Shown: positions 1-64,000 of the stretch, one piece after another
How the letters are laid out: each line of letters opens with the position of its first letter
How positions within the stretch are numbered: the stretch's first letter is position 1
Notes under the pieces: generated by a model
Database searches by the model: none
The model's input: the letters and a program-made list of their open reading frames with translations, nothing else
What the model was told of the DNA's origin: nothing
Virus record (IMG/VR): IMGVR_UViG_3300046490_000039
Location: 1 to 64,000 of that record
Strand: one strand, 5' to 3'
Length of the DNA stretch: 64,000 nt
DNA from: a virus
Taxonomy: Duplodnaviria > Caudoviricetes
Position numbers and translations under genes: made by a program

Positions 1-170
1 TTTCTTGGTCAAGTGATACTGGTCACAGTCGGGGCAGAGGTACCCTCGCTTGGCGAAGCACGGGTCAGCGATGGTCCCGTTGGTCCAGCGCTCCATTAGG
101 AGATCGAGCGCACGCTTGGCGGCTCGGACGTCAGCGTACTGGCGCTTGCCGGTCGGGCAGGATGAGAAAC

Positions 171-500
171 TCACGAGGTTACCTTCGTTCCCCACTCACG
201 ATCGGAGCGGAAGTTGGATGCGGCGTAAGCGGTGTCGCTCAGCTCGTCACAGTAAACGTCCTCGACCCGGCGAACCGTGACGGGCACGCCCTTGCGGACG
301 AACACCCGCTCCACCGTGTAGGTGTCGTTGGCGGCGAGCGTGATGCGGACCCGGTAGCCGTTGCCGACCGGGAGCACGAGGGCACCATCGTCCCAGAAGA
401 CACGACCGCCCGAGATGGCCAGGACGGTCATCCGGCCGATCTGGTTGAGCGTCGTGGCGGCGTCGAAGGGACGGGCGTTGGGAGTCAGCGTTGCGGTCAC
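171..500 (-). CDS. Hypothetical phage protein, leaderless GTG start at 500
   Basis: ORF 171..518. Its ATG-based N-terminus (MAHNEL) overlaps the promoter, and GTG at 500 lies 6 nt after the CATAAT -10 box. Confidence 0.7.
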   Translation of the reverse strand: MTATLTPNARPFDAATTLNQIGRMTVLAISGGRVFWDDGALVLPVGNGYRVRITLAANDTYTVERVFVRKGVPVTVRRVEDVYCDELSDTAYAASNFRSDREWGTKVTS

Positions 501-1081
501 GAGTTCATTATGGGCCATGCCGTCGTCCTTGTCAAGTCCTTTCTTCGGGCGAGGGCCGTCTCAAACGCTTTCGTACCCCTCTTGACCAGGACGTTTACGA
601 GCGATGAAGGAATCTTGGAAATTGTTTGGCCGGATGACGGCATGCAGACCGAGCAGCAGGCGTTTCCGAGCAGGTCCACGGAGTCCTTCGGGTCCTTGCC
701 GGAGAGGCTCGGGATCACGATCGTCTTCGTGGTCGGTCTGAAGCTACGGCACGAGTCGTTGGCGTGCACGTGCCCGTCCGATGAGATCACGAGCCGGTAG
801 CGGCTCCAGCCCGTGTAGGCCCGCTCGTGGTCCTGTATCGCCTTCCGGGCCTCAGATACCCCAGTAGCGGCGTCGAGGAGCGCTACGGCCTCCACAGAGG
901 CGTCTACGGGCAAGGTAGCGGGGGTCCCATCGAGGTTCTGCCACTCTCCGCCACGTCGGCGCTGCCCGAGCGACACCCGATAGATCCGTTCGGCCATGGC
1001 GGCCTTGCGTTCGGCGTCCCGCTGGTGGTTCTCCAGCCGGAGCAGCTCTTCATCGTGCTCTTCAGGAGTCACAGAGAGCAC
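497..1081 (-). CDS. Hypothetical protein, Cys/His motifs (GHVH..C, CCSVC)
   Basis: 194-aa ORF resembling uncharacterised actinophage proteins. Confidence 0.65.
   Translation of the reverse strand: MLSVTPEEHDEELLRLENHQRDAERKAAMAERIYRVSLGQRRRGGEWQNLDGTPATLPVDASVEAVALLDAATGVSEARKAIQDHERAYTGWSRYRLVISSDGHVHANDSCRSFRPTTKTIVIPSLSGKDPKDSVDLLGNACCSVCMPSSGQTISKIPSSLVNVLVKRGTKAFETALARRKDLTRTTAWPIMNS
501..535 (-). promoter_or_regulatory. SigA-type promoter, conserved family copy 1
   Basis: TTGACA(535-530)-N17-CATAAT(512-507)-GAACTC. Confidence 0.85.
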
Positions 1082-1186
1082 ACCCTCTGTGGGGGCGGCT
1101 TCCGCACCTTTGCTTCTCGTAGCAGGAGTAGCAAAGACTCGACGAACGCCGTTGCGGCCGCTCGATGCGCTTCCCTGCGCTCTCGA

Positions 1187-1615
1187 CTACGAGTGGTGGA
1201 CACCACAGCACCCGTGCACCCACTCATAGGAGTCGTTCGCCCACGGAGAGTCAGGATCGGGGTGTCCGATGCCACAGGGACAGGTCCGCTCCATGATTCC
1301 ACGGTCATCCCGCCAGTGTTGCGGGAACGAGCGCATCGAGTGGTCGCTGCGGTTGTGGATCGTGCAGCGCTGGCCCTTGCACAGGGCCGGATCGTGGACG
1401 TTGACCAGGTACCGATCGCTGTGCTCCAGCTTCCATCGGCGGTCACCGTAGGCGCTGTAGTCCTCTCGACCGAGACGCCACCCGTCCAGGAAGTCACCGT
1501 CGAGCACGGGGACGTACCCGAGTAGCGCCAGAGTGAGCCGGGCGACCTCGTAGGTGTTGAATTCCCGGGCATCGTGGGCGTCGGTGGCGGCGACCATCAG
1601 GTCCTTGGCGTTCAC
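1187..1615 (-). CDS. Cys/His-rich hypothetical phage protein
   Basis: HDPALC..CTIH..DH..MERTCPCGIGHPDPD; start overlaps the resolvase stop. Confidence 0.7.
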   Translation of the reverse strand: MNAKDLMVAATDAHDAREFNTYEVARLTLALLGYVPVLDGDFLDGWRLGREDYSAYGDRRWKLEHSDRYLVNVHDPALCKGQRCTIHNRSDHSMRSFPQHWRDDRGIMERTCPCGIGHPDPDSPWANDSYEWVHGCCGVHHS

Positions 1616-2175
1616 TTCAGGCCCTCCCGAGAGATGCAGCGCTGGACGGCGCTCTTGGAGTAGCCGGTGCGCTCCGCAATCTCACGGTGCGAGTAGCCAT
1701 AGCCACGGAGCGTAGCTACCCACTCGCAATCAACCGATGAAGGTTTGCCGAGTACCGTGCCGGAGGCCTTCACGACGGCCAGGCCGTCCTTCGTGCGCTG
1801 GCTGATCATGTTGCGCTCAAACTCAGCGACCGAGGCGAGCACCGAGAACACAAGCTTGCCGATCGGGGTGCTGAAGTCCATGTCGAGATCGAGCACCACG
1901 AGGCGCACGCCCTTGTCCATCAGGTAGCTGGCGGTCTCGACGGCATCGGCCACCGAGCGAGCGAAGCGGTCGAGTTTGGCGACCACGAGCGTATCGCCCT
2001 CACCGAGCGAGTCGATCAGCTCAGTGAAGACCGGCCTCCCAGTCATGTTCTTGCCCGAGGCGTGCTCCACGTGCTCGACGACTGCGGGGAAGCGCAGCTC
2101 GATTGCGAGGCGCTGCGCCGCAATTCCGTTGGTCTGGTCTTCGGTGCTGGTTCGCAGGTACGAGTGTTCGGCCAT
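1612..2175 (-). CDS. Small serine recombinase (resolvase/invertase) with C-terminal HTH
   Basis: YLRTSTEDQ (catalytic Ser), SGK..RP, GDTLVVAKLDRFARS, AEFERNMISQRTKDGL, HTH SHREIAERTGYSKSAV; SD AGGAGAG; promoter TTGACC(2226-2221)-N18-TAGGAT. Confidence 0.93.
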   Translation of the reverse strand: MAEHSYLRTSTEDQTNGIAAQRLAIELRFPAVVEHVEHASGKNMTGRPVFTELIDSLGEGDTLVVAKLDRFARSVADAVETASYLMDKGVRLVVLDLDMDFSTPIGKLVFSVLASVAEFERNMISQRTKDGLAVVKASGTVLGKPSSVDCEWVATLRGYGYSHREIAERTGYSKSAVQRCISREGLK

Positions 2176-2295
2176 GATCTCTCCTAGTTCGGTGCCATCC
2201 TACACCAGGGGTCACCGTTCGGTCAAGTCTCTTTCACAGTACGAGTCTACCGCCCCTAGAGGCGGCGACTCGTTGCGTGGCTCCTGGTACAGAAT

Positions 2296-2472
2296 TCGCC
2301 GTGACCTCCCACCCTACCCACTGGACTAGCTGAGCGTTGGGTGACTTGGATCTACGGACCCTGGGTTAGGATGCGATGCCCACTAGATCAAGTCTAGTCG
2401 TCGCTCGGAGGGGCGGCAACATCGCAGGTCTCGCAGAACCAAGCGGCGTCACGGTGATCGCAGTTTGGGTAG
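2296..2472 (+). ncRNA. Candidate structured ncRNA with pseudoknots, unknown family
   Basis: ORF-free gap with helices 2296-2305/2448-2457, 2324-2328/2395-2399, 2343-2354/2384-2394 and crossing helix 2314-2320/2466-2472. Confidence 0.45.
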
Positions 2473-2527
2473 CGGATCATCGGCGTGCTACAGAGCGAGC
2501 ACACCGGGGTCGATTCGATCAGGACGC

Positions 2528-3625
2528 TCATTGAGCGGTCTCCTCTTCAAGGTTGGTACGGAAGAAATCGAGGTTCTTGACGATGCGTTGGTCGTCGGGG
2601 CTGATAGAGTGCGCCAGCTCTGCCAGCTCGATCGCACGCTCCCTCTTGCCGAGGTGCCACGCTGCGACGGACCCCAGGTCGGCAGCAGCAGATCCCCAGG
2701 CATACGGCTCGGAGAGGTACACAGCGGGTCGCTCGGTCATCGTGAGCGCATGTTCGGCCGCCCAATAGCACTCATCCCAGAGCAGGTGATTGTGGCAGAT
2801 CTGAGCATAGTCGACCCAGGTCTCACGAAGCTCGGGGGCCTCTTCGGTCGCACGGCGTGACCAGCCGATGGCCTCCTCAAAGTCACCCTCACCGAGGCAG
2901 GCCTTCGCTAGATGGCGCATCGAGGCGGCACGCTCGGGGGTCCAGGTGGAGCCTGGTAGCTCGATGTGGCGAGTCAGCTCGACACGAGCCTTTGCCCAGT
3001 CAGCCCGGTAGACGTACTCACGGCCGAGATAGTGCGCTGTGCGGGGATCGTCGGGGCGTTCCTTGGCGGCCAGCTCCAGCAGCGGGAGGTACTGACCCCT
3101 GCTCTTGGAGTTGTCGGCCCAGTGCTCCAGCTTGTGCGTCAGCGTCACGTAGTTGTCGACGGTGCGGTCCTGCGTCAGGGTCTCGTGGACCGGATGAATC
3201 CACCGGTACCCACGACGGGAGTGCACACGGTCGGCCCAGAACGAGATGCCCGGCGAACCGTCAGGTTCGTGGTTCCAGACGTAGAAGTACCGGCCACGGG
3301 TGTGCACGGCCGGGTCCCATACGGCACGGAGCTTCAGCGCCCACCCAGGCTCCAGCACCTCGTCGAGGTCAACGACCACGCACACGTCCACCCACGCCGG
3401 GATCAGCGCCAGTGCGGCGTTCCGGGCGTCGTCGAATCGCCACGGCTGAATCGAGATCTGGTGCACGCTAGCACCATGCAAGCGAAGCTTCTGTACCGTG
3501 GCGTCGGTTGAGCCGGTGTCGGCCACCACCACGATGTCGGCCTCGCTAGCGTTCTCCATGAAGCGATCGACGAACCGCTCCTCGTTCAGGGAGATGGCGT
3601 AGACGGCGATACGTGCAGGCTGCAT
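2528..3625 (-). CDS. Glycosyltransferase family 2 with C-terminal TPR repeats
   Basis: YAISLNEE, VADTGSTD, RFDDARNAAL, DLDE, HPVHE, YLGRE and TPR-like helices; leaderless TACTCT-N6-ATG. Confidence 0.9.
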   Translation of the reverse strand: MQPARIAVYAISLNEERFVDRFMENASEADIVVVADTGSTDATVQKLRLHGASVHQISIQPWRFDDARNAALALIPAWVDVCVVVDLDEVLEPGWALKLRAVWDPAVHTRGRYFYVWNHEPDGSPGISFWADRVHSRRGYRWIHPVHETLTQDRTVDNYVTLTHKLEHWADNSKSRGQYLPLLELAAKERPDDPRTAHYLGREYVYRADWAKARVELTRHIELPGSTWTPERAASMRHLAKACLGEGDFEEAIGWSRRATEEAPELRETWVDYAQICHNHLLWDECYWAAEHALTMTERPAVYLSEPYAWGSAAADLGSVAAWHLGKRERAIELAELAHSISPDDQRIVKNLDFFRTNLEEETAQ

Positions 3626-3651
3626 GGATCAAGAGTACAGCAGGGTTAGCC

Positions 3652-5220
3652 CTATTGGCCGAGGGACTTGTGAGCACGCTCGATCACGGTCTGCGCCCTC
3701 TTCGACGGTTCGCTCGTCAGGAAGCCCTTGCCCTTGCCCTGATCGTACGGTACTGGCGTGTGAAACTGTGAGGCGGTCGGATCGAGTACCTTACCGGACT
3801 TGTTGCGGAGGTACCAGTGCGGTGACCCCTCGTGCCGAATGAACATCGGCGTGTAGCCGGACGCCTTTCCACCGAGCATGTGATACACGGCCTCGGCCGC
3901 CACGTAGCAGTGCCCGGCCATCGGATCGCTCGACCCCTTCCACGGTGCACGGCGAAGCGAATCGTCGAGCGCACCCTGCACGGCGTGGACCACGGTGGTG
4001 CCCGGCGTCGAGCCTCCACGACCGCCACTCTTCGGCGGGCGGCACGCTGCCGAGTAGCACGCTGCCACGAGCGGCTCGATCAGCGGCTCACCGAACTCGT
4101 CCACGATCTCGTCGACAGCGGCGTGGACAGGTACCCAGTCACGGGTTGCGTCGATATCGCCGTCCTCGGCGGGCAGGTGCTCGGTCATGGTGAAGCTCTC
4201 TCCAAAGTTGATCGTGATGCTAGCAGTGATCGGGGTCCGTGTCAAGTAGAAGTCGCCGGACCAGTCGGCACCGAGCAGCATTTCCTTGCCGGGCCACGTC
4301 TCGTAGGCGGGGCGATAGACCGTGGCCTCTTTCGTGAAGTTGTGGGCACCCTCACCGAGCGATGCGATGTGCACCGGCTGAATGTCCTCACCGTCCTTCG
4401 ACGCCTTGAGCAGTGCATCCAGTTTGCGGTTCAGATCGTGGTAGGCCTCGGGCGTGATCTCCCCCCGCTGCATCATCTGGTCGAGACGCATGCCAGCACG
4501 GGACCCGAGACCGAGGATCGCCTGGTGCCGGGTCTCCCCTCGCTGATCGTCGATCCGGAACCCAGCGGCGGCCCAGGCGTACCCACCCACTGAGGCCCCG
4601 GCGTCCACGTGCACGTGGTCCACTCCCCACTTCTGGTATTGCTCCATCGAATGGGCGTTCAGGGCTTGGGCGATCCCCTTCCCCTGGGCTGAATCGTCGA
4701 GATACATCTCCTCGTGCCACACCACGATCCTCTCCGGGTCTACGCTGATGCTCCGCTCAAAGGACCCGACCTTCCTTCCAGCCAGCGTACGAATCTCCCC
4801 GGTCACGTAGAAGCTGTCGCCGGTCCGAGCGCTATCGAGGTTAGTGATCTTGTATCCACCGGGGAGAGTGGCGTCATACCACGATCCGATGAACTTCTCG
4901 GCCCGGATGCTAGCTCTCTCGCTGTCATCACCGGGGATGTCGAGAGCGTCCATGGTGTTATGGGTCAGCTTGTGGAAGGCCGCAATGGGGCGGTCCTCAC
5001 CTCGCTCTCGTGGTGCCGACATCCCTGGGAAACCGGCGTGGCTTGCCTTACGGGACCCACCCGTCCCGCCCGACGTGGGCGGCCGACAGGATGCGTCGTG
5101 ACACGCAGCGACCAGAGCGTCGAGATCGAATCCTGACTGGCCGTTCAGGATATAGACGGGACGGCCGCTCGTTGTCGTGAAGGTTCGCACCTCCGACACC
5201 ACTCGCACCTCTGTCGTCAT
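3652..5220 (-). CDS. Twice-tagged multidomain protein: GNAT-like domain plus papain/transglutaminase-like domain
   Basis: LVAACHDASCRPPTSGGTGGS, then QGKGIA...VGGYAWAAAGF (GNAT-like); LVAACYSAACRPPKSGGRGGS, then GHCY..HWYL..LDPT (C/H/D); leaderless TAGGAT-N6-ATG. Confidence 0.7.
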   Translation of the reverse strand: MTTEVRVVSEVRTFTTTSGRPVYILNGQSGFDLDALVAACHDASCRPPTSGGTGGSRKASHAGFPGMSAPRERGEDRPIAAFHKLTHNTMDALDIPGDDSERASIRAEKFIGSWYDATLPGGYKITNLDSARTGDSFYVTGEIRTLAGRKVGSFERSISVDPERIVVWHEEMYLDDSAQGKGIAQALNAHSMEQYQKWGVDHVHVDAGASVGGYAWAAAGFRIDDQRGETRHQAILGLGSRAGMRLDQMMQRGEITPEAYHDLNRKLDALLKASKDGEDIQPVHIASLGEGAHNFTKEATVYRPAYETWPGKEMLLGADWSGDFYLTRTPITASITINFGESFTMTEHLPAEDGDIDATRDWVPVHAAVDEIVDEFGEPLIEPLVAACYSAACRPPKSGGRGGSTPGTTVVHAVQGALDDSLRRAPWKGSSDPMAGHCYVAAEAVYHMLGGKASGYTPMFIRHEGSPHWYLRNKSGKVLDPTASQFHTPVPYDQGKGKGFLTSEPSKRAQTVIERAHKSLGQ

Positions 5221-5229
5221 GGCCCTATC

Positions 5230-5910
5230 CTAGTGGGTCGGCATGCCGGGGATGTCAGCGATGCGGACCTTCAGCGCAGAGTTGTCATTGCCGAGAGCGT
5301 AGTGCATGGCCATCCGGTGGTGCCCGTCGTAGACCATGTACGTGTTCTTGGCGACCCTCACGAGCTGAGGCTCGTAGCCTTCCCGGAGCGGCTCACCGTC
5401 CAGCACCTTGCGGATGTGCTTGGTCTTCACCACTTTCTCGGTGGCGATCAGCTTGGCACCCTTCGGCAGGGTAGTGACCGGCGTGTTCTCCCAGTCGTGC
5501 TTGGCGGCCAGCGCCCGGCCCTTCGACACCATCTCGGCCGATCCGTGGACCATGCCCATCTTCGCCGTCGAGACGGTCTCGCCCGTGCCGAGGCCAGCGT
5601 GGCCACGGTCGCTGCCCTGGCCGAGCTGGGCACGGCGGCGTGTGTTCATAGCCTTCACCTGCGCCGTCCTCGTCCTGACGTGTCGAGCGGCCTGATCAGC
5701 TCCCGACATCCCCCGTGAGTTGCCTTTCTCGTCGAAGACCCAGTGGAAGCCGGGGTGCTTGACTGACGGGATCGAGTGCGGGCGTCCGAGGCGTGCCGGG
5801 TCGGCAACCCCCTCGGCGGCTGGACCACCGGGGGCGGCGAACCCCCCGCTAGATCCGCCGTGCCCGGCAGGAGGTGGAGCGCACGCTGCCGAGTGGCAGG
5901 CGAAGACCAC
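5230..5910 (-). CDS. Tagged ParB/Sulfiredoxin-like domain protein (start uncertain, 5910 or 5946)
   Basis: VFACHSAACAPPPAGHGGS tag; C-terminal YMVYDGHHRMA motif. Confidence 0.7.
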   Translation of the reverse strand: MVFACHSAACAPPPAGHGGSSGGFAAPGGPAAEGVADPARLGRPHSIPSVKHPGFHWVFDEKGNSRGMSGADQAARHVRTRTAQVKAMNTRRRAQLGQGSDRGHAGLGTGETVSTAKMGMVHGSAEMVSKGRALAAKHDWENTPVTTLPKGAKLIATEKVVKTKHIRKVLDGEPLREGYEPQLVRVAKNTYMVYDGHHRMAMHYALGNDNSALKVRIADIPGMPTH

Positions 5911-5923
5911 GGTGCTCGTGGTC

Positions 5924-6124
5924 CTACAGACGTTCGACAGAGCCATGCTCACCCAGCAGGAGACCGAGCGCATCGGGATCTTCCTCCCACTCGCCCTCTC
6001 CACCCCACTTCACGAAGATGTACGTGCCGTCATCGGCAGCACGGTACTCGACCTTCACGAGCGCAACGGTATCCCCGTTGCCTCGATCAGTGATCTTGTA
6101 CTCTCCCTCTAGTCCTATGGTCAT
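5924..6124 (-). CDS. Small acidic protein, possible antitoxin/immunity partner
   Basis: 66 aa, untagged, purine-rich SD, directly downstream of the RelA/SpoT-like gene. Confidence 0.6.
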   Translation of the reverse strand: MTIGLEGEYKITDRGNGDTVALVKVEYRAADDGTYIFVKWGGEGEWEEDPDALGLLLGEHGSVERL

Positions 6125-6135
6125 CTCTTCCTCTC

Positions 6136-6816
6136 TCAGGCTGCGGGCCTGAATACCTTTGTACCTAGACCCGTGGCACCCTTCGGTACCTTGGCGTGGT
6201 CAGCGATCTCGACCATCTTCTTCGTGAGCATCGTGCGTTCCTGCGGGGTCGTTGTAGCCTGACGGGCCTTCTCGTATATCGGGTGCGTCAGAGCCTTCGC
6301 CCGAAGTGAGTCTACCGTGTGAAACTGAATCTCCACCTTCGCACCGTTCGGGTGCCGGGCGATCATGTGCACGCCGTTGTAGGCGTCACCACGCTGCCAG
6401 TGCGTCTCCAGCTCCTCGATCTTGAATCCTTGCTTCTCCAGCGCCTTCCTGGTAGACTTCACGGCCGCTGTGTACTTGGAGCTGTGCAGGACCGCCGTGT
6501 AGCGCAGAGCATCGGGGATGGCGTTGGCCGACTCCGCCATGCTCTGGTGTCTCTGGAGCGCCTTGTCGTGGATCTTGCGGGTGAGCGAGTCGATACCCTT
6601 CACACGGTGCGTCAGACCGACCAGAGCGCCTCCCTGGTCGAGTACGGTCGAGCGAAGCGTGTCGGTCACACCCTTCTCGATGGCCACTGCATGATCATGC
6701 ACGGCGATGGCCTGCCTTCGGGCCTCGTGCCCCGCCTTCGTCGATCCGCCCTTCCCGGCCGGGGGAGGGGCGCACGCCTTCGTGTAGCAGGCGAACGTCT
6801 GTGCAGTGAGTCTCAC
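6136..6816 (-). CDS. Tagged RelA/SpoT-like nucleotidyltransferase (small alarmone synthetase-like)
   Basis: TFACYTKACAPPPAGKGGS tag; HRVKGIDSLTRKI, DALRYT, YNGVH, VEIQFHT; GTG start 4 nt after the upstream stop. Confidence 0.78.
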   Translation of the reverse strand: MRLTAQTFACYTKACAPPPAGKGGSTKAGHEARRQAIAVHDHAVAIEKGVTDTLRSTVLDQGGALVGLTHRVKGIDSLTRKIHDKALQRHQSMAESANAIPDALRYTAVLHSSKYTAAVKSTRKALEKQGFKIEELETHWQRGDAYNGVHMIARHPNGAKVEIQFHTVDSLRAKALTHPIYEKARQATTTPQERTMLTKKMVEIADHAKVPKGATGLGTKVFRPAA

Positions 6817-6820
6817 TGGA

Positions 6821-7339
6821 TCAGCCGTTCCAGTGCGTGCGGTTCCTGGTAGCTCCACCGGGGATTCTCCGTGAGACGGCACGGTCCTTGAGAGCGTCAT
6901 ACCCGTCGTCACTCCCAGCGGGCTTCATGGGCCGACGTTCCGCTGCGGCCAGCCGATCGTACGAGTCGAGCGCCAGCTTAGCTTGAATGTTCTTGGTCGC
7001 CTTCAGCCGAGACGCCTCGTACGGGTTTCGTGACGCCTTGGCGGCGAGACGATTACCTTCCTGATACACGTGAGCCTTGCTATCGAACACGTGCCGATCC
7101 CCGGCGTCACCCTCGGCGGACATCTTCCCGTCCGAGTGAAGCTTCACGGTCTTGGCCATTTCCTTGTAGTTCGGCGGGCCACCCGCTAGAGCACCGCTCG
7201 CCCCGCCACGGCCGCCGCCAGAGGCGTAACCCTTCTGCCCACCACCGCCACCGCTACCGCCCGAGCCACCACTTCCCGGAGGACGACAAGCTGCCGAGTG
7301 ACAGGCAAACACCTCTGCGGAAACCTTCAACACGGCCAT
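6821..7339 (-). CDS. Tagged protein with Gly-rich linker and unknown C-terminal domain
   Basis: VFACHSAACRPPGSGGSGGS; leaderless TAGGAT-N6-ATG. Confidence 0.7.
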   Translation of the reverse strand: MAVLKVSAEVFACHSAACRPPGSGGSGGSGGGGGQKGYASGGGRGGASGALAGGPPNYKEMAKTVKLHSDGKMSAEGDAGDRHVFDSKAHVYQEGNRLAAKASRNPYEASRLKATKNIQAKLALDSYDRLAAAERRPMKPAGSDDGYDALKDRAVSRRIPGGATRNRTHWNG

Positions 7340-7364
7340 GGCTTGATCCTAGCAGGGGTGACCA

Positions 7365-7413
7365 TAGAAACGAAACAGCTCCCCCACCGGTTCCGGATGG
7401 CGAGGGAGCTGTT
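7365..7413 (-). terminator. Intrinsic terminator
   Basis: AAACAGCTCCC...GGGAGCTGTTT stem followed by CGTTTCT on the minus strand. Confidence 0.7.
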
Positions 7414-7590
7414 TGGACCGTCGTCCGGGGACCTAAGGCGGTTCCCATAGCCTGATCAGTTGGTCACGGGCTGATCTCCCGGCGAGAAGATTCGCATGCT
7501 CACGGATGCGTCCAGCCTTTGGGTCTAGGGCGCTGGCGTCCCTCCGGTTATGTACGCTTGCCGGACTGCGACCGCTCCGTCGAGCGATGA
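7365..7590 (-). ncRNA. Candidate ~220-nt multi-hairpin small RNA
   Basis: Own promoter TTGACC(7624-7619)-N18-TAGAGT(7600-7595), about 8 consecutive short hairpins, terminator, no start codon near the predicted TSS. Confidence 0.5.
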
Positions 7591-7620
7591 TGTAACTCTA
7601 CCACCAGGTCGGCGCTTCGG

Positions 7621-7953
7621 TCAAGAACCTTCGTGGGTGCCCTCGGTCTGGGCGGCCTCACGGCGAGCGGTCCGCTCCTGGAGCACCCCCAGCGCCGAGA
7701 GGAGGTACTCGATCGCCTCCAGGTTCTCCACGCAGGCGAATCGTGCGTTCGATGCGGTCTGGTAGAAGTTGAGGCGCTGCACGGCAGCGGCGATCACGGT
7801 CTCGACGAAAGCGCCGTTCGGCTCGACTCGATCAGCGCCACGACCGAGCGGGCCGTTCTGCCACGAGATCCGAAGACCGACACCGTTGACCGATCCACCG
7901 GCCGGGTTGCCATCATCGTCGAGGAAGTTGAGGGGGACGTACGTCTGAAGCAT
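7621..7953 (-). CDS. tad1: Tad1-like nucleotide-signal sponge (anti-Thoeris/CBASS)
   Basis: ISWQNGP..NGAFVETVI..RLNFYQ..FACVEN..A..L..RTARR..EGT matches the Tad1 family pattern; leaderless TACACT-N6-ATG at 7953. Confidence 0.72.
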   Translation of the reverse strand: MLQTYVPLNFLDDDGNPAGGSVNGVGLRISWQNGPLGRGADRVEPNGAFVETVIAAAVQRLNFYQTASNARFACVENLEAIEYLLSALGVLQERTARREAAQTEGTHEGS

Positions 7954-7970
7954 GGGATAAGTGTAGACCA

Positions 7971-8576
7971 TCAAGGGGTCGGTTGGTCGTGGCACGGGCA
8001 CTCGCACGTACCCCATCTTTCGCAGCATCCGCCACAGTTCTCGTAGTCGCACGGGCCGTACAGGTAGCCGTCCACGCAGCACACGTAGTCGTCGAGCCAC
8101 TCGTCGGAGCAGGCGTCACACTTGGTCTGCCTAGGCTCCACGCTGCACCATCTCGTGTCGGTGGTCGGGTGAGTCAGCGCAAGTGCCACGATCGGTGTGC
8201 GACGAGCACCACGCACACTCGATGTCGTGCTCGTCGCAGCCGGGCTGTACGTGGAGCGTGTCGACGTACTCGTTGGAGTAGTACACGCAGCCACAAGTGA
8301 GCAGTTGTCCCGTCGTCACAGCAGGTCCGCCCTCCGTAGCTCAGCGATCGAGCACTCTTCGCCCGGAGCGGGCGGGGTCGTTTGGAGCGCCTGGCGGCCC
8401 TTGCCGTTGTCGGGACCGGCCGTCGTACGGCGCAAGAGGCTGCCGAGGTTCCGGGTGATGGCGTCAGCGAACGCCTGCGCTCGACGCTCCTCGACAGGGG
8501 TGAGGCGCAGGCGTGCGTCGAGCGTACGCTGGCGGGCCTCGGCAAGGCGCTGGGCTTGGATCTCAGTGAAGGTCAC
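7971..8576 (-). CDS. Three small overlapping ORFs (7971-8141, 8131-8319, 8316-8576), two of them very Cys-rich
   Basis: Overlapping starts and stops; promoter TTGACT-N17-TAGGAT-N6-GTG at 8576. Confidence 0.55.
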
Positions 8577-9475
8577 GACTCGATCCTACTCTCTCCCCTC
8601 GGGAAAGTCAACATCTGATCGTCGAGAGCGGCCGACCTCTCCGACGCTCGGGCGAGATTAGCGAACGCTCGGGCCAGCCGGTCCTCGGTGGTCCCCTGGA
8701 GCTGAGCGAAACGGTCGGTGATCGCCTGATCGTAGGCCTCGACGATGTGAGCAACGTACGCCTGGATCTGCGGGTTGCGGACACGCTGCGCCGTGGTGGG
8801 AGCGATATGCTGGATATAGAGCAGCTCCGGAATGTGGAGCAGGTTCGTGTAGAGGAACGTCCGCACGTGGAGCTGGTAGTCGTCGCACACCTCGTACCGG
8901 GTGTCGTGCCCACCCATCTCGTGGTAGGTGGAGGCACGCCACGCCCGGAGATGGTTCGGGGATGACACGATGTGGCGGACCGTGGTCGAGTTGACCTCGG
9001 CGGTGCCCATGTAGTACATCTCCCGGGTCGGGTCGTAGAGGGTCTTGCCGTAGCCGAACGCCCACCCGTCAGGGTAGAAGGTCGAGGCTCCGTCAGGGAG
9101 GATCTCGGCCCAGTCCGAGTACACGAACCCCACGTCCGGGTGATCGGTGAAGGCGGCGTGGACCCTGGCGAGAGCCTCGGGGAGCAGCTCGTCGTCGTGG
9201 TCCAGCTCGACCAGGATACTGCCCTCGGCCAGCATGAAGGCCCGGCGCTTGTTGAGGCCGATCGAGCCGGAATGGAGCACCGGGTCCGAGCGGAAGGGCT
9301 TGACACGAGGGTCCTTGAGTGCTAGGGACTGAAGGAGCGGCCACGTAGCGTGGGAGGTCGAATCGTCGAGAATGATCCACTCGTCGAACGGGTGGGTCTG
9401 GGATGTGAGCGAGCGGTACGCCCGGTCCAGTTGGTCCGGTGTCGTGTTGAAGGTCGGGGTGCAGATCGAGATCAT
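8573..9475 (-). CDS. Glycosyltransferase family 2
   Basis: ISICTPTFNT, EWIILDDS, ELDHDDEL, VGFVYSD, GGHD..CDDY. Confidence 0.88.
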   Translation of the reverse strand: MISICTPTFNTTPDQLDRAYRSLTSQTHPFDEWIILDDSTSHATWPLLQSLALKDPRVKPFRSDPVLHSGSIGLNKRRAFMLAEGSILVELDHDDELLPEALARVHAAFTDHPDVGFVYSDWAEILPDGASTFYPDGWAFGYGKTLYDPTREMYYMGTAEVNSTTVRHIVSSPNHLRAWRASTYHEMGGHDTRYEVCDDYQLHVRTFLYTNLLHIPELLYIQHIAPTTAQRVRNPQIQAYVAHIVEAYDQAITDRFAQLQGTTEDRLARAFANLARASERSAALDDQMLTFPRGESRIES

Positions 9476-9688
9476 CACTGCGGAGTGCTTCCTTTGGTAC
9501 TTTGGTCTAAACCTAGACCGGTGTAGGGGTAGTTGGGGTGGTGGCACCGCTTCGCCATGTCTGCCGTCGCCAGCACGGACTCCACCATCACCGTGCCCGT
9601 CCCCGTGCAGTGGCGAGCGACTTCCACGCATGGGCTGCACGGGCTGTATCAGCCGTCACCTTGGCGTAGACGGTAGGGAGGTCGGCGG

Positions 9689-10138
9689 TCATCGGGCCAC
9701 CTTCCGCAAAGCGTCGATGAGTCGCTGTTCAGCAACGGTGACATCGAGGTCGTCCTCGTCCCAGCCCATCACGGCCTCGTAGACCTTCATGGCCTGTTCG
9801 ATGGTGTGCCCGTTGGTGGCGGCACGCTGGTGGGCGTCGGCCCATTCGGTGAGTGCGCCACCGATGGTCGGGGCGTTCTGGTGGTGGCACTCCATGTCTG
9901 GCATCCCGTCGTGGCCCACCACTCCCGTCCCCTTGCAGTCGGGGCACAGGGCGGCGATGGGGGCGGCGAGCATCACGTTGGCAGCTTCTCCGTAGAGCAG
10001 ATACGCCGCATCGACCCAGCCTTCTTCCTCATCGCAGCCTTCGGTGGTCGGCCCAATCTCCTCAGGCCATTCGGTGTGTGTCTGCTGGTGGAGTGCCTCA
10101 GCGATGATGGCGGCGAAGTCGGGGGTCTGGGCGGTCAC
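9689..10138 (-). CDS. Hypothetical protein with CxxCxGxG motif
   Basis: 149-aa ORF, CPDCKGTG. Confidence 0.6.
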   Translation of the reverse strand: MTAQTPDFAAIIAEALHQQTHTEWPEEIGPTTEGCDEEEGWVDAAYLLYGEAANVMLAAPIAALCPDCKGTGVVGHDGMPDMECHHQNAPTIGGALTEWADAHQRAATNGHTIEQAMKVYEAVMGWDEDDLDVTVAEQRLIDALRKVAR

Positions 10139-10494
10139 AGCGAGAGTCCGATGATCTGGCGAAGCTGGGCCTCGGAGGTGATGGGGGTGTCGTCGGGGAG
10201 CACGAGCCGCATGGCGGGGTAGAACTCGACCCAGAACTCACGGGTCGTGGTCTCGATGAACGAGGTCCGGCCGCCGTAGTCGATCGGGTGGATCTGGAGC
10301 CAGTTGCGGGGCGTGATTGAGTCCTCCCAGACGTGCACCGGGTCCGTGGAGTAGCCGTTGTTGTAGGGCTGGAGACGGTCAGTGGGGAAAGCGACCGTGG
10401 CGTCGTCCAGGAGCGAGCACTGGAGCTTGTGGCCCCATGGGTCCAGGATCAGGTGGTAACCGGGGCGGGTCCTCACGAGGAGCTTGTTGGTCAT
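10135..10494 (-). CDS. Hypothetical protein, leaderless
   Basis: TTGACA-N17-TACGAT-N6-ATG(10494). Confidence 0.7.
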   Translation of the reverse strand: MTNKLLVRTRPGYHLILDPWGHKLQCSLLDDATVAFPTDRLQPYNNGYSTDPVHVWEDSITPRNWLQIHPIDYGGRTSFIETTTREFWVEFYPAMRLVLPDDTPITSEAQLRQIIGLSL

Positions 10495-10664
10495 GGGAGC
10501 ATCGTACCACGAGATCTGAGAGTTGTCAATAGGTTTATGCCGGAGGGGGAGTTGAGGTCCACAGGGAGGGGCGCACCGCCGTACAGGGAAACCGCCCCCT
10601 CCGCCTTTCCGTTGCAAAGAATGAATTAGCGTCAAATTCGATGAAACGCTCAGAATGGCCGAAA

Positions 10665-10783
10665 TGAGCGATATCGCTCAATTGAGCGAATTTAGCCCGC
10701 ATCGCCCCTGGTGGGTGGCCCACTGTCGGTCGTCATCGACTCGATCGAACCATTCATGCGTTTGCATGATCATGCACGTGCAT
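10665..10783. repeat. Cluster of overlapping palindromes in a noncoding gap
   Basis: TGAGCGATATCGCTCA 10665-10680, TCGCTCAATTGAGCGA 10674-10689, TGCATGATCATGCA 10763-10776, ATGCACGTGCAT 10772-10783. Confidence 0.8.
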
Positions 10784-10793
10784 AGTCATGCAC

Positions 10794-11186
10794 TCACACG
10801 TCGATGACAGCGCTGTAGTCCCCTGTAGCCACGGGCAGCTCCACATCCTCACCCTCCAGCACCACCAGGGCGTCGAGGCTGTGAGACGGCGCTACAGCGG
10901 GCAGTGCTGCCTTGTTGCGAGCAAGACGCTCGACCAGATCGAGCGCAGCCAGCTCAGCCTGTCGATGCTGCTCGTTGTTGGTAGTCACCTGGATGGCAGC
11001 ACCACGAGGAACGCCAGCTCGATCAAGGATTGCCTCTGCCGCTGCCAAGCGCACGTTGTCACGCTCTGCACCAGCAGCCAGCTCAGAGAGCGTGGATACA
11101 GCCAATGGCAACAGAGATGCGAGTTGCTCTCTTGCTTTGTCTGCTGTTCCTACTAGATCTGCTACACCCATATGGCAAGCGTACAC
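10794..11186 (-). CDS. Small-terminase-like helical protein; may extend to 11294 across an in-frame TGA
   Basis: AVSTLSELA..AERDNVRLAAAEAILDRAG motif, common in TerS-region proteins. Confidence 0.55.
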   Translation of the reverse strand: MYACHMGVADLVGTADKAREQLASLLPLAVSTLSELAAGAERDNVRLAAAEAILDRAGVPRGAAIQVTTNNEQHRQAELAALDLVERLARNKAALPAVAPSHSLDALVVLEGEDVELPVATGDYSAVIDV

Positions 11187-11319
11187 CAGTGCGCCATTGT
11201 GCGCTGCGCCAGCAGCGCACCACCCCCTGCACTCTGTGTGTTGATCTCACATACTGAGATGATGTACGCACATGATGGGAGGGGCTGTAGGCATAGGCCC
11301 TATAGTGGTGCGCCCTGTG

Positions 11320-11826
11320 CTACTTGAGTAGCCCATTGAGCCTTAGCACCTTGACTGTAATGAGCGCTTCTTCCCGGCTCAGGTGCGTCAATAGAGCGGC
11401 AGGATCAGGGTGCTTGGCTACGGTTTGCGTCTCCATCAGGTATTCAGCGGCCATCATGCGGACGCCTTCAGAGGCATGGACATCGCCTGTCAGGGCGCAC
11501 TGAGCGATGATGTTGCAGACCATCTCGATCGCCTCTGCGGAGATTGGCGACATTGGGCCTACAGGGCGAAGCGCCTCAGGAAGCAATGTCCAGAGCAGAT
11601 AGCGCCTCCAGCCAGCTTCCGCATTTAGGCCGCCCCCACCGTGTTTCTTGCAGCGGGTCAAACCACGAACAGCGTACGACTTGCACTGTTGGCCCGTTTG
11701 CCAACTGAAGCCTTCACATTGGCGGCTCCATTTCGGCCACCTAGGATCGAGTTTCGTGGTGCGTCGAGTTATAGGCCGTTCAGCGTACTTCCTCTGGAAG
11801 GCCGGATTCCGGTTCTCGATCCGCAT
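11320..11826 (-). CDS. HGGxSTG-type Zn-binding protein, TerS-like
   Basis: C.....TGQQC..AVRG..RCKKHGG; leaderless TATAAT-N6-ATG. Confidence 0.6.
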   Translation of the reverse strand: MRIENRNPAFQRKYAERPITRRTTKLDPRWPKWSRQCEGFSWQTGQQCKSYAVRGLTRCKKHGGGGLNAEAGWRRYLLWTLLPEALRPVGPMSPISAEAIEMVCNIIAQCALTGDVHASEGVRMMAAEYLMETQTVAKHPDPAALLTHLSREEALITVKVLRLNGLLK

Positions 11827-11833
11827 GCGGCAA

Positions 11834-12310
11834 TTATAGCCTACGGGCCATTCCGCCGCCAGGAAGCCATCCAGCCAGAACGTCGCCTAGAGCGATCAGC
11901 GACTCCACAGGCCCAACGGCGTAGAACAGCTTTGCGTCCACAGCGTCCCCTAGAAGCTTGTGAGCCAAAGAGTGCTCTGAGGGCATCTGGCTGCCGACAA
12001 GGAAATAGACGTTCTGCTGGATCTGCGCTGAATCACGTAATGCCCAGGCGGCTCCTATGGCCTTCTTGACAGTATCCGTCCTAGCTAGGCCGGATCTGTG
12101 CGGAATGGTGCCACCCTTCGCCTCGATGTAGAACGTCAATAGAGGCAATTCAGGGTGAATGGCCGTGATGTCAATTTCAATCCCGTCAACAATTTCGTGT
12201 CGAGCGATCACATCCCAGTTATGATCCCAGAGGCTATCTACGACCTCTTGCTCAAAGCGCCTGCCACGACGAATCGAGGCGTTTCGTGAGAATCCATCTT
12301 GCATGATCAT
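11834..12310 (-). CDS. PD-(D/E)XK restriction-endonuclease-like nuclease
   Basis: GRRFEQEV, EIDI, IEAKGG, RTDTVKKAIG. Confidence 0.7.
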   Translation of the reverse strand: MIMQDGFSRNASIRRGRRFEQEVVDSLWDHNWDVIARHEIVDGIEIDITAIHPELPLLTFYIEAKGGTIPHRSGLARTDTVKKAIGAAWALRDSAQIQQNVYFLVGSQMPSEHSLAHKLLGDAVDAKLFYAVGPVESLIALGDVLAGWLPGGGMARRL

Positions 12311-13095
12311 GCAAGCACCATCTGGATTGCGCTCTGTTGAGTGCGTTGAATTTCGCCTTCGCTGAGGCCTGCGATACGGGCTGATTCTGCGAGCATCTCG
12401 ATTGCGTCCCATCCAGCCCAGCCTGAGCGGATCATGTGACAGGTCAATCGCAGCAGGGTGTTGTTTCGTGTCTGCGAACTTTCCATCTCCTGGAGGGCCT
12501 CCTGTACGGCGGGCATCGCCCACTGGCTCGTTGTCATGCTCATCGTGTTGGGGATTCTGGCGGCTGTGTGAGAGCGCTGTGGGCCGCACGCCTTGACAAG
12601 TTCCTCAGGGGCAGCGGCTATGGGCAGTGTGTTGATTGGCTCGTAGACGATCCCATTGATCGAGGTGCTGCCAGGGCCTACCACGTAAGTGTTGCCTGAC
12701 TTCAGATCGACTTTCGGGAAAGCACCCAATCGAGTTGCCAGAGGCTCTGTGTGCTTGAAGTAGTAGTGACGACCTTTGCCTGTATCGACTGCCCACGTTT
12801 CAGGCAGATAGAAGCCAAGCACCTCAGGCAGATTGTCCAGGATGGCTCGATCATCAACATCGACCACCACGTACTGATCGAGCACGATGGCGTAGTTCTC
12901 GTAGATCGTGGGCAGCCTGGAGGGCATGCCTTTGTAACGAGCCTTAGGGTGCTTGGCAGGGGAAGCGCATGATGCGCCTTCCTTGCAGCGACAGATTCCA
13001 CCGGCAGGCCCAAACGTGGGAGCGAACAACGGCACCACCTGGAGGCCTAAGTAGTCCTGCATGTAGACGGCGTATGAGCGCATCTGCTCACTCAT
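12307..13095 (-). CDS. Bifunctional primase-polymerase (Prim-Pol) domain protein
   Basis: VVPL, CRC..C.SPAKHP, VVVDVD, TGKGRHYYF, D.KS..YVVGPGS, C-terminal RNNTL. Confidence 0.88.
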   Translation of the reverse strand: MSEQMRSYAVYMQDYLGLQVVPLFAPTFGPAGGICRCKEGASCASPAKHPKARYKGMPSRLPTIYENYAIVLDQYVVVDVDDRAILDNLPEVLGFYLPETWAVDTGKGRHYYFKHTEPLATRLGAFPKVDLKSGNTYVVGPGSTSINGIVYEPINTLPIAAAPEELVKACGPQRSHTAARIPNTMSMTTSQWAMPAVQEALQEMESSQTRNNTLLRLTCHMIRSGWAGWDAIEMLAESARIAGLSEGEIQRTQQSAIQMVLA

Positions 13096-13239
13096 CGAAG
13101 TACCCTCTGTTCTTCAGGCTAGGTGCGTCCGTTGTGCGGTACGCTTCATAGACGGCGGCTGTGAAAGCCAGTGTGGTAGCGATTGCGGTAACACCCACCA
13201 GGGCGAAGCCAATGACGATCTTCCTCATGTTCACCTCCC

Positions 13240-13449
13240 TCAGATTCCGTAGACAATCTCCACGGCCTGCATGCAGACCGCTTCATCGAAGCCCGTGAAT
13301 CGAGCTAGGTCCTGTACGGCTTGCTGCACCGTACCACGTCGATCGAGCAGTTGGCCAAGATCGCCTGGCATGTAGCCCAAGCTGATCCTGGCTCTGATGA
13401 TCTTGACAGCCTCTCTGACAGAAATCTCTGTATGATCATGCAGTGTCAT
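13240..13449 (-). CDS. Small hypothetical protein
   Basis: ORF within the replication operon. Confidence 0.5.
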   Translation of the reverse strand: MTLHDHTEISVREAVKIIRARISLGYMPGDLGQLLDRRGTVQQAVQDLARFTGFDEAVCMQAVEIVYGI

Positions 13450-13549
13450 GCCAGCACCACGATCAGCACGAAGGCGGCGATGATCAGCAGCACGAACCAC
13501 CAGTCGTCCTTGCCGTTGTTGAAGTCACCAGGTGTGGGTAGGGGGAGAT

Positions 13550-15517
13550 TCATTCTGCCGCCACCTTGTACTTGCGGTCAGGCCTGTAGTCGAGATGGGT
13601 CTGAGTCTTCTGGTAGCTCTCGTAGAGCGTCTGTGCCCACTCACGATTCCAGCCTGGGTCTGCCTTGAGGATGTGCTGCACCCGTACCTTGGCGTCCCCA
13701 CCTACCAGTTCCTCCAGAACACTAGGAGCGAACATCAATGGGAGAGCGTACACCCCACGCTGTCCAGGGCGCTCCACAGGCTCCATGAAGTTGAATCCCA
13801 CAAATGAGCACTCTTTGGGCATGACAGATTGGAGAATGTCCTCGTAGGAAGACTTGGGCGTATTGCGCCCACCGTTCTTCTCAAAGAAGACCTCTAGGAC
13901 ATCGAAGATTGTGGACTTGAGCAGGCCCTTCTCCTCATCTCCACCATCAGGAAACAGAATCTTGCGAAGCGAGCCATAGCGGCTACCCACGACAAGGGTG
14001 TCGTCAGTCATTTCTCGCCAAGCGTTAGGGACTCGTTCACGCACATCCTGTTTGCCTTTCTGCCCTTCAGCGCACCAGGCGATGAAGGACTCCAAACAAC
14101 GGGCTGCGAATACAGGAGAACAGGCCAACAGCGCATCCTCCCAGAGAGTGAACCCGGAAGGCGGCGGCTTGTCCGGCAACTTCTCCGTCATGGGCATGAT
14201 GGTAAAGCGCCTGTCCATGCCATCAAAGTCCCCATTACCTGTGATGTCCGGGGCCTTATTGCCGTAGAGCCACAGGGAGCCTGTGTAGTAGACCTTCACA
14301 GCACGCACCCCGTACTTCTCACGTGACATGATTGGGTTCAGCCCGCCAGAGGTGATGGTCTTCAAGGTGGCTGGATCGAACGCACCGTCGCCGTACGAGC
14401 TGGACTCGTGACTGCACAGAGCGAAACGTGCATTGTCTAGCCTCACTAGATCATTCGATTCCTCCCCTCCCTTCTTCAGCGCCAGAGGGTTGACCTCGCA
14501 AGTCTGCTCGGGTCCATGCACTGAGCGCATCAGTGTGAACAGCATGTCCTTTCCTGAACCACCTGATCCCAACAAGAACACCAGATTGGGTACCTTGTAG
14601 CCGAACAGGGAGATCCCGCACGTGCGATAGAACGCATTGACCTCTTCCTCAGTCTTGAAGTGATGAGCTACCAATTCGTCGAGCGCCCTTGACTCCCCCT
14701 CTAGGCTGTACTTGACAGGGGGTAGCAGCACGTAGGAGCCTTCCGGCAGCACGTCGGCGTCGATCGTTCCCGTGGTGCGGTTGAGTATGTGGATCGTACC
14801 CATCCACTCGATGGGGATGTAGGCCTGGTCAATCTTCAGTGAGGCCCTCTTCTCTAGGCCCTTGTAGAGGTTGTCTGCGTCCTGTGCCAGCCTGTCCCAG
14901 GTTTCCAGGACGGTCGAAACCTCTGGCTTGATGTCGGGATTCATGCGGGCCAGCCTCTTTGCTGTGCCGACGATTCTCCCGTTGCCGCCCTTGATCCAGG
15001 CGTCTCGTACGGCGTCGATCACGACAGCCTCATCGACCTGTTGGAGAAACGGCCCCGAGCGAACGTACCACATCTTGGTTGTTGGGTTGTGGATATAGCG
15101 TTCGTACACTTCCGGAATACAGAGGGCGAGCATCTGACCGGCGTGCGAGTCGATCACGGGCTGTGATGGGTCAATCACGTTGCCCGCTGCCAGCACCACT
15201 TCGATCAGGCTGTAGGCACGCTTCTCAACGGGGGAAAGTTCAACTTGCTCATCGTCCCCTTTCTGACTCTTCTTCTCTACATCCTGGATCGCCTTCTCCA
15301 GATCCATCTGAAGCTTCTTGATCTTGGCCTGCTTGCCGGGTACGAACGTGTGTTTGGACGGATTGGACTCGTAGAGCGCCATCCACTCCAGCTCTGCGGC
15401 GAGAGTTCCCGCCAGCTTCTTGATCTTGAGCACGAGATTGCCGTAGCCCTTCAAGCCCTCGATCTGATCAACCGTCTCTTCAGCGAAACGAATCAGCTCT
15501 GTCAGGTCAGGCTCCAT
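13550..15517 (-). CDS. D5/P4-type SF3 helicase (primase-associated)
   Basis: Walker A GSGGSGKD, L..L.NARF...HES, LKTITSG..I..REKY, GNKAP, RRF..PM. Confidence 0.8.
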   Translation of the reverse strand: MEPDLTELIRFAEETVDQIEGLKGYGNLVLKIKKLAGTLAAELEWMALYESNPSKHTFVPGKQAKIKKLQMDLEKAIQDVEKKSQKGDDEQVELSPVEKRAYSLIEVVLAAGNVIDPSQPVIDSHAGQMLALCIPEVYERYIHNPTTKMWYVRSGPFLQQVDEAVVIDAVRDAWIKGGNGRIVGTAKRLARMNPDIKPEVSTVLETWDRLAQDADNLYKGLEKRASLKIDQAYIPIEWMGTIHILNRTTGTIDADVLPEGSYVLLPPVKYSLEGESRALDELVAHHFKTEEEVNAFYRTCGISLFGYKVPNLVFLLGSGGSGKDMLFTLMRSVHGPEQTCEVNPLALKKGGEESNDLVRLDNARFALCSHESSSYGDGAFDPATLKTITSGGLNPIMSREKYGVRAVKVYYTGSLWLYGNKAPDITGNGDFDGMDRRFTIMPMTEKLPDKPPPSGFTLWEDALLACSPVFAARCLESFIAWCAEGQKGKQDVRERVPNAWREMTDDTLVVGSRYGSLRKILFPDGGDEEKGLLKSTIFDVLEVFFEKNGGRNTPKSSYEDILQSVMPKECSFVGFNFMEPVERPGQRGVYALPLMFAPSVLEELVGGDAKVRVQHILKADPGWNREWAQTLYESYQKTQTHLDYRPDRKYKVAAE

Positions 15518-15836
15518 ATTGAACACCGATCGCTCGTGACTTGCGTCCACTCAGCGTGCGGAGCACACCGTCGTTGTCTCGGACGCCAATGACCTTCATG
15601 TGCATGCGGCCCCAGGCCATCATGTTGAGATGAGACTGGATCTTGTCTTCCGCCAGACCGAGATAGTGGTCCGTGTTGATGAGGTCCTGCCCGGCGTAGG
15701 CCACTTCCGCCTTCTGAAGGTACTTGCGAGCCACCCTGAGCCACTTGTGGTTCGTGGTCCTCTCCCACAGGTCGTCTACGTCCGCCCTCTTCGTGTCGAG
15801 CTGGATGCGTAGGCTCTCTCGTTCGATCTGATCCAT
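15507..15836 (-). CDS. Hypothetical protein
   Basis: SD GGGAGG before ATG 15836; first gene of the leftward replication operon. Confidence 0.55.
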   Translation of the reverse strand: MDQIERESLRIQLDTKRADVDDLWERTTNHKWLRVARKYLQKAEVAYAGQDLINTDHYLGLAEDKIQSHLNMMAWGRMHMKVIGVRDNDGVLRTLSGRKSRAIGVQYGA

Positions 15837-15904
15837 CTTCAGCCTCCCAGGCTGGGTCGTCGTGTTGATGGAGCTACCGTAGCACGGGTTCCGAGCCTTG
15901 GCCA

Positions 15905-16230
15905 AGAAAGGTGGGTCTACACCTTGAAAGGGTGTCTATGTGTGTCCCCTGCACGGCTCCAGAACCTCTCTACGGTATAACGTGTGTGTGTGTGTGTGTG
16001 TATCACATACATATATACACACACACCTTTCACTGTAGGTAGAAGTAAGGAGCTGACGGCGACCTCACGCACAGTGAACTCAGATTCTCACCCTCTGTGA
16101 TAGCCCCTGGTCACAGAGTTGGGGACACATATAGACACACCCTTGTTTCGGGGGGTCACCACCCGTTCCTTATTCCACTAGGTCATATGACCTATATGAC
16201 ACCACACCTTTCTACAGCCTCAGGAAGATT
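15905..16230. other. Putative replication origin / divergent control region
   Basis: Noncoding, AT-richer, (GT)10 at 15982-16001, 18-bp inverted repeat 15932-15949/16121-16138, palindrome TAGGTCATATGACCTA 16179-16194; next to the helicase/Prim-Pol genes at the coding-strand switch. Confidence 0.6.
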
Positions 16231-16268
16231 TACTGGACAAACTCCCTCCCCCCTGCTACACTGACCAT

Positions 16269-16436
16269 ATGCCTACAGACCTCCCTCTCACAGCGTTCGC
16301 TCTCCATCGAGCCGCTCACGGCGAAGGTGTGTGTCGATACCCTGGGTGCACCCGCCCCCATCGCCCGGGGTGGTCGACCTGTACCCGTCACTACAGCGCT
16401 GGTTACACGATCCCGAAGACACCGAGGAAGCGATGA
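16269..16436 (+). CDS. 55-aa Zn-finger protein (CxxxGC..C..HY), below the ORF-track cutoff
   Basis: Manual translation MPTDLPL..CRYPGCTRPHRPGWSTCTRHY; TACACT-N6-ATG. Confidence 0.6.
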   Translation: MPTDLPLTAFALHRAAHGEGVCRYPGCTRPHRPGWSTCTRHYSAGYTIPKTPRKR

Positions 16437-18505
16437 GCGCCGCCTTCCCGTTCCCAGCGTGGCTGAACCACGAGGACGGCTCCTACACCACGCTCTGGGC
16501 AACCGAGCGAGCTGGCTTCCACGCCAGGATGTTCCCTGAGCAGATCGCCCACTTGTCCCGCCGCTTCCCGCACTCCCCGATCCAGTCCATCGCCGTCGAC
16601 ACCCCCTCCAACATCATCTGGAGGCGCTCGTGATCACCGTCCCCTACCCGGAGGCCTTCCACTCGGCCCGCTGGTGGCGAATCGTCGCTCGTGACGGTAG
16701 CCTCTGGTGTGAGACATCCGATCGCCAAGAGGCCCTCGACCGCATGCGCCCTGAGGACACCCCCCAGCGCCTCTACACCTATACCCTGGAAGAATGGAGA
16801 GATCAGTGACCGTCACCTACACCTACGACTGGGACGCCCAGGGTAACCCCCTGACCGTTCCCGTGATCCCGGAGAACGTGTACTGGCTCCCTGACAAGAA
16901 GGGCGATCCCGTGATGCAGCTCGTGGCGTTCCCTGGACCCTGCCCGGTCTTCGATCCTGAGACGGAGCGTAAGGCCTCCCGCAACCCCCTCGGCCAGACA
17001 CGCCGCTGGGTGTTCCTCACCTCCACCCTGAAGGACGCAGCATGACCATCGAGTGCCTCCCCAACGACATCATCGAGTGGCTCCAGGCCCGCCCTGATGA
17101 GGTCACTCGTGTCCACAACAGCATCGCCGTCTCGATGGCGCAGGAGATCAAGCGCTCTCGCCAGACCCTACGAGAGGCCCGTGAGATCCTCGCTCATCCC
17201 CGCTACGGTAGCGGTGACGCTATGCGCCATCTCCACGCTCTCCGCAGCCTCCTGGAGGAGACGGCATGACTGCGCTCACTTACACCCCACTCATCGACCG
17301 TGCCGTGGCCAACGCCACCAACCCTGATCGAGCCGGTACCGCTTTCATCAGCGAGATCCAGAGGCTCGCCTACGAGGTTCAGGAATCTCGTGTCCGGATT
17401 CCCGCTCTAGAGGACCAGCCCAATATCGCAACGACGGAAGCACTCAAGGAGGCCCGCCGTGGGTGAGCTGAATGACGAGCAGATCGCCGTCTTCGCCGTC
17501 TACGGCGAGGGGGATGATCTAGCTGACTTCGATCACACGATAGCCGAAATGGCGCAGGAGCTACAGCGGTGGCGCAAGGCGTCACCCTACGATCCAAGGA
17601 CCACCGCCCTACTGCTCGACGCACAGCGATCCAGCATCAAAGAGCTGAAGGACCTCTCCTACCGCCTGGCTGCCTCCCTGCGCCGCACTGGCGTTGAACG
17701 TGGCGGTGTGGCAGCTTTCAAGTTCTACGACCAGGACGAGGCTCGTGCTGCCCTGAGGCAGTACGATGAGCTGACTGGGCTAGCGCTGTGAAGACCAAGC
17801 GCTACATGGTCACGGAGTGGTGGTCGTGGGACGGCACCTACGCCGTGTGGCACGTCCGCCGCTTCTTCCCTACCACGCTCGTGTGGCGTGGCCGCTCCCG
17901 CACTCGTGCGTTCGCTCTTTGTGACGCACTCAACGACGCACTACTGGAAGAGAGACGAGGAAAGCTGTGATCATGAACCCCAAGGTCTACACCTATGTCA
18001 GGGACATGGCCCCATCCTGCGCCACGTGTGGCGTTCGCTCTGGTCGTCACTGGTACACGGCCGAGGCCCGTATCGAGTACAACCGTGGCGGCTTCATGTG
18101 GCAGGCCTCTGCCCGTACCCGTCGTGGCGCTATCCGCCGTCTCCGCCGTGAGATGGTCGACCCGAAGCGGGTGGACTCGTGAACGAGACGCTCGTCTACG
18201 CTGACACCTACTACGCTCTCCGTGACGAGCTGGATCTGATCCGCAACGAGCGGGACGCTCTGGCGGAGAGGCTCGTCGAGCGGGAGCGGGAGATCGCTTC
18301 CCTCCGTGCGATGCTCCCTAGCTACTGGATCGACCGCACCGACAAGGATCTCCGGATCTTCAACCTCTCGTGGGCGATGTCGCTCCACGAGCTGAAGAGG
18401 ATGGACCCCTACCAGGCGAAGGACTACGCTGACTGGCTCGCCGTTCGCTTCACCCGTCAGATCGAGGACGAGATGCTAACGCTACAGCAGGAGGAAGTCA
18501 AGTGA
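16433..18505 (+). CDS. Array of about 9 small coupled hypothetical genes
   Basis: Overlapping ORFs starting at 16433, 16630, 16794, 17042, 17266, 17459, 17788, 17967, 18179. Confidence 0.6.
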
Positions 18506-19302
18506 TTGTCCCCGCCTACACAACCCAGGACGGAGCGCTCGTGACTCATGACATGAGCACCCCGCTCGGCTCCCCCCACTTCCTGACCCTCTCAGGCTCT
18601 CGCCTCTACGGCATGCACACTGACGGCTCGGACTACGACTACGTGGGTGCGCTGATCGAGCCTCCCGAGTACCGGCTCGGTCTCGCCAACTACAGCCAGC
18701 CCCCGAACGAGCAGCACGGCTTTCAGCAGCATATCGTGCGCCAGCCCGGCTACGAGGGTACGATCTACTCACTGCACAAGCTGGTGTCGATGCTCGCTGA
18801 CGGCAACCCTACGATGCTGTGCGTGCTCTTCTCGCACCCGATCATCGACCTGTACGGGATCTGCTCAGATGAGACCTTCCGTAGCGCCGTCTTCTCGCAG
18901 CGTACCGGCCACCGGTTCCTGGCGTACATGGCAGCGCAACGCCGTGCGCTCACGAGCGAGAAGTCACGGCACGTGACACGCAAGGCCCTGATCGAGGCGC
19001 ACGGGTACGACACGAAGTACGCCGCTCACGTGATCCGGCTCGGGATGCAGGGGGTCGAGTTCCTGACGACCCGCTCGGTCACGCTCCCGATTCCCCTGGA
19101 GCTGCGCTCGATCCTGCTCGGCATCCGCATGGGCGGCTACTCGCTCGACGCCGTGCTCGACATGGCGGACCGCCTTGAGGCTGAGATGACGGCCCTGGTC
19201 AAGGACCCGGTGCTGTTCTTCTACGAGCAGCCGGATCGAGAGTTCCTGAGCCGCTGGCTGATCGCCCGCTACAAGAATTTCTACAGCAACCCCTTCGCCT
19301 GA
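18502..19302 (+). CDS. Pol-beta-superfamily nucleotidyltransferase
   Basis: GSRLYG..TDGSDYDYVG, GNPT, GYDTKYAAHVIRLGMQG. Confidence 0.85.
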   Translation: MIVPAYTTQDGALVTHDMSTPLGSPHFLTLSGSRLYGMHTDGSDYDYVGALIEPPEYRLGLANYSQPPNEQHGFQQHIVRQPGYEGTIYSLHKLVSMLADGNPTMLCVLFSHPIIDLYGICSDETFRSAVFSQRTGHRFLAYMAAQRRALTSEKSRHVTRKALIEAHGYDTKYAAHVIRLGMQGVEFLTTRSVTLPIPLELRSILLGIRMGGYSLDAVLDMADRLEAEMTALVKDPVLFFYEQPDREFLSRWLIARYKNFYSNPFA

Positions 19303-19321
19303 AAGATTCTCCAGAAATCCC

Positions 19322-19357
19322 TTGACATCGACACTCAGAGAGCGCATAATGAAGTTG
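19322..19357 (+). promoter_or_regulatory. Conserved promoter copy 2
   Basis: TTGACA-N17-CATAAT-GAAGTTG. Confidence 0.88.
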
Positions 19358-19378
19358 TACCCCCACGAAAGGCCCACC

Positions 19379-22023
19379 ATGTTCGTCAAAGCCCCCGCCC
19401 GCAAAGTTGACTCCGCCGACAAGAGCACCTGGCTCGACGTGCAGCCAGAGTGGATGCCCACCGAGGTCGAAGGCGATCCGGTGACCGGCTGGCGTGCCAT
19501 GACCGAGCGAGACGGTTCGGTCTCGTACGTGGTCGGGTACACGGTGGTCACGACGAGCGGCCTCTACGAGGCCGACAACGATGGCGTCTTCTACCGGGCC
19601 GCTGCGCTCCATCCGGTGGTCGCACGATGAGCGCCCGCAAGCCCTACCCTGACTGCGTGTACCTCGACGAGGTGTGGACGGTGGGCGTCTACCCTGGCAA
19701 GTGGGTCTGGACCTACTACGTCACGGTGGACAACGCCTTCCTGACGCCTCAGGTCGTTTCCGGTTCGACCTTCGCTCAGCGCACGTGGACCAAGAAAGCG
19801 GCGGCGCTCCGTGCCGCTACGAAGATGGCCGACGCTCTTGGCCTGAAGGTCCTGGTGCCTGATGTCTGACCCATTTCACATTCGCCGCATTAGCTGGCGT
19901 CCGCTCAAGGGCAGGGGCGAGTACCGCACCCTGCACATTGACATCGAGCCGACGTTCAGCGAGCGTGTCGTCCCGCCCGCTGGGGAGGACTACGCCTTCA
20001 ACGTGCAGCACTACCGCTCCAGCGTCGAGATCTCTGTCAGCCCTTCCGGGCGCAGCGTGCAGGTGTTCGTGGACGGGGTGAAAGTTCGATGATCCGCCTA
20101 GAGGAAGAGATCAAGTGGCTCCTGGTCAACTGGCTCGACATTCAGGAGAGGGCAGCCGAACAGAGTGCAGCGATCATCCTGGACAGCGAGGAGATGCGCC
20201 ACGTCCGCATGGCGCTCTACTCGATGCGCCCTGGTGGGTCGAACGATGACTCGGCTACCCAGTGCGGTACGTGGGACTGGCGTCACCTCCCCGAGAGTGT
20301 TATCGAATGGGCTAACACCACGCAGCCGGACGAGACCTACGCCGACCGCTACTGGAAGCCTTGACCCTGTGCCACCCCTGTGCCATACTGAAGACCTACC
20401 GAGAGGAAAGCAATGACCAAGAACTACGAGTGGAAACTGATCACGGGCGTGTCGCCGGTCGGCTCCGAGGTTGAGACCTGGGACTACGTGGAGACCGCTG
20501 ACGACTACCGTGAGCGCTACTACTTCAACGTGATCCCGGATGAGGCCGTGACCGAGCTGTACCGGATCGAGAGCACGAACGACATCGAGTTCCTGCTGTT
20601 CAGCCTCATCGTGCTGGGCACCGACCCGGAGACGGTCGTGTCGTTCAATGTCTCGGTCCCCGGCGAGTATTCGTTCCTGGCGCTCGGGTGGATGCGTGCC
20701 GCTGACGCTCACGCTCGGATCGTCTCCTGGCTGGAGGCAGTGAAGTGACTGCTCTCTACATCATCTCAGCCATCCTCTACGTGCTGGTCGGGTTCTTCTT
20801 CTCGGCCCTGGCGTACGGGGAGACTCAGCGGCCCGGAAAGACATGCGGCATCAAGGCACTGGACGCTGCGTTCGCTCTCATGCTGTTCGGCGTGCTCTGG
20901 CCGATCGGTGCAGCGTTCTTCCTGTTGGGTTATCTGGGCACTATGTGGATCGACTTCTCCAAGAAACTGAGGGACCGGAAATGACCGCCCAGACCGTTGA
21001 AGAGTACCGAGCGCTGAACGCTCGACTCACCCGTGACATCAACGCCGCCAACAGGCGAGCGTATCTGGCCAACGATCTGCTCGCCGGACAGGCGGACGAG
21101 GCGTTTGCTTCCTGGGACCGTGCGTGGCAGCTCAAGAGAGCGCTCGGGCAGGCGATCGAGCTGATCGAGGGACTGGCGTGGCAGCACGCTATGCCGGACG
21201 ACTTCTACGTCGGGCCGCTCGCAGCGCTGAAGCTGATCCACGAGGCGGACGGATGATGAGCAAAGAGATTGAGTTCAGGGACGGCGCTCTACACCTCACC
21301 ACCTGGGTCGGGCACGGGAGAGCCTTCGCCGCTACGCTCATGTGGTGTAGTGATCACTACGAACCGGTCTGGGTCTACAGCGACGGGAGCTACGGCTGTC
21401 CGTACGATCAGGTCGTCGGGTGCGATACACACCATACGATCGTGAACTTTCCGACCGATCCAGCACGGACGAGGGTAGAATCGCAACATGACTGAGATCT
21501 TGATCAAGGACGCCAGGGTGCGCCTGCCCTACTACGACGAGGGTGCCTACGTGCAGGTCTCGGGTGTTGGGGACTCACACTTCCTCGGATACCTACACGT
21601 CGAGGCTGACCCGCTGGACGATGGCGAGGCGTGGTACGATTCGTCGCTCTCGTGGGAGGCGTACGTGGCCCCGCCCGTCTACAAGGACTGGACGCTCCGC
21701 ACGATCGAGCGCATCCCCGTAGAGGGTGATCGCTATGTGCACGAGGACGGCCGTGTGCTCGTTTGGTACATGGCGGACAGCGGTGTGCCGCTGGACGTGA
21801 TCGTGGACGGAAAGGCGGTACCGGCGTGAGGTACTGCTACATTCGTGCCACGCACCCCTACGGCTACCGCAGCGGGCAGTGGGCGAAGATCACGGGCGTA
21901 GAGTGGTCGCTGGCGTATCAGCGCCCCGTGTACGCCGTGACGTTCGTGGACGGCATCACGGACTACTGGCCGGTCACTGACGGCAATGATCCATACGAGT
22001 TCTCCGCCGAGCCGAGGGCCTGA
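19379..22023 (+). CDS. Array of about 10 small hypothetical genes, including a membrane protein at 20745-20984
   Basis: Consecutive overlapping ORFs; internal promoter TTGACC-N17-CATACT at 20361. Confidence 0.6.
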
Positions 22024-22193
22024 TGCCGCTCTATACCTATCGCTTCGACGACACCGGCAAGACCACAGAGGTCCGCCAGTCCATCCACGATGACGCCCTG
22101 ACCGAGATCGACGGTCGACCGGTCCAGCGCATTATCGTCACCGCACCGCCCGCCATCTTCAATGCTGACGGATTCTATCGGAACACACGATGA
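22023..22193 (+). CDS. FmdB-like small protein lacking the Zn-ribbon cysteines
   Basis: MPLYTYR..E.RQSIHDD.L...VQRII...IF...GFY. Confidence 0.6.
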   Translation: MPLYTYRFDDTGKTTEVRQSIHDDALTEIDGRPVQRIIVTAPPAIFNADGFYRNTR

Positions 22194-22376
22194 TACCCTT
22201 CCCCTCCAGCACGATCATCGCAGCCGTGAAGTACGTGTTGTCGCTGACCGACGCACAGCGCAAGAACGCTTGTGACGCTGGCGTGCTCGACCGCATGTTC
22301 CTCAATCAACTTGTTCTGCTCGATCTGTCCGAACGCTTCGATTGCCCGATAGGCTGAACCCAACGAAAGGCCCACT

Positions 22377-23235
22377 ATGACAGCCCCCAACTACCGCTTC
22401 GTACTCCGCTCTGGCTTCACGTTCAGCGTGTACCTGGAGAAGTACGAGGTCACCGAAGAGACCATGAAGGCGGCCGGTATCCAGTACCTCGTGCTGGACG
22501 ACATCTCCGCCGTGCTCATCATTCCCCCGATGGCGGACGCCCCGGCCATCCCGACCGAGACCCCCAAGCAGGCCGCCTCCCGCCACCGTGCTGCCAAGAA
22601 GCCAGCGGGACACTTTCGGGCAAGGCACCCATCGGAAGTCAAGCCGAGCTGGCCGGGAGAGGTGACCATCTGATGCCTGACCGACCGACATTCCGAGTGG
22701 CGCTCAAGGCGCTCCGTGACGAGTACGACATCTACTGCAAGAGCTGTGCGTTCTTCGATCCGTACAACAGCATCAGCACGTGGGGTCACTGCTCCCTCAA
22801 CTGGGAAGGGACCGCCAGCAACAACTGGTGCGTGTCCCACCAGATCGAGATGGCGTGATGTCCACCTACCCCCGCAAGCCCAAGCCCAAGAATTGGCAGT
22901 GGTGTGGGCACGCCCACCACTTCTGCGGCTCCCGTAGCTGCGATTGGCATATGGCTACGTTCGTAGCCGATGGCACGGTGCTCGTGTCGAGCGTTGGCGA
23001 CTACTACCCGCCGCACCTGAACGGCAAACGTGACACGCTCGGTTGTTCCGACGACTCATGGTACGAGACGTTCGTGTTTCAGTCGTCCCCGTACACGCTG
23101 GACTCGTGCCCGATCACCGAGTACAACGAGCTAGAGTCCGAGCGCTACGCTACCGTCGAGGAAGCGAACGCCGGGCACTACGCTCTGTGTCTCAAGTACG
23201 ATGCTCAGGGTCCTGGGCTGGAGGTGTCTCACTGA
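22377..23235 (+). CDS. Three small hypothetical genes, two of them Cys/His-rich
   Basis: ORFs 22377-22673, 22673-22858, about 22858-23235. Confidence 0.55.
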
Positions 23236-23519
23236 TGGCGCTCTACCGCAAGAGGCCGGTCGTGATCGAAGCCCGGCAGACGGGCATCGACTACGACACG
23301 GACCTGGAGATCATGGCGTGGTGTGACGCACAGTTACTCCGCTCTCCCAGCTACGAGCGTGAGGAGAGCGCTCTGTTCGTCATCCCCACGCTGGAGGGCG
23401 ACATGCTGGTGTGCTCCGGCGACTACGTGATCAAGGGCGTGGCCGGAGAGTTCTACCCGTGTAAGCCAGAAATCTTTGCCGCCAGCTACGAGAAAGTTGA
23501 CAACGATGGACATCCTTGA
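23235..23519 (+). CDS. Conserved phage protein RKxPVVIEA..TLEG..GDY..GEFYPCKP (possible Acb4-like sponge)
   Basis: Widespread phage family motif; the Acb4 link is from memory and unverified. Confidence 0.6.
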   Translation: MALYRKRPVVIEARQTGIDYDTDLEIMAWCDAQLLRSPSYEREESALFVIPTLEGDMLVCSGDYVIKGVAGEFYPCKPEIFAASYEKVDNDGHP

Positions 23520-23804
23520 TAGACTCCGCACCGAGTCCTACACGAACACCGCCCCGGTGCTGACGGCGGCTCACGACGAGATCGTGCGGCTCACTGCAAT
23601 GGTGGACGTGCTGAAGCGTCTCCTGAGCGAGTCCCTCGCCATCTTCTCCGTGATGGAGAAGGCGATCAAGGGCGAGATCTCCAACGAGGCGGGACTGACC
23701 GCCATCGAGGACTGGATCATCGACGTGCAGCCGGACGTTGAGCACTGGGTCGAGCTGAAGGCGCAGACTGTAGCCTAGAGGCTGCACAATCTGTAGCCTA
23801 GGGA

Positions 23805-24731
23805 TCAGTGCAGGGCGTCGTAGTCGATCTTGGCCCAGGTCTGTGCGCCAACGATCCCGTCCACCACGATGTGAGTGGCGGTCTGGTAGGCCTTGACGGC
23901 AGTGTTCGTGACGGGACCGAAGAACCCATCGAGCGCCAGCTTGGCACCCTTCTTGTTGAGCACGCCCTGGAGGTACTTCACGAGGTCGCCCGTACTGTTC
24001 AGCTTCACCGTCGCCTTGTAGGGGTCTACGGGGTAGAGACCGAAGAGCTGATGAGCGGGATCGAACACGGGCGGCTTGGTCGGGACCGGCGACGGGATGC
24101 CACCGGGAGCGGGCTGCTGACCCATTGCCACTGTGAGTGAGTTCCGAAAGGCGTTCATGTTCCACGTGCCGGTGACGGCCCACGGTGACGGCCCTGCCGG
24201 GTCGATCTTGTTGCCGACCTGCCACTCGGCGTGGGCACGCACGTGGCTGACCGGGATCTTGTAGAACGCCGCCAGTGCGGCGACACCCTTGACGTACGAG
24301 GTCGTCTCGACGGCGGGCCACTTCTCCGAGCTGTCGCCACGGTTGGCCGCTTCGATGCCGATCGAGTAGAAGTTCATCATGTCGTTTGGCACCCCGCCAC
24401 CCCACGAGTCGTGGCCGCCACCGGCGTGCGCTGTACGCCCAGCGGCGATAACCCACCAGGCCCCCTTACGGTCTAGGTACAGGTTGCTGATCGGGCCGCC
24501 CCAGGCAGCACCGTGCATGTTGTAGTTCACGTCCGCTAGGCCATCGGTCGAGGGGTTCGATGCAGTGTGGTGCATGATGATGTGGGTGAGCTGGCCGGGG
24601 TTGTAGCCGGGCCACGAGGTCGAGCCGCTCGGGTTGACGAAGCAGCGGGTCTTCCATCCGGCAACCTCGTGCACGACGAGGCCCGCCTTCCGGAGAACGT
24701 CTGCCATCTCTGTGAGCCATCGAACTGTCAT
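23805..24731 (-). CDS. Endolysin: Amidase_2 plus peptidoglycan-binding domain
   Basis: HHTAS, HAGGG, SIGIEA, HAEW..KIDP; VKYLQ..L..DGFFGP.T..AVKAYQ..DGIVG..TW; TAAGCT-N6-ATG. Confidence 0.92.
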   Translation of the reverse strand: MTVRWLTEMADVLRKAGLVVHEVAGWKTRCFVNPSGSTSWPGYNPGQLTHIIMHHTASNPSTDGLADVNYNMHGAAWGGPISNLYLDRKGAWWVIAAGRTAHAGGGHDSWGGGVPNDMMNFYSIGIEAANRGDSSEKWPAVETTSYVKGVAALAAFYKIPVSHVRAHAEWQVGNKIDPAGPSPWAVTGTWNMNAFRNSLTVAMGQQPAPGGIPSPVPTKPPVFDPAHQLFGLYPVDPYKATVKLNSTGDLVKYLQGVLNKKGAKLALDGFFGPVTNTAVKAYQTATHIVVDGIVGAQTWAKIDYDALH

Positions 24732-24836
24732 GCCCCCAGCTTACTTGACCCACACCGCCCCAACGATGTAGACTCTCTCACCCGATTCTCACCCGAAACC
24801 ACGGGCGCTGCCGATCTAGCGTGTTACGCTAGGCCC

Positions 24837-25208
24837 ATGACCTTACCGACCCGAAAGCCAGTGCAGAAGCTCTCGGTAGCCGCCCGAGCCAAGACCGTCG
24901 TGACGACCGCCACCGTGTGCGCCATCGTGGCGTTCGCTTCCTTCATGGGGATCAAGTCGAACGCCTCGACGCCCCCCTCCCTCGCCGTACCCGCTCTCTC
25001 GCTCCCTCCCCAGCAGGTGATCGTGAAGGTCGTGTACGTCACAGTCCCGAGCACCTCCACGACCCCTCAGACGCCCTCCAGCGCCCCTGTGGCGGCCGCT
25101 ACGCCCCCCAAGGCCACCTACCTACCCCCGGCCACTGCGGCGGTAGCAGCGCCCCCTTTAGCGGTAGCGAAGCCGACTCCAGCTCTCACGAGTCGGACTA
25201 GCCACTGA
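24837..25208 (+). CDS. Membrane-anchored Pro/Thr/Ala-rich protein
   Basis: One hydrophobic segment; TACGCT-N6-ATG; divergent from the endolysin. Confidence 0.6.
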   Translation: MTLPTRKPVQKLSVAARAKTVVTTATVCAIVAFASFMGIKSNASTPPSLAVPALSLPPQQVIVKVVYVTVPSTSTTPQTPSSAPVAAATPPKATYLPPATAAVAAPPLAVAKPTPALTSRTSH

Positions 25209-25280
25209 CAGACCGTGGATCGGGAGTGCCGTACGTGTAACCGCCGCCATTCCCGTGAGAGCTACCATCGAAAGAAATCA

Positions 25281-25346
25281 GAAATAACCCTGTGACCAGG
25301 GACGATGCACTTGACTTTCCCACCCGGAAGGCGCATAATGAAGTTG
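25281..25346 (+). promoter_or_regulatory. Conserved promoter copy 3 with upstream 21-bp element
   Basis: GAAATAACCCTGTGACCAGGG; TTGACT(25311)-N17-CATAAT-GAAGTTG. Confidence 0.85.
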
Positions 25347-25378
25347 TGGCCGGAGGGACCGGCCCGGAGAGGATCGAA

Positions 25379-26004
25379 ATGGCCAAGAGCACAAAGTTCA
25401 CGGCGGTTCTGCCTGACGGTACGGTCGCCAAGCGCACCAGCGAGAACCGGACCTACAGCCACGCCGTGGCGTACCGGGTCCCGGCAGCCGTGCGTGTGAG
25501 CCGCCTCCTGGCCGAAGCCGAAGCCGCCGCCAAGTCCGCCGCCAGGTACGAGGCCGTCGCTTCTGGTGCGGTCCCGCCGCCCGAGGCCGCTGTGCGCTGG
25601 GGCTGGCCGGTCGAGCAGTATGTGGGCTGGGCCACCGACACCCGCAAGCGTGAGGCCGATCGTCGGGCCGAGGCCGCTGCGATCACCGGTCCGAGCGACT
25701 GGTGTGTCTCCGGCTGGAACGGTCGCTACGACCTGGCCGTGAAGCTCGCCGCCACCGAAACCAAGCGTGGCCACGAGGCCGTCATCGTCGAAGCCGTGAA
25801 GGGATGATCATGTTCACCGTCGAGTTGCAAGAGGTACTGTCCGACCAGGGCACCGTCGTGGTCTTCCAGGGTGTGGACGACGAGGGACGGACCGTGAGGT
25901 TCGCCGTCGATCACCGACCCGCCCAAGAGCTGGTCGACATCCTCTCCGAGGAAGGCCCGTTCCCGGTCGCCATCGAGGACTGGCAGGTTCTCGGAGTCTT
26001 CTGA
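25379..26004 (+). CDS. Two hypothetical genes (25379-25807, 25804-26004)
   Basis: SD-led ORFs behind promoter copy 3. Confidence 0.65.
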
Positions 26005-26012
26005 GAAATCCC

Positions 26013-26048
26013 TTGACATCCAGCGCCGAAAGGCGCATAATGAAGTTG
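26013..26048 (+). promoter_or_regulatory. Conserved promoter copy 4
   Basis: TTGACA-N17-CATAAT-GAAGTTG. Confidence 0.88.
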
Positions 26049-26080
26049 TGCCCGGAGAGTCCGGACCAGGAAGGATCGAG

Positions 26081-26946
26081 ATGCAGGTTTACTTGAGCGG
26101 TGAAGCTACGGTGGTCGGCGGGCTGAAAGTCCTGGAGCTGTCGGACGCCCCGCTGGTTCGCCGCCCTGATCGCATCTACACCACGCTCGACCTCCCCGAG
26201 GCCGACTACGCCGCCGCCGCCGCTGACTTCGCCAACGGCACCGCCCTCTTCCTCTGAAAGGACCCACAATGCCCCCCCTCGCACTCGCCATCAAGATCCG
26301 AGAGATGGAAGCCAAGGCCGCAGCCGACGCTGCCGCTGAGCGTGATCCGTTCAACGCCTTCGCCAAGGCCGACCTGGCGCTCATGGAGCTGGCCAAGGTC
26401 GAGCGTGCCGCCACGGGCGACACCCGTCTGGCCGACAAGGCGAGCCGTGAGCTGAACCGGCTCATGTCGCTGACCTGCGAGCTGGAGAACAAGCTTGCCG
26501 CCATCCGAGAGATGGTAGCGTGAGCAAGAACCCGAACGGAGGCTTCTCCAAGAAGTCAACCTCCCGTGAGTGGGGCCGCAAGCACCGCAAGGAAGAGGAG
26601 GGACTGCGTGGTCTCCGCCGCAAGGCGAAGGCCGAGGTGATCAACGAGCAGCTCCCGAGCTACTGGGACCAGCGTCCCGACGAGACCCGTGACGAGTGGA
26701 AACTCGCACCTTCATCCACCACTACAGCCAGGAGATCATGCCATGATGCCCGAAGAGCGCACCTTCCCCCTCCGCAACCCCAACCCGCCGACTATCCCGC
26801 AGCCGCCCGCCGACCCCATGGTCGACTACGTGGTCGTGGTTCGGTCACCACGGAAGGGTGATCGGTTCTTCGACGGCCCGACGATCAAGATGGCGGACCG
26901 TGACCTGACCTACCTGAAGTACCCGGTCATCATCTCCGAGTCCTGA
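26081..26946 (+). CDS. Small hypothetical genes (26081-26257, 26269-26523, 26520-26861, one ending 26946)
   Basis: ORFs behind promoter copy 4. Confidence 0.55.
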
Positions 26947-26979
26947 CCGTTCGGCGCTCCACCGTGCTACCCTTGCTCC

Positions 26980-27660
26980 ATGACCACCCTCGTTGACGTG
27001 ATCATTCCGACACGTTCCAACCGAGAGGGACTCGCCACCGTGCTCGGCGTGCTCTCGACCTCCCCCGGCATCGGGACCGTGTTCGTGGTCGGTGACGGCG
27101 AGGAAGCACGCTACGCTGCCGGTGTCCGGCACCCGTGGGTCCACACGCTCGCTGTCCATGACCGTTCCGGTATCCACCGCATGTGGAACGTGGCGCTGGA
27201 GCAGACCGAGCGTGGTCGACACGTGCTGTTCCTGAACGATGACGTGACGCTCGACAACGGCACGGTACCCTCTCTAGTGGCCGCTCTGGCCCGTTTCCCC
27301 GACCTAGGCCTGGTGTGTCCCAACTACGCCAACGAGGTCCTCCAGGACGACTACAGGGTGGTCTACGACACCTGTAGGGGGAGATACCACGGCGGCGGCG
27401 GGCTGGCTGGCTTCTGCATGATGCTCCGAGCGGACCTGGCCGACGAGTGGACCTTCGATGAGCGACTCACCTGGTGGTACGGGGACGACGACGTGCTGAA
27501 CTGGGTGACCAAGACCAAGGGCCTCAAGGCCGCCATCGTTCGTGGCTCGTTCTGCTCCAACAACTCTTCACACACCATCAACCACGACCCTCCCCCGGAC
27601 TTCGCCAACATCGTGCACCGGGACCGACTGGTCCACGAATCGAAATGGGGTAAGCAATGA
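26980..27660 (+). CDS. Glycosyltransferase family 2
   Basis: VDVIIPT, WNVAL, FLNDD, GFCMM, WWYGDDD; TACCCT-N6-ATG. Confidence 0.85.
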   Translation: MTTLVDVIIPTRSNREGLATVLGVLSTSPGIGTVFVVGDGEEARYAAGVRHPWVHTLAVHDRSGIHRMWNVALEQTERGRHVLFLNDDVTLDNGTVPSLVAALARFPDLGLVCPNYANEVLQDDYRVVYDTCRGRYHGGGGLAGFCMMLRADLADEWTFDERLTWWYGDDDVLNWVTKTKGLKAAIVRGSFCSNNSSHTINHDPPPDFANIVHRDRLVHESKWGKQ

Positions 27661-28265
27661 AGCACAAGCAGGTGACCGTCTGCATCGGTACCTACGGGGA
27701 CGCCGAGTGGTACGCCAAGGCGGTAGCGCTCGCCGGACCGACCGAGCTGGAGCAGGGGTGCGAGGTGGTCATCCGCCACGCCGACACGCTCGCACAGGCC
27801 CGCAACGATCTCGCAGAGGCAGCGAACGGTGAGTGGCTGATCTTCCTCGACGCCGACGACTCGCTGGAGCCTGGCTACGTGGGCGCTCTCATGTCCGCAC
27901 ACGGCGATCTCCGGGCACCGGCCGTCCGCTACGTGTACTCTGACGGCAGCTCGACCCCTCCGCAGACCTTCGGTGAGCGGGACATGCTGACGATGAATCA
28001 GTGCGTGATTGGCACCGCCATTCGGCGCTCGATGTTCTGGGACGTTGGCGGATTCTGGGAAGAGAGAGCGTGGGAGGACTGGAGTCTGTTTCGACGCATG
28101 TACCTGCTCGGTGCTTCGATTACGCACAATCCCGAAGCGATCTACCGTGCCACCGTGAACTATGGCGGGCGCAACGGGACCGTCTACAACCCTCAAGATC
28201 TGAACGAGGAGATCCGTCGATCGCACGAGGAGTGGCTCGTGAAGTATCATAGGGGCGATCTGTAG
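27657..28265 (+). CDS. Glycosyltransferase (GT-A fold)
   Basis: ARN..A..A.GEWLIFLDADD, VGGF..WEDW. Confidence 0.85.
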   Translation: MKHKQVTVCIGTYGDAEWYAKAVALAGPTELEQGCEVVIRHADTLAQARNDLAEAANGEWLIFLDADDSLEPGYVGALMSAHGDLRAPAVRYVYSDGSSTPPQTFGERDMLTMNQCVIGTAIRRSMFWDVGGFWEERAWEDWSLFRRMYLLGASITHNPEAIYRATVNYGGRNGTVYNPQDLNEEIRRSHEEWLVKYHRGDL

Positions 28266-28307
28266 TCGGACCGACCGAACCCCCGCTTACCGGTCTACAC
28301 TTACGGC

Positions 28308-28817
28308 ATGCCCACGTCCGTTGAATGGCTGCGCCCGGAAGCGCTTGCCGAAATCACCGCCATCAACCCGCAGACCATCCTCGATATCGGGGCGGGTGCC
28401 GGGATGTGGAGACGCTCGTACCCGTACGGCACGTGGACCGCTGTCGAGATCTGGGAGCCGTACGTGGAGCGGTTCGCTCTCCACAACCTCTACGACACCG
28501 TGATCCTCGGGGATGCCCGCCATGTCGACCTCGGTGGCACCTACGATCTCGTGATCGCTGGCGACGTGCTGGAGCACGTGCCCGATCCGCTGGCCCTGTT
28601 CAATCGGTTGCGTGAGGTGGCGTCGTACGTGCTCGTGCAGATGCCGGTGATTCACTGGCCGCAGGACGCCGTGCAGGGAAACCCGTACGAGGTGCACGTG
28701 GCCGACGTTGACCTGGAGACACTTCAATCGTGGCCCGGCGTGCTCCGCACCTACGTGGCCTACGGTATGGGTCTCGCCATCGCCACGGGGCTTCAGCCGG
28801 TCCGGGAGCAACCGTGA
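28308..28817 (+). CDS. Class I SAM-dependent methyltransferase
   Basis: ILDIGAGAG, AVEIW, YDLVIAGDVLEH; TACACT-N6-ATG. Confidence 0.88.
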   Translation: MPTSVEWLRPEALAEITAINPQTILDIGAGAGMWRRSYPYGTWTAVEIWEPYVERFALHNLYDTVILGDARHVDLGGTYDLVIAGDVLEHVPDPLALFNRLREVASYVLVQMPVIHWPQDAVQGNPYEVHVADVDLETLQSWPGVLRTYVAYGMGLAIATGLQPVREQP

Positions 28818-29491
28818 TCGCTCTGGTCGTGTTCACGAACGGGCGCTCGACGATCCACCGTACGATCGCTAGCGCTGAGGCGAACCTGAAGGGTCCAATC
28901 TCAGAGCGCTGGATTCACGACGACAGCGGCGACCCCGCCAACCACGAGATGCTCCGAACGACCTATCCAGCCTATCGGCTGATTGCCCCGGATCACAACC
29001 TCGGTTTCGGCGGTGCCATCAACAACGCCTGGAGGACGCTCCGCAGAGAGAGCCGTGCCGAGTACGTCTGGCACCAGGAGGATGACTTCACCTTCAACCG
29101 TGAGGTGGATCTCTACGAGCTGATCTCCGTGCTCAACCTCAGGGAGCATCTCGTGAACCTGGCCCTGCGCCGACAGCCGGTGAACGAGCAGGAGATGGCG
29201 GCCGGTGGCGTGGTCGAGTCCTGGCCCGACGCCTACGTTGACATGGTTGACAAGAACGATCCGGACCGTCAATGGCTGGAGCACCGTCTGTTCTTCACCA
29301 CGAACCCCGGACTATACCGACGCCAACTGCTCTGGGACTACGACTGGCCAACCGAGTCCGGTAGCGAGGGCACCTTCACGAACACCGTGCTCGGTCTGGA
29401 CCGACTGGCAACCTTCGGCTACTATGGCAGTCGAGACTCTGGTGAGGCAGTGTGCCACATCGGTGACCAACGAACAGGAACAGGCTACTGA
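28814..29491 (+). CDS. Glycosyltransferase (GT-A fold)
   Basis: IHDDSGD, GFGGAINNAW, WHQEDDF, FTTNP, HIG. Confidence 0.8.
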   Translation: MIALVVFTNGRSTIHRTIASAEANLKGPISERWIHDDSGDPANHEMLRTTYPAYRLIAPDHNLGFGGAINNAWRTLRRESRAEYVWHQEDDFTFNREVDLYELISVLNLREHLVNLALRRQPVNEQEMAAGGVVESWPDAYVDMVDKNDPDRQWLEHRLFFTTNPGLYRRQLLWDYDWPTESGSEGTFTNTVLGLDRLATFGYYGSRDSGEAVCHIGDQRTGTGY

Positions 29492-30162
29492 TGACCGTCT
29501 ACGACGACAGCTTCTACGACACGATCCGTGACGGAGCGCAGCGCTCCGCCATGCTCACCGTGCCGATCGTGACCAAGGCCCTCGGCTACGTGCCACCCAA
29601 GGTGATCGACATCGGGTGCGGCGAAGGGCACTGGGCCAAGGCGTTCGCTGATCTCGGTTCCGAGGTACTCGGGATCGACGGCGAGTACACGGCCGACAAG
29701 ACCGTGCTCGGTGACCGATTCCTGCCGTTCGACATCTCGCAGCAGTTCGCCGGGAACATCGCCGGGACCTACGATCTCGCCGTGTGTCTGGAGGTTGCCG
29801 AGCACCTGTACCCGGAGCGGGCACCATCGTTCGTAGCTGAGCTGACCGACCTCGCACCGGTCATCCTGTTCTCCGCTGCCATCCCCCGACAGGGCGGCAC
29901 GCATCACGTGAACGAGCAGTGGCCCGGCTACTGGGTGAGCCTCTTCACCGAGCGTGGCTACGATGTGAGCGGTGCTCTCCGTTGGCTGATCTGGCAGGAC
30001 CCTCGGATCGAGAACTGGTACCAGCAGAATCTCATGCTCGCTGTCCGACAGGGATCACACACGAAGGCCATCGACAAGCTGTTCGCTGGCCCGCACACCG
30101 ACCCGTTCCCGGTCGTTCACCCCGTGCTCTACGGTGCTCGGACGGGGGCGATCTACCCGTGA
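29491..30162 (+). CDS. Class I SAM-dependent methyltransferase
   Basis: VIDIGCGEG, DLAVCLEVAEH, FSAAIP.QGG..HVNEQ. Confidence 0.88.
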   Translation: MTVYDDSFYDTIRDGAQRSAMLTVPIVTKALGYVPPKVIDIGCGEGHWAKAFADLGSEVLGIDGEYTADKTVLGDRFLPFDISQQFAGNIAGTYDLAVCLEVAEHLYPERAPSFVAELTDLAPVILFSAAIPRQGGTHHVNEQWPGYWVSLFTERGYDVSGALRWLIWQDPRIENWYQQNLMLAVRQGSHTKAIDKLFAGPHTDPFPVVHPVLYGARTGAIYP

Positions 30163-30980
30163 CGACCGTAGGAGTGTGTATGGTCAAGGACGAGCAGGAC
30201 ATCATCGGCGTGACCGTGCGCCACATGCTCGACGAGGTTGACCACGTGATCGTAGCCGACAACATGAGCACCGACTTTACCCCTGAGATCCTCGACAACC
30301 TCGCTGAGACTTACGGGCGTCTGCTCGTGATTGACGACCTGGAGCCTGCGTACTTCCAGTCCGCCAAGATGACGGCGCTCGCTCTCCGTGCCCGGCTAGA
30401 GTTCGGCGCTGAATGGATCGTCCCCTTCGACGCCGACGAGTGGTGGTACAGCCCGTACGGTCGCATCGCTGACATCCTGACCGAGCAGCGTCTCGCCTAC
30501 GTGGTGAGCGCTCCCACCTGCGATCACGTGATGACGGCACTCGACCCTGAAGTGGACGTGAACCCCATATACCGTATGGGCTGGAGGCGCTCGTACCAGA
30601 ACCCGCTGCCGAAGGTGGCGTGCCGGTGGGCCGACGACATGGTGATCGGTCAGGGGAATCACGAGGTGTTCTACGACAACGCCGTCCCCCGCATCGACGG
30701 CATCCTGGCGATCCACCACTACCCGATGCGGTCCCTAGCACAGTTGGTCCGCAAAGTCAAGAACGGTGCGGCAGCCTACAAAGCTGGCGGCGAAGAGATC
30801 CCGCTCATGTACGGTGCACACTGGCGACAGTGGGGTGAGATCCTTGAGAGTGGTGGAGAAGAGGCGATCGAGGGTATCCTGAAGACGTACTACTGGCGAG
30901 AGCAGCCGGATCAGCCGCTCTTTCTCGATGGTGAGGAGCAGTCGCCCCTCGTGTATGATCCAGCTCGGAGGACCTGGTGA
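30159..30980 (+). CDS. Glycosyltransferase (GT2-like)
   Basis: MVKDE.D, VADNMSTD, WIVPFDADEW, GNH, HHYP.RS. Confidence 0.85.
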   Translation: MTTVGVCMVKDEQDIIGVTVRHMLDEVDHVIVADNMSTDFTPEILDNLAETYGRLLVIDDLEPAYFQSAKMTALALRARLEFGAEWIVPFDADEWWYSPYGRIADILTEQRLAYVVSAPTCDHVMTALDPEVDVNPIYRMGWRRSYQNPLPKVACRWADDMVIGQGNHEVFYDNAVPRIDGILAIHHYPMRSLAQLVRKVKNGAAAYKAGGEEIPLMYGAHWRQWGEILESGGEEAIEGILKTYYWREQPDQPLFLDGEEQSPLVYDPARRTW

Positions 30981-31024
30981 TGTTCGTACTCTTGCTCTGT
31001 GTCTGCTTCCTCATTGGCAGCTAC

Positions 31025-31072
31025 CGTGCGTTCGCCAAGCGAGAGCGTGCGTTCGCCAAGCGAGAGCGTGCG
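31025..31072 (+). repeat. 21-bp tandem duplication within a small membrane-protein ORF (30977-31186)
   Basis: CGTGCGTTCGCCAAGCGAGAG x2 plus a partial copy (RAFAKRE repeat). Confidence 0.8.
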
Positions 31073-31543
31073 CTCGACGACTACAAGCGCTCGCTCGATC
31101 AGCGCAGCGAAGCGCTCTCGGCGTGGCACGCCTCCCTCATGGTGGGCCACCTATGGGAAAGGAAGACCGATGACCAACGACCCTGAATTCCTCGTGACCG
31201 AGGTGCACACCGGCCGGACCGGAGCGCTCGTGCGTACAGCGGGCTACGTGCTCGGATCTCACTACGTGTCACCCGGCTTCCGTATCGAGTGGGACGACGC
31301 CCGCACCGACGACGATGATTGGGACGACGAGTAGTGGCGATCGGCAGCGGCGGCGAGATCGGCGTGACCTTCGCTCGGTGGGGGGAAATGGATGACGCCT
31401 CCCGTGCGGCGTGGCACGCTTACATGAGAACGCACTGGGGCACCGACCTGCTCGGTGGCTACGCCAAACTCTGCACGCCTGACCCGGAGATGGTCCGCTT
31501 CTATCAGGAAGTCACCTGGACTCAGGTGTAGGGAAGAAATCTC

Positions 31544-31579
31544 TTGACATCCTGGACCGGATGGCGCATAATGAAGTTG
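31544..31579 (+). promoter_or_regulatory. Conserved promoter copy 5
   Basis: TTGACA-N17-CATAAT-GAAGTTG. Confidence 0.88.
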
Positions 31580-31608
31580 CACCCCCCAGCCACCACACAG
31601 GAGCAACC

Positions 31609-32139
31609 GTGACTGAAACCACCACCGTGACCAAAGCCGAGATCGAGATGCGTATCCGCAAGGGTCTGGCCGAGCTGGCCGAGAACCTCGGACTGAAGAC
31701 CGTTCCCCGTCCCGTGATCAAGTGGGACCTCAAGGGCACGAGCACCCTGGGCCAGGCCTGGGGCACGACCAAGATCCGCCTCCACCCCGAGGCGCTCGCC
31801 AAGCTGGGCGAAGAGTACGTGCAGACAGCGCTCCACGAGGCCGCCCACGTCGCTGTGAGCCAGCTCAGGCACGAGACCGACTACTACGCACGCCGTGAGG
31901 GCCAGTGGTCGGCTCACGGTGCCCAGTGGAAGCGTGCGATGCGCTCGATCGGTCTCCGACCGGATCGCTGCGCCACCGTCGCCCCCGGCACGCTGACCCC
32001 CGCTCGCACGGTGCAGCGGTTCGTGGTCAAGTGCGCTTGCCGTGATCACGAGATCACGAAGACCCGCCTCAACAAGCTGAGCACCTACAAGTGCAAGTCG
32101 TGTGGGAGCAACCTGATCCTGGTCGGCCCGGTCAAGTGA
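31609..32139 (+). CDS. SprT-like zinc metalloprotease
   Basis: LGQA, HEAAH, HG..WK..M, CAC..H..YKCKSCG. Confidence 0.85.
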   Translation: MTETTTVTKAEIEMRIRKGLAELAENLGLKTVPRPVIKWDLKGTSTLGQAWGTTKIRLHPEALAKLGEEYVQTALHEAAHVAVSQLRHETDYYARREGQWSAHGAQWKRAMRSIGLRPDRCATVAPGTLTPARTVQRFVVKCACRDHEITKTRLNKLSTYKCKSCGSNLILVGPVK

Positions 32140-32234
32140 GCTGGTCAGATCGGATCGACAGCCTCATCTACCTGGGGGTTTACGCCGCTTTCCTGGGGGG
32201 TATGTGGGCGCTCGTGCGCCACTAGACTAGGGGG

Positions 32235-33307
32235 GTGATCCCTCACCCGCTGGTCGAGATCTGGTGGCACGACGCCCACCCGCTCACCGGGTGGATGGCG
32301 TTCGATGACATCCCCACTACGCCGAGGGTCATCCGGACCGCTGGGTACCTCGTGCGGGACACGCTGCCCGGACACTACCTAGTGGTGCAGTCGGTCGACG
32401 TGGAAGCGAGCACGTTTGACGCCGGGATCGCAGTGCCGATCGGCATGGTCGTCGAGATCAGATACCTGGCCGAACTCTAGATCCTGGTGTAGGGTTCCCT
32501 CTATGGAAGAGGCGCAGGTCACAGAGAGTCCACTCGCACGATTGCAGAAGGTCATGGCCGATCGTCGGCGTGGCCCGCAGCGTGCGTACGGAGCACGGGA
32601 GGCTCGTCGTGCGAACGAGCGAGCACTGAAGCGGGAACGGAGCAAGTACATCCGCAACCAACAGAGTCTCGACGGCAAGATCATCACCGACAAGAAGGCG
32701 TGGCTGAAGCGTCACTACGGCAACCCCGCCCGCCGCAACGATGCGCTCGTGTCGTGGTTCGTGGTCGAGAACGCCAAGCGTGGCTACGAATGAGCGTCAA
32801 GTACGAACAGCAGTCGGCACGTGGCGTCCGCATCTACGACGACGCACTGGCCATGGCCAAGGGCTTCAGCGACATCTTCGACGGGCGTGAGTACGTGATC
32901 GTCTGGATGGGTAGCGAGCGTGCCTACGACGTGGAACCCCGCCTCCCCGCCGACCGGCTCGGTGGCTACAACGTGATCGCCATCGTGTCCACGAACTCGA
33001 TCCAAGAGCTGAATCCTGGACTAGGGTAGGACCTATGGCTACCATCCTGAATCCGCCTCCCGTCTCGGAAGAGACCGACTGGCGCATCCCCCGCCCGTCC
33101 GATCGCTTCACCGATGTCCTGAAGCAGGTCGCCCACAACGGAGAGTGGCACGTGATCACCCGCAACGGCGGCTTCACCGTGGGCGAGCAGCAGGCCCGCA
33201 GCCTCAACACCGGCCAGGGTCCGTACGAGTGGGGGTATCGGGTCTACGCTTCCAACGGCGTGCTCGTGTCCGACCTCGCCGTCCGCTGGGTCGGTGACCG
33301 CAAGTGA
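32235..33307 (+). CDS. Four small hypothetical genes
   Basis: 32235-32480, about 32503-32793, 32790-33029, 33035-33307; several have TAGxxT-N6/7 starts. Confidence 0.6.
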
Positions 33308-34023
33308 CAGTGGGAGACCCCATCCTCTGGCAGAACTCCACCACCTCGTACGCCCACGACCCGGCTCTGGATGCGCTCGTGGCCGAGAAGCTGACGCAGG
33401 AGATCCGTGCGGCCAAGGCCGACGCAGACCTGGCTGAGACGCTCTCGGACGCAGCGAAGCTTGCCCACTCCAAGGACGTGCGCCGCTGGAACTTTGAGAC
33501 GGCCGGTGACGCCGACAGTCGAGTGTTCCGGTTCCCCACCTCGATCACTCAGGACTCGGTGAGCGCCGTGATCGACACGCTCTCTCGCTGGGACCGCCTC
33601 GATGTCGACAAGCCCGAGCGCACGTACGAGTTGTATCTGACCTCGCCCGGTGGTAACATCATGCCCGGCGTGTCGCTCTACAACTTCCTGGTGCGACTCG
33701 CTCGGAACCGTCCGCTCGTGACCGTGGCCTCAGGATTCTGCGCCTCGATGGCGACCGTGATCCACCAGGCGGGCACCACCCGACTGATCGAGGCGGGCAC
33801 GAGCTACCTGATCCACGACGCCTCGACCTCTGCGTACGGCGACGTGTCGTCGCTCCGTGACACGGCAGAGTGGATCGAACGAATCAACAAGGACCTGCAC
33901 AGCTTCCTCGCTCGGCGCTCTACGCTGTCGGTCGAAGAGATCGCAGACAAGTCGAAGCGCAAGGACTGGACCCTGACCGCTGAACAGACCGTAGAATTCG
34001 GCTTTGCCGATGGATTGATCTAG
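33304..34023 (+). CDS. ClpP-like serine protease
   Basis: LYLTSPGG, GFCASMAT (Ser), LIHD (His), D..LTAEQ.VEFGFAD. Confidence 0.88.
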   Translation: MTVGDPILWQNSTTSYAHDPALDALVAEKLTQEIRAAKADADLAETLSDAAKLAHSKDVRRWNFETAGDADSRVFRFPTSITQDSVSAVIDTLSRWDRLDVDKPERTYELYLTSPGGNIMPGVSLYNFLVRLARNRPLVTVASGFCASMATVIHQAGTTRLIEAGTSYLIHDASTSAYGDVSSLRDTAEWIERINKDLHSFLARRSTLSVEEIADKSKRKDWTLTAEQTVEFGFADGLI

Positions 34024-34031
34024 GAGATCAC

Positions 34032-34454
34032 ATGACCACGACCTACTATTCCGCTGACCAGTACGCCGGTCCGGTCGCCAGCTTCATGCAGGCGGCGGGC
34101 CAAGCTGTGTCGGTTCCGCTCGACCGTGACACACCGTCCTCGGTAGTCGACCTCCGGCTCCGTCTCATGGACGAGGAACTCTCCGAGGTGTTTGAGGCGA
34201 TCAACCTGCACGATCCCGTGCTGGTCGCTCACGAGCTGGCCGACCTCCTGTACGTGGTGTTCGGCACGGCCGTCGCCTTCGGCATCCCGATCGACGAGGT
34301 GTTCGCCGCCGTCGCTCGTGCCAACATGAGCAAGATCAACAGCGCCACGGGTGTCCCGTACGAGGTTGAGCTGGGCAAGGTCAAGAAGGGTCCGGACTAC
34401 TACGACCCGACCGCTGATATCACCGAGATCATGCGGACTAAGCTGGTCGGGTAA
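34032..34454 (+). CDS. MazG-like / PRA-PH-like NTP pyrophosphohydrolase
   Basis: RLRLMDEELSE, ELADLLYV..G, ANMSK, GKVKKGP.Y. Confidence 0.85.
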   Translation: MTTTYYSADQYAGPVASFMQAAGQAVSVPLDRDTPSSVVDLRLRLMDEELSEVFEAINLHDPVLVAHELADLLYVVFGTAVAFGIPIDEVFAAVARANMSKINSATGVPYEVELGKVKKGPDYYDPTADITEIMRTKLVG

Positions 34455-34681
34455 TGAGCAACGAGTACGACGACCTTCACAGGCGCATCTACCCCGGCAC
34501 CAGCACCGACCCGCACATGGTCCAAGCGTTGGCCGACATCCGTGCCCAATCGCTAGCTCTCGGCTGTCAGATCCTCAGCACCTTCTACGCCTCACGTGAG
34601 CGCTCGCTGGCGCTGACTGCGCTGCAAGAGTCCGTCATGTGGGTCGCTGCCGCCGCCTCGCAAAGGGTACCGGTCGAGTGA
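34454..34681 (+). CDS. Acb2/Tad1-hairpin-like small protein
   Basis: SRERSLALTALQESVMW motif. Confidence 0.55.
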   Translation: MSNEYDDLHRRIYPGTSTDPHMVQALADIRAQSLALGCQILSTFYASRERSLALTALQESVMWVAAAASQRVPVE

Positions 34682-35197
34682 AGTACACGGTCCGGATCGA
34701 GTGGCCCGACGAGCACGCCCTATCGACCCTGGTGGCGCACGACATCGCCCACAGCATCATCGACGGCAACCTCGTGATCCACTTCAAGAACGGACAGGAC
34801 CTCACGATCGAGTACGGGAACGTGCTGGAGATCGAACTCTGATGGAATTCGACCCGACGAACCACTCGTGGGCAATGGTCCGCTACTACCTGGACTCACT
34901 GACCTCCAGGAAAGAGCGTAGGGCTAGTCCACGGGTGGAAGCGCTCGATGACCTGATCCATCGGAACCTACGCCAAGAGCTTGCTACGATGATGTCTGAC
35001 GACGATGACGACTTCTAGGGTGCACAAGATCCTCCGCAAGCGGGCGACCGCTGCAATGCTGGGCAACGAGTCTACCGTGAAGTTGCAGCCGAGTCAAGTC
35101 CTCATGCTGCTCGACATCATCGACGAGCTGGAGGCGCAGGCCGCTACCGGCAGAGAAATTCTGACCGAATCGCCCGCTCCCGCTGTACCATGAGCGC

Positions 35198-35905
35198 ATG
35201 ACGATCTTGCAAAGCAACGAGGCCTTCGGCGGAGCGCCGACCCTGACCGATGTCCGCACGGCGGTCTGCATGCTGCTCGGGCAGAAGCGTAAGCGCCAAG
35301 AGGACTGCGCCTACATCTCCGACGATCTCGTGATCGTTGCCGATGGCATGGGCGGACAGGCTGACGGCGACAAGGCGTCCGCTCTCGCCGTCACTGCGAC
35401 CGAGAAGTACCTCCACGCCGAGGTGCTAGGGCTGGACGCCACCGGCCAAGTCACGGCGGCCTTCATGGCGGCCAGTGACGCCGTACTTGGAATCAGCGAG
35501 GGTAGAACCCGGACGGCACCCGCCGCTACGATGCTCGTCGGTCTCCGTACCGGAGAGCACGAGATGGTGGTCGGGCACATCGGTGACTCACGGATCTACA
35601 GCTACTCCGCTGGGTCACTCATGCAGCTCACCACCGCCCACGAGAACTGGGATGGCTCGATCTCCCGGTACCTCGGATGGGGCAGTAACGGCTACCCCGA
35701 CACCTTCACCGTCATGTCCCCGGAAGGTGGCCGACTGATCCTCGCCACGGACGGCCTCTTCGGCATGATCTCCGACGAGCGGATCGCTTTGCTCTGCAAG
35801 AACCACGAGAACGAAACGGCGCTCGATCTCGCCAAGGCGCTCGCCCACGACGCCAACGACGCTGGCGGGCACGACAACGTGACCGTGGCGGTGGTGGAGC
35901 TGTGA
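35198..35905 (+). CDS. PP2C/PPM-family Ser/Thr phosphatase
   Basis: R..QED, VADGMGG, HIGDSRIY, LATDGL, GGHDNVT; TACCAT-N6-ATG. Confidence 0.92.
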   Translation: MTILQSNEAFGGAPTLTDVRTAVCMLLGQKRKRQEDCAYISDDLVIVADGMGGQADGDKASALAVTATEKYLHAEVLGLDATGQVTAAFMAASDAVLGISEGRTRTAPAATMLVGLRTGEHEMVVGHIGDSRIYSYSAGSLMQLTTAHENWDGSISRYLGWGSNGYPDTFTVMSPEGGRLILATDGLFGMISDERIALLCKNHENETALDLAKALAHDANDAGGHDNVTVAVVEL

Positions 35906-36556
35906 AGGCCAAGGGCGTAGCACTCCGGGCGCTCCAGCAATTTGTGTACGGTCAAGACGACCGCATCTCCGCCCTGGAGGGGCGAATCGACGAGCTGGCC
36001 AACACACTGACCTTTGCGCTGGCCCGCCTCTCTTCCGCCGAGGCCGAGCTGCTGAGGCACAAGAGCACGCCCGCCCCGTACACTTCACCGACCATCTGGC
36101 CGAACACCCCGTGGGTCTCCCCCACCATCTGGTCCAGCACCGGGCTGCCGCTCAACGTGTGCATCTTCGGCTCCAGCCCAGACTCACCGGAAGACCTTGC
36201 CCGCAGGGTGCAAGAGACCTACGTCCAAATCAAGCACCGAAGGAAGCCATGAAGCCTATCGACATCGCAGACGATCTGCGCCCGCTGATCGACCACATCA
36301 ACCGGGTCAACGGGTCCAACCTCGTGCTCACCGTGGCCGACAACGAGGTCCTCGTTGAGGAGCACGACGTACCGCTCGTGATCATCGAGAACGTGCACGA
36401 CTCGATCGAGGCCCACACGGCCGTCTACAAGTCGCTCCACCTCTGGGGGCTGACGGTCTAGGATCTCCAGGAAAGTTGCGTGCCGCAGTCTTGTGCAAGC
36501 ACGGCCAGCCCGTGAGCGAGAGTGGAAGCTGTGAACCTCTCGGCGCAACTTTCTTG

Positions 36557-36623
36557 GAAATAACCCTCTGACCAGGGGGTTTGTCGCTTGACATTCTGAT
36601 CGGGAAGGCGCATAATGAAGTTG
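36557..36623 (+). promoter_or_regulatory. Conserved promoter copy 6 with upstream 21-bp element
   Basis: GAAATAACCCTCTGACCAGGG; TTGACA(36588)-N17-CATAAT-GAAGTTG. Confidence 0.88.
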
Positions 36624-36927
36624 TGCCGCTGGGAAGCGTCACGGAGGACCTTGACAACTGAAGAGCGATGCAGAGCGCACGGCCCCACGAGGTGCCCACG
36701 CAAGTACGACAATGAAGCGCCCTACGGCACATAAGCCCGGAGAGACACTACTCTTCTCTCCACGGTGAGCGGTGTTCAATGAAGGTGGTGGAGTCCGAAC
36801 GGTAAGTGGAGCGAAGAGGGAGTCAGCGACGAAGCAAGTAGCGGAGGGTAACCCGGCGTGGCCACAATGGGGGAGAGGAAGCGAAAGCGATCGGCTTGCC
36901 GTGAGTTCTGCACTGCTCTTCAGGTTG
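36623..36927 (+). ncRNA. Candidate ~300-nt structured ncRNA enclosed by a 26-bp stalk
   Basis: 36658-36683 pairs with 36898-36923 (2 G-U, 2 mismatches); boxA-like CTTGACAACTGAA; internal GNRA hairpins; no plus-strand ORF in the track. Confidence 0.7.
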
Positions 36928-36990
36928 ACTATGTGACACCCCTCTGCTAGTCTGATCTCGTACCGCCGACCGAAAGGCCCACCACCCACC

Positions 36991-38856
36991 ATGATCATCA
37001 CCGAGAAGGTCTCCCCCAAGATCAACACCATTGAGGGCGAGAGCCAAGTGTTCCGTATCGCCACGAACGCCAAGGCGTTCCGTGTGCTGGTCGACGGCAT
37101 TTACTCGGACAAGATCGGCTCGATCGTCCGAGAGCTGCTGAGCAACGCCTGGGACGCACACGCTCGACGTGGCGACCTGGACCTGCCCTTTGAGGTCCGC
37201 CTCCCCAACGCCCTGAACCCGACCTTCTCGGTCCGTGACTACGGCTGCTCGATGGAGCACGAGTTCGTGCTGCGAAGCTACTCGACCCTGTTTGAGTCGA
37301 GCAAGGGTGACTCCAACACGGAGGTCGGTGCGTTCGGTCTGGGTGCCAAGTCGTTCCTGTCTTACACTGACGCCTGCACCCTGGTGTGCTGGCTCGACGG
37401 TGAGGTCCGCTCGTACTCGATCGCTCTCAACGATGACGCCGTGCCCGAGGTGAAGCTGGTGCACCGTGCACCGAGCGACGAGCCTCAGGGCGTGGAGGTC
37501 ACCTTCGCCGTAGCGCAGGGCGACTTCCAGTTGTTCCGTCGTGCCGCCGAGACCTGCTCCTACGGGTTCGACGTGCCGCCGAACTTCGTCGGCAACGAGA
37601 TCACCCCCCTGACCCCGGTGTTCACCGGCACCGGGTGGCGTGTCTACGACAGCCGGATCTCCAACATCGACTCGCAGGTGATCGTCCGTCAGGGCTGCGC
37701 CGTCTACCCGACGAACCGCTACAACTACAACACGAACCTCCCCCACAACTACGTGGTGGTCGTCGATGCGCCAATCGGCACCATCGGCGTGACCGCCAGC
37801 CGTGAGGCGCTCGCTCTCAGCCCCGAGCAGGGCGACCAGCTCCGCTACCGAGTGACGGCCGCCGTCCTGGAGCTGAACGGGCAGGTGCAGGAACAGTACC
37901 GTGCGCTCACCACCCCGATCGCCAAGGCCCGCTTCGCCTACGCCAACAGCTCGCTGCTCGGCCGTGGCGACTTCCCGACCTGGGTGAAGCTTCCGTTCTC
38001 GGTCAACAAGTGGGACGCCGGAGCGCTGGCACCGTACGACGTGTTCAACGTCTCGTACCTCGACAAGATCCTGGTCATCCACGATGACGGCACCCCGATC
38101 AAGCGCCGGACGCTTCGTCTCCGCTCGCTCGTGAAGCAGGGGCGCAAGAGCGTGTACCTGGTCACCAGCTCGGCTGAAGTGCAGAAGATCCGGACCCTAC
38201 TCGACCTGAGCGCTGGCCAGGTCGTCAAGATCGAAGCCATCCCCGACGTGCACGTGAACCGCAGTGGCGGTGGCACGGCCGCACCGAAGAAGGTCGTCAC
38301 GAACGACGTGGTGTGGGCCAACAGTAATCGCCAGGCAGCGTGGGCCGGAGAGGTCCTCACCTGGAACCGCAGGACCGAGCACGTCGGCCGCTTCTACGGG
38401 GCTTCGCTGGGCTGGACCAACAACGTGATCCACGAGGCGTCGAACGGCAAGCCGATCCTGTACCTGACCGTGAACGAGATGACCGCCGCACTCAAGGCCG
38501 GTCGGATCACCGAGGACATGCGCCTCGACAACGTGATCAAGCGGGCGCTCGGTGCCGCCAAGATGGAGGACACGCTCTACTCCAACTTGGTCCACACGAT
38601 GATCGGCAACCGGACCTATCAGCAGTTCGTCCGAGACGAGATGGTGAAGCGGTCGGGCGTCTCCCTGAAGCAGGAATCGCTCCCGGCAGCCGAACTCTTC
38701 GGCCGGTTCTTTCCCGAGCGCAGCCACGCCATCAACAAGCGGGCCGAGGACACGGTGCAGAAGTTGGCCGGTCAGTTCCCGCTTCTCTTCGGCTACGACC
38801 GCAACGCCGCCGAGGCCTACATCAAGATGTGCGATAAGACTGGACAGAAGGTCTAG
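36991..38856 (+). CDS. rIIA: rIIA-like protein (GHKL ATPase N-terminus)
   Basis: IYSDK..IVRELLSNAWDAH, VRDYG, S.K..SN..G.FGLGAKS, ASREAL; followed by rIIB. Confidence 0.85.
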   Translation: MIITEKVSPKINTIEGESQVFRIATNAKAFRVLVDGIYSDKIGSIVRELLSNAWDAHARRGDLDLPFEVRLPNALNPTFSVRDYGCSMEHEFVLRSYSTLFESSKGDSNTEVGAFGLGAKSFLSYTDACTLVCWLDGEVRSYSIALNDDAVPEVKLVHRAPSDEPQGVEVTFAVAQGDFQLFRRAAETCSYGFDVPPNFVGNEITPLTPVFTGTGWRVYDSRISNIDSQVIVRQGCAVYPTNRYNYNTNLPHNYVVVVDAPIGTIGVTASREALALSPEQGDQLRYRVTAAVLELNGQVQEQYRALTTPIAKARFAYANSSLLGRGDFPTWVKLPFSVNKWDAGALAPYDVFNVSYLDKILVIHDDGTPIKRRTLRLRSLVKQGRKSVYLVTSSAEVQKIRTLLDLSAGQVVKIEAIPDVHVNRSGGGTAAPKKVVTNDVVWANSNRQAAWAGEVLTWNRRTEHVGRFYGASLGWTNNVIHEASNGKPILYLTVNEMTAALKAGRITEDMRLDNVIKRALGAAKMEDTLYSNLVHTMIGNRTYQQFVRDEMVKRSGVSLKQESLPAAELFGRFFPERSHAINKRAEDTVQKLAGQFPLLFGYDRNAAEAYIKMCDKTGQKV

Positions 38857-38908
38857 TCCCGTGCTACAATCAAACCGCAAGCCCAACCCGACCCAGGAGG
38901 TCACCACC

Positions 38909-39988
38909 ATGTTCACTCCCTTCCCCTACAACCTCTCGGATACGAGCCTCACGTTCTACGTGGACGGCAAGCCGAATCAGGTCCTTCGGGACCACCCGTT
39001 CTTCGACGAGATCGTGGCCGCAGTAGAGGCCGGAGATCCCGAAGCCGTCGAGCTGGCCAAGCCCGCAGTCAAGATGGCCGCAGCCATCAACGGCGCTGTC
39101 AACGACAGTGACGCAACCAAGTGGTTCCGTCGAGCAGCCGGTGAGATCAAGGTGACCGAGTGGGGCGTGACCTTCAACGGTCAGTCGCTCCACGGGCACG
39201 TGGTCGACCGTCTCATGGACGTGCTCAAGTCCGGCCTGAACATCGCACCGTGGGTGCACTTCGTCGGCAAGCTTCAGCGGAACCCGTCGAGCACGAGCCG
39301 TGACGAGCTGTACCTGTGGCTGGAGAAGTCCGGCATGCCGATCACCCCTGACGGCGACTTCCTCGCCTACAAGCGGGTGCGCCCCAGCTACAAGGACATC
39401 CACTCGGGCAAGTTCGACAACTCGGTCGGCAACGTCGTCGAGATGTCCCGCCTGGACGTGGACGACGATCGCCGTCGCACCTGCTCGGCCGGTCTCCACT
39501 TCTGCTCCAAGGACTACCTGCCCAACTTCAGCAGCAGCGGTGACAGTGACCACGTGATGGTCGTCAAGATCAACCCCGCCGACGTGGTGTCGATCCCCGC
39601 CGACTACAACGACGCCAAGGGTCGCACCTGGCGCTACGAGGTGGTCGGTGAGATCAGCCTGGAGGATGCGGGCCTCAACGTGTGGGGTCCGGTCTCGTCC
39701 GACTACGGCAATGACGATCCCTACGACTGGGATGACTGGAACTACGGTGACCCCGGTGATCTCGACGACACCCTCGACGATGATGATCCCGCCGACCGCC
39801 AGACGATCGGTGAGGTGTTCGCCGCCTACGCCAAGAAGTTCGGCGTGACCGCCTCCAAGGAAGGCCCCGAGCGTGAGGTGCGCCTCCTGCGTGCACGCTA
39901 CGTGCTCGGTGTCGGCCCGAGCGGCCTGGCCTCGTTCTCTGACCTCACGATCAGCGAGGCTGACGCACTCGTTACCGCCTGGAGCTAG
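38909..39988 (+). CDS. rIIB: rIIB-like protein
   Basis: NPS....ELY.WL, PITPDG.FLAYKRV, D.HSG.FDNS.G, TCSAGLH, VKINPADVVSIP.DY. Confidence 0.88.
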   Translation: MFTPFPYNLSDTSLTFYVDGKPNQVLRDHPFFDEIVAAVEAGDPEAVELAKPAVKMAAAINGAVNDSDATKWFRRAAGEIKVTEWGVTFNGQSLHGHVVDRLMDVLKSGLNIAPWVHFVGKLQRNPSSTSRDELYLWLEKSGMPITPDGDFLAYKRVRPSYKDIHSGKFDNSVGNVVEMSRLDVDDDRRRTCSAGLHFCSKDYLPNFSSSGDSDHVMVVKINPADVVSIPADYNDAKGRTWRYEVVGEISLEDAGLNVWGPVSSDYGNDDPYDWDDWNYGDPGDLDDTLDDDDPADRQTIGEVFAAYAKKFGVTASKEGPEREVRLLRARYVLGVGPSGLASFSDLTISEADALVTAWS

Positions 39989-39999
39989 TCTTCAGGGAC

Positions 40000-40031
40000 G
40001 CCCGTACCAGGAGTGGTGGCCTGGTACGGGC
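40000..40031 (+). terminator. Strong hairpin after rIIB
   Basis: GCCCGTACCAGG/CCTGGTACGGGC 12-bp perfect stem. Confidence 0.6.
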
Positions 40032-40139
40032 CTCGCGCAGTTTCCAGCAGCGGAAGCGGGAGAGGCTAGCACAACGACCAAGGGGAAGTGGAGCCGTAGG
40101 GGTTGTCATTGGATCGTAATGTCGCTAGGCTCTCTACCT

Positions 40140-40724
40140 ATGAATCTGAAGAAGTCTCTTGCCGCCGTCGCTCTCATGCTGACGGTCACCCTCTCGGCTT
40201 GCACGCCCCAGCAGATTGCCTCGTACCTCTACCGCCCAACGGCAACCGCTGTAGCGTCCCCCAGCACTCGATCCCGCATCAATGGCCTCGTGTATAGCGA
40301 AGGGGACTCAGCGCCCGCCAGACAGGCGTACAGGGCCGTTGCAGCGGCTCGTGGATGGTCTGCTACTGCCATTCGGCAGTGGGAGCCGTTCGTCATCGCC
40401 GTAGCCGGTCGTGAATCGCACTACTGCTACAACGTGAAGCGTGGCGCAGTGCTCGCCCAGGCGCACGGTTGCGTGCTCGCTCGACAGGGCTGGGGTTCCG
40501 ACTCCGGCTTCGGTCAAGTGATCTACGTGAACTACTCGCCCAGCGCACCGCTCTGTACGATCGACCACCTGTGCAGCTCGCAGGCGATCGTCGGTACGCC
40601 GTGGAACTCGATGGTGGCGCTGGTAGCGTTGGTCGAGCGCAACGGGGCACACCCGTGGTGCTACACCTGGAGCCTGCAACACGGTGGTGTCTGCCTGCTC
40701 GCCCCCTGGGGCAAACCGAAATGA
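40140..40724 (+). CDS. Lipoprotein with a lytic-transglycosylase/lysozyme-like domain
   Basis: Signal peptide with LSAC lipobox; RES (Glu) and DSGFGQ motifs; C-terminal PW. Confidence 0.6.
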   Translation: MNLKKSLAAVALMLTVTLSACTPQQIASYLYRPTATAVASPSTRSRINGLVYSEGDSAPARQAYRAVAAARGWSATAIRQWEPFVIAVAGRESHYCYNVKRGAVLAQAHGCVLARQGWGSDSGFGQVIYVNYSPSAPLCTIDHLCSSQAIVGTPWNSMVALVALVERNGAHPWCYTWSLQHGGVCLLAPWGKPK

Positions 40725-40784
40725 CTTGACAGACTGCACTGACCTGTAGTAGGGTTACACCCAAAGACCACGAAAGGACAACCC

Positions 40785-41006
40785 ATGGAACGGGAAGAGT
40801 ACGACTACCTGGAGCTGACGGATACCGCCAACAGCTCGTGGGAGGACGGCTACCAGACGGGGAAGGACGAGGTACTCGGCAGCTTGCTCGCTGAGGCTGA
40901 GATCCTCCTCGTACAGATCGACACCGCCGACCTTCCCCCGGAAGTGGCGGAGCTGGTCGAGCTGATCCAGCGATGGGTCATCATCACCGAACGGGAGGAA
41001 GCATGA
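40785..41006 (+). CDS. Small acidic hypothetical protein
   Basis: SD GAAAGGA; upstream TTGACA..TAGGGT promoter. Confidence 0.6.
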   Translation: MEREEYDYLELTDTANSSWEDGYQTGKDEVLGSLLAEAEILLVQIDTADLPPEVAELVELIQRWVIITEREEA

Positions 41007-41566
41007 CCCGCCCGGCCGTCGTCATCTGGGACGAGGACAACGTGCTCTTCCAGTGGACCCGCCAGTTCAACATCTTCACCGGCCACGATGCCGACGAGGT
41101 GTGGACCTCCTGGAGCCACTACAAGATGTGGGGCTGGACGACGCCCGAGTTTCTCGCTCGGCTGGAAGAGTTCTCCGACGCTGGCGGCTACGCTCAGGGC
41201 GAGCCACACTGGGACGGCATCATTGCGCTCGGTGGTCTCAACGCACACAAGCGCATCGGCAACGTCTCGATCACGGCCAAGCCGAACCAACGTGGGTTCG
41301 ACGACGCCGGTCATTGGCTCGGTTCGTTCGGGATCGTCATCCCCCGAATCATGTCCGACGACAAGACCATCCTGGCCAACGCCTACGGTGACAGCCGTCG
41401 AGTGTTCGGGATTGATGACAACGTGGATCACGTCGAGGCGATGCTCGCCGCTGGCATGGACGCCTACTTGCGGGACCAACCGTGGAACCGCTACGCCGAA
41501 CACCTGCCGAGAGTGGACGACGCTCTCGACTTCACTGCAATCGTCTACGACTACGTGGAAGGCTGA
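41003..41566 (+). CDS. HAD-family 5'(3')-nucleotidase-like protein
   Basis: WDEDNV, ITAK, K, IDDN, QPWN. Confidence 0.75.
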   Translation: MTRPAVVIWDEDNVLFQWTRQFNIFTGHDADEVWTSWSHYKMWGWTTPEFLARLEEFSDAGGYAQGEPHWDGIIALGGLNAHKRIGNVSITAKPNQRGFDDAGHWLGSFGIVIPRIMSDDKTILANAYGDSRRVFGIDDNVDHVEAMLAAGMDAYLRDQPWNRYAEHLPRVDDALDFTAIVYDYVEG

Positions 41567-41570
41567 CACC

Positions 41571-42469
41571 ATGAGAAACCCATACCCCGCACACGGTACC
41601 CGTGCACGCACCCGAGCCTTCGGTTGCTCGTGCGTAGCGTGCTCCCGCCGAACCGGCGCAGTCGATGACAGCTACGAGCTACGGTGGCCGTACGCACCCC
41701 TACAGAAGCACGTGGGGGCCGATCGGATGGAGTCGTGGTACGAGACTGACCAGATCAAGGACTGGCGTGCAGAGGGCCTCACTGACGCCGAGGCGGACCT
41801 CGTGGCCGTGCACTTCGGTGTGCTGCCCTACGAGATCTGGGGAGGCTATCTGGAAGCGGGCCTTGACTACAAGGACGTGAACCTTGCACGAGTGGACTGA
41901 CGCAGAGAAGACCGTCATCTCCGAGCTGGAGAGCGATCTCGGCACCGCTGAAATGGGAGCGGTGCTCTCTGAGTGGGTAGCCGCCAACGTTCACCGAGTG
42001 TTCGCTGCGACCGCCGTGCTCGGTGCGTGGCGTTCGCAACTGCTGCTGCACGGTTACCCTGAGACGGTAGCTGACTCATCGCTCGCCCTGATCATGGACC
42101 GGCTCTGGCCATCCAAGAATTCGGGGCACGGGTTGCCGTTGGACGATCTTCTTGATAGAGTGTCCGATCAGGTCACGCGCATCATTCTGGACGACGCCGA
42201 GGATTGGGACGACGATGAAACCGAAGATTGACAAGAGCCTCCCAAGTCCGCTAGAGGTTGGCATCCTCGTGCGCCTTCGCCCCGGCCACGCCGACAACGG
42301 TTCGTACGTGCTGATGGCCGTCGAGCCTGCGCCCGATGGATCGCTCAACATCTACGGTGGGGACGTGGACCCTAACGGGCACCGCCGCTACCGTGCCGTC
42401 ATGCCCGACCGTCTTCAGATCGAGGACCGCCGAGAGGTGCTGGCCAAGCGCAAACGGCAGGACGCATGA
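41571..42469 (+). CDS. Three hypothetical genes (41571-41900 with HGT..GCxCxxC motif, 41884-42231, 42215-42469)
   Basis: Overlapping ORFs upstream of the polymerase. Confidence 0.6.
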
Positions 42470-44274
42470 AGTTCGACCCCACTCAAGTGTCGGTCGGGTT
42501 CGTCGAAACGCTCGACGACGCTAGCACCTTCTGGAGCTGGGTGCAAGCTGGCCACAAGGTGGTCGGCTTCGACATCGAGACCGATGGTCTCGACTGGTAC
42601 GACGGAAAGATCCGGCTCGTGCAGTTCGGTACCCTCACCGAGGGCTGGGCTATCCCGTACGACCAGTGGGCGGGACTGGTGCGCCAGACGCTCGACTACC
42701 TCAAGGAACAGGGCACGATCATCGTTGGCCACAACGTCGGCGGCTTCGACCTCACGTGGGCACGGCACCACACCGGCTTCATTCCCGACTGGTCGAAGGT
42801 CCACGACACGATGATCGCCGCCGCCCTTCTCGACTCTGCCGGGAGTCGAGCGCTCAAGAACCTCTCCACGGTCTACGTGCACCCCGTGGCAGCGATGGGG
42901 CAGAAGGCGCTCAAGGAAGACATGAAGATGGGCGGATGGGACTGGGCCACCGTGCCCGTACGTCTCCCCTCCTACTGGACCTACGGCGTACTGGATACGA
43001 TCCTGACCGTCAACCTCTTCCACACTCTGATGCCGCTGCTCGCTCAGTACGATCTCCTCCGGGCCTACGAGACCGAGCGCCACGTCGAGAAGATTCTGCA
43101 CAACGTGTCCTACGTTGGGATTCAGACGGACCTGGAGCACTGCCGCACGCAACGGGACACGCTACTCGCTCGGTGCGAGCAGATCCAAGAGCAGGTGCAG
43201 GCCGAGTACGGTCTCGACAACATCGGCTCAGGACCGCAGCTCGCACGGGCGTTTGAGGGTACGGGCGTGATCCTCACCGAGCGCACGCCATCCGGCAACG
43301 GGTGGTCGATGTCGGCCGACTCGCTGGAGATCATCGCAGCGCTGAACGGCGATCACCCACTCGTGAAGCTCGTGACCGAGTACCGCAAGGGCCAGAAGTA
43401 CGCCAACACGTACTACGAGAACGTGCTCAAGTTCACCCGCTCGGACGGTCGGTGTCACCCGTCCTACCGGCAGGTGCAGGCCCGCACGCTCCGCATGTCC
43501 GCCAACGACCCGCCCATCCAGACCTGGCCACGAGTCAACAACGACGGTACCAACGCCGAGCCTCGCAACGCCTTTGTGGCATCGCCGGGCAAGTCGTACA
43601 TCTCCGCCGACTTCAGTAACATCGAGGCTCGGGTGTTCGCCATCCTGGCCAACGACATCGGCATGCTGGAGGCGTTCATCAAGGGTATCGACCTGCACTG
43701 CTACACGGGTGGGGTCATGTACGAGGGTGGCAAGATCCTGGACAAGCACGACCCCCGCCGACAGCTCTCAAAGTCCAGTCTCTTCCTCACCCTGTTCGGT
43801 GGGGGTGCGGGTAAGCTCGCCGTGACCGCTGGCATTTCGACCGACGAGGCCGAGCACACGCTGAAGCTGCTCAAGGCAGCCTTCCCGACGATTCCCGAAT
43901 ACTCTCGGCAGATGCAACGGGAAGCTGGCGACATGGAGCTGGCCACTGGACGCTCCGGCGTTCGGCTCGCTGACGGGCGCATCCTCCGGATGGCCGAGGA
44001 CGACGATCGCTTCTACGCCTACGTCAACTACAGCGTGCAGGGCACCGCCCGCATGATCCTCGCACAGCGGCTCATCGCTCTCGACAACGCCGGTCTGGCC
44101 GACATGATCGTGGCCGTGATCCATGATGAAGTAATCCTGGAGGTACCTGACGAGGATGTGGACGACGTGCGTGCTAAACTCAAGGACTACCTGGAGGACT
44201 ACGAGTCGTTTGGGATTCCGATCCTGGCCTCCGTTGGCCAGCCCGCTAAGCGCCTAGGAGAGGCAGACCACTGA
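42466..44274 (+). CDS. polA: Family A DNA polymerase with 3'-5' exonuclease
   Basis: FDIETDG, HN..FD, DTM; motif A ADFSNIEAR, motif B R...K...F...FG, motif C IHDE. Confidence 0.95.
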   Translation: MKFDPTQVSVGFVETLDDASTFWSWVQAGHKVVGFDIETDGLDWYDGKIRLVQFGTLTEGWAIPYDQWAGLVRQTLDYLKEQGTIIVGHNVGGFDLTWARHHTGFIPDWSKVHDTMIAAALLDSAGSRALKNLSTVYVHPVAAMGQKALKEDMKMGGWDWATVPVRLPSYWTYGVLDTILTVNLFHTLMPLLAQYDLLRAYETERHVEKILHNVSYVGIQTDLEHCRTQRDTLLARCEQIQEQVQAEYGLDNIGSGPQLARAFEGTGVILTERTPSGNGWSMSADSLEIIAALNGDHPLVKLVTEYRKGQKYANTYYENVLKFTRSDGRCHPSYRQVQARTLRMSANDPPIQTWPRVNNDGTNAEPRNAFVASPGKSYISADFSNIEARVFAILANDIGMLEAFIKGIDLHCYTGGVMYEGGKILDKHDPRRQLSKSSLFLTLFGGGAGKLAVTAGISTDEAEHTLKLLKAAFPTIPEYSRQMQREAGDMELATGRSGVRLADGRILRMAEDDDRFYAYVNYSVQGTARMILAQRLIALDNAGLADMIVAVIHDEVILEVPDEDVDDVRAKLKDYLEDYESFGIPILASVGQPAKRLGEADH

Positions 44275-44615
44275 TGGACAGCATCCTGAACGTGAAAGTA
44301 GAAGACGTGGTGAAGTACACGGCGGGAAACGCTAGCTCGTTCTTCCGTCCGAAGGACCTCCCACCACACTACGATGATGATGATCCGTACGGCACGGTGG
44401 TGGAGGTGGGCAAGACGGTGATTCCCTCCGTGAAAGTGCGCTGGCTCCACGACAATAGTGAGACGTGGGTGTTCCGTTCCTCGCTCCAGATCTCTTCGGA
44501 GCGCAACCGTCAATCTGATCTCGGGTGGGCACGGTCCTACTACCGAGACCAGATCCGAGATGCTCAACGGCAGATAGAGTACGCCACCGATCGACTCAGG
44601 GATCTGCCATGCTGA
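44274..44615 (+). CDS. Hypothetical protein
   Basis: Coupled to the polA stop. Confidence 0.55.
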   Translation: MDSILNVKVEDVVKYTAGNASSFFRPKDLPPHYDDDDPYGTVVEVGKTVIPSVKVRWLHDNSETWVFRSSLQISSERNRQSDLGWARSYYRDQIRDAQRQIEYATDRLRDLPC

Positions 44616-44802
44616 TGATCCAAGCCGACCCCTTCCCCGGCCGCTGCAAGAACCTGCGACCGGCAGGCTACGAGATGCTGCGCTGCCTTGAGTCCGAGCT
44701 AGTCCGTCACGTGTGCCGGTTTCCTGAACAGCCGATCAGGATTCAGGGCAGTGGCTCCATCACGACGACGCCCATGAGCGTGAAGCCCTGGGTGGTCCCG
44801 AA

Positions 44803-45225
44803 ATGATCGTCGGCATCGACCCCGGCAAGGCGACCGGCGTGGCCGTCTGGATCGACGGGTACATTGACAGCGAGCTGACGGGCGAGTACACTCCCGCCGA
44901 GCTGTACCAATTTCTTGAAGAGTGGTCCGACGAGATCGAGCACGCCCAGGTCGAGTGGTTCACCATCTCCGCCCGCACGCTCAAGACCGACATCGACTAC
45001 CACGCCCTGCACCTGATCGGTGCCGTCCAGCTCATGTCGTGGAAGCACCACTTTCACCTCGGCTACACGAACCCCGGCGATGTCAAGGACCAGTTTCCTG
45101 ACAAGGCGCTGCGCCAAGCTGGTATGTGGCACACGTCCGACCACGCCCGAGATGCGCTCCGCCACCTCTGCTACTACCTCGTGCACGAGGGCGATCTCTC
45201 GCCCCGGTTGTTCCTCCTGGACTGA
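44803..45225 (+). CDS. RuvC-like Holliday junction resolvase
   Basis: IVGIDPGKATG, VE.F, HARDALRH. Confidence 0.8.
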   Translation: MIVGIDPGKATGVAVWIDGYIDSELTGEYTPAELYQFLEEWSDEIEHAQVEWFTISARTLKTDIDYHALHLIGAVQLMSWKHHFHLGYTNPGDVKDQFPDKALRQAGMWHTSDHARDALRHLCYYLVHEGDLSPRLFLLD

Positions 45226-45278
45226 CCGAACCCTCCGAACCCCTGTTACCCTGGAGCTACATTGACCTGGAGAACCGT

Positions 45279-47057
45279 ATGGACCTGCTGGACGAGCTTA
45301 TGAGCACGCCCCCGTTGACGATCGACTACAACCCGGAGACGCCCGACATCTTTCGACTCTACGGGGCCACCCAGGCCCACCAGATCGGTCTCCTGTCCGT
45401 CCCCGGCTGCTACTTCGCAGCGAAGGGTAAGAACTACTGGACCGTTCCGGTGCGCTACGCCCAGGTGGTGGCTGTCGGTGGGCAGTACCAACTCAACTGG
45501 ACCGACGCCGCTGTCGCACGCTTCACACCGATCATGGAGACCGTACAGGCCTGTGTGAGGCTTCGCAACGAGGGACTCACCCCGGAAGAGGAAGAGCACC
45601 TCAAGTCGCTCCTGTCTCGGTACGGCATCACCCCGAAGCAGGGGCAGGCGGCCTCCATGGTGCAGCTCGCTACGGCTGGCGGCGCATCGCTGTTCTCGGA
45701 CATGGGGTCCGGCAAGACCATCGTGGTAGCCGGAGCGCTGAAGCTTTACGGCATCAAGACCGCCCTCATCGTGTGCCCGCCGTCCGTCATCTACAACTGG
45801 CGCACCGAACTTCGACGGTTCGGCATCGAGGCGTGCGTCATCGACGGCACGCCCGCCCAGAAGCAGAAGATCATGGACAACCTCGACCTGGGGGTCACGC
45901 CCGTCGTCGTGTGCACCTACGGCACCGCCAAGAAACTGACGAGGCTCGCCCGCTATGGTGCGACGGCGCTGAAGCGCTGCAACGCCTGTGGCGGACACCA
46001 CGACATCCCCGAGGCAAAGTGCGAGGTGCACGAGCGGTTCCTGAACACGATCGACTGGGAGGCCGTCGTCATCGACGAGGCCCACCGCATCCGTGACCCT
46101 CACACCGCCAACACCCGAGCGGTATGGCACCTCACCGAGGGTCGACCCTACCGTTGGTTTCTCACCGGCACGCCGATAGAATCGAACGCCAAGGAATTCT
46201 GGTCCGTGCTTCACGCCATGGACCCTATCGAGCACCCGTCATCGAGCAAGTTCCAGGACCGGTACCTCGATACCGTCGAGACGTTCTTCGGTGGCACCGA
46301 GATCCGTGGACTGAAGCCCCACGCCAAGGCAGAGTTTGAGGCGATCACGCAGTGGCGCTGGAGGCGAGACCTGAAGGTTGGCATGCCGGAGACGGTCTAC
46401 GAGGTTCGCACCACGCAGCTTCGTCCGGCAGCGCACAAGGCCTACAACCAGATGGAGCGTCAGCTCATGGCCGAGGTGGGCCTGGAAGGCTCGACCGACA
46501 CCACCGTCCTACTCGCCCAGAATCATATGGTCAAGTACGGCCGACTCATGCAGATGGCCAACGCCACGTGTGAGATCACGGCGACCGGCGACGTGATCAT
46601 GGCCGACCCGAGCGACAAGCTGGACCTCTTCATGGACACGCTGGAGGACCATCCTGAGCCGATCATCGCATGGTTCGCTTCCCTGAAGCTACTGAAGCTC
46701 GCTACAGCCCGTCTCGACAAGGCAGGGGTACGGTACGTCGTAATTCACGGCGAGACCTCCCCTAAGGCACGAGAGGCGGCTGTGACGGCCTTCCAGAGCG
46801 GTGACGTTGATCTGATCCTACTCAATCCGGCTGCCGGTGGCGAGGGGATCACCCTCACCCGTGCCCGTGTCTCGATCTGGGTCATGCGTCCGGCGAGCAG
46901 CATCCAGAACAGTCAGGCCGACGAGCGCAACAACCGCTACGGTGTCGAGCACGACGAGCTACTGGTCATCGACCTGATCGTGGAGGGAACCATCGAGGAA
47001 CAAGCGCTAGATCGACTGGCCGAGAAGAAGGCCGCCAAGGCCGAGGTGGTAGGTTGA
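45279..47057 (+). CDS. SNF2-like (SF2) helicase
   Basis: DMGSGKT, LIVCP, IDEAH, LTGTP, GGEGITL, QA.ER..R.G. Confidence 0.92.
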   Translation: MDLLDELMSTPPLTIDYNPETPDIFRLYGATQAHQIGLLSVPGCYFAAKGKNYWTVPVRYAQVVAVGGQYQLNWTDAAVARFTPIMETVQACVRLRNEGLTPEEEEHLKSLLSRYGITPKQGQAASMVQLATAGGASLFSDMGSGKTIVVAGALKLYGIKTALIVCPPSVIYNWRTELRRFGIEACVIDGTPAQKQKIMDNLDLGVTPVVVCTYGTAKKLTRLARYGATALKRCNACGGHHDIPEAKCEVHERFLNTIDWEAVVIDEAHRIRDPHTANTRAVWHLTEGRPYRWFLTGTPIESNAKEFWSVLHAMDPIEHPSSSKFQDRYLDTVETFFGGTEIRGLKPHAKAEFEAITQWRWRRDLKVGMPETVYEVRTTQLRPAAHKAYNQMERQLMAEVGLEGSTDTTVLLAQNHMVKYGRLMQMANATCEITATGDVIMADPSDKLDLFMDTLEDHPEPIIAWFASLKLLKLATARLDKAGVRYVVIHGETSPKAREAAVTAFQSGDVDLILLNPAAGGEGITLTRARVSIWVMRPASSIQNSQADERNNRYGVEHDELLVIDLIVEGTIEEQALDRLAEKKAAKAEVVG

Positions 47058-48037
47058 GTCGCTACGCCGATGGCTCAGAGCGCTACTCCAACACGGAGAT
47101 CGAAACGTGGAGGACCTGCCGACGAAAGTGGATGCTCACGTACTACCTCTCACTGACCAAGCGAGAGCGTGACGTACGCTTCCCGCTGGAGGTCGGCAAC
47201 CTCGTGCACGGTGCCTTTGAGGTGTTCTACAAGAACGGCGGAATTCACGGCGAGAAGAGCCACGAGCTGGCTCACGCCTATCTCGTGGCGCAGCGTGCCG
47301 AGGACCTTGCCGAGTGCATCGGTGAGCACCACCCCACCATCGAGAAGGCGCACCGCACCGCCGACGCATGCCTCAACTCGTACGTGCACTGGCTCGACGA
47401 GAGTGGGGTCGACCTGAACCTGGAGATCATCGGCTCCGAGGACAAGATCGTCATGCCCGGACCGATCGAGGGCACCGAGCTGAACGGTCGCATTGACCTA
47501 CTTGCCCGAGACACCCGCACTGGTGACATCGTGGTTATCGACCTGAAGCTGGTCTCGTCCATCACCGACAAGATCCGCATGCTCCATCTCGACACGCAAT
47601 CGAAGACGTACGCCCTGCTCGCCCGAGAGAAGTACGGCAAGCCGGTGCGTGTCTCGTTCCGCATGGTCAAGATCAACCAGCGCTCCGCCAAGACCAAGGG
47701 TGACCAAGAGGTTGAGTACACGATCCAGCTCAACGAGAAGCAGCTCGACGTGTACCAACAGCAGCTCGCCGGAATCATGTCCGACGTGCGCTCGGTCACG
47801 GTACGGCTCAACGGTGGAGAGCACCACCAGACCGTCGCCTACCCGTCACCGAACGACTCGTGCTCGTGGAAGTGCAGCTTCTTCGCTGTGTGCCCGCTGC
47901 TCGATGACCCGCTCAGTGATGGCGAGTGGCTCCTGAACGACAACTACCGTCAGCGTTCACACGCCCGACCAGAATCGGCGGAGGATGCTAACATAGAGCA
48001 GTCCGAAGAGTCAAGTGACCCTGGGAGGTCAGAGTGA
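47054..48037 (+). CDS. PD-(D/E)XK / Cas4-like exonuclease
   Basis: SN.EI..W..CRRKW, G..VH, GRIDL..IDLK, Q..Y, C..KC.F..VC. Confidence 0.85.
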   Translation: MSRYADGSERYSNTEIETWRTCRRKWMLTYYLSLTKRERDVRFPLEVGNLVHGAFEVFYKNGGIHGEKSHELAHAYLVAQRAEDLAECIGEHHPTIEKAHRTADACLNSYVHWLDESGVDLNLEIIGSEDKIVMPGPIEGTELNGRIDLLARDTRTGDIVVIDLKLVSSITDKIRMLHLDTQSKTYALLAREKYGKPVRVSFRMVKINQRSAKTKGDQEVEYTIQLNEKQLDVYQQQLAGIMSDVRSVTVRLNGGEHHQTVAYPSPNDSCSWKCSFFAVCPLLDDPLSDGEWLLNDNYRQRSHARPESAEDANIEQSEESSDPGRSE

Positions 48038-48756
48038 AAGTCAGTGTCAGCGCCATCATCCACGGTGAGCCGGGAAGTGGCAAGAGCTGGGCAGGCGCAA
48101 CGTCGCCAGCTCCCCGCCTACTGCTCGACGCAGAGGGTGGTGGGCGATTCTGCCCACGCAACCACCCGATGGTCCAGTGGAACCCCCTCACCGAGGCCCC
48201 GCCCGAGTGGGACGGAAAGTGGCAGGCGTGTTTCGTGTCCGTGCAGGACTGGGCCACGTTCGACGCCGCTCACCAGTGGCTCGCCTCAGGGCAGCACCCG
48301 TTCCGATCGGTGGTGCTCGACTCGATGACCGAGTTGCAGAAGCGTCTCGTCGATGCCGTGTCCGGTATCGCTCAGCCGACGATGCAGCAGTGGGGCGAGG
48401 TGCTCCGTCGAATGGAGGACAAGGCCCGAGCCTTCCGAGATCTGGCCGTCCGTGAGGACAACCCGCTGGAGGCCGTCATCGCCATCTGCCTGTCGCACAA
48501 GCGTGACGAGCAAGTGCGCCCGTACGTGAAGGGTGCGCTGGAGCTGTCGCTCCCCGGCTTCTTCGACGTGGTGGCCTTCATGTATACCGACCAAGATGAA
48601 GCAACGGGTGTAATCTCACACCGTGGCCTCATCGCCCCGCTCAACGGGATCGTGGCGAAGGATCGTACCAACATGCTGATCCAGACCTACGGTCCCGCTC
48701 TCCCTGAAGTCAACGTCGTCGAGTGGCTCGACCTGATCCGTCCCCTGTTCCAGTAA
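48034..48756 (+). CDS. AAA_24 / Sak4-like ATPase
   Basis: HGEPGSGKS, LLDAEGG, VVLDSMT, AKDR. Confidence 0.85.
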   Translation: MKVSVSAIIHGEPGSGKSWAGATSPAPRLLLDAEGGGRFCPRNHPMVQWNPLTEAPPEWDGKWQACFVSVQDWATFDAAHQWLASGQHPFRSVVLDSMTELQKRLVDAVSGIAQPTMQQWGEVLRRMEDKARAFRDLAVREDNPLEAVIAICLSHKRDEQVRPYVKGALELSLPGFFDVVAFMYTDQDEATGVISHRGLIAPLNGIVAKDRTNMLIQTYGPALPEVNVVEWLDLIRPLFQ

Positions 48757-48782
48757 CACAACCCCCAGAAGGAAACAATCCA

Positions 48783-49499
48783 ATGACAGCACTTACAAGT
48801 ATCCCCGGTCTCGCTGAGGCCCTCAAGGCAATCGACGCTGGGTCGCTCGATGGACAGGTGAACGAGGACGGCTCGATCCGTCAGACGTTCCCCGAACTGC
48901 CGATGGACCAGGAGCTTCGGGTCGAGGTGGTCGACGCCTCGCTCAAGACCGCCAACAGCGGCTCGCTCGGCGTGCGCTACACGCTGGAGGTCGTCGAGCC
49001 TGCCGAGTTCAAGGGAGGCAAGATCTGGGATAGCGTCTACTTCACTGGACACGCTTTCCAGGGTGCACGACTCGCCCTGCTCCTGAAGGCGGCCGGTCAC
49101 GGCGAGGACGCTACCGACCTGGAGGATGCCGTGACGAAGGTGATCGGCGGCCGTCTGGTCGTCGCCCTGAAGCCCGGCAACGATCCCCGGTACCCGGAGA
49201 CCCGGTGGACCAACAACGATGTGGGGCAGAAGCTTCGCACCGGCCTCTCGGTCTTCAAGTCGAAGAGCGGGCCGGTCGGCGCTGGCGTCACGGCCGACGT
49301 GGCCGGGCTGATCGCCCAGAAGGCGGCAGTGCAGCCCCCTCAGGCTGCCCCTCAGACACCCCCACAAGCCCCTGTGACGCCCCCGACCGCTCAGGTGGAC
49401 CCACCGGCCCAGTCGGGCATCAGCGCCGCTCCTGCGGCCGTACAGCCGCCCGTGTCGATCCCTGGGGTCGGCGGCGGGATCAAGCTTCCCGGTACCTGA
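48783..49499 (+). CDS. DUF669-like ssDNA-binding protein with Pro-rich tail
   Basis: Follows the exonuclease-Sak4 pair; K.A.SG....L...P.EF.G.KIWD. Confidence 0.65.
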   Translation: MTALTSIPGLAEALKAIDAGSLDGQVNEDGSIRQTFPELPMDQELRVEVVDASLKTANSGSLGVRYTLEVVEPAEFKGGKIWDSVYFTGHAFQGARLALLLKAAGHGEDATDLEDAVTKVIGGRLVVALKPGNDPRYPETRWTNNDVGQKLRTGLSVFKSKSGPVGAGVTADVAGLIAQKAAVQPPQAAPQTPPQAPVTPPTAQVDPPAQSGISAAPAAVQPPVSIPGVGGGIKLPGT

Positions 49500-49524
49500 G
49501 CCTCCGTCAGTACCGGTTGCGACT

Positions 49525-49572
49525 GGCTCGGCACCCCTCGGCACAAGCCACGGGGTGTCGGGCCTTTGTCGT
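49525..49572 (+). terminator. Intrinsic terminator
   Basis: GGCTCGGCACCCC/GGGGTGTCGGGCC stem, then TTTGTCGTT. Confidence 0.7.
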
Positions 49573-49581
49573 TCTAGGGGG

Positions 49582-49616
49582 TTGACATTCTGGCCGGGGT
49601 GTGCGATAATGAAGTT
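49582..49616 (+). promoter_or_regulatory. Conserved promoter copy 7
   Basis: TTGACA-N17-GATAAT-GAAGTT. Confidence 0.82.
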
Positions 49617-49650
49617 CCTGGGGGAAGGACCCCCAGGAGAAGGGACCGGG

Positions 49651-50180
49651 ATGACCGAGGAATACGAGATCTGGACCGACCCGCTGGGCCGCCCCGCTCG
49701 CCTGGTTCCCGTTGGCCGCCCCGACGATGGCGATGAGCCGTGGTTCGCTGAAGGCCCCGGTCAACTGCCCCCATACGAGTACCGGGTCGAGGCAGTGCAC
49801 AACCCCCGCCTGGCGCTCCGTGAGGTTGTCCTTCCGCTGGCCCCCTGGACCGCTTACGACGCCATCTTCGACCGTCTGGTCGCTCGGGGCTGGAATCCTC
49901 CCCCCGCTACCGAAGAAGCCACCTGCGAGCACGGCCTCTCGGCTAGTCTCTGCGGCGGCCCGATGCACTGGTACGACTGAAAGGACCCACGATGGGACAT
50001 CAAGAGGTGCTGAACTACCTGCTCACCGAGGCACGGCTGTCTGTGTTCTCCATGCGAGCCGAGATTCCCGACGACCATCCGTTACAGGGTGAGATCACCC
50101 TGGCGCTGAGCGCCCTGGAGACGCTCTACTACCGTACGGTGAGCGCCAACGAGATCTACAAGAGGAAGCTCCCGGACTAA
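49651..50180 (+). CDS. Two small hypothetical genes (49651-49980, 49992-50180)
   Basis: SD-led ORFs behind promoter copy 7. Confidence 0.65.
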
Positions 50181-51009
50181 CCGAGGAGCAGGTCGATCTC
50201 TTCCTCGTTCAGGCGCTCGCCTGCGAGGAGTTTCGCCTTGGCCGAGGCCTTCACGACGTTCCGTGCGGCGTTGGCGTCCACGGTGCGCTGGTCGATCTCC
50301 GCCATCTTGGCGGCCCGAGCGGCCGTGTACTCTTCCTCTGAGATTTCATGGCACCCGGTCGGAATCGGCCCGCCGTCCACGTAGGCGACCGTGGTCCCGT
50401 TGCTCACGTAGCGCATCAGGCAGCCGCTCCGCCGAAGATCACCAGCGAGCTAGTGAAGTCATACGACCAGGCAAAGTTGCCTCCAACGGCGGTCCAGAAC
50501 ATGCGACTGTAGTAGCGCACCGTATCGTATGCAGCGAGGGAACCGAGGTACGTGAGGAAGGACCCATTGATGTACTGCAAGGGAGCGTTCGTGTCGATGG
50601 TGGCGGCTCTCTGGGTGAACATCTTGGCCACACCGGCATCCGTGTAGATGCGGGGGGAGATGGCGAGTTTCTCATCATCGTTCGTCGCTCCGCCCAGTGC
50701 AAGGTACCAGTCGAATCGCAGCATCCCCATGAGATGGACCGTGTACGCCTGGTTGTTCGTGACCGTGACACGACCGTCTACCGAGTGGGACTCGGCTGAG
50801 ATCTCACCGCTCCCCGTCAGACTGAAGTCGTGCGAATCGGACAGTGTGGCCGTGCCGTAGTTGCCGACGAACTTGGGGCGGGGGTGCACCTTCGGCACGC
50901 CGTCCACGCAATAGATTCGCTCACCGCTGGACTTGCTAGCCTCAGCGAGTCCCCAGCTCGATTCGGGAAGCCATCCGATGTTATCGGGGCAGTTACAGAT
51001 GGGAGTCAA
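50177..51009 (-). CDS. Two tail-tip-region proteins (50416-51009, 50177-50416)
   Basis: Beta-rich ORF followed by a small XkdX/chaperone-like ORF at the end of the tail module. Confidence 0.55.
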
Positions 51010-51051
51010 ACCTGACCACCCACTTCAGTGAGGCAATGATAGACTGAACGC

Positions 51052-51864
51052 ATGAGTACATCATACCCCTCAACTCCGCTGCCGGTTGACCGGAAACGGT
51101 GGATTGAGGCGGCGGATCTACTCAGCCACACGAACGTCACCTTAGTTGGCTGCTACCAGGAAAGCATCGAGTATTCCGACAAGGTGAGATTGTTTCCTGT
51201 TGTGGTCGTCCGTTGCGCTGAGCACGGAATCACGGAGGTACAGTTGGCGAATCTACGCAAGAATCAACACCCATGTCTCCCATGCTCGTACATTATTCGG
51301 GGGGTAGCGAAGCAACGAACCCACTCGACGCTAGCGAGAGTGCAGGATCTTCTACCCCTCGATCAGATCGAGCGTGACGTGACGGCCCGTCCCGGCCAGT
51401 GTCGAGTGCGAGGGGTTTGTCACCAGTGTGGGCAGCCGTTCGTCCGTGTCCGAGCCAAGGACATACTCAAGGGGCAGGGGCCGTGTGAGCGTTGCGGGAA
51501 GCAGCGAAGATGGTTAGCGCCGGTCCTGCGTGATCGAGAGCTGGGCGGCACAATGTGGGAGGAACCCTATACCGGTTACGTGACCCTACTACGAGACAAT
51601 ACCCACGTCAAGTTTGGCATCGGACCACGGACGAGAGCGAGGGTCTACGGAGAGCCTCTTCTAGAGGTGCGTGGAAATCGGCTCGCTGTGTTGCTCTGGG
51701 AACAAGAGTGCCTCAGGGAAACTACCCCCGCAGATCCCGATGTTGCACGGAGGCTCGTAGCGCACGGCGGGTACACCGAGGTGCGTCAGGACCCTATTGT
51801 GATGGAGATCATCGCTCAGTGCGCCGCCGATCGGTACGGGCTGGAGATCACGAGCAGCAGGTGA
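51052..51864 (+). CDS. Zn-ribbon plus degenerate GIY-YIG-like free-standing endonuclease
   Basis: CxxHG, CxxC repeats, GYV..VKFGI..R..E..GGYTE; TAGACT-N6-ATG. Confidence 0.55.
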   Translation: MSTSYPSTPLPVDRKRWIEAADLLSHTNVTLVGCYQESIEYSDKVRLFPVVVVRCAEHGITEVQLANLRKNQHPCLPCSYIIRGVAKQRTHSTLARVQDLLPLDQIERDVTARPGQCRVRGVCHQCGQPFVRVRAKDILKGQGPCERCGKQRRWLAPVLRDRELGGTMWEEPYTGYVTLLRDNTHVKFGIGPRTRARVYGEPLLEVRGNRLAVLLWEQECLRETTPADPDVARRLVAHGGYTEVRQDPIVMEIIAQCAADRYGLEITSSR

Positions 51865-52309
51865 CCTCACCGATGTCGTTCACCCAGGCACGGGCCACCT
51901 TGTACTGCCCCTTCCCGTCCTGGCCCGAGATGGCGATGCGGTTCGGCCCGATGGCGTAAATGTTCGTCCACGGTGCCACGAGGCCCGGCCCCGTCTCAAA
52001 CACTGGGACCGTGGCGTTATAGGTGTAGACTTGATCGCCGTTGATCGAGAGGGCGTACGCTCCGGCCCCCCAGAGCAGGAAGTCCTTGACCCCTCCGGGG
52101 AAGTCACCGATGCCGGGTGCGGTACCGGTTGAGCATGAGTGGCCGTTGAGTTTGTCAATGCAGATGGCCCCAGTCCCGCCGCAGTGCGTGATCTGAATTC
52201 GCTCGGAAGCGGTGAGCGTGGCGTAGTCACCGCCGCACGCTAGGCACGGGCCAGCTTCGTCGTCGGTGGAGGACCATACAGGGTTCGTGTCAGTGATCGA
52301 GTTCGGCAC
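51848..52309 (-). CDS. Putative minor tail protein
   Basis: Position; TAGACT-N6-GTG. Confidence 0.5.
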   Translation of the reverse strand: MPNSITDTNPVWSSTDDEAGPCLACGGDYATLTASERIQITHCGGTGAICIDKLNGHSCSTGTAPGIGDFPGGVKDFLLWGAGAYALSINGDQVYTYNATVPVFETGPGLVAPWTNIYAIGPNRIAISGQDGKGQYKVARAWVNDIGEVTCCS

Positions 52310-52346
52310 GGTACCAGTCTACCCCGGCCCCGACTAGACTGTCACC

Positions 52347-52556
52347 ATGAGCGTACGCAAGGGCGATGAGGATCTAGTCTTCATCATCAAGGATCTCCAG
52401 CGCAGGGTGGCCTCACTGGAGAATCAGACGGCCCGTACCCGCCGAAACGACGTGCGAGTGGGTGACCTGCTCATCTCGTGGGACACGACCATGAGTCAGA
52501 TGACGATGCGGAACCTGAAGACCCGTGGCCTTCCTGTCACGATCCACGTCCCGTAG
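52347..52556 (+). CDS. Small coiled-coil minor tail-type protein
   Basis: IKDLQRRVASLE; TAGACT-N6-ATG. Confidence 0.55.
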   Translation: MSVRKGDEDLVFIIKDLQRRVASLENQTARTRRNDVRVGDLLISWDTTMSQMTMRNLKTRGLPVTIHVP

Positions 52557-52557
52557 G

Positions 52558-53715
52558 CTAGACGATCTCGGTCGTGCCGACCGGGGACAGCGAGAGCGTG
52601 ACGGTCTCCTCTGCGCCCGACAGCGCCACCGAAACCGACTTGATTCGGACCGACGTATCTGATAGTCTCCGGCACCCATCCTCCAGGAGCACCTTTACGA
52701 TGCCACCGGGGATCAGGTCCTCGTTGAAGATGACCGGCGCATCGTACGAGAGAGCGCCCTCGGAGATGTAGGCGTACGGCACGTGCAGGAGATCCCACCG
52801 AGATTTGGCGTCCTGAGCGATCGGGTTCGGGTTGATTGTGGTGTCAACGTCGTCAAGGATGTTCGTGGTGTTGAGGATCTCTAGAAGACCGTACTGCCGC
52901 TGGTTGGCCGTGAGGAGGGTCGGTCCGATCGGTCCCGTTGTGGTCGGGTAGATGGCGATCTGCTCATCGTAGTAGCCGTCGTAGCCGCCCTGCCCACCGG
53001 CCGACACGAATCTGGTGCCCATCTTCGCTCCGGTCACCTTCACGGTGGGCGGGGTCTTGAAGTGCTTGTCGAGTAGGACCACGCCGGACCCAACGGGGTT
53101 GACGACCTGCACGTTTCCACCCCAGAGGTGGCGGTTGACGACCGTGTAGTCGACGCCCGACTGCGAGAGGGTCCGCATCTCTTCACCACACGTGACGTAG
53201 CCACCGCCCCACCGTTCTCCACCGGCCTTGTCGAAGGCGGGGTAATAGCGGTCGGTCACGGGGATGCCGGTCGGGTCCATGCTGAACGACATGCACCACG
53301 GGTCCTTGCAGTAGGCATGCTCCAGGAGCCACACATAGGCGTCTGAGAGGTCCGTAGAGGCCGCCTCGTAGGGAATGTCGGCCAACTCTACCAGACGACG
53401 GTCGGCCCACGCTAGGAGGTCTCTGGCGGTCACGGTGATCGTCTCGTCGCTCGGGTTGAACTCCATCTCGGAGATCGGCCCGACCCAGACCTGCTCATCG
53501 TTCCGGTAGAACGCAACTTCGTGCTGCCACGGATTCACCGTAGCGAGGCAGTCGCAGCACCCGACCGTGGCCGTGAAGCTGGCCTCGGAGATGTCGTTGA
53601 GCGTGCGGTTGAATGACAGCTCGGTCACCTCTTCGATCTCGCACACGAACGCACGAGCGCATCGTGTCTGGATCATCACCCGGTAGACCCCACACCCGAG
53701 AGTGTACGTGGCCAC
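52558..53715 (-). CDS. Minor tail protein (siphoviral hub/Tal-like)
   Basis: F.R.LNDISEA, PW.HE...R....VW.GPI, ARD...W; directly after the tape measure gene. Confidence 0.75.
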   Translation of the reverse strand: MATYTLGCGVYRVMIQTRCARAFVCEIEEVTELSFNRTLNDISEASFTATVGCCDCLATVNPWQHEVAFYRNDEQVWVGPISEMEFNPSDETITVTARDLLAWADRRLVELADIPYEAASTDLSDAYVWLLEHAYCKDPWCMSFSMDPTGIPVTDRYYPAFDKAGGERWGGGYVTCGEEMRTLSQSGVDYTVVNRHLWGGNVQVVNPVGSGVVLLDKHFKTPPTVKVTGAKMGTRFVSAGGQGGYDGYYDEQIAIYPTTTGPIGPTLLTANQRQYGLLEILNTTNILDDVDTTINPNPIAQDAKSRWDLLHVPYAYISEGALSYDAPVIFNEDLIPGGIVKVLLEDGCRRLSDTSVRIKSVSVALSGAEETVTLSLSPVGTTEIV

Positions 53716-56700
53716 TTAGACCTTCACCTTCGTGGTGAGTTTCTTCAGAATGGCGGCGGTCACCTTGTCGATATCGGACGAGCTGACGATGGTGAATTGA
53801 GCCGAAATGGCGGCCGCTTGCTTGTCGGTTAGCTTGTATCCGAGGATCTTGGCTGCGGCCAAGATGGCGTCGGTGATCGTCTTCTTGGTCTTCTCCTGCT
53901 CACGATCGAAGCTGATATCACCGGCCGCCTTGTCTCGATTGGCGACGGCGGTCGAGAGCTGCTTCAGTGTGGCGGGGTCGGCAGCGAGAAGCTTCTTGAC
54001 CTGACGTACGTCGGTGATCCCGTTCACTTCCAGCGCTGCGAGCGCAGCCTCGCTGAGGCCCCGCTTCTTGAGGGTCTCGATCCCGGTGTCGAGGTACTTG
54101 ATGTCGGCGGTCTGCTTGTTGGCGTTGGCGATGGCACGAGTGGTCGAGATAGCCTTCTCGTACTGCACGTGTTCCTTGATGCCAGCACGCCAGGCGTCGG
54201 CCGCCTGCTTGGCTGCGTCCATCGAGGACGTGACGGCCGCCTTGATAGCGTCGGCCGCTTGCTTCATCAGGTCGGCCAGCGTCGGGCCGGTCGAGCCACC
54301 ACCGCCACCACCGGAGGAGGCGGTCGTACCGCCGTAGACCTGCACAGGGACCGTGGTGTTCATTGCCAGCACGTCCTTCTGGGCCTGGGCCTGGGCGACC
54401 TGGTTGGCGTGTTGGGCTGCGCCGCCAGGGGCACCGCTCATGTCAACCTTTGAGTAATCACCTGTCTTCAGGGCCTCATTGAGTTTCGACATCTTGGCCG
54501 CAAGGGCGTTCAGATTCTGAATAGCGGCATCTACGTCAGCCGTTACCACGATGTTGATGGTGGGGTCAATCTTTCCCTGAAGCGCCAGGATATCCCAGAG
54601 CTGTTGCTTTGTGTAGCCATACTTGGCTGCGAGCACGCTGATAGTTCCAACGGCCGCCGTTTGGACACCAGCAATTGCCCGTGATTCAGCAGCGAGCTGG
54701 GCAGCAGAGGCGGCGGCCTTGATCTCAAGATCAGAGTAACTAGCGCCCTGCGTGTTGTTGAGATTCACCATCCGCTGGGTGGTCTCTGCCGCAGCGTTGG
54801 CACCGGCCAGAACGGCGTAGTTCAGCTTGTCCTGTTCGGCCGTGTACTGGGCTACGGCGTCGTTCTTGTTCTCGTACGCCTTGGCGATCGACGCTACGGC
54901 CTTCTTCTCCCCCTCCAGGGTCGAGATCCTGTTGCCGAATTCCTTGGCCCGCCCGCCGAGGCGTGCATCACCTTCCGTCTTCGCTGCGTCGAAGGCCGAG
55001 TTGTAGGCGGTAGCCGACTTGACCGCCTGCTTCTGCACGGAATCGAGTTGCTCCCAGTTCGTGACAATACGGAGCAGATCCTCTTCGGTCAGCTTCGTAA
55101 CCTGCTCCAGGGTCATTCCGTAGCGCTCGGCCCACTTCGTGATCTTGGCGGGATCGGTAATGGCCGCACCCTCCGCTGCCCCAGTCGTGTACCCACGTGT
55201 CGGTCCACGCTCAACTAGCCCCGTGCTAACTGCCACACCCTCCGGAAGCTTCGCCGCCACAGAGGCTAGCCTGGTGAGTGTCGGCCCCAACTCTGTGTCA
55301 ATCTTGTCCTGGATGGCCTTCAGCTCCGGGCCGTACATGGTCTGTTGGTCCTTGTAGACCCCCTCGGCCTTCTTTCTGGCAGCGTCCATGGCCATCTCTG
55401 GCGTAATGGCTCCGTCAGTGGCTACCTTTGCCAGTTCCAGGTTGTCCTGGTAATACTTGTCAATGAGTTTGTTCTTGTTGGTCCCATTGACGATATCCTC
55501 AAGGAGCTTCGCCTGATCCGTGAGCGTCTTCATGGCATCGGTGAATGAGCCACCGCTGTTGATAGCGTCAATTGCTCCCTTGACGAAGGCGTTTCCTGCG
55601 TCCAAACCCGATTGCTTCAGGGCCTCATTGAGTTTCTTCTTCTCGTCTTCGGCAGCGTTCTTGATTGCCATGAAAGCGCCTACTGCGCCACCAGCCACAG
55701 CACCCCAGGGACCGCCGACCATTGCGCCCATACCGGCGTACTGAGCAACAGACCCAACGGACTTGGCCGTCTGATTGTCGCTGCTCGATAGGGCCATACC
55801 GCCCATCATCAGGGCGGCCCCACCCATGGATACCATGGACTTCAACTTGCTACTCTTGGCGGCAGTGGCAGCGGTCGCCGCTTCTGATGCACGGGCCGAG
55901 TTGATCTCGGCCTGAGCCAACGCTGCGAGTTCCTCGCCGGTTACGGCCGCCTGCATACCGAGTTGCTTCATGGCAGCGATGCGTACATAGTCCACCTCGG
56001 TAGCGGCCGTAGTTGCAGTGGCGGAGGCGGTCGTGGCCTTCGTGACCAGGCCCAGGCGGGCCACAAGCCCCACCCCTCCCGTCCCGCCAATACCCTCAGC
56101 GATCTTCGTGAATGTGGTGGCGAACTGCATCAGGGCCAGAGGGGCCTTGAGGGCAAGGTAAGCGGCGAGCGCCTTCGCTACGAGGTCGAGCGCACCGGTC
56201 TTCTGGAGCGCCATCAGCACATCGGCCAGCGCTTGCAGCGTGACCGTGAAGACCGAGAGGCCAGACATGGCGGCAGCGCCAGACGCTTCAGCGAAGGCCT
56301 TGATAGCGGGCTTCAGTGACTCATAGACCTTGCCGACGCCAGCGAGGGCGTTGGAGATGGCCCCCTCAACCTTTGGATCGCTCAGCTTGTTGGCAAAGTT
56401 CTGGATGCCCACTACGATGTCGTCGTAGATCGCCTTCAGCGCCGGAGCCTTCTGGAGCATGATGGTCACGGTGTCGGAGAGGACGGCCTTGGCACCGGAG
56501 ATCGTCTTCACGGCGTTGTCCATGGCGTGCGGGACCTTCTGGCCAGCAGCCTGAATGGCGGCCATCACCTGTTCGGCGCTGATCGACCCCTGCTCCTGCA
56601 TCTTCTTGACTTCCTGGGTCGTCTTACCCAGGTACTCACCGAGCATCCTCGTGATGGGGATGAGCGACGACTGAAGCTGCATAGCGTCCTGGCCGGTCAG

Positions 56701-57285
56701 TCGACCGACCGTCTGGATCTGGGTCAACGTGAAGAGCACCCGGCTCAGGTTGTGTGTATCACCACCCACCGAGGCGATGACGTTACCGGTGTCCTTGAGC
56801 AGGGGGACAATCTTCTCAGAGGCGAGACCAACACCGAGCAACTGCTGTGAGTAGTTGACGAGTTCCTGCGTAACGAACGGAGAAACACGAGCGAATTCCT
56901 GGATATCGGCCAGCAGTTTGTCGCCGGGCTTCTGGCCAATGATGGCGTTGAAACCAGCACGGGCCTGGGTGAGCTGGTCGAAGAGACCGGCGAGCTTGTT
57001 GACGGTTCCCTCGACGCTGGCCTTGACGGCCCAGATCGCTCCAGTGAAGGCAGCGGCCTGCATGGCGGCCCGAGCGAACCCGCCGCCCACCTGCTCGTTG
57101 ATCGTGTTGCCGAGTTGGTCGGCCCCCTTCGATGCGTCCGAGAAGGCGTTGCCCATCTGCTTTCCAGCGTTGACTGAAGCAGCGGTCGCCTTGTCGAGGA
57201 TGCTCTGAACGCCTGGACCGAACCGAGATCCGTCAGGGACAACGAGAACCTGCACCTCTCCGACGACATTGTTCCCAGCGGCCAT
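53716..57285 (-). CDS. Tape measure protein
   Basis: 1189 aa, Ala-rich helical; FA..SPF...L, L.QI...GRL..QD..QL, hydrophobic GAMVGGPWGA. Confidence 0.92.
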   Translation of the reverse strand: MAAGNNVVGEVQVLVVPDGSRFGPGVQSILDKATAASVNAGKQMGNAFSDASKGADQLGNTINEQVGGGFARAAMQAAAFTGAIWAVKASVEGTVNKLAGLFDQLTQARAGFNAIIGQKPGDKLLADIQEFARVSPFVTQELVNYSQQLLGVGLASEKIVPLLKDTGNVIASVGGDTHNLSRVLFTLTQIQTVGRLTGQDAMQLQSSLIPITRMLGEYLGKTTQEVKKMQEQGSISAEQVMAAIQAAGQKVPHAMDNAVKTISGAKAVLSDTVTIMLQKAPALKAIYDDIVVGIQNFANKLSDPKVEGAISNALAGVGKVYESLKPAIKAFAEASGAAAMSGLSVFTVTLQALADVLMALQKTGALDLVAKALAAYLALKAPLALMQFATTFTKIAEGIGGTGGVGLVARLGLVTKATTASATATTAATEVDYVRIAAMKQLGMQAAVTGEELAALAQAEINSARASEAATAATAAKSSKLKSMVSMGGAALMMGGMALSSSDNQTAKSVGSVAQYAGMGAMVGGPWGAVAGGAVGAFMAIKNAAEDEKKKLNEALKQSGLDAGNAFVKGAIDAINSGGSFTDAMKTLTDQAKLLEDIVNGTNKNKLIDKYYQDNLELAKVATDGAITPEMAMDAARKKAEGVYKDQQTMYGPELKAIQDKIDTELGPTLTRLASVAAKLPEGVAVSTGLVERGPTRGYTTGAAEGAAITDPAKITKWAERYGMTLEQVTKLTEEDLLRIVTNWEQLDSVQKQAVKSATAYNSAFDAAKTEGDARLGGRAKEFGNRISTLEGEKKAVASIAKAYENKNDAVAQYTAEQDKLNYAVLAGANAAAETTQRMVNLNNTQGASYSDLEIKAAASAAQLAAESRAIAGVQTAAVGTISVLAAKYGYTKQQLWDILALQGKIDPTINIVVTADVDAAIQNLNALAAKMSKLNEALKTGDYSKVDMSGAPGGAAQHANQVAQAQAQKDVLAMNTTVPVQVYGGTTASSGGGGGGSTGPTLADLMKQAADAIKAAVTSSMDAAKQAADAWRAGIKEHVQYEKAISTTRAIANANKQTADIKYLDTGIETLKKRGLSEAALAALEVNGITDVRQVKKLLAADPATLKQLSTAVANRDKAAGDISFDREQEKTKKTITDAILAAAKILGYKLTDKQAAAISAQFTIVSSSDIDKVTAAILKKLTTKVKV

Positions 57286-57343
57286 TCTCTAGGCAGTCTA
57301 GCACGCTGAACCGTATCCAGCCTGAGGGTGCTAGGCTACTCCT

Positions 57344-58026
57344 ATGCGTGATGGCAGTCGTAACCTCTCCCACATCCTGATCTCTCGCCGTGACGAGGAT
57401 CTGATCCCTGCGTTCACCATCGGGGACGTGGACTACCTGATCTTCCCCCGAGTCTCCGCTGAGTCGATCGTCAAGTTGACGACCGCCGAGAGCACGGTCA
57501 CCGGCATGCGTGACTACATCCTGGCCAACCTCGCCAAGGAAGATCAGCGCACGACCTTCGCCAGCCTGATGAATGACATCGACGTGGAGGGCTTGGGTCT
57601 CATCATCGAGGAGATCGTGGCCCGCACTACCCCTTTCGATTCGACGAAGCCCAACGGCTAGTCTTCGCAGCCGTCCAGTTCTGGCCCGAGATTGCGGGTG
57701 ACTACAACCGATCTTGTGGAGATCATCTCCAGTATCAGGACGCTGCAACCTTCCTCAATGTGGTCTATGCCTATTTCGTGGTCAACCCGAATGAGCTACG
57801 GTTCGATGTCCGAGATAGCTTTGAGGAGTTCGTCACCGGGATCTCCGAGATCAAGGGTGACGGCACCACCGACGACCGTCCGATCCAGGAACAGGCCCCC
57901 GCTCTCATGGACGAACTTGCCATGATGGAGGAGATGATGGGTGGCATCTCCCTTGAACCCAGTCCGCCGCTCGTGGAGATCGTGCCCGCTGAGCCTCCGC
58001 AGTACCCGTCCTTCCAGATAGACTAG
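57344..58026 (+). CDS. Tail assembly chaperone G (57344-57661) and G-T fusion via -1 frameshift
   Basis: Slippery C CCT TTC at 57631-57637; the -1 frame is open (RFDEAQRLV..FLNVVYAYF) to the stop at 58026. Confidence 0.8.
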
Positions 58027-58031
58027 ATGCC

Positions 58032-59921
58032 ATGCCCGTAGGTGCCTGGGAACTTGAGTACGGTTGCACGACGATCGCTGACCCGAACCGGGTAGCACAG
58101 TACGTTGCCAACGCACAGAATCCCAACTACTGCACGAATGGAATCAACTCCCTTGCACCGTACCCGCTCAAGTGGACTACGCTCAGGGTCAACTGTGGCT
58201 GTCCGGCTACCAACTGGTTCTCGGACACGCCCGGCGTCGACCCCACGGCACGCATCCCGTACACGTCCCCGGCGCTCGACTTTGCTCCGTGGTACACGCC
58301 CGATCACCCCGAGTCCGCCCACTTCTGGGGCTGGATGGTCGAGCGGGTAGAGGACGTTGCCACCGCACCGATCACCAGAGCGGTCACGGAGCGGGTGAGC
58401 AGCTTCGGTGGGTCGGTCCTGGGTCCGCTCAGGAAGCGTGGTAGGGCGATGCGCTTCACCCTCATCGGGTTCGGTGCCTACGAGGCCGCCATGGACTACG
58501 GCTACCGGTGGCTCTCCGACAACCTCACGACCGAGGGCGCTGCCTGCGAGCTGTGCGACATGACCTTCCGGATCGCCTGCCCAGAGCTGGGCGCACACCC
58601 AACCTACACCGAGTGGGACCAGGGCCGTTGGACCTTCAAGGATGTCGGGATTATCGACGGTCCTACGTACGAGGACCCCCCGAACCCCGACGCTCGTGGG
58701 TCTATCCGTAGGGTCTCGTTCACTATGGTGGCGTCGATCCCGTACGGGTTCAAGTGCCCAGAGTCGGTGCTACAGAATATGACATGGATACCGCAACTCT
58801 GGTCGGCAACGAGCGCCATTCCGTTCGCCCGATGGGACCTCTCTTCCCAGCCGTCCACGCTCCCTAACGAGATCGTCGGTAAGCCCGAGTGGAACCTTAC
58901 CTTCTCGCTCACCGATGTCAATAGCGGGTGCGGCGGCTTCTCTGAGGCGTGGTATGACGTGACCCCCGGCACCGTCGCCGGGGAGGACAGCTATGGAGGG
59001 ACTGACCTCTGTAACGGGAAGATGGTGTTCACAGCACAGCTCCCTGACATCTCGACTGCGCCCTACATCTGCAACTGGTCGCAGGGCGGTGATACGTCCT
59101 TCATGTTCGGTGCGTCCCTCACGGTCTGCGCCGCCAATGACTGGTCCGCCTCTCTGTTCCTGGGGAGGCTCAATGGGCTGGGGAACTACAGCTACTACGA
59201 TCTCAGTCTCGGTGGCCCGGCTCATACACTCCCCACCACGTCGATCTCCCTGGAGCTGGACATGAATTCAGGAGCGGGAGCTGTGTACTTTGACGGGGTG
59301 CTCGTCCCCGCCATTCCCGTAAACTTCTTCTCCGACATTGTAGGAACCCCTGCCCCGTGCGCTCTGCCAATCATCCCCACGACGGCGGCCGTAGCCAACC
59401 TGAACTACAGCTCCAAGCCGGGCTTCACCATGGAGCTAGCTCGCAAGGCCGATTGCCCGCCGCTCGACTGGATCTGTGATGCGAACAGCGGGCGCACGTG
59501 CGTTTCCGCAACGTCAGATTACATTACCGGCGATACTACGATGGTCATCGAGGTACACGTGGGGCCTGCCGATGTCAACAACCTCACGATCAGCGTCACC
59601 CCAGATCCGTACGGGTACGTGTGCGGGACCGCTCCGCCCCACTACGTTGCACCCGACCCGTGCTATCAGCTCGTGATCCCGCACCTCCCGGCCAACTCCA
59701 TTCTCCGCTATGACGGCACGCTCTCCAGCGTGACGATCAAGCTCCCTGGCCACGACTACGTGGACGCTTCTCCGTACCTCAACACGGACCTGGGACCGGC
59801 CACGTTCCCGTCGATCACGAGCGGGCAATTCTGTGTGTGTATCGGCTCGGAGCGCTGCTCGTGGAACAGTGACGGCTCATGGGTCAACGTGTGGCTCGTG
59901 CACCGAGAGCTTGGCATCTAG
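58032..59921 (+). CDS. Dit-like minor tail protein, long paralog with a ~210-aa insertion
   Basis: APWY....PESA.FWG motif of actinophage minor tail proteins; paralog of the next gene. Confidence 0.7.
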   Translation: MPVGAWELEYGCTTIADPNRVAQYVANAQNPNYCTNGINSLAPYPLKWTTLRVNCGCPATNWFSDTPGVDPTARIPYTSPALDFAPWYTPDHPESAHFWGWMVERVEDVATAPITRAVTERVSSFGGSVLGPLRKRGRAMRFTLIGFGAYEAAMDYGYRWLSDNLTTEGAACELCDMTFRIACPELGAHPTYTEWDQGRWTFKDVGIIDGPTYEDPPNPDARGSIRRVSFTMVASIPYGFKCPESVLQNMTWIPQLWSATSAIPFARWDLSSQPSTLPNEIVGKPEWNLTFSLTDVNSGCGGFSEAWYDVTPGTVAGEDSYGGTDLCNGKMVFTAQLPDISTAPYICNWSQGGDTSFMFGASLTVCAANDWSASLFLGRLNGLGNYSYYDLSLGGPAHTLPTTSISLELDMNSGAGAVYFDGVLVPAIPVNFFSDIVGTPAPCALPIIPTTAAVANLNYSSKPGFTMELARKADCPPLDWICDANSGRTCVSATSDYITGDTTMVIEVHVGPADVNNLTISVTPDPYGYVCGTAPPHYVAPDPCYQLVIPHLPANSILRYDGTLSSVTIKLPGHDYVDASPYLNTDLGPATFPSITSGQFCVCIGSERCSWNSDGSWVNVWLVHRELGI

Positions 59922-59954
59922 CCGCCTCGTGAGCCACCGACTAGACTGGTCACT

Positions 59955-61208
59955 ATGCCCGTAGGTGCGTGGGAACTTGAGTATGGCTGCAACGTCATTG
60001 CCGACCCCAATCGGGTGTCGCAGTACGTTTCCAACGCTCAGGACCCAAACTACTGCGTGAATGGGATCAATCTCCTGAACCCTGTCACCCCGAAATGGTC
60101 CTATCTCAATGTCGAGGCCGGGTGCGATGCCCTCCAATGGACCTTCGACGGTCCCGCTGGATCTCCGCAAGCCATCGCAGGCTACACGACCCCCGCCGTG
60201 GACAAGGCCCCGTGGTACTCTAGCCTAGTGCCCGAGTCGGCGCACTTCTGGGGGTGGATGCTGGAGAGGGTGGAGGAGGTGAGCACCCCGCCGATCTCCC
60301 GTAAGGTGGTCGATCGGGTAGCTGAGTTCGGTGGCGCATCGCTCGGCAGGCTCCGCCGTCGTGGCCGCACCATGAAGTTCACGCTGATCGGGTTTGGATC
60401 ATACGAGCTGGCGATGGACTACGGGTTCCGGTGGCTCACCGACCTGCTCACCAGCCAGGAGGCCGTGTGCGCCACCTGTGACATGACCTTCCGCACCTCG
60501 TGCCCGCCTATCTCCAACCCACCGTCCTACCAGGAGTGGGACACCGGACGTTGGACATTCAAGGACGTGGGGATCGTTGATGGTCCGCACTACGAGGACC
60601 CGCCGAACGGGGACATGGCCTGCAACATGCGCCGAGTGAGCTTCACGGTGGTCGCTCAGGTGCCGTACGCCTACAAGTGCCCCGTGCTGTGGGCTGACGC
60701 CGTGGCGTGGATTCCTACCCTCTGGGCCGATGGTGATCCGGGGTGCCCGCCGCTCGACTGGGTTTGTGCACCCACCACCTACAACACCGACTGCGTGAAC
60801 GTCACGGGGTCCGGTACCTCAGTGGGCGAGGACGCTCTCGTGATCCAGGTACAGGCTGGATTCAGGGACATTCTCAACGTCACCATCAAGGTAACTCCCA
60901 ACCCATTCAATCTCAATTGTCTCGATCCATCCCTCCGCTATCCGTGCGATACAGTCGTCATTCCGATGCTACCGGCACGGTACAGGCTAAATTACGACGG
61001 AACGAACCAGACCATCACCGTCACCAGGCCAGACGGCGTGGTGGAGGACGGCACTCCGTACATCTACTCTGGCTCGGACCCTCCGTCGTTCCCGGTGGTG
61101 CGTGGCAATAAGTTCTGTGTGTGCATCACTTCCGACCGGTGCTCGTGGAGCGGTGACGACGAGGCAGTGTGGTCGGTGTGGCTTGCCCACCGAGAGTTGG
61201 GCATCTAG
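59955..61208 (+). CDS. Dit-like minor tail protein, short paralog
   Basis: Same MPVGAWELEYGC start and HRELGI end; TAGACT-N7-ATG. Confidence 0.7.
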   Translation: MPVGAWELEYGCNVIADPNRVSQYVSNAQDPNYCVNGINLLNPVTPKWSYLNVEAGCDALQWTFDGPAGSPQAIAGYTTPAVDKAPWYSSLVPESAHFWGWMLERVEEVSTPPISRKVVDRVAEFGGASLGRLRRRGRTMKFTLIGFGSYELAMDYGFRWLTDLLTSQEAVCATCDMTFRTSCPPISNPPSYQEWDTGRWTFKDVGIVDGPHYEDPPNGDMACNMRRVSFTVVAQVPYAYKCPVLWADAVAWIPTLWADGDPGCPPLDWVCAPTTYNTDCVNVTGSGTSVGEDALVIQVQAGFRDILNVTIKVTPNPFNLNCLDPSLRYPCDTVVIPMLPARYRLNYDGTNQTITVTRPDGVVEDGTPYIYSGSDPPSFPVVRGNKFCVCITSDRCSWSGDDEAVWSVWLAHRELGI

Positions 61209-61654
61209 CGCTTGAAGGTACGGACGGCCTTCTCGGTCGCCCGGCGCATGATGTTGTACGGAATCGTCTGACCGGGGTGGCTCACAGCTTTCACGACACG
61301 CCATTGACCGTCCGTACGAGAACGGAACCGTAGGTACTTGGCCTTTCGGGCCTTGATCTCGTGCGGCCTAGAGCCGAACTCCAGAATGGCAGCGTACGGT
61401 GCCTTGTTGGCGACCACGTACTGGAATCCGCTGGCGTGGGTGTCAACCTTGACGGAGAAGCTCCGAGCATACCGGCCAGATCGAGGGGCGTCGGCGGGGT
61501 CTCTACGGCCTAGCTCGTTCTTGGCGATCTCCTCAGCGTTGGCGGCGATGTCGAGCGCTAGTCGACGTACCACGACACCGACAGGTCCACCAGGGGCACG
61601 TACGATGCGGTCGATCTCATTCGGGTAGATGACACCCCTCGTGACTCCGGCCAC
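61205..61654 (-). CDS. HK97 gp10-like neck/tail-completion protein
   Basis: RSGRY..S, YAAILEFGSRPH.I.A...KYLRF..V.HPG. Confidence 0.8.
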   Translation of the reverse strand: MAGVTRGVIYPNEIDRIVRAPGGPVGVVVRRLALDIAANAEEIAKNELGRRDPADAPRSGRYARSFSVKVDTHASGFQYVVANKAPYAAILEFGSRPHEIKARKAKYLRFRSRTDGQWRVVKAVSHPGQTIPYNIMRRATEKAVRTFKR

Positions 61655-61656
61655 GA

Positions 61657-61911
61657 TCAGCCCCCGTCGAGCGGGAGGTCGAGCTGAGTAGGCTCTTCCA
61701 CGGGGACGACCTTGGCCGTACCCCTGGACTTCGGCTGGAGGGCGTCGTACTCGGTCTGCGTCAGGAGCATCGTCCAGATCCCAGCGGAAATGAAGGCACG
61801 GGTCTTGGCGTTGTCATCAACCTCGGCCATCTGGCCAGGCTCCATACCGGCCGTCGTAATGTTGGCCCGGATCTTGACGGTCTTGCCACGGAAAGGGAGA
61901 GCGATCGGCAT
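61657..61911 (-). CDS. Small virion-module protein
   Basis: TAAGCT-N6-ATG; position. Confidence 0.6.
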   Translation of the reverse strand: MPIALPFRGKTVKIRANITTAGMEPGQMAEVDDNAKTRAFISAGIWTMLLTQTEYDALQPKSRGTAKVVPVEEPTQLDLPLDGG

Positions 61912-61915
61912 GGGA

Positions 61916-62440
61916 TCAGCTTACCCCGAGACGCACGGTTACGGTGAATTGAACCCCGCCGCAGCCGCCATCAGCGTACTCAACGGTGGGTCCGATCTGA
62001 AGAGGCGTGCACCCATCCACCTCATCAATCTGCCCATTGACCCACCGACACCAGAACCCATTGAATGTATCGTGCTGGATTGAGTACAGCTCTCGGCTGT
62101 AATCGTTGATCTGGCTCGGCTCCAACGGCTCGCCGTTCTCGTCGATGTCGATGAAACACTGGCTCACTCGGATCGTCACGTCATAGAGCCAGAGCTGAGC
62201 GCAGCTCGCACGCTGCACGCCGCCGCCGCTCGGGATCGTACCGGAGGGGTCGGGTCGAAGACCGCCACCCCAGACAGCGATCTCAGGGCAACAGTCCTGG
62301 GGAGGGTCAGCCCATCCGATGATGCGCCGCCACGAGTTGACGGGGCGGGTAGCGGACAGCGAGAGGGCGACGGCGTGCTCCACACTCTCCAGTAGATTGA
62401 ACAGTGAGTCAGACTCAGGGTAGGGGGTGCGCTCGGTCAC
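61916..62440 (-). CDS. Tail terminator-like protein
   Basis: DCC, C-terminal GGCGG...V.V; adjacent to the major tail gene. Confidence 0.65.
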   Translation of the reverse strand: MTERTPYPESDSLFNLLESVEHAVALSLSATRPVNSWRRIIGWADPPQDCCPEIAVWGGGLRPDPSGTIPSGGGVQRASCAQLWLYDVTIRVSQCFIDIDENGEPLEPSQINDYSRELYSIQHDTFNGFWCRWVNGQIDEVDGCTPLQIGPTVEYADGGCGGVQFTVTVRLGVS

Positions 62441-62521
62441 GGTACTACCATCCTAACGCAAACGACCCCGCACTGGGCGAGGTCGAGAAGCGTGCCCCTA
62501 GAGGCAGATGGGGCCTGAGGA

Positions 62522-63232
62522 TCAGGCGGTGGGGCCAGTGGGCTGAACCGGGACCGGGATGGCGGTGTAGCCGCAGGCAAGCGTGGGCGGGCCAATCATG
62601 TCGAGGAACATATGCTCCGGGCTGGAGGTGTCGAGCGTGATGCCGACCGGCACGTCGTTGAAGGGGCCGTCGTTGAAGTGAGGGTTGCTCTCACCGAAGC
62701 CATCGAGCGTGAGCGTGGCGATGGCGTTCTCAAACGTCACGGCGCTCAGGTTGAACGTGGCCTTCGGCCAGATGACACGGTGCCACTTGGCGTCGCCGTA
62801 GCCGCTCGCACCGAGGGCGGTGCAGGTGTTGTTGACGCCGACAGCCTTGGTCCAGATCTCGATCGAGCAGGGTGCCGGATCAGCAGCGCCGACGCCACGA
62901 CGGCTGTAGCCGATGATGTCGGTACCGTCCGTGATGACCGAAGCGCCGGACAGAATCTCGACGAGGGCTGGGTCACGGGTGCAAAGTTCCAGGGCGAGGT
63001 TGACACGCTTGATCTTGTCGGTGACCTTGGACGAAATGCAGACCTGACCGCAGCCGTTCTTGAGGAAGAACTCTTCACCCTGAGCGTACTCGGGGGTCGA
63101 GGCGATCTTCACAATGGCGCTGGTGGCAACTGCGTTGCTTACGCCAGCGACCGACTGGCAGGCGGAGTTGAGACGGGCGACCCGGATACCGCAGACCTGC
63201 GCTGAGCCGAAACAATTGACGGTACTGGACAT
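62522..63232 (-). CDS. Major tail (tube) protein
   Basis: IRVARL..C, GEEF..KN.CG..C, LELC..DP, EIWTK, TFENA, GPFN. Confidence 0.8.
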   Translation of the reverse strand: MSSTVNCFGSAQVCGIRVARLNSACQSVAGVSNAVATSAIVKIASTPEYAQGEEFFLKNGCGQVCISSKVTDKIKRVNLALELCTRDPALVEILSGASVITDGTDIIGYSRRGVGAADPAPCSIEIWTKAVGVNNTCTALGASGYGDAKWHRVIWPKATFNLSAVTFENAIATLTLDGFGESNPHFNDGPFNDVPVGITLDTSSPEHMFLDMIGPPTLACGYTAIPVPVQPTGPTA

Positions 63233-63310
63233 AAGGCAATCTTAGCGGCGAGGTATTCCCCCCGATGACGACACTCGGATGTCTGTGCTAAGCTCCGCCG
63301 ACTCGATCGG

Positions 63311-64000
63311 TCAGGTGTAGACCCTGTGCGCTCGGTTGCGCTGGAGGTCAGGCGACCATACGAATGAGGGGGACTGAAGCCGGGACGGATTGAGCGTCTT
63401 GATCGCCAGGTCCACCGAGTAGATACCGGTCATGTTCTTGTCGAGCAGGTCAATCGACGATGCCACAGCGACCGACAGGCCACGCCGAGAGACGTTCGTG
63501 ACACGCTCGGGCAGCTTGCAGGTCCCGGCGCATGCGTCGTTCAGAAGCTCGCAGGCGAGCGTACGGGTCGCACGCTCCAGGAGAGAGGGAACCTCGATCC
63601 CGTAGGTGACCTCCACCTCAAAGGTATAGGTGTCGGCATATGAGTCGTGGGGGCCACCAGAGGCCGCCCAGAGGTTCGTACAGGTCGGCCACGGGTCCTG
63701 AGGCCCCGAACGTACCAGGTAGTGGAATTCGTCGATGTGGAAGGCTGTGAGGTCCTGTGCGGCCCCCTCCATCCACACCTTGTCGAGCGACACGACGGGC
63801 CAGAGACCGAGGTCGATTCGGTCGACACCACAGGCGCAGAGAGGTCCGTTGCAGTTGCACGGTCGGCAAAGCCGGAGCGTGGCCTGGGTCACACCGAACT
63901 GTCGGCCGGTCCAGTAGTAGAGCAGGAGACTGGCGTCAGCGATGGCGTCGGTCAGTCGAACGTCCGCTTCCGTGAGTCCTTGCTCCTGCGCCACAGTGCA
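63311..64000 (-). CDS. Head-to-tail adaptor (5' end probably outside the window)
   Basis: AS.LL...TGRQFG, LACEL, C.LP.RV..VSR.G, TGI..VD....NP. Confidence 0.8.
   Translation of the reverse strand, partial: CTVAQEQGLTEADVRLTDAIADASLLLYYWTGRQFGVTQATLRLCRPCNCNGPLCACGVDRIDLGLWPVVSLDKVWMEGAAQDLTAFHIDEFHYLVRSGPQDPWPTCTNLWAASGGPHDSYADTYTFEVEVTYGIEVPSLLERATRTLACELLNDACAGTCKLPERVTNVSRRGLSVAVASSIDLLDKNMTGIYSVDLAIKTLNPSRLQSPSFVWSPDLQRNRAHRVYT

Follow-up and report, generated by a model that had tools for sequence, protein, structure and literature searches.

The window, which is the whole 64,000-nucleotide stretch that was analysed, belongs to the 97.9-kb genome of an uncultured, actinobacterial phage of the ~100-kb size. 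Its minus strand carries a cassette of four genes marked by a short peptide, here called the tag; this peptide of 20–30 residues, with a two-cysteine loop, precedes each of many toxin-like enzyme modules. The cassette comprises the following features:

7373–7414, minus strand: ahead of the cassette, a hairpin (inverted repeat I15, 16-nt arms, 88% complementary) and then a T-rich run
7346–7352, minus strand: −10 box of the leaderless type; the ATG of tagged gene 1 lies 6 nt downstream (motif search)
6821–7339, minus strand: tagged gene 1, 172 aa (ORF and translation); N-terminal tag (core 7253–7310), Gly-rich linker and a ~120-aa module, function not assigned
6136–6816, minus strand: tagged gene 2; N-terminal tag (core 6742–6796) and a RelA/SpoT-like small alarmone synthetase or pyrophosphokinase module
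5924–6124, minus strand: untagged acidic 66-aa ORF, next after the RelA-like gene and preceded by a strong ribosome-binding site
5230–5946, minus strand: tagged gene 3; N-terminal tag (core 5849–5906) and a conserved ~95-aa C-terminal domain with an Asp-Gly-His-His-Arg motif
3652–5220, minus strand: two-module gene, 522 aa; 39-aa leader, tag (core 5050–5116), GNAT-like module, second tag (core 4007–4072) and YunG-family module

All five tag copies reported by the initial annotation are present at their places on the minus strand, with the Ala-Cys..Pro-Pro core at 7277–7306, 6763–6792, 5872–5901, 5077–5106 and 4033–4062, and a strict pattern of the tag matches 5 times in the window against 0.000 expected (200 shuffles). 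The accompanying claim that no copy occurs elsewhere holds for the window but not for the whole genome, where four further copies lie on the same strand, giving nine copies across seven genes. Two of these four belong to one 600-aa DUF7178 protein encoded just upstream of the large terminase, the other two to ORFs of 108 and 192 aa on either side of a ribonucleotide reductase. Given the likely starts (7339, GTG at 6816 and ATG at 5946; the longest ORFs of tagged genes 2 and 3 extend to 6912 and 6003), three of the four genes of the window cassette have their tag within 10–17 residues of the N-terminus.

Between pairs of the five window copies, a fraction of 0.30–0.90 of the residues is identical, but only 0.35–0.75 of the bases. 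Identical residues are mostly encoded differently, including switches between the two serine codon families. This comparison confirms the earlier observation that the DNA has diverged while the peptide is conserved, and because codons vary freely between copies, selection acts on the peptide.

A −10 box identical to that of tagged gene 1 is found at 5227–5233, 6 nt ahead of the ATG of the 522-aa gene. Genome-wide, the arrangement of box, 6 nt and start codon occurs 10 times against 0.6 expected; four of the ten matches are tagged genes and the others lie in the structural region. The hairpin with its T-rich run is terminator-like, and the cassette therefore seems to begin its own transcription unit. 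Its neighbours are glycosyltransferases and a resolvase. An invertible or shuffling DNA segment tied to this resolvase was considered and dropped, as convincing inverted repeats were not found.

The modules differ from gene to gene. Tagged gene 1 has no Pfam or PHROG match, and its module has one homologue, inside another tagged protein. For tagged gene 2, the RelA/SpoT-like assignment is borne out by PF04607 (E 0.0018), PDB entry 8vx3 (1.5e-16) and the C-terminus of phrog_7625 (positions 317–495; 3.8e-27). This module also matches C-termini of MuF head-morphogenesis proteins of cultured Streptococcus, Pasteurella and Haemophilus phages, in agreement with the initial statement that RelA-like domains occur as MuF cargo. 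The adjacent 66-aa ORF, which has no family match, is a candidate immunity or antitoxin partner. In three other contigs the RelA-like module is likewise followed by a homologue of this ORF (41% identity), and the other modules of the cassette are without such a small partner ORF. Homologues of the module of tagged gene 3 occur in 9 other tagged proteins. Its C-terminal domain is possibly ParB/Srx-like, as hinted by the Gly-His-His-Arg motif and a weak Atlas lead to ParB; the AlphaFold model is poor (pLDDT 48) and a PDB sequence search returned no match. In the 522-aa protein, the GNAT-like assignment comes from a weak match (E 0.019), and the module recurs in at least 14 tagged proteins and in the C-terminus of gp5 of Microbacterium phage Jera, a head protein. 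The YunG family is matched at 1.2e-5 (29 bits, above cut-off). We rejected this domain, described at first as a papain-like Cys-His-Asp enzyme, as a dedicated tag peptidase: it occurs in the source genome only and is absent from the complete relative G001. An Ile-Thr-Ala-Ser site lies ~55 aa ahead of the second tag. Pfam and PHROG searches found a MuF domain in none of the four window ORFs.

Conservation and placement of the tag

In a profile search, 439 protein clusters match the tag, all of them metagenomic. The same search gave no match in 50,697 GenBank phages, at E values up to 10, and one MAG scaffold was found among 185,579 species genomes. The longer tag-bearing contigs all belong to one phage family. 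Three small tagged proteins have no family match in Pfam or PHROG, and a motif related to the tag was not found among solved structures.

The tag has a fixed order: a short segment that always ends in Ala, a Cys-x4-Cys-x-Pro-Pro loop, a flexible Gly-x-x-Gly-Gly/Ser-Ser linker and then the cargo domain. Across 292 tags, Ala-1, Cys0, Cys5, Pro7, Pro8, Gly11 and Gly14 are invariant or nearly so, both cysteines without a single exception. The first Cys is usually followed by His or Tyr, with 13 tags showing an additional His-x-His a short way upstream. Two settings recur, namely the extreme N-terminus of small proteins and the junctions between modules of giant polyproteins: 104 tags begin 6–17 residues from the N-terminus of otherwise unrelated proteins, and the remaining 188 are internal. 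Polyproteins hold up to 7 tags at a spacing of 200–300 residues (4–7 tags in the 1,420–2,249 residues of P0001–P0008), and it is at the tags that cargo modules shuffle between stand-alone genes and polyproteins, and between genomes. The initially noted design of conserved leader and variable enzyme thus extends to all 439 clusters, including these polyproteins. AlphaFold, run on 23 aligned tags, gave no fold (pLDDT 62), and in a model of a 238-aa protein the tag region scored ~30 and was not docked on the module. The absence of a predicted fold is as expected for a linear motif on a flexible linker.

A protease-type motif at the tags

A motif of the type Val/Ile/Thr-Thr/Val-Ala↓Ser/Ala (the arrow marks the putative cut) lies inside, or within 14 residues upstream of, about half of the internal tags; the other half, roughly, has no recognisable copy. 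The motif lies 2–14 residues upstream of 25% of internal tags, compared with 2.2% of background windows, and overlaps the tag in a further 42 of 186. The same Val/Thr-Ala↓Ser motif is found at the delta-domain boundary of the capsid protein, where it is conserved in five family members and two cultured relatives, at the N-terminus of MuF, and in the tail of the protease, where it is likewise conserved after the protease domain. In its strict form it occurs only three times in the proteome of the source phage: in the capsid protein, in MuF and in one tagged protein. Position and conservation of this short motif suggest a putative prohead-protease site. The best candidate for the cut is mostly Thr/Val-Ala↓Ser ~10 residues upstream of the first Cys, or an overlapping Leu-Val-Ala-Ala. 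Of the two cleavage sites proposed at first, after Phe-Ala or Leu-Val-Ala-Ala, the former is hence not general, while the latter survives as the overlapping form among the best candidates.

Cargo, MuF fusions and genomic setting

The domain census (18 Pfam families matched by 70 tagged proteins) agrees with the earlier view of the cargo as toxin- or effector-type domains; it includes DUF3626 (SopF family) and DRAT ADP-ribosyltransferases, MazF, GNAT, zeta toxin, PARP and RelA. Three clusters, P0013, P0121 and P0142, are MuF homologues fused to tag and cargo, with 47–57% identity to MuF of the source phage. The latter, 504 aa long, is encoded separately and has a ParB-like C-terminus of its own, which recurs elsewhere as a tagged module.

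Within the packaging and head region, several tagged genes have conserved positions, the sequence of genes being dNMP kinase, tag, TerL, DUF7218, tag, RNR, tag(s), portal. One tagged gene directly follows the protease gene. For many others, including the large polyproteins and the window cassette, the neighbours are not those of the head module but a DNA polymerase, glycosyltransferase clusters, ArdA or a resolvase; the large polyproteins adjoin genes for DNA polymerase, primase-helicase, ArdA and methyltransferase.

Discussion

The reading that we put first, and to which we give an even chance, sees in the tag a modular peptide, placed at junctions or as a leader, which marks effector or toxin modules that would be carried with the head. 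In this reading, the family bearing it consists of uncultured, ~100-kb, actinophage-like siphoviruses. We infer packaging in the capsid, cleavage and injection from gene content and motifs, as follows. The procapsid would take up tagged proteins, polyproteins among them and some joined to the portal-associated MuF, and there the prohead protease would cut them at the junction motif, as it would at the capsid delta boundary, the MuF N-terminus and its own tail. Each enzyme would then become a separate molecule with the cysteine loop kept at its new N-terminus, and would exit with the DNA into the next cell. The loop itself may, at a guess, serve docking, retention or release via metal or disulfide.

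Packaged, protease-cut cargo is partially supported by the shared motif, the MuF fusions and the toxin-like cargo, and is also favoured by the leaderless promoter box common to tagged genes and genes of the structural region. The location of many tagged genes outside the head module speaks against it. The initial proposal of a head-packaging and maturation signal gains from the leader design, the toxin cargo, the MuF fusions and the linked motif, but not in the sense of a sole packaging address, which the tag is unlikely to be because it is kept in MuF fusions, where targeting is already provided. Moreover, packaged cargo leaves the invariance of two Cys and two Pro unaccounted for.

Alternatively, the tag could be a processing junction of cytoplasmic polyproteins of host-takeover or anti-defence enzymes, cut by a phage or host peptidase and never packaged. 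The DNA polymerase, primase-helicase, ArdA and methyltransferase genes, rather than head genes, that flank the large polyproteins fit such a role, as does the position of the window cassette between glycosyltransferases and a resolvase, and the regular, bead-like spacing of tags would suit any polyprotein processing. Yet stand-alone genes, which need no cutting, retain the whole tag; MuF fusions exist, and tagged proteins and MuF have cargo in common; the linked motif is the one at the maturation positions of capsid, MuF and protease; and no dedicated peptidase co-occurs, with no Pfam peptidase family among those matched by the 70 tagged proteins. We thus hold this alternative to be unlikely.

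Another explanation has the cysteine loop control the toxins, either as a latch that senses metal or redox state or by oligomerisation, for instance by keeping them inactive until they reach a reducing cytoplasm, with cleavage and capsid loading secondary or absent. It would account for the two cysteines invariant in 292 of 292 tags, for the usual His or Tyr after the first and the occasional His-x-His, for cargo that is toxic and would need control, and for the tag being kept in MuF fusions. However, a single short peptide is unlikely to govern a dozen folds that are unrelated, in the AlphaFold model it is not docked on its module, solved structures hold no related motif, and both the linked Ala↓Ser motif and the bead spacing are left unexplained, so that we consider a latch quite improbable.

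The exchange of modules at the tags, from gene to gene and genome to genome, might also suggest a functionless recombination joint or linker left by cassette shuffling. Here the DNA of the copies is only 35–75% identical with synonymous change saturated, and seven residues are invariant across 292 copies; since a joint at the DNA level would predict the reverse of diverged DNA and invariant peptide, we regard it as very improbable. A lipoprotein-type lipobox or secretion signal, suggested by the hydrophobic residues and Ala before the first Cys, is extremely improbable and was rejected on position and composition, as 188 of 292 copies are internal, N-terminal copies lack a hydrophobic core and have just 5–16 residues, mostly polar ones, ahead of the Cys, and the cargo domains act on cytoplasmic targets.

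As an extension of packaged cargo, we tentatively suggest, with more doubt than belief, that proteins carry in the cysteine loop a portable label for "address and release": a metal or disulfide clasp would dock any enzyme to a procapsid partner and release it in the reducing cytoplasm of the next host, while cargo strings would be divided into units by the head protease at the adjoining motif. Such a label would amount to a plug-and-play protein-delivery code of one phage family, transferable to any cargo. Throughout an uncultured phage family, hundreds of toxin-like modules bear this small and sharply conserved peptide, which is linked to MuF and a protease-type motif. If it does mark packaged cargo, injected effectors could be recognised in metagenomes by a sequence rule, the tagged modules would form a natural catalogue of toxins, and possibly anti-defence enzymes, that phages deliver, and the compact tag could be tested for loading foreign proteins into capsids.

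How head-carried, injected proteins are chosen is known in detail for very few phages, such as T4 with its targeting sequence, P1 with Dar, N4 and phiKZ-like phages. The T4 capsid-targeting sequence is carried by the internal proteins IPI–III and Alt and removed by the gp21 prohead protease. Like it, the tag is a short N-terminal peptide on unrelated proteins, paired with a capsid-maturation-type motif, the cut site here being putative. Unlike it, the tag is unrelated in sequence, is also used internally in polyproteins, has invariant cysteines and prolines, and would probably leave its conserved part on the cargo after cutting; its role in packaging is putative. The invariant cysteines and prolines point to a chemistry (metal, disulfide or recognition that depends on proline) of which, to our knowledge, no counterpart has been described for signals that load capsids. 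In MARTX toxins and phiKZ ejection proteins, one protease acts at repeated short motifs and frees several effector units from large precursors. Ejection proteins of the giant phage SPN3US are reported to be processed at repeated sites (PMC7411985). The likeness lies in several effector units within large precursors with repeated short motifs; those systems have other proteases and other motifs, and are not known to have a conserved cysteine-loop peptide on each unit.

In the MuF polymorphic toxins of temperate phages, variable toxin domains, RelA-like ones included, are borne on a head protein (Jamet et al. 2017, PMC5576092; Apk domains, PMC12226406), usually followed by a small ORF (PMC5576092). 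The homology of our RelA-like module to MuF toxin C-termini and the three tagged MuF fusions match this pattern, and the 66-aa ORF behind the module may be a counterpart of that small ORF. In contrast, the window genes lack a MuF domain, the conserved unit is a ~30-residue peptide before every module, and polyproteins reach seven modules; cleavage, proteolysis or linkers are not mentioned in the text of the MuF toxin paper (PMC5576092). Phage-type polyvalent proteins are described as combining RelA/SpoT, ParB-like and ADP-ribosyltransferase effectors in one chain; the prediction is that they are packaged, split into units and brought in along with the DNA, processing being proposed to occur via an embedded zincin-like metallopeptidase (Iyer, Burroughs, Anand, de Souza, Aravind 2017, PMC5512222). 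Their two to fifteen effector domains per polypeptide resemble the two modules of the 522-aa ORF and the 4–7 tags of P0001–P0008. Modules here are instead delimited by a cysteine-loop junction peptide with a prohead-protease-type motif, and the peptide also heads single-module genes. A zincin-like metallopeptidase hub was found neither by Pfam in the five polyproteins of greatest length nor in the set of 18 families matched by the 70 tagged proteins, although Pfam may miss divergent forms.

The idea that the tag forms a zinc clasp with an acidic Cys-x-Cys of the protease tail was also considered, and was rejected for want of specific co-occurrence. The Cys-x-Cys motif is present at the protease in all five tag-bearing phages, and in untagged relatives too (Nicole72, Dulem virus 38 and Pam4), there in a small separate gene after the protease.

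Tag and gene cassette

The window covers the initial 64 kb of one virus contig of 97,902 bp, which is linear in the IMG/VR classification, 88% complete according to CheckV and has a G+C content of about 0.63. Four co-oriented minus-strand genes, running from 7339 to 3652 and showing normal coding statistics (third-position G+C 0.76-0.84), jointly hold five copies of the tag, a short peptide with a Cys-x4-Cys-x-Pro-Pro loop. The initial annotation had claimed both these five copies and the divergence of their DNA, and both are borne out: the window contains 5 matches to the strict pattern whereas 200 shuffles gave none, and the copies have most residues in common while most synonymous positions differ, including serine codons from both families. 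Conservation at the tag is thus at the peptide level, not at that of the DNA. Four further copies, on the same strand as the cassette, lie in the remainder of the genome:

two tags, in the N-terminal part of a DUF7178 protein of 600 aa whose gene directly precedes the large terminase
one tag, start of a 108-aa ORF
one tag, start of a 192-aa ORF, separated from the previous ORF by a class II ribonucleotide reductase

Downstream, the same strand encodes, in this order, the portal, a homologue of the portal-associated head protein MuF with a ParB-like C-terminal domain, the capsid maturation protease and the major capsid protein.

With a profile built from 23 tags, a search of 1.84 billion representative proteins gave 439 matching clusters at E <= 0.001, and 78 at E <= 1e-10. 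Of the top 150 proteins of this search plus the seven of this phage, 81 carry one tag and 76 carry two to seven, the largest proteins (1,420-2,249 residues) having one tag per 200-300 residues. The tag starts 6-17 residues from the N-terminus in 104 of 292 cases and is internal in the other 188. Invariant or nearly so are the two Cys with four residues between them, the Ala that precedes the first, the Pro-Pro two residues after the second and two Gly of the linker that follows. Modules between tags reappear in altered orders and as stand-alone tagged genes, which argues that each tag heads an independent functional unit. AlphaFold predicts no fold in the tag, and the motif is absent from the solved structures searched; an extra His-x-His upstream of 13 tags hints at metal binding.

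Cargo modules

The initial annotation had also named four of the modules behind the window tags, and these identities stand to differing degrees. The RelA/SpoT-like enzyme is well supported by sequence matches; the module read there as papain/transglutaminase-like is supported as a YunG-family domain; the GNAT-like module has a weak direct match and reappears in many tagged proteins; a domain of ~95 residues that contains Gly-His-His-Arg is possibly ParB/Srx-like. The fifth module, in the gene at 6821-7339, matched no Pfam or PHROG family. YunG was rejected as a universal tag-processing enzyme. By their Pfam matches, the modules of 70 other tagged proteins fall into toxin and effector families, which also include PARP, RelA and VapB; a type IB topoisomerase is additionally found in the largest polyproteins.

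Pfam cargo of 70 other tagged proteins (number of tagged proteins)
DUF3626 (family of the Salmonella effector SopF): 12
PemK/MazF: 10
GNAT: 7
Zeta toxin: 4
L5 gp82: 3
DRAT: 3
Poly(A) polymerase-like: 2

In one relative (L044:1260-2615), a homologue of the immunity-like 66-aa ORF that follows the window RelA-like gene shares one open frame with the tagged modules after it, and may be made with them as a single protein.

Distribution and phage family

Scans of IMG/VR by DNA pattern and by peptide found the tag on five other viral contigs. It is absent from the 50,697 GenBank phage records searched and, among 185,579 species genomes, occurs on one MAG scaffold only; the members of ten tag clusters looked up are all unnamed metagenomic proteins, several of them encoded by contigs 99-116 kb long. 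Source samples include the lake and wastewater metagenomes behind the Ga0075163, Ga0075471 and ERZ724509 contigs. Those metagenome loci that are long enough to compare encode a terminase 55-80% identical to that of this phage, share its reductase and dNMP kinase, and have the conserved gene order dNMP kinase, tagged gene, terminase, DUF7218, tagged gene, reductase, tagged gene(s), portal. Because of these common genes and their order, the tag appears to be a hallmark of one uncultured phage family. The capsid protein and protease of this family are 35-40% identical to those of large phages infecting Arthrobacter, Gordonia, Microbacterium and Mycobacterium, so the host is probably an actinobacterium.

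Links to head and protease

Several observations link tagged proteins to the head. In three tag-bearing clusters (P0013, P0121 and P0142), a part 47-57% identical to the MuF of this phage precedes tag and cargo; in three other clusters, the ParB-like C-terminus fused directly to this phage's MuF occurs as a tagged module. The GNAT-like module is similar to the C-terminal part of gp5, a head protein adjoining the portal in Microbacterium phage Jera. DUF7218 and the adjacent 113-aa protein also serve as first modules of tagged proteins, and in one relative the gene right behind that of the protease encodes a tagged basic protein. Four tagged genes also share with structural-region genes a leaderless-type -10 box 6 nt before the start, with the Cys-codon-free consensus C-T-A-R-R-H-T. 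Examples are:

window 5227-5233, -10-like box
window 7346-7352, -10-like box
window 63239-63245, -10-like box

Across the whole genome, the box occurs exactly 6 nt before start codons 10 times versus 0.6 expected. This implies that a set of genes, these four among them, have leaderless transcripts.

A second link is a putative prohead-protease cut motif. As Val/Ile-x-Ala-Ser-Ala, with the supposed cut between Ala and Ser, it stands, in five family members and two cultured relatives, where the acidic N-terminal domain of the capsid protein ends and similarity to other capsids starts; every member and relative examined has a related Leu/Ile-Val/Ile-Ala-Ala/Ser motif after its protease domain. 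The proteome of this phage contains three copies of the strict motif (0.5 expected), one each in the capsid protein, MuF and the tagged 192-aa protein. In tagged proteins the motif is concentrated just ahead of the tags: of 186 internal tags, 42 overlap it in the form Leu-Val-Ala-Ala-Cys and 47 are preceded, at a distance of 2-14 residues (peak at 10), by Thr/Val-Ala-Ser/Ala, which is present in 2.2% of background windows; many of the remainder show near-variants. Ahead of the second tag in the 522-aa window protein stands an Ile-Thr-Ala-Ser site.

Toxin-type cargo, MuF fusions and the motif ahead of tags thus partly support the proposal of the initial annotation that the tagged proteins are packaged, protease-trimmed effectors. 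Against it stands the distance of many tagged genes from the head genes; a purely cytoplasmic role is a less probable alternative. If they are packaged and trimmed, the prohead protease would cut the polyproteins at the tag junctions, and the cysteine loop would remain on the N-terminus of every released module.

Packaged, trimmed effectors with a common leader are already known in principle from three sources, one being the T4 capsid-targeting sequence. The others are MuF polymorphic toxins (PMC5576092) and polyvalent proteins (PMC5512222). The former carry their defining MuF domain within the toxin protein, whereas the window tagged genes, when tested, lacked it; the latter are described as having a metallopeptidase hub, for which Pfam gave no match in the tagged polyproteins scanned. 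We found no earlier description of the cysteine-loop tag itself.

Other observations

The capsid maturation protease of this phage (L001:9987-12158, genome 73987-76158 (-), outside the window) has a complete ferritin/Dps-like domain inserted (PF00210, 1.5e-15), flanked by Leu-Val-Ala-Ala-Gly and Val-Asn-Ala-Ser-Ala motifs and followed by an acidic six-cysteine cluster. Three relatives examined (G001, G002 and G004) have a protease without this insert and keep a Cys-x-Cys or Cys-Cys motif. Cys-x-Cys is fused to the protease tail in the tag-bearing family and starts a tiny protein encoded right after the protease in untagged cultured relatives (L062, Nicole72 gp21; L064, Dulem virus 38; L065, Pam4_14), and constitutes a conserved small head-module element. 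The acidic motif was rejected as a partner of the tag, since phages that lack the tag have it too.

A 261-aa protein encoded between the portal and the tagged 192-aa gene (L002:1242-2027, genome 81242-82027 (-)) combines a signal peptide with a long Thr/Pro/Val-rich repeat region and weakly matches an LPXTG-type cell-wall anchor. About 1.5 kb from the cassette lies a small serine recombinase (window 1612-2175 (-); Resolvase N-terminal domain, 3.6e-35, plus helix-turn-helix), near which no inverted repeats defining an invertible segment were seen; three further contigs (L015, L017 and L035) also have its homologues or other resolvases close to tagged polyproteins. The cassette is flanked by two family-2 glycosyltransferases (window 2528-3625 (-) and 8573-9640 (-)), one of them with TPR repeats (phrog_13126, 6e-104), and tagged genes of other contigs also adjoin glycosyl- and methyltransferase clusters. 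The capsid hexamer and pentamer proteins have C-terminal Gly-Pro-Thr-Gly-Pro tails, which may be glycosylation substrates.

Follow-up and report, generated by a model that had tools for sequence, protein, structure and literature searches.

A boxA-like motif and a long-range helix, in the order and register of ribosomal RNA operon leaders, upstream of rIIA in a Caudoviricetes virus record

The window analyzed here, a stretch of 64 kb, is the first part of a 97.9-kb IMG/VR virus record (IMGVR_UViG_3300046490_000039; Caudoviricetes) that is estimated to be 88% complete. Its plus strand, on which all features described below lie unless otherwise stated, carries rIIA (36991–38856) and, in the same operon, rIIB (38861–39988); on the 3′ side of this pair are genes for a family-A DNA polymerase and then a SNF2 helicase. 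Genes for a PP2C-type phosphatase, a MazG-like enzyme, and ClpP lie 5′ of the element that is the subject of this study. No close relative of the phage was found among cultured phages; the nearest matches to its family-A polymerase are polymerases of Arthrobacter phages, at merely 33% identity. The stop codon of the upstream 116-aa gene is followed immediately by a stem-loop domain (36463–36561) whose arms, 36463–36480 and 36544–36561, pair at 16 of 18 positions and enclose 63 nt; a terminator-like hairpin comes next. This domain belongs to the 3′ end of the upstream transcript, outside the element proper, and it may be a stabilizing 3′ structure. The terminator-like hairpin itself (36562–36585) has an 8-bp stem spanning 36562–36581 and a GACC loop, and runs into UUUGU; it probably insulates the promoter that follows, P1, from upstream transcription. 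The same hairpin is also found ahead of a second copy of this promoter at 25311, whose 17-mer (see below) is at 25330.

P1 (TTGACA-N17-CATAAT; 36588–36616) agrees with the consensus at 11 of 12 positions and is one of five near-identical copies. The 17-mer GGCGCATAATGAAGTTG, which covers its −10 region and the bases immediately after, occurs five times on the plus strand of the genome, against 0.07 expected, at 19341, 25330, 26032, 31563, and 36607; these copies are spread through the early region, and the 17-mer has no match in IMG/VR. Together they form a family of promoter cassettes, each consisting of TTGACA-N17-CATAAT-GAAGTTG, then a 5′ hairpin, and then a Shine–Dalgarno sequence. In the other four cassettes, the small hairpin and Shine–Dalgarno sequence lead into a gene that begins within 25–45 nt, whereas the cassette at 36607 retains GGAGGA with no start codon after it. 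The P1 transcript would be expected to start near 36623. Its 5′ leader (36624–36648) contains the small hairpin (GCUGGGAAGC) and the Shine–Dalgarno-like GGAGGA (36643–36648) that are common to the other cassettes.

The first operon reached from P1 is rIIA–rIIB, which is also served by a second promoter, P2 (TTGACT-N17-TAGTCT; 36925–36953). P2 is in register with the rIIA promoter of a relative (L007, TTGACA-N17-CATACT), whose rIIA is 47% identical to that of the window; the two align base for base, including the following GATCT and the distance to the start codon. The boxA-containing unit described below therefore seems to have been added upstream of an older, ancestral promoter of rIIA. A preliminary description, made from the letters of the window, had named both a near-consensus promoter at 36588 and a separate rIIA promoter at 36925; each is present, the first backed by its sister copies and the second by the alignment to this one relative. 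The ribosome-binding region and start of rIIA occupy 36972–36993, with GAAAGG at 36972–36977 and the start codon at 36991. As a side observation, the initiation context GAAAGGCCCACC stands before rIIA (36972–36990), before the gene that follows the 19341 promoter (19375–19390), and also in the genome of the relative L007 (G003:C1:8111–8129).

Approximately 375 nt downstream of P1 carry no coding signal. Third-position GC is flat at 0.5–0.7 across 36460–36980, compared with 0.85–0.95 in the flanking genes, and the region after P1 is the longest such non-coding stretch in the window. Three small frames (36615, 36651, and 36772) were considered and rejected as genes, having neither family matches nor a third-position GC signal; the earlier claim that the promoter fires into a region free of genes thus agrees with both lines of evidence. 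Within this region, an untranslated interior of 214 nt (36684–36897) is enclosed by the two strands of a long-range helix. Its composition is extreme: among all 138-nt plus-strand windows of the genome, 36760–36897 has the highest purine content (69%) and, at 18% C, nearly the lowest C content. Its folding is not, since the interior is no more stable than shuffled sequences (z +0.30) and shows no sign of selected structure; the excess stability of the whole element (z −3.1) is due entirely to the long helix. The interior helices and GNRA tetraloops that had been listed for this segment do exist as letters, but the same statistic lends them no support.

The element had been described as not recognizable as tRNA, tmRNA, or RNase P RNA, and it matched no RNA family in the searches made. 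A scan against Rfam 15 gave no match at gathering thresholds and, at E values up to 10, only two chance matches to miRNA families, and ARAGORN found no tRNA or tmRNA in the element. Retron msr–msd RNA and bacterial Y RNA were also tried as candidates and rejected, there being no match to RVT_1 or TROVE in the 97.9-kb record (88% complete). The interior has no similarity to rRNA operon (rrn) leaders or spacers; recent capture from any sampled lineage is therefore unsupported.

Between the 5′ leader and the interior is a boxA-like 18-mer, CCTTGACAACTGAAGAGC (36649–36666), which begins 27 nt after the predicted P1 start and 341 nt before the start codon of rIIA, and which is preceded by small hairpins. 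The preliminary description had pointed to CCTTGACAACTGAAGAG, present at 36649–36665, as resembling the boxA and processing-stem sequence of bacterial rrn operons, and comparison with rrn leaders bears this out. Of 120 loci fetched with an actinobacterial-type 16S 5′ end, 84 extended far enough upstream for comparison; in nearly every case, the phage 16-mer CTTGACAACTGAAGAG aligned best to one and the same element, ~200 nt upstream of 16S. This element, the rrn boxA region, reads for example CTTGAGAACTCAACAG (Streptomyces), TTTGAGAACTCAATAG (mycobacteria), or CTTGAAAACGGAAGAG (Acidimicrobiia). With a profile built solely from 45 distinct rrn blocks, the phage site ranks first among 195,774 positions, scoring 17.9 bits against 10.4 for the runner-up (both strands; the profile is actinobacterial). 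Calculated exactly, the tail probability of this score is 1e-7 at any one position, which gives an E value of about 0.02 per genome; the core does contain TTGACA, however, and to that extent the match coincides with a generic −35 hexamer. The phage site is also the sole match in the genome to the pattern YTTGANAACTNNANAG.

Natural rrn operons contain the same or nearly the same sequence. The 18-mer CCTTGACAACTGAAGAGC was found exactly once in 401 Actinomycetota genomes, where it is the boxA ahead of 23S, in the spacer, of one genome (G366; 18/18 positions); a version matching at 17/18 positions is the 16S-leader boxA of two others (G143 and G170). Of the 401 genomes, 14 are flagged as unpublished; these do not include G366, G143, or G170, and none of the present conclusions depends on them. 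Two genomes with a matching boxA (G170 and G322) have 16S sequences just 86–89% identical to those of the named loci. In the four bases immediately 5′ of the core, the phage reads GGAC, against GYTS in actinobacterial leaders and GCAC in spacers. It departs from the spacer type at one base and from the leader type at two, and binding of Nus factors cannot be taken for granted. Published reference points include the E. coli boxA sequence UGCUCUUUAACA and the NusB-binding B. subtilis sequence AUGAUCUUUGAAA (PMC13753749), the E. coli consensus GYTCTTTAANA (PMC5725501), and the mycobacterial CL2 motif, described as a putative BoxA (PMC10218544). Judged by its sequence, the phage motif is a bona fide host-type boxA.

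The helix that encloses the interior begins within this motif. Its core strands, 36658–36683 and 36898–36923 (extended strands 36641–36690 and 36890–36947), contain 22 Watson–Crick pairs, 2 G–U pairs, and 2 mismatches over 26 positions; the long pairing proposed at these positions is thus present, with 24 of 26 positions paired. It is the only inverted repeat in the 97.9-kb genome to match at ≥22 of 26 positions within 700 nt, where Markov simulations predict 0.13. If one bulged G is allowed, the helix grows to 39 pairs, 36 of them Watson–Crick, with the extension running through CAAC/GUUG and through GGAGGA (36643–36648)/CCCCUCU (36941–36947). The duplex has a z score of −4.5, and the predicted pairing probability is 0.64–0.9 in six of eight transcript windows; in the other two, the helix is outcompeted by pairings with rIIA coding sequence, which ribosomes would break in the cell. 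The earlier argument that G–U pairs allow the helix on the plus strand only proved marginal: 24 of 26 positions pair on the plus strand and 23 of 26 on the minus strand, where the A–C mismatch becomes U–G, and both strands fold. Cleavage by RNase III is a prediction from the length and quality of the duplex.

This arrangement can be compared directly with rrn operons. In all 24 of the distinct actinobacterial-type operons analyzed, the boxA block supplies the 5′ strand of a helix whose other strand lies in the spacer that follows 16S. These helices comprise the boxA block and the next 15–20 nt, measure 25–30 bp, and have their partner strand 70–250 nt past the 3′ end of 16S; they have z scores of −3 to −12 and many compensatory changes among the 24 operons. 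Examples are CTCAACAGCGTGCC with GGCACGCTGTTGGG, and CGGAAGAGACG with CGTCTCTTCCG. They correspond to the 16S leader–trailer helix known from enterobacteria (PMC10250234). Within the motif, the first paired position of the phage helix is the one seen in every one of the 24 operons. Two independently rare features, boxA (0.02 expected per genome) and the helix (0.13 expected), thus adjoin here just as they do in an rrn leader, with the same order and register; the description of the locus as an rrn-operon-like leader with a processing stalk is therefore strongly supported. Like actinobacterial rrn leaders, the phage element has a promoter, a short hairpin, boxA, and a helix of 25–40 bp whose 5′ strand begins at boxA. 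The differences lie in what surrounds these parts: the rrn helix encloses ~1.5 kb of 16S plus the remainder of the leader, whereas the phage helix encloses 214 nt with no similarity to rRNA; the phage has no second boxA after the helix, as rrn operons do; and the phage element sits ahead of protein-coding genes, which rrn leaders do not.

Relatives of the window offer limited comparison. The two closest rIIA relatives (P0002 and P0003, from Logan/ENA) share 64–65% identity. In the nearest readable relatives, at 47–52%, the spacer is absent altogether, and in two loci (L005 and L006) rIIA is coupled directly to the preceding gene. Conservation does not extend to the gene 5′ of rIIA in L005 or L007, and consequently no precise insertion site can be defined. 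The boxA pattern was not found in the relatives' records, which are fragments and hence not proof of absence. No homolog of the element was recovered from 50,697 phage records (blastn), from 49 rIIA loci (blastn and nhmmer), or from the whole records of five relatives, and searches of five Actinomycetota genomes gave chance matches only. A search for a close relative with rIIA likewise found none.

The boxA motif itself, in contrast to the element, recurs in many phages. A blastn search with a 46-nt Streptomyces rrn boxA block matched 102 Streptomyces phages, and the mycobacterial block matched 35 Mycobacterium and 20 Arthrobacter phages. Eight of these were opened (L229–L236): Streptomyces phages Saftant, Joe, FlowerPower, GiJojo, and Keanu; Mycobacterium phages PegLeg and Phlei; and Arthrobacter phage Amigo. 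In all eight, boxA is found within a leader that carries no annotation, 28–500 nt ahead of the first gene of the next operon and on that operon's strand. Each of five whole cultured-phage genomes contains the pattern YTTGARAACTNNAYAG a single time, with zero control matches, and the boxA variant of the cultured phages matches the host genus. Six cultured phages with a long leader have no significant partner strand for boxA (z 0.1 to 0.6); the motif thus appears to be kept for itself, which argues for a boxA function over mere helix formation. Beyond boxA, these cultured actinophages have no sequence similarity to the window. No publication linking boxA to actinophages was found, although coverage of subscription journals was thin. 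In Saftant, 57 nt after boxA, ARAGORN reports an unannotated 92-nt tRNA-Arg(CCU)-like gene (L229:738–829) that has both a T-arm and an acceptor end; the Rfam scan gave no tRNA at these positions, and the call may represent a tRNA-like element or a false positive.

Uncultured phages show a similar pattern. In IMG/VR, 18 of 20 matches to CCTTGACAACTGAANAGC have T at the free position. This T variant carries stop codons in all three forward frames, and 17 of 18 distinct contexts lie outside forward reading frames. The 18-mer CCTTGACAACTGAATAGC is present in IMG/VR contigs L237–L256, which range from 34 to 65% GC, often 26–120 nt before an open reading frame, and it appears to be a boxA-type leader motif that is common among uncultured phages. 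One of these contigs (L256; IMGVR_UViG_3300034980_000386, minus strand 1–408), from an unrelated phage with a GC content of 52%, resembles the element in combining boxA with a ~28-bp helix that begins inside boxA and spans ~300 nt (z −6.9); a −10-like TATAAT lies 14 nt before its boxA. Unlike that of the element, its helix encloses an 86-aa cysteine-rich ORF with its own Shine–Dalgarno sequence, and past the 3′ strand comes a second boxA-like motif (GTTCTTTGACAATTTAATAC), ~60 nt before the contig ends.

Taken as sequence, the locus thus presents a strong promoter of a repeated family, a host-type boxA, and a long-range helix of 26–39 bp that starts at boxA. Processive antitermination through boxA is textbook knowledge for phage lambda and for rRNA operons; to our knowledge, actinobacterial phages are not known to use it. 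We consider it somewhat better than an even chance, at a probability of roughly 0.55, that this stretch imitates the host rRNA-operon leader and provides both Rho-resistant transcription and RNase III processing. Under this reading, boxA would bind the host NusB–NusE(S10) complex as it emerges from the polymerase, and other Nus factors would join; this loading would give fast, Rho-resistant elongation across RNA that is unprotected by ribosomes. The extreme C-poverty of the interior would work in the same direction by offering poor Rho-loading sites. The tethered 5′ strand of the helix would then pair with the 3′ strand as soon as the latter is made, as has been proposed for pre-16S rRNA, and host RNase III would cut the helix to free an RNA of 220–270 nt. 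The rIIA–rIIB message would keep a short processed leader after this cut, with ancestral P2 serving rIIA directly. The behavior of boxA, NusB, and leader–trailer helices that underlies such a mechanism has been described previously (PMC13753749; PMC10250234; PMC5725501). No RNase III or NusB gene was found in the phage record; host factors would therefore be needed.

The closest phage parallel is the lambda nutL–N leader, which likewise is a phage early leader with boxA a few hundred nucleotides before the first gene and with a long RNase III-type helix between boxA and that gene (PMC5725501; PMC10250234). However, lambda needs its own N protein acting on boxB, whereas the motif of the window is of the host rrn type, a type that works in rrn operons with host factors alone, and the hosts are unrelated. 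The element is perhaps best classed as a new arrangement of known kinds of parts, boxA complexes and a leader–trailer helix, which here appear to be phage-borne around a short non-ribosomal RNA. A phage that carries both a host-type boxA and a helix of the kind that brackets 16S points to direct use of the host machinery for rRNA transcription and maturation, with no N protein. This idea is testable in tractable systems, such as PegLeg in M. smegmatis and Joe in S. coelicolor. The hosts of uncultured phages might also be predicted from the boxA variant that they carry, and a boxA leader of this type could become a portable anti-Rho leader for actinobacterial expression constructs.

A bolder version of the imitation of an rRNA leader can be proposed only tentatively, and we regard it as rather unlikely. 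The element would constitute a pseudo-pre-rRNA cassette whose RNase III-excised, extremely purine-rich RNA of 214–270 nt acts in trans, and host-matched boxA would be a general device of actinophage early transcription, used by many other phages as well. Targets for such an RNA, equally tentative, might include Nus factors or RNase III, which it could soak up, or the pyrimidine-rich 3′ end of 16S rRNA.

It is less likely, although with some precedent, that the element is a regulatory 5′ leader and nothing more, in which Nus factors recruited by boxA repress or tune the translation of rIIA, or promote Rho termination, through an RNA loop, with no stable RNA product of any importance. The preliminary description had judged the region unlikely to be only a leader. 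The existence of a separate P2 favors that judgment, since rIIA retains a downstream promoter and control from P1 would touch only some of its messages. However, nothing terminates transcription between the element and rIIA, which makes the region, whatever else it may be, a leader of the rIIA–rIIB operon as well. The lambda nutL–N leader and E. coli suhB are precedents for leader function (PMC5725501). At suhB and other predicted sites, as in the window, boxA lies in a non-rRNA 5′ region, and a non-ribosomal boxA in an untranslated 5′ region does recruit Nus factors (PMC5725501). The suhB-type boxA, however, is within ~50 nt of the start codon and represses translation, whereas that of the window is 341 nt away and is joined to a long-range helix. 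An RNA loop of the required kind can be drawn: GGUGGUGG, a run of purines at 36784, could base-pair with CCACCACC, which immediately precedes the start codon of rIIA, and the minimum free energy structure of 36622–37010 uses pairings of this kind. This alternative fold is nevertheless no better than shuffled sequences (z +0.27), and repression by such a loop would not need a helix of 26–39 bp in rrn register.

Doubtful to a slightly greater degree is the notion of a functionless relic, either a captured piece of a host rrn leader and spacer, or what remains of a gene downstream of a duplicated promoter cassette. The Shine–Dalgarno sequence that the cassette keeps does lack a start codon behind it, the interior is no more structured than shuffled sequence, and the element is missing from readable relatives, all of which a relic would explain. 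On the other hand, phage genomes quickly shed useless DNA. The interior retains no residual codon periodicity and is unlike rrn leaders and spacers. Furthermore, the helix is nearly intact, with 36 of its 39 pairs Watson–Crick, and boxA motifs recur in the leaders of many phages.

We think it improbable that the element is an RNA-primed (R-loop) origin of replication, at which a purine-rich transcript hybridized to the C-rich template would prime DNA synthesis. The purine-rich and C-poor composition of 36760–36897, the most purine-rich plus-strand window of the genome, fits this idea equally as well as it fits resistance to Rho. The element is also upstream of a replication module, the family-A polymerase and SNF2 helicase. 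The models for such an origin are ColE1 RNA II and, as an actinophage precedent, the RNA-based origins of some cluster A mycobacteriophage prophages, those of the non-RepA kind; with these the element shares a promoter-driven non-coding RNA of a few hundred nucleotides and, with the cluster A type, a position beside maintenance or replication genes in an actinophage (PMC7157519). Those RNA-based origins, however, lie beside parABS and have no reported boxA, whereas the window has no skew or iteron evidence at this locus: the minimum of cumulative GC skew is elsewhere, near 60 kb, and neither iterons nor an AT-rich unwinding segment was found. An R-loop origin would also leave boxA and the rrn-register helix unexplained.

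The weakest rival, and a highly improbable one, is an element acting at the DNA level, either a miniature transposable element with 26-bp terminal repeats or a 266-bp invertible switch for the phage serine recombinase: TTGAC flanks the arms on both sides and the genome has a 195-aa resolvase/invertase-type frame, but the upstream TTGAC belongs to boxA and the downstream copy to the −35 hexamer of P2, the arms lack the internal dyad of hix/gix sites and enclose no promoter, and the arm sequence occurs only once in the genome, is absent from IMG/VR and from 185,579 species genomes, and gave only five chance matches, with no flanking similarity, in JGI metagenomes.

Two further observations concern other parts of the window. 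No tyrosine integrase was found in the record; the 195-aa open frame mentioned above (minus strand, 1756–2163) belongs to the small serine recombinase (resolvase/invertase) family, at 122 bits, and lies near the inverted repeats 1149–1171/1330–1352 and 2250–2270/2396–2416. Finally, a (GT)n/(AC)n palindrome at 15970–16038 is nested in an 18-bp inverted repeat of 94% identity (15932–15949/16121–16138), in a region of lower GC.
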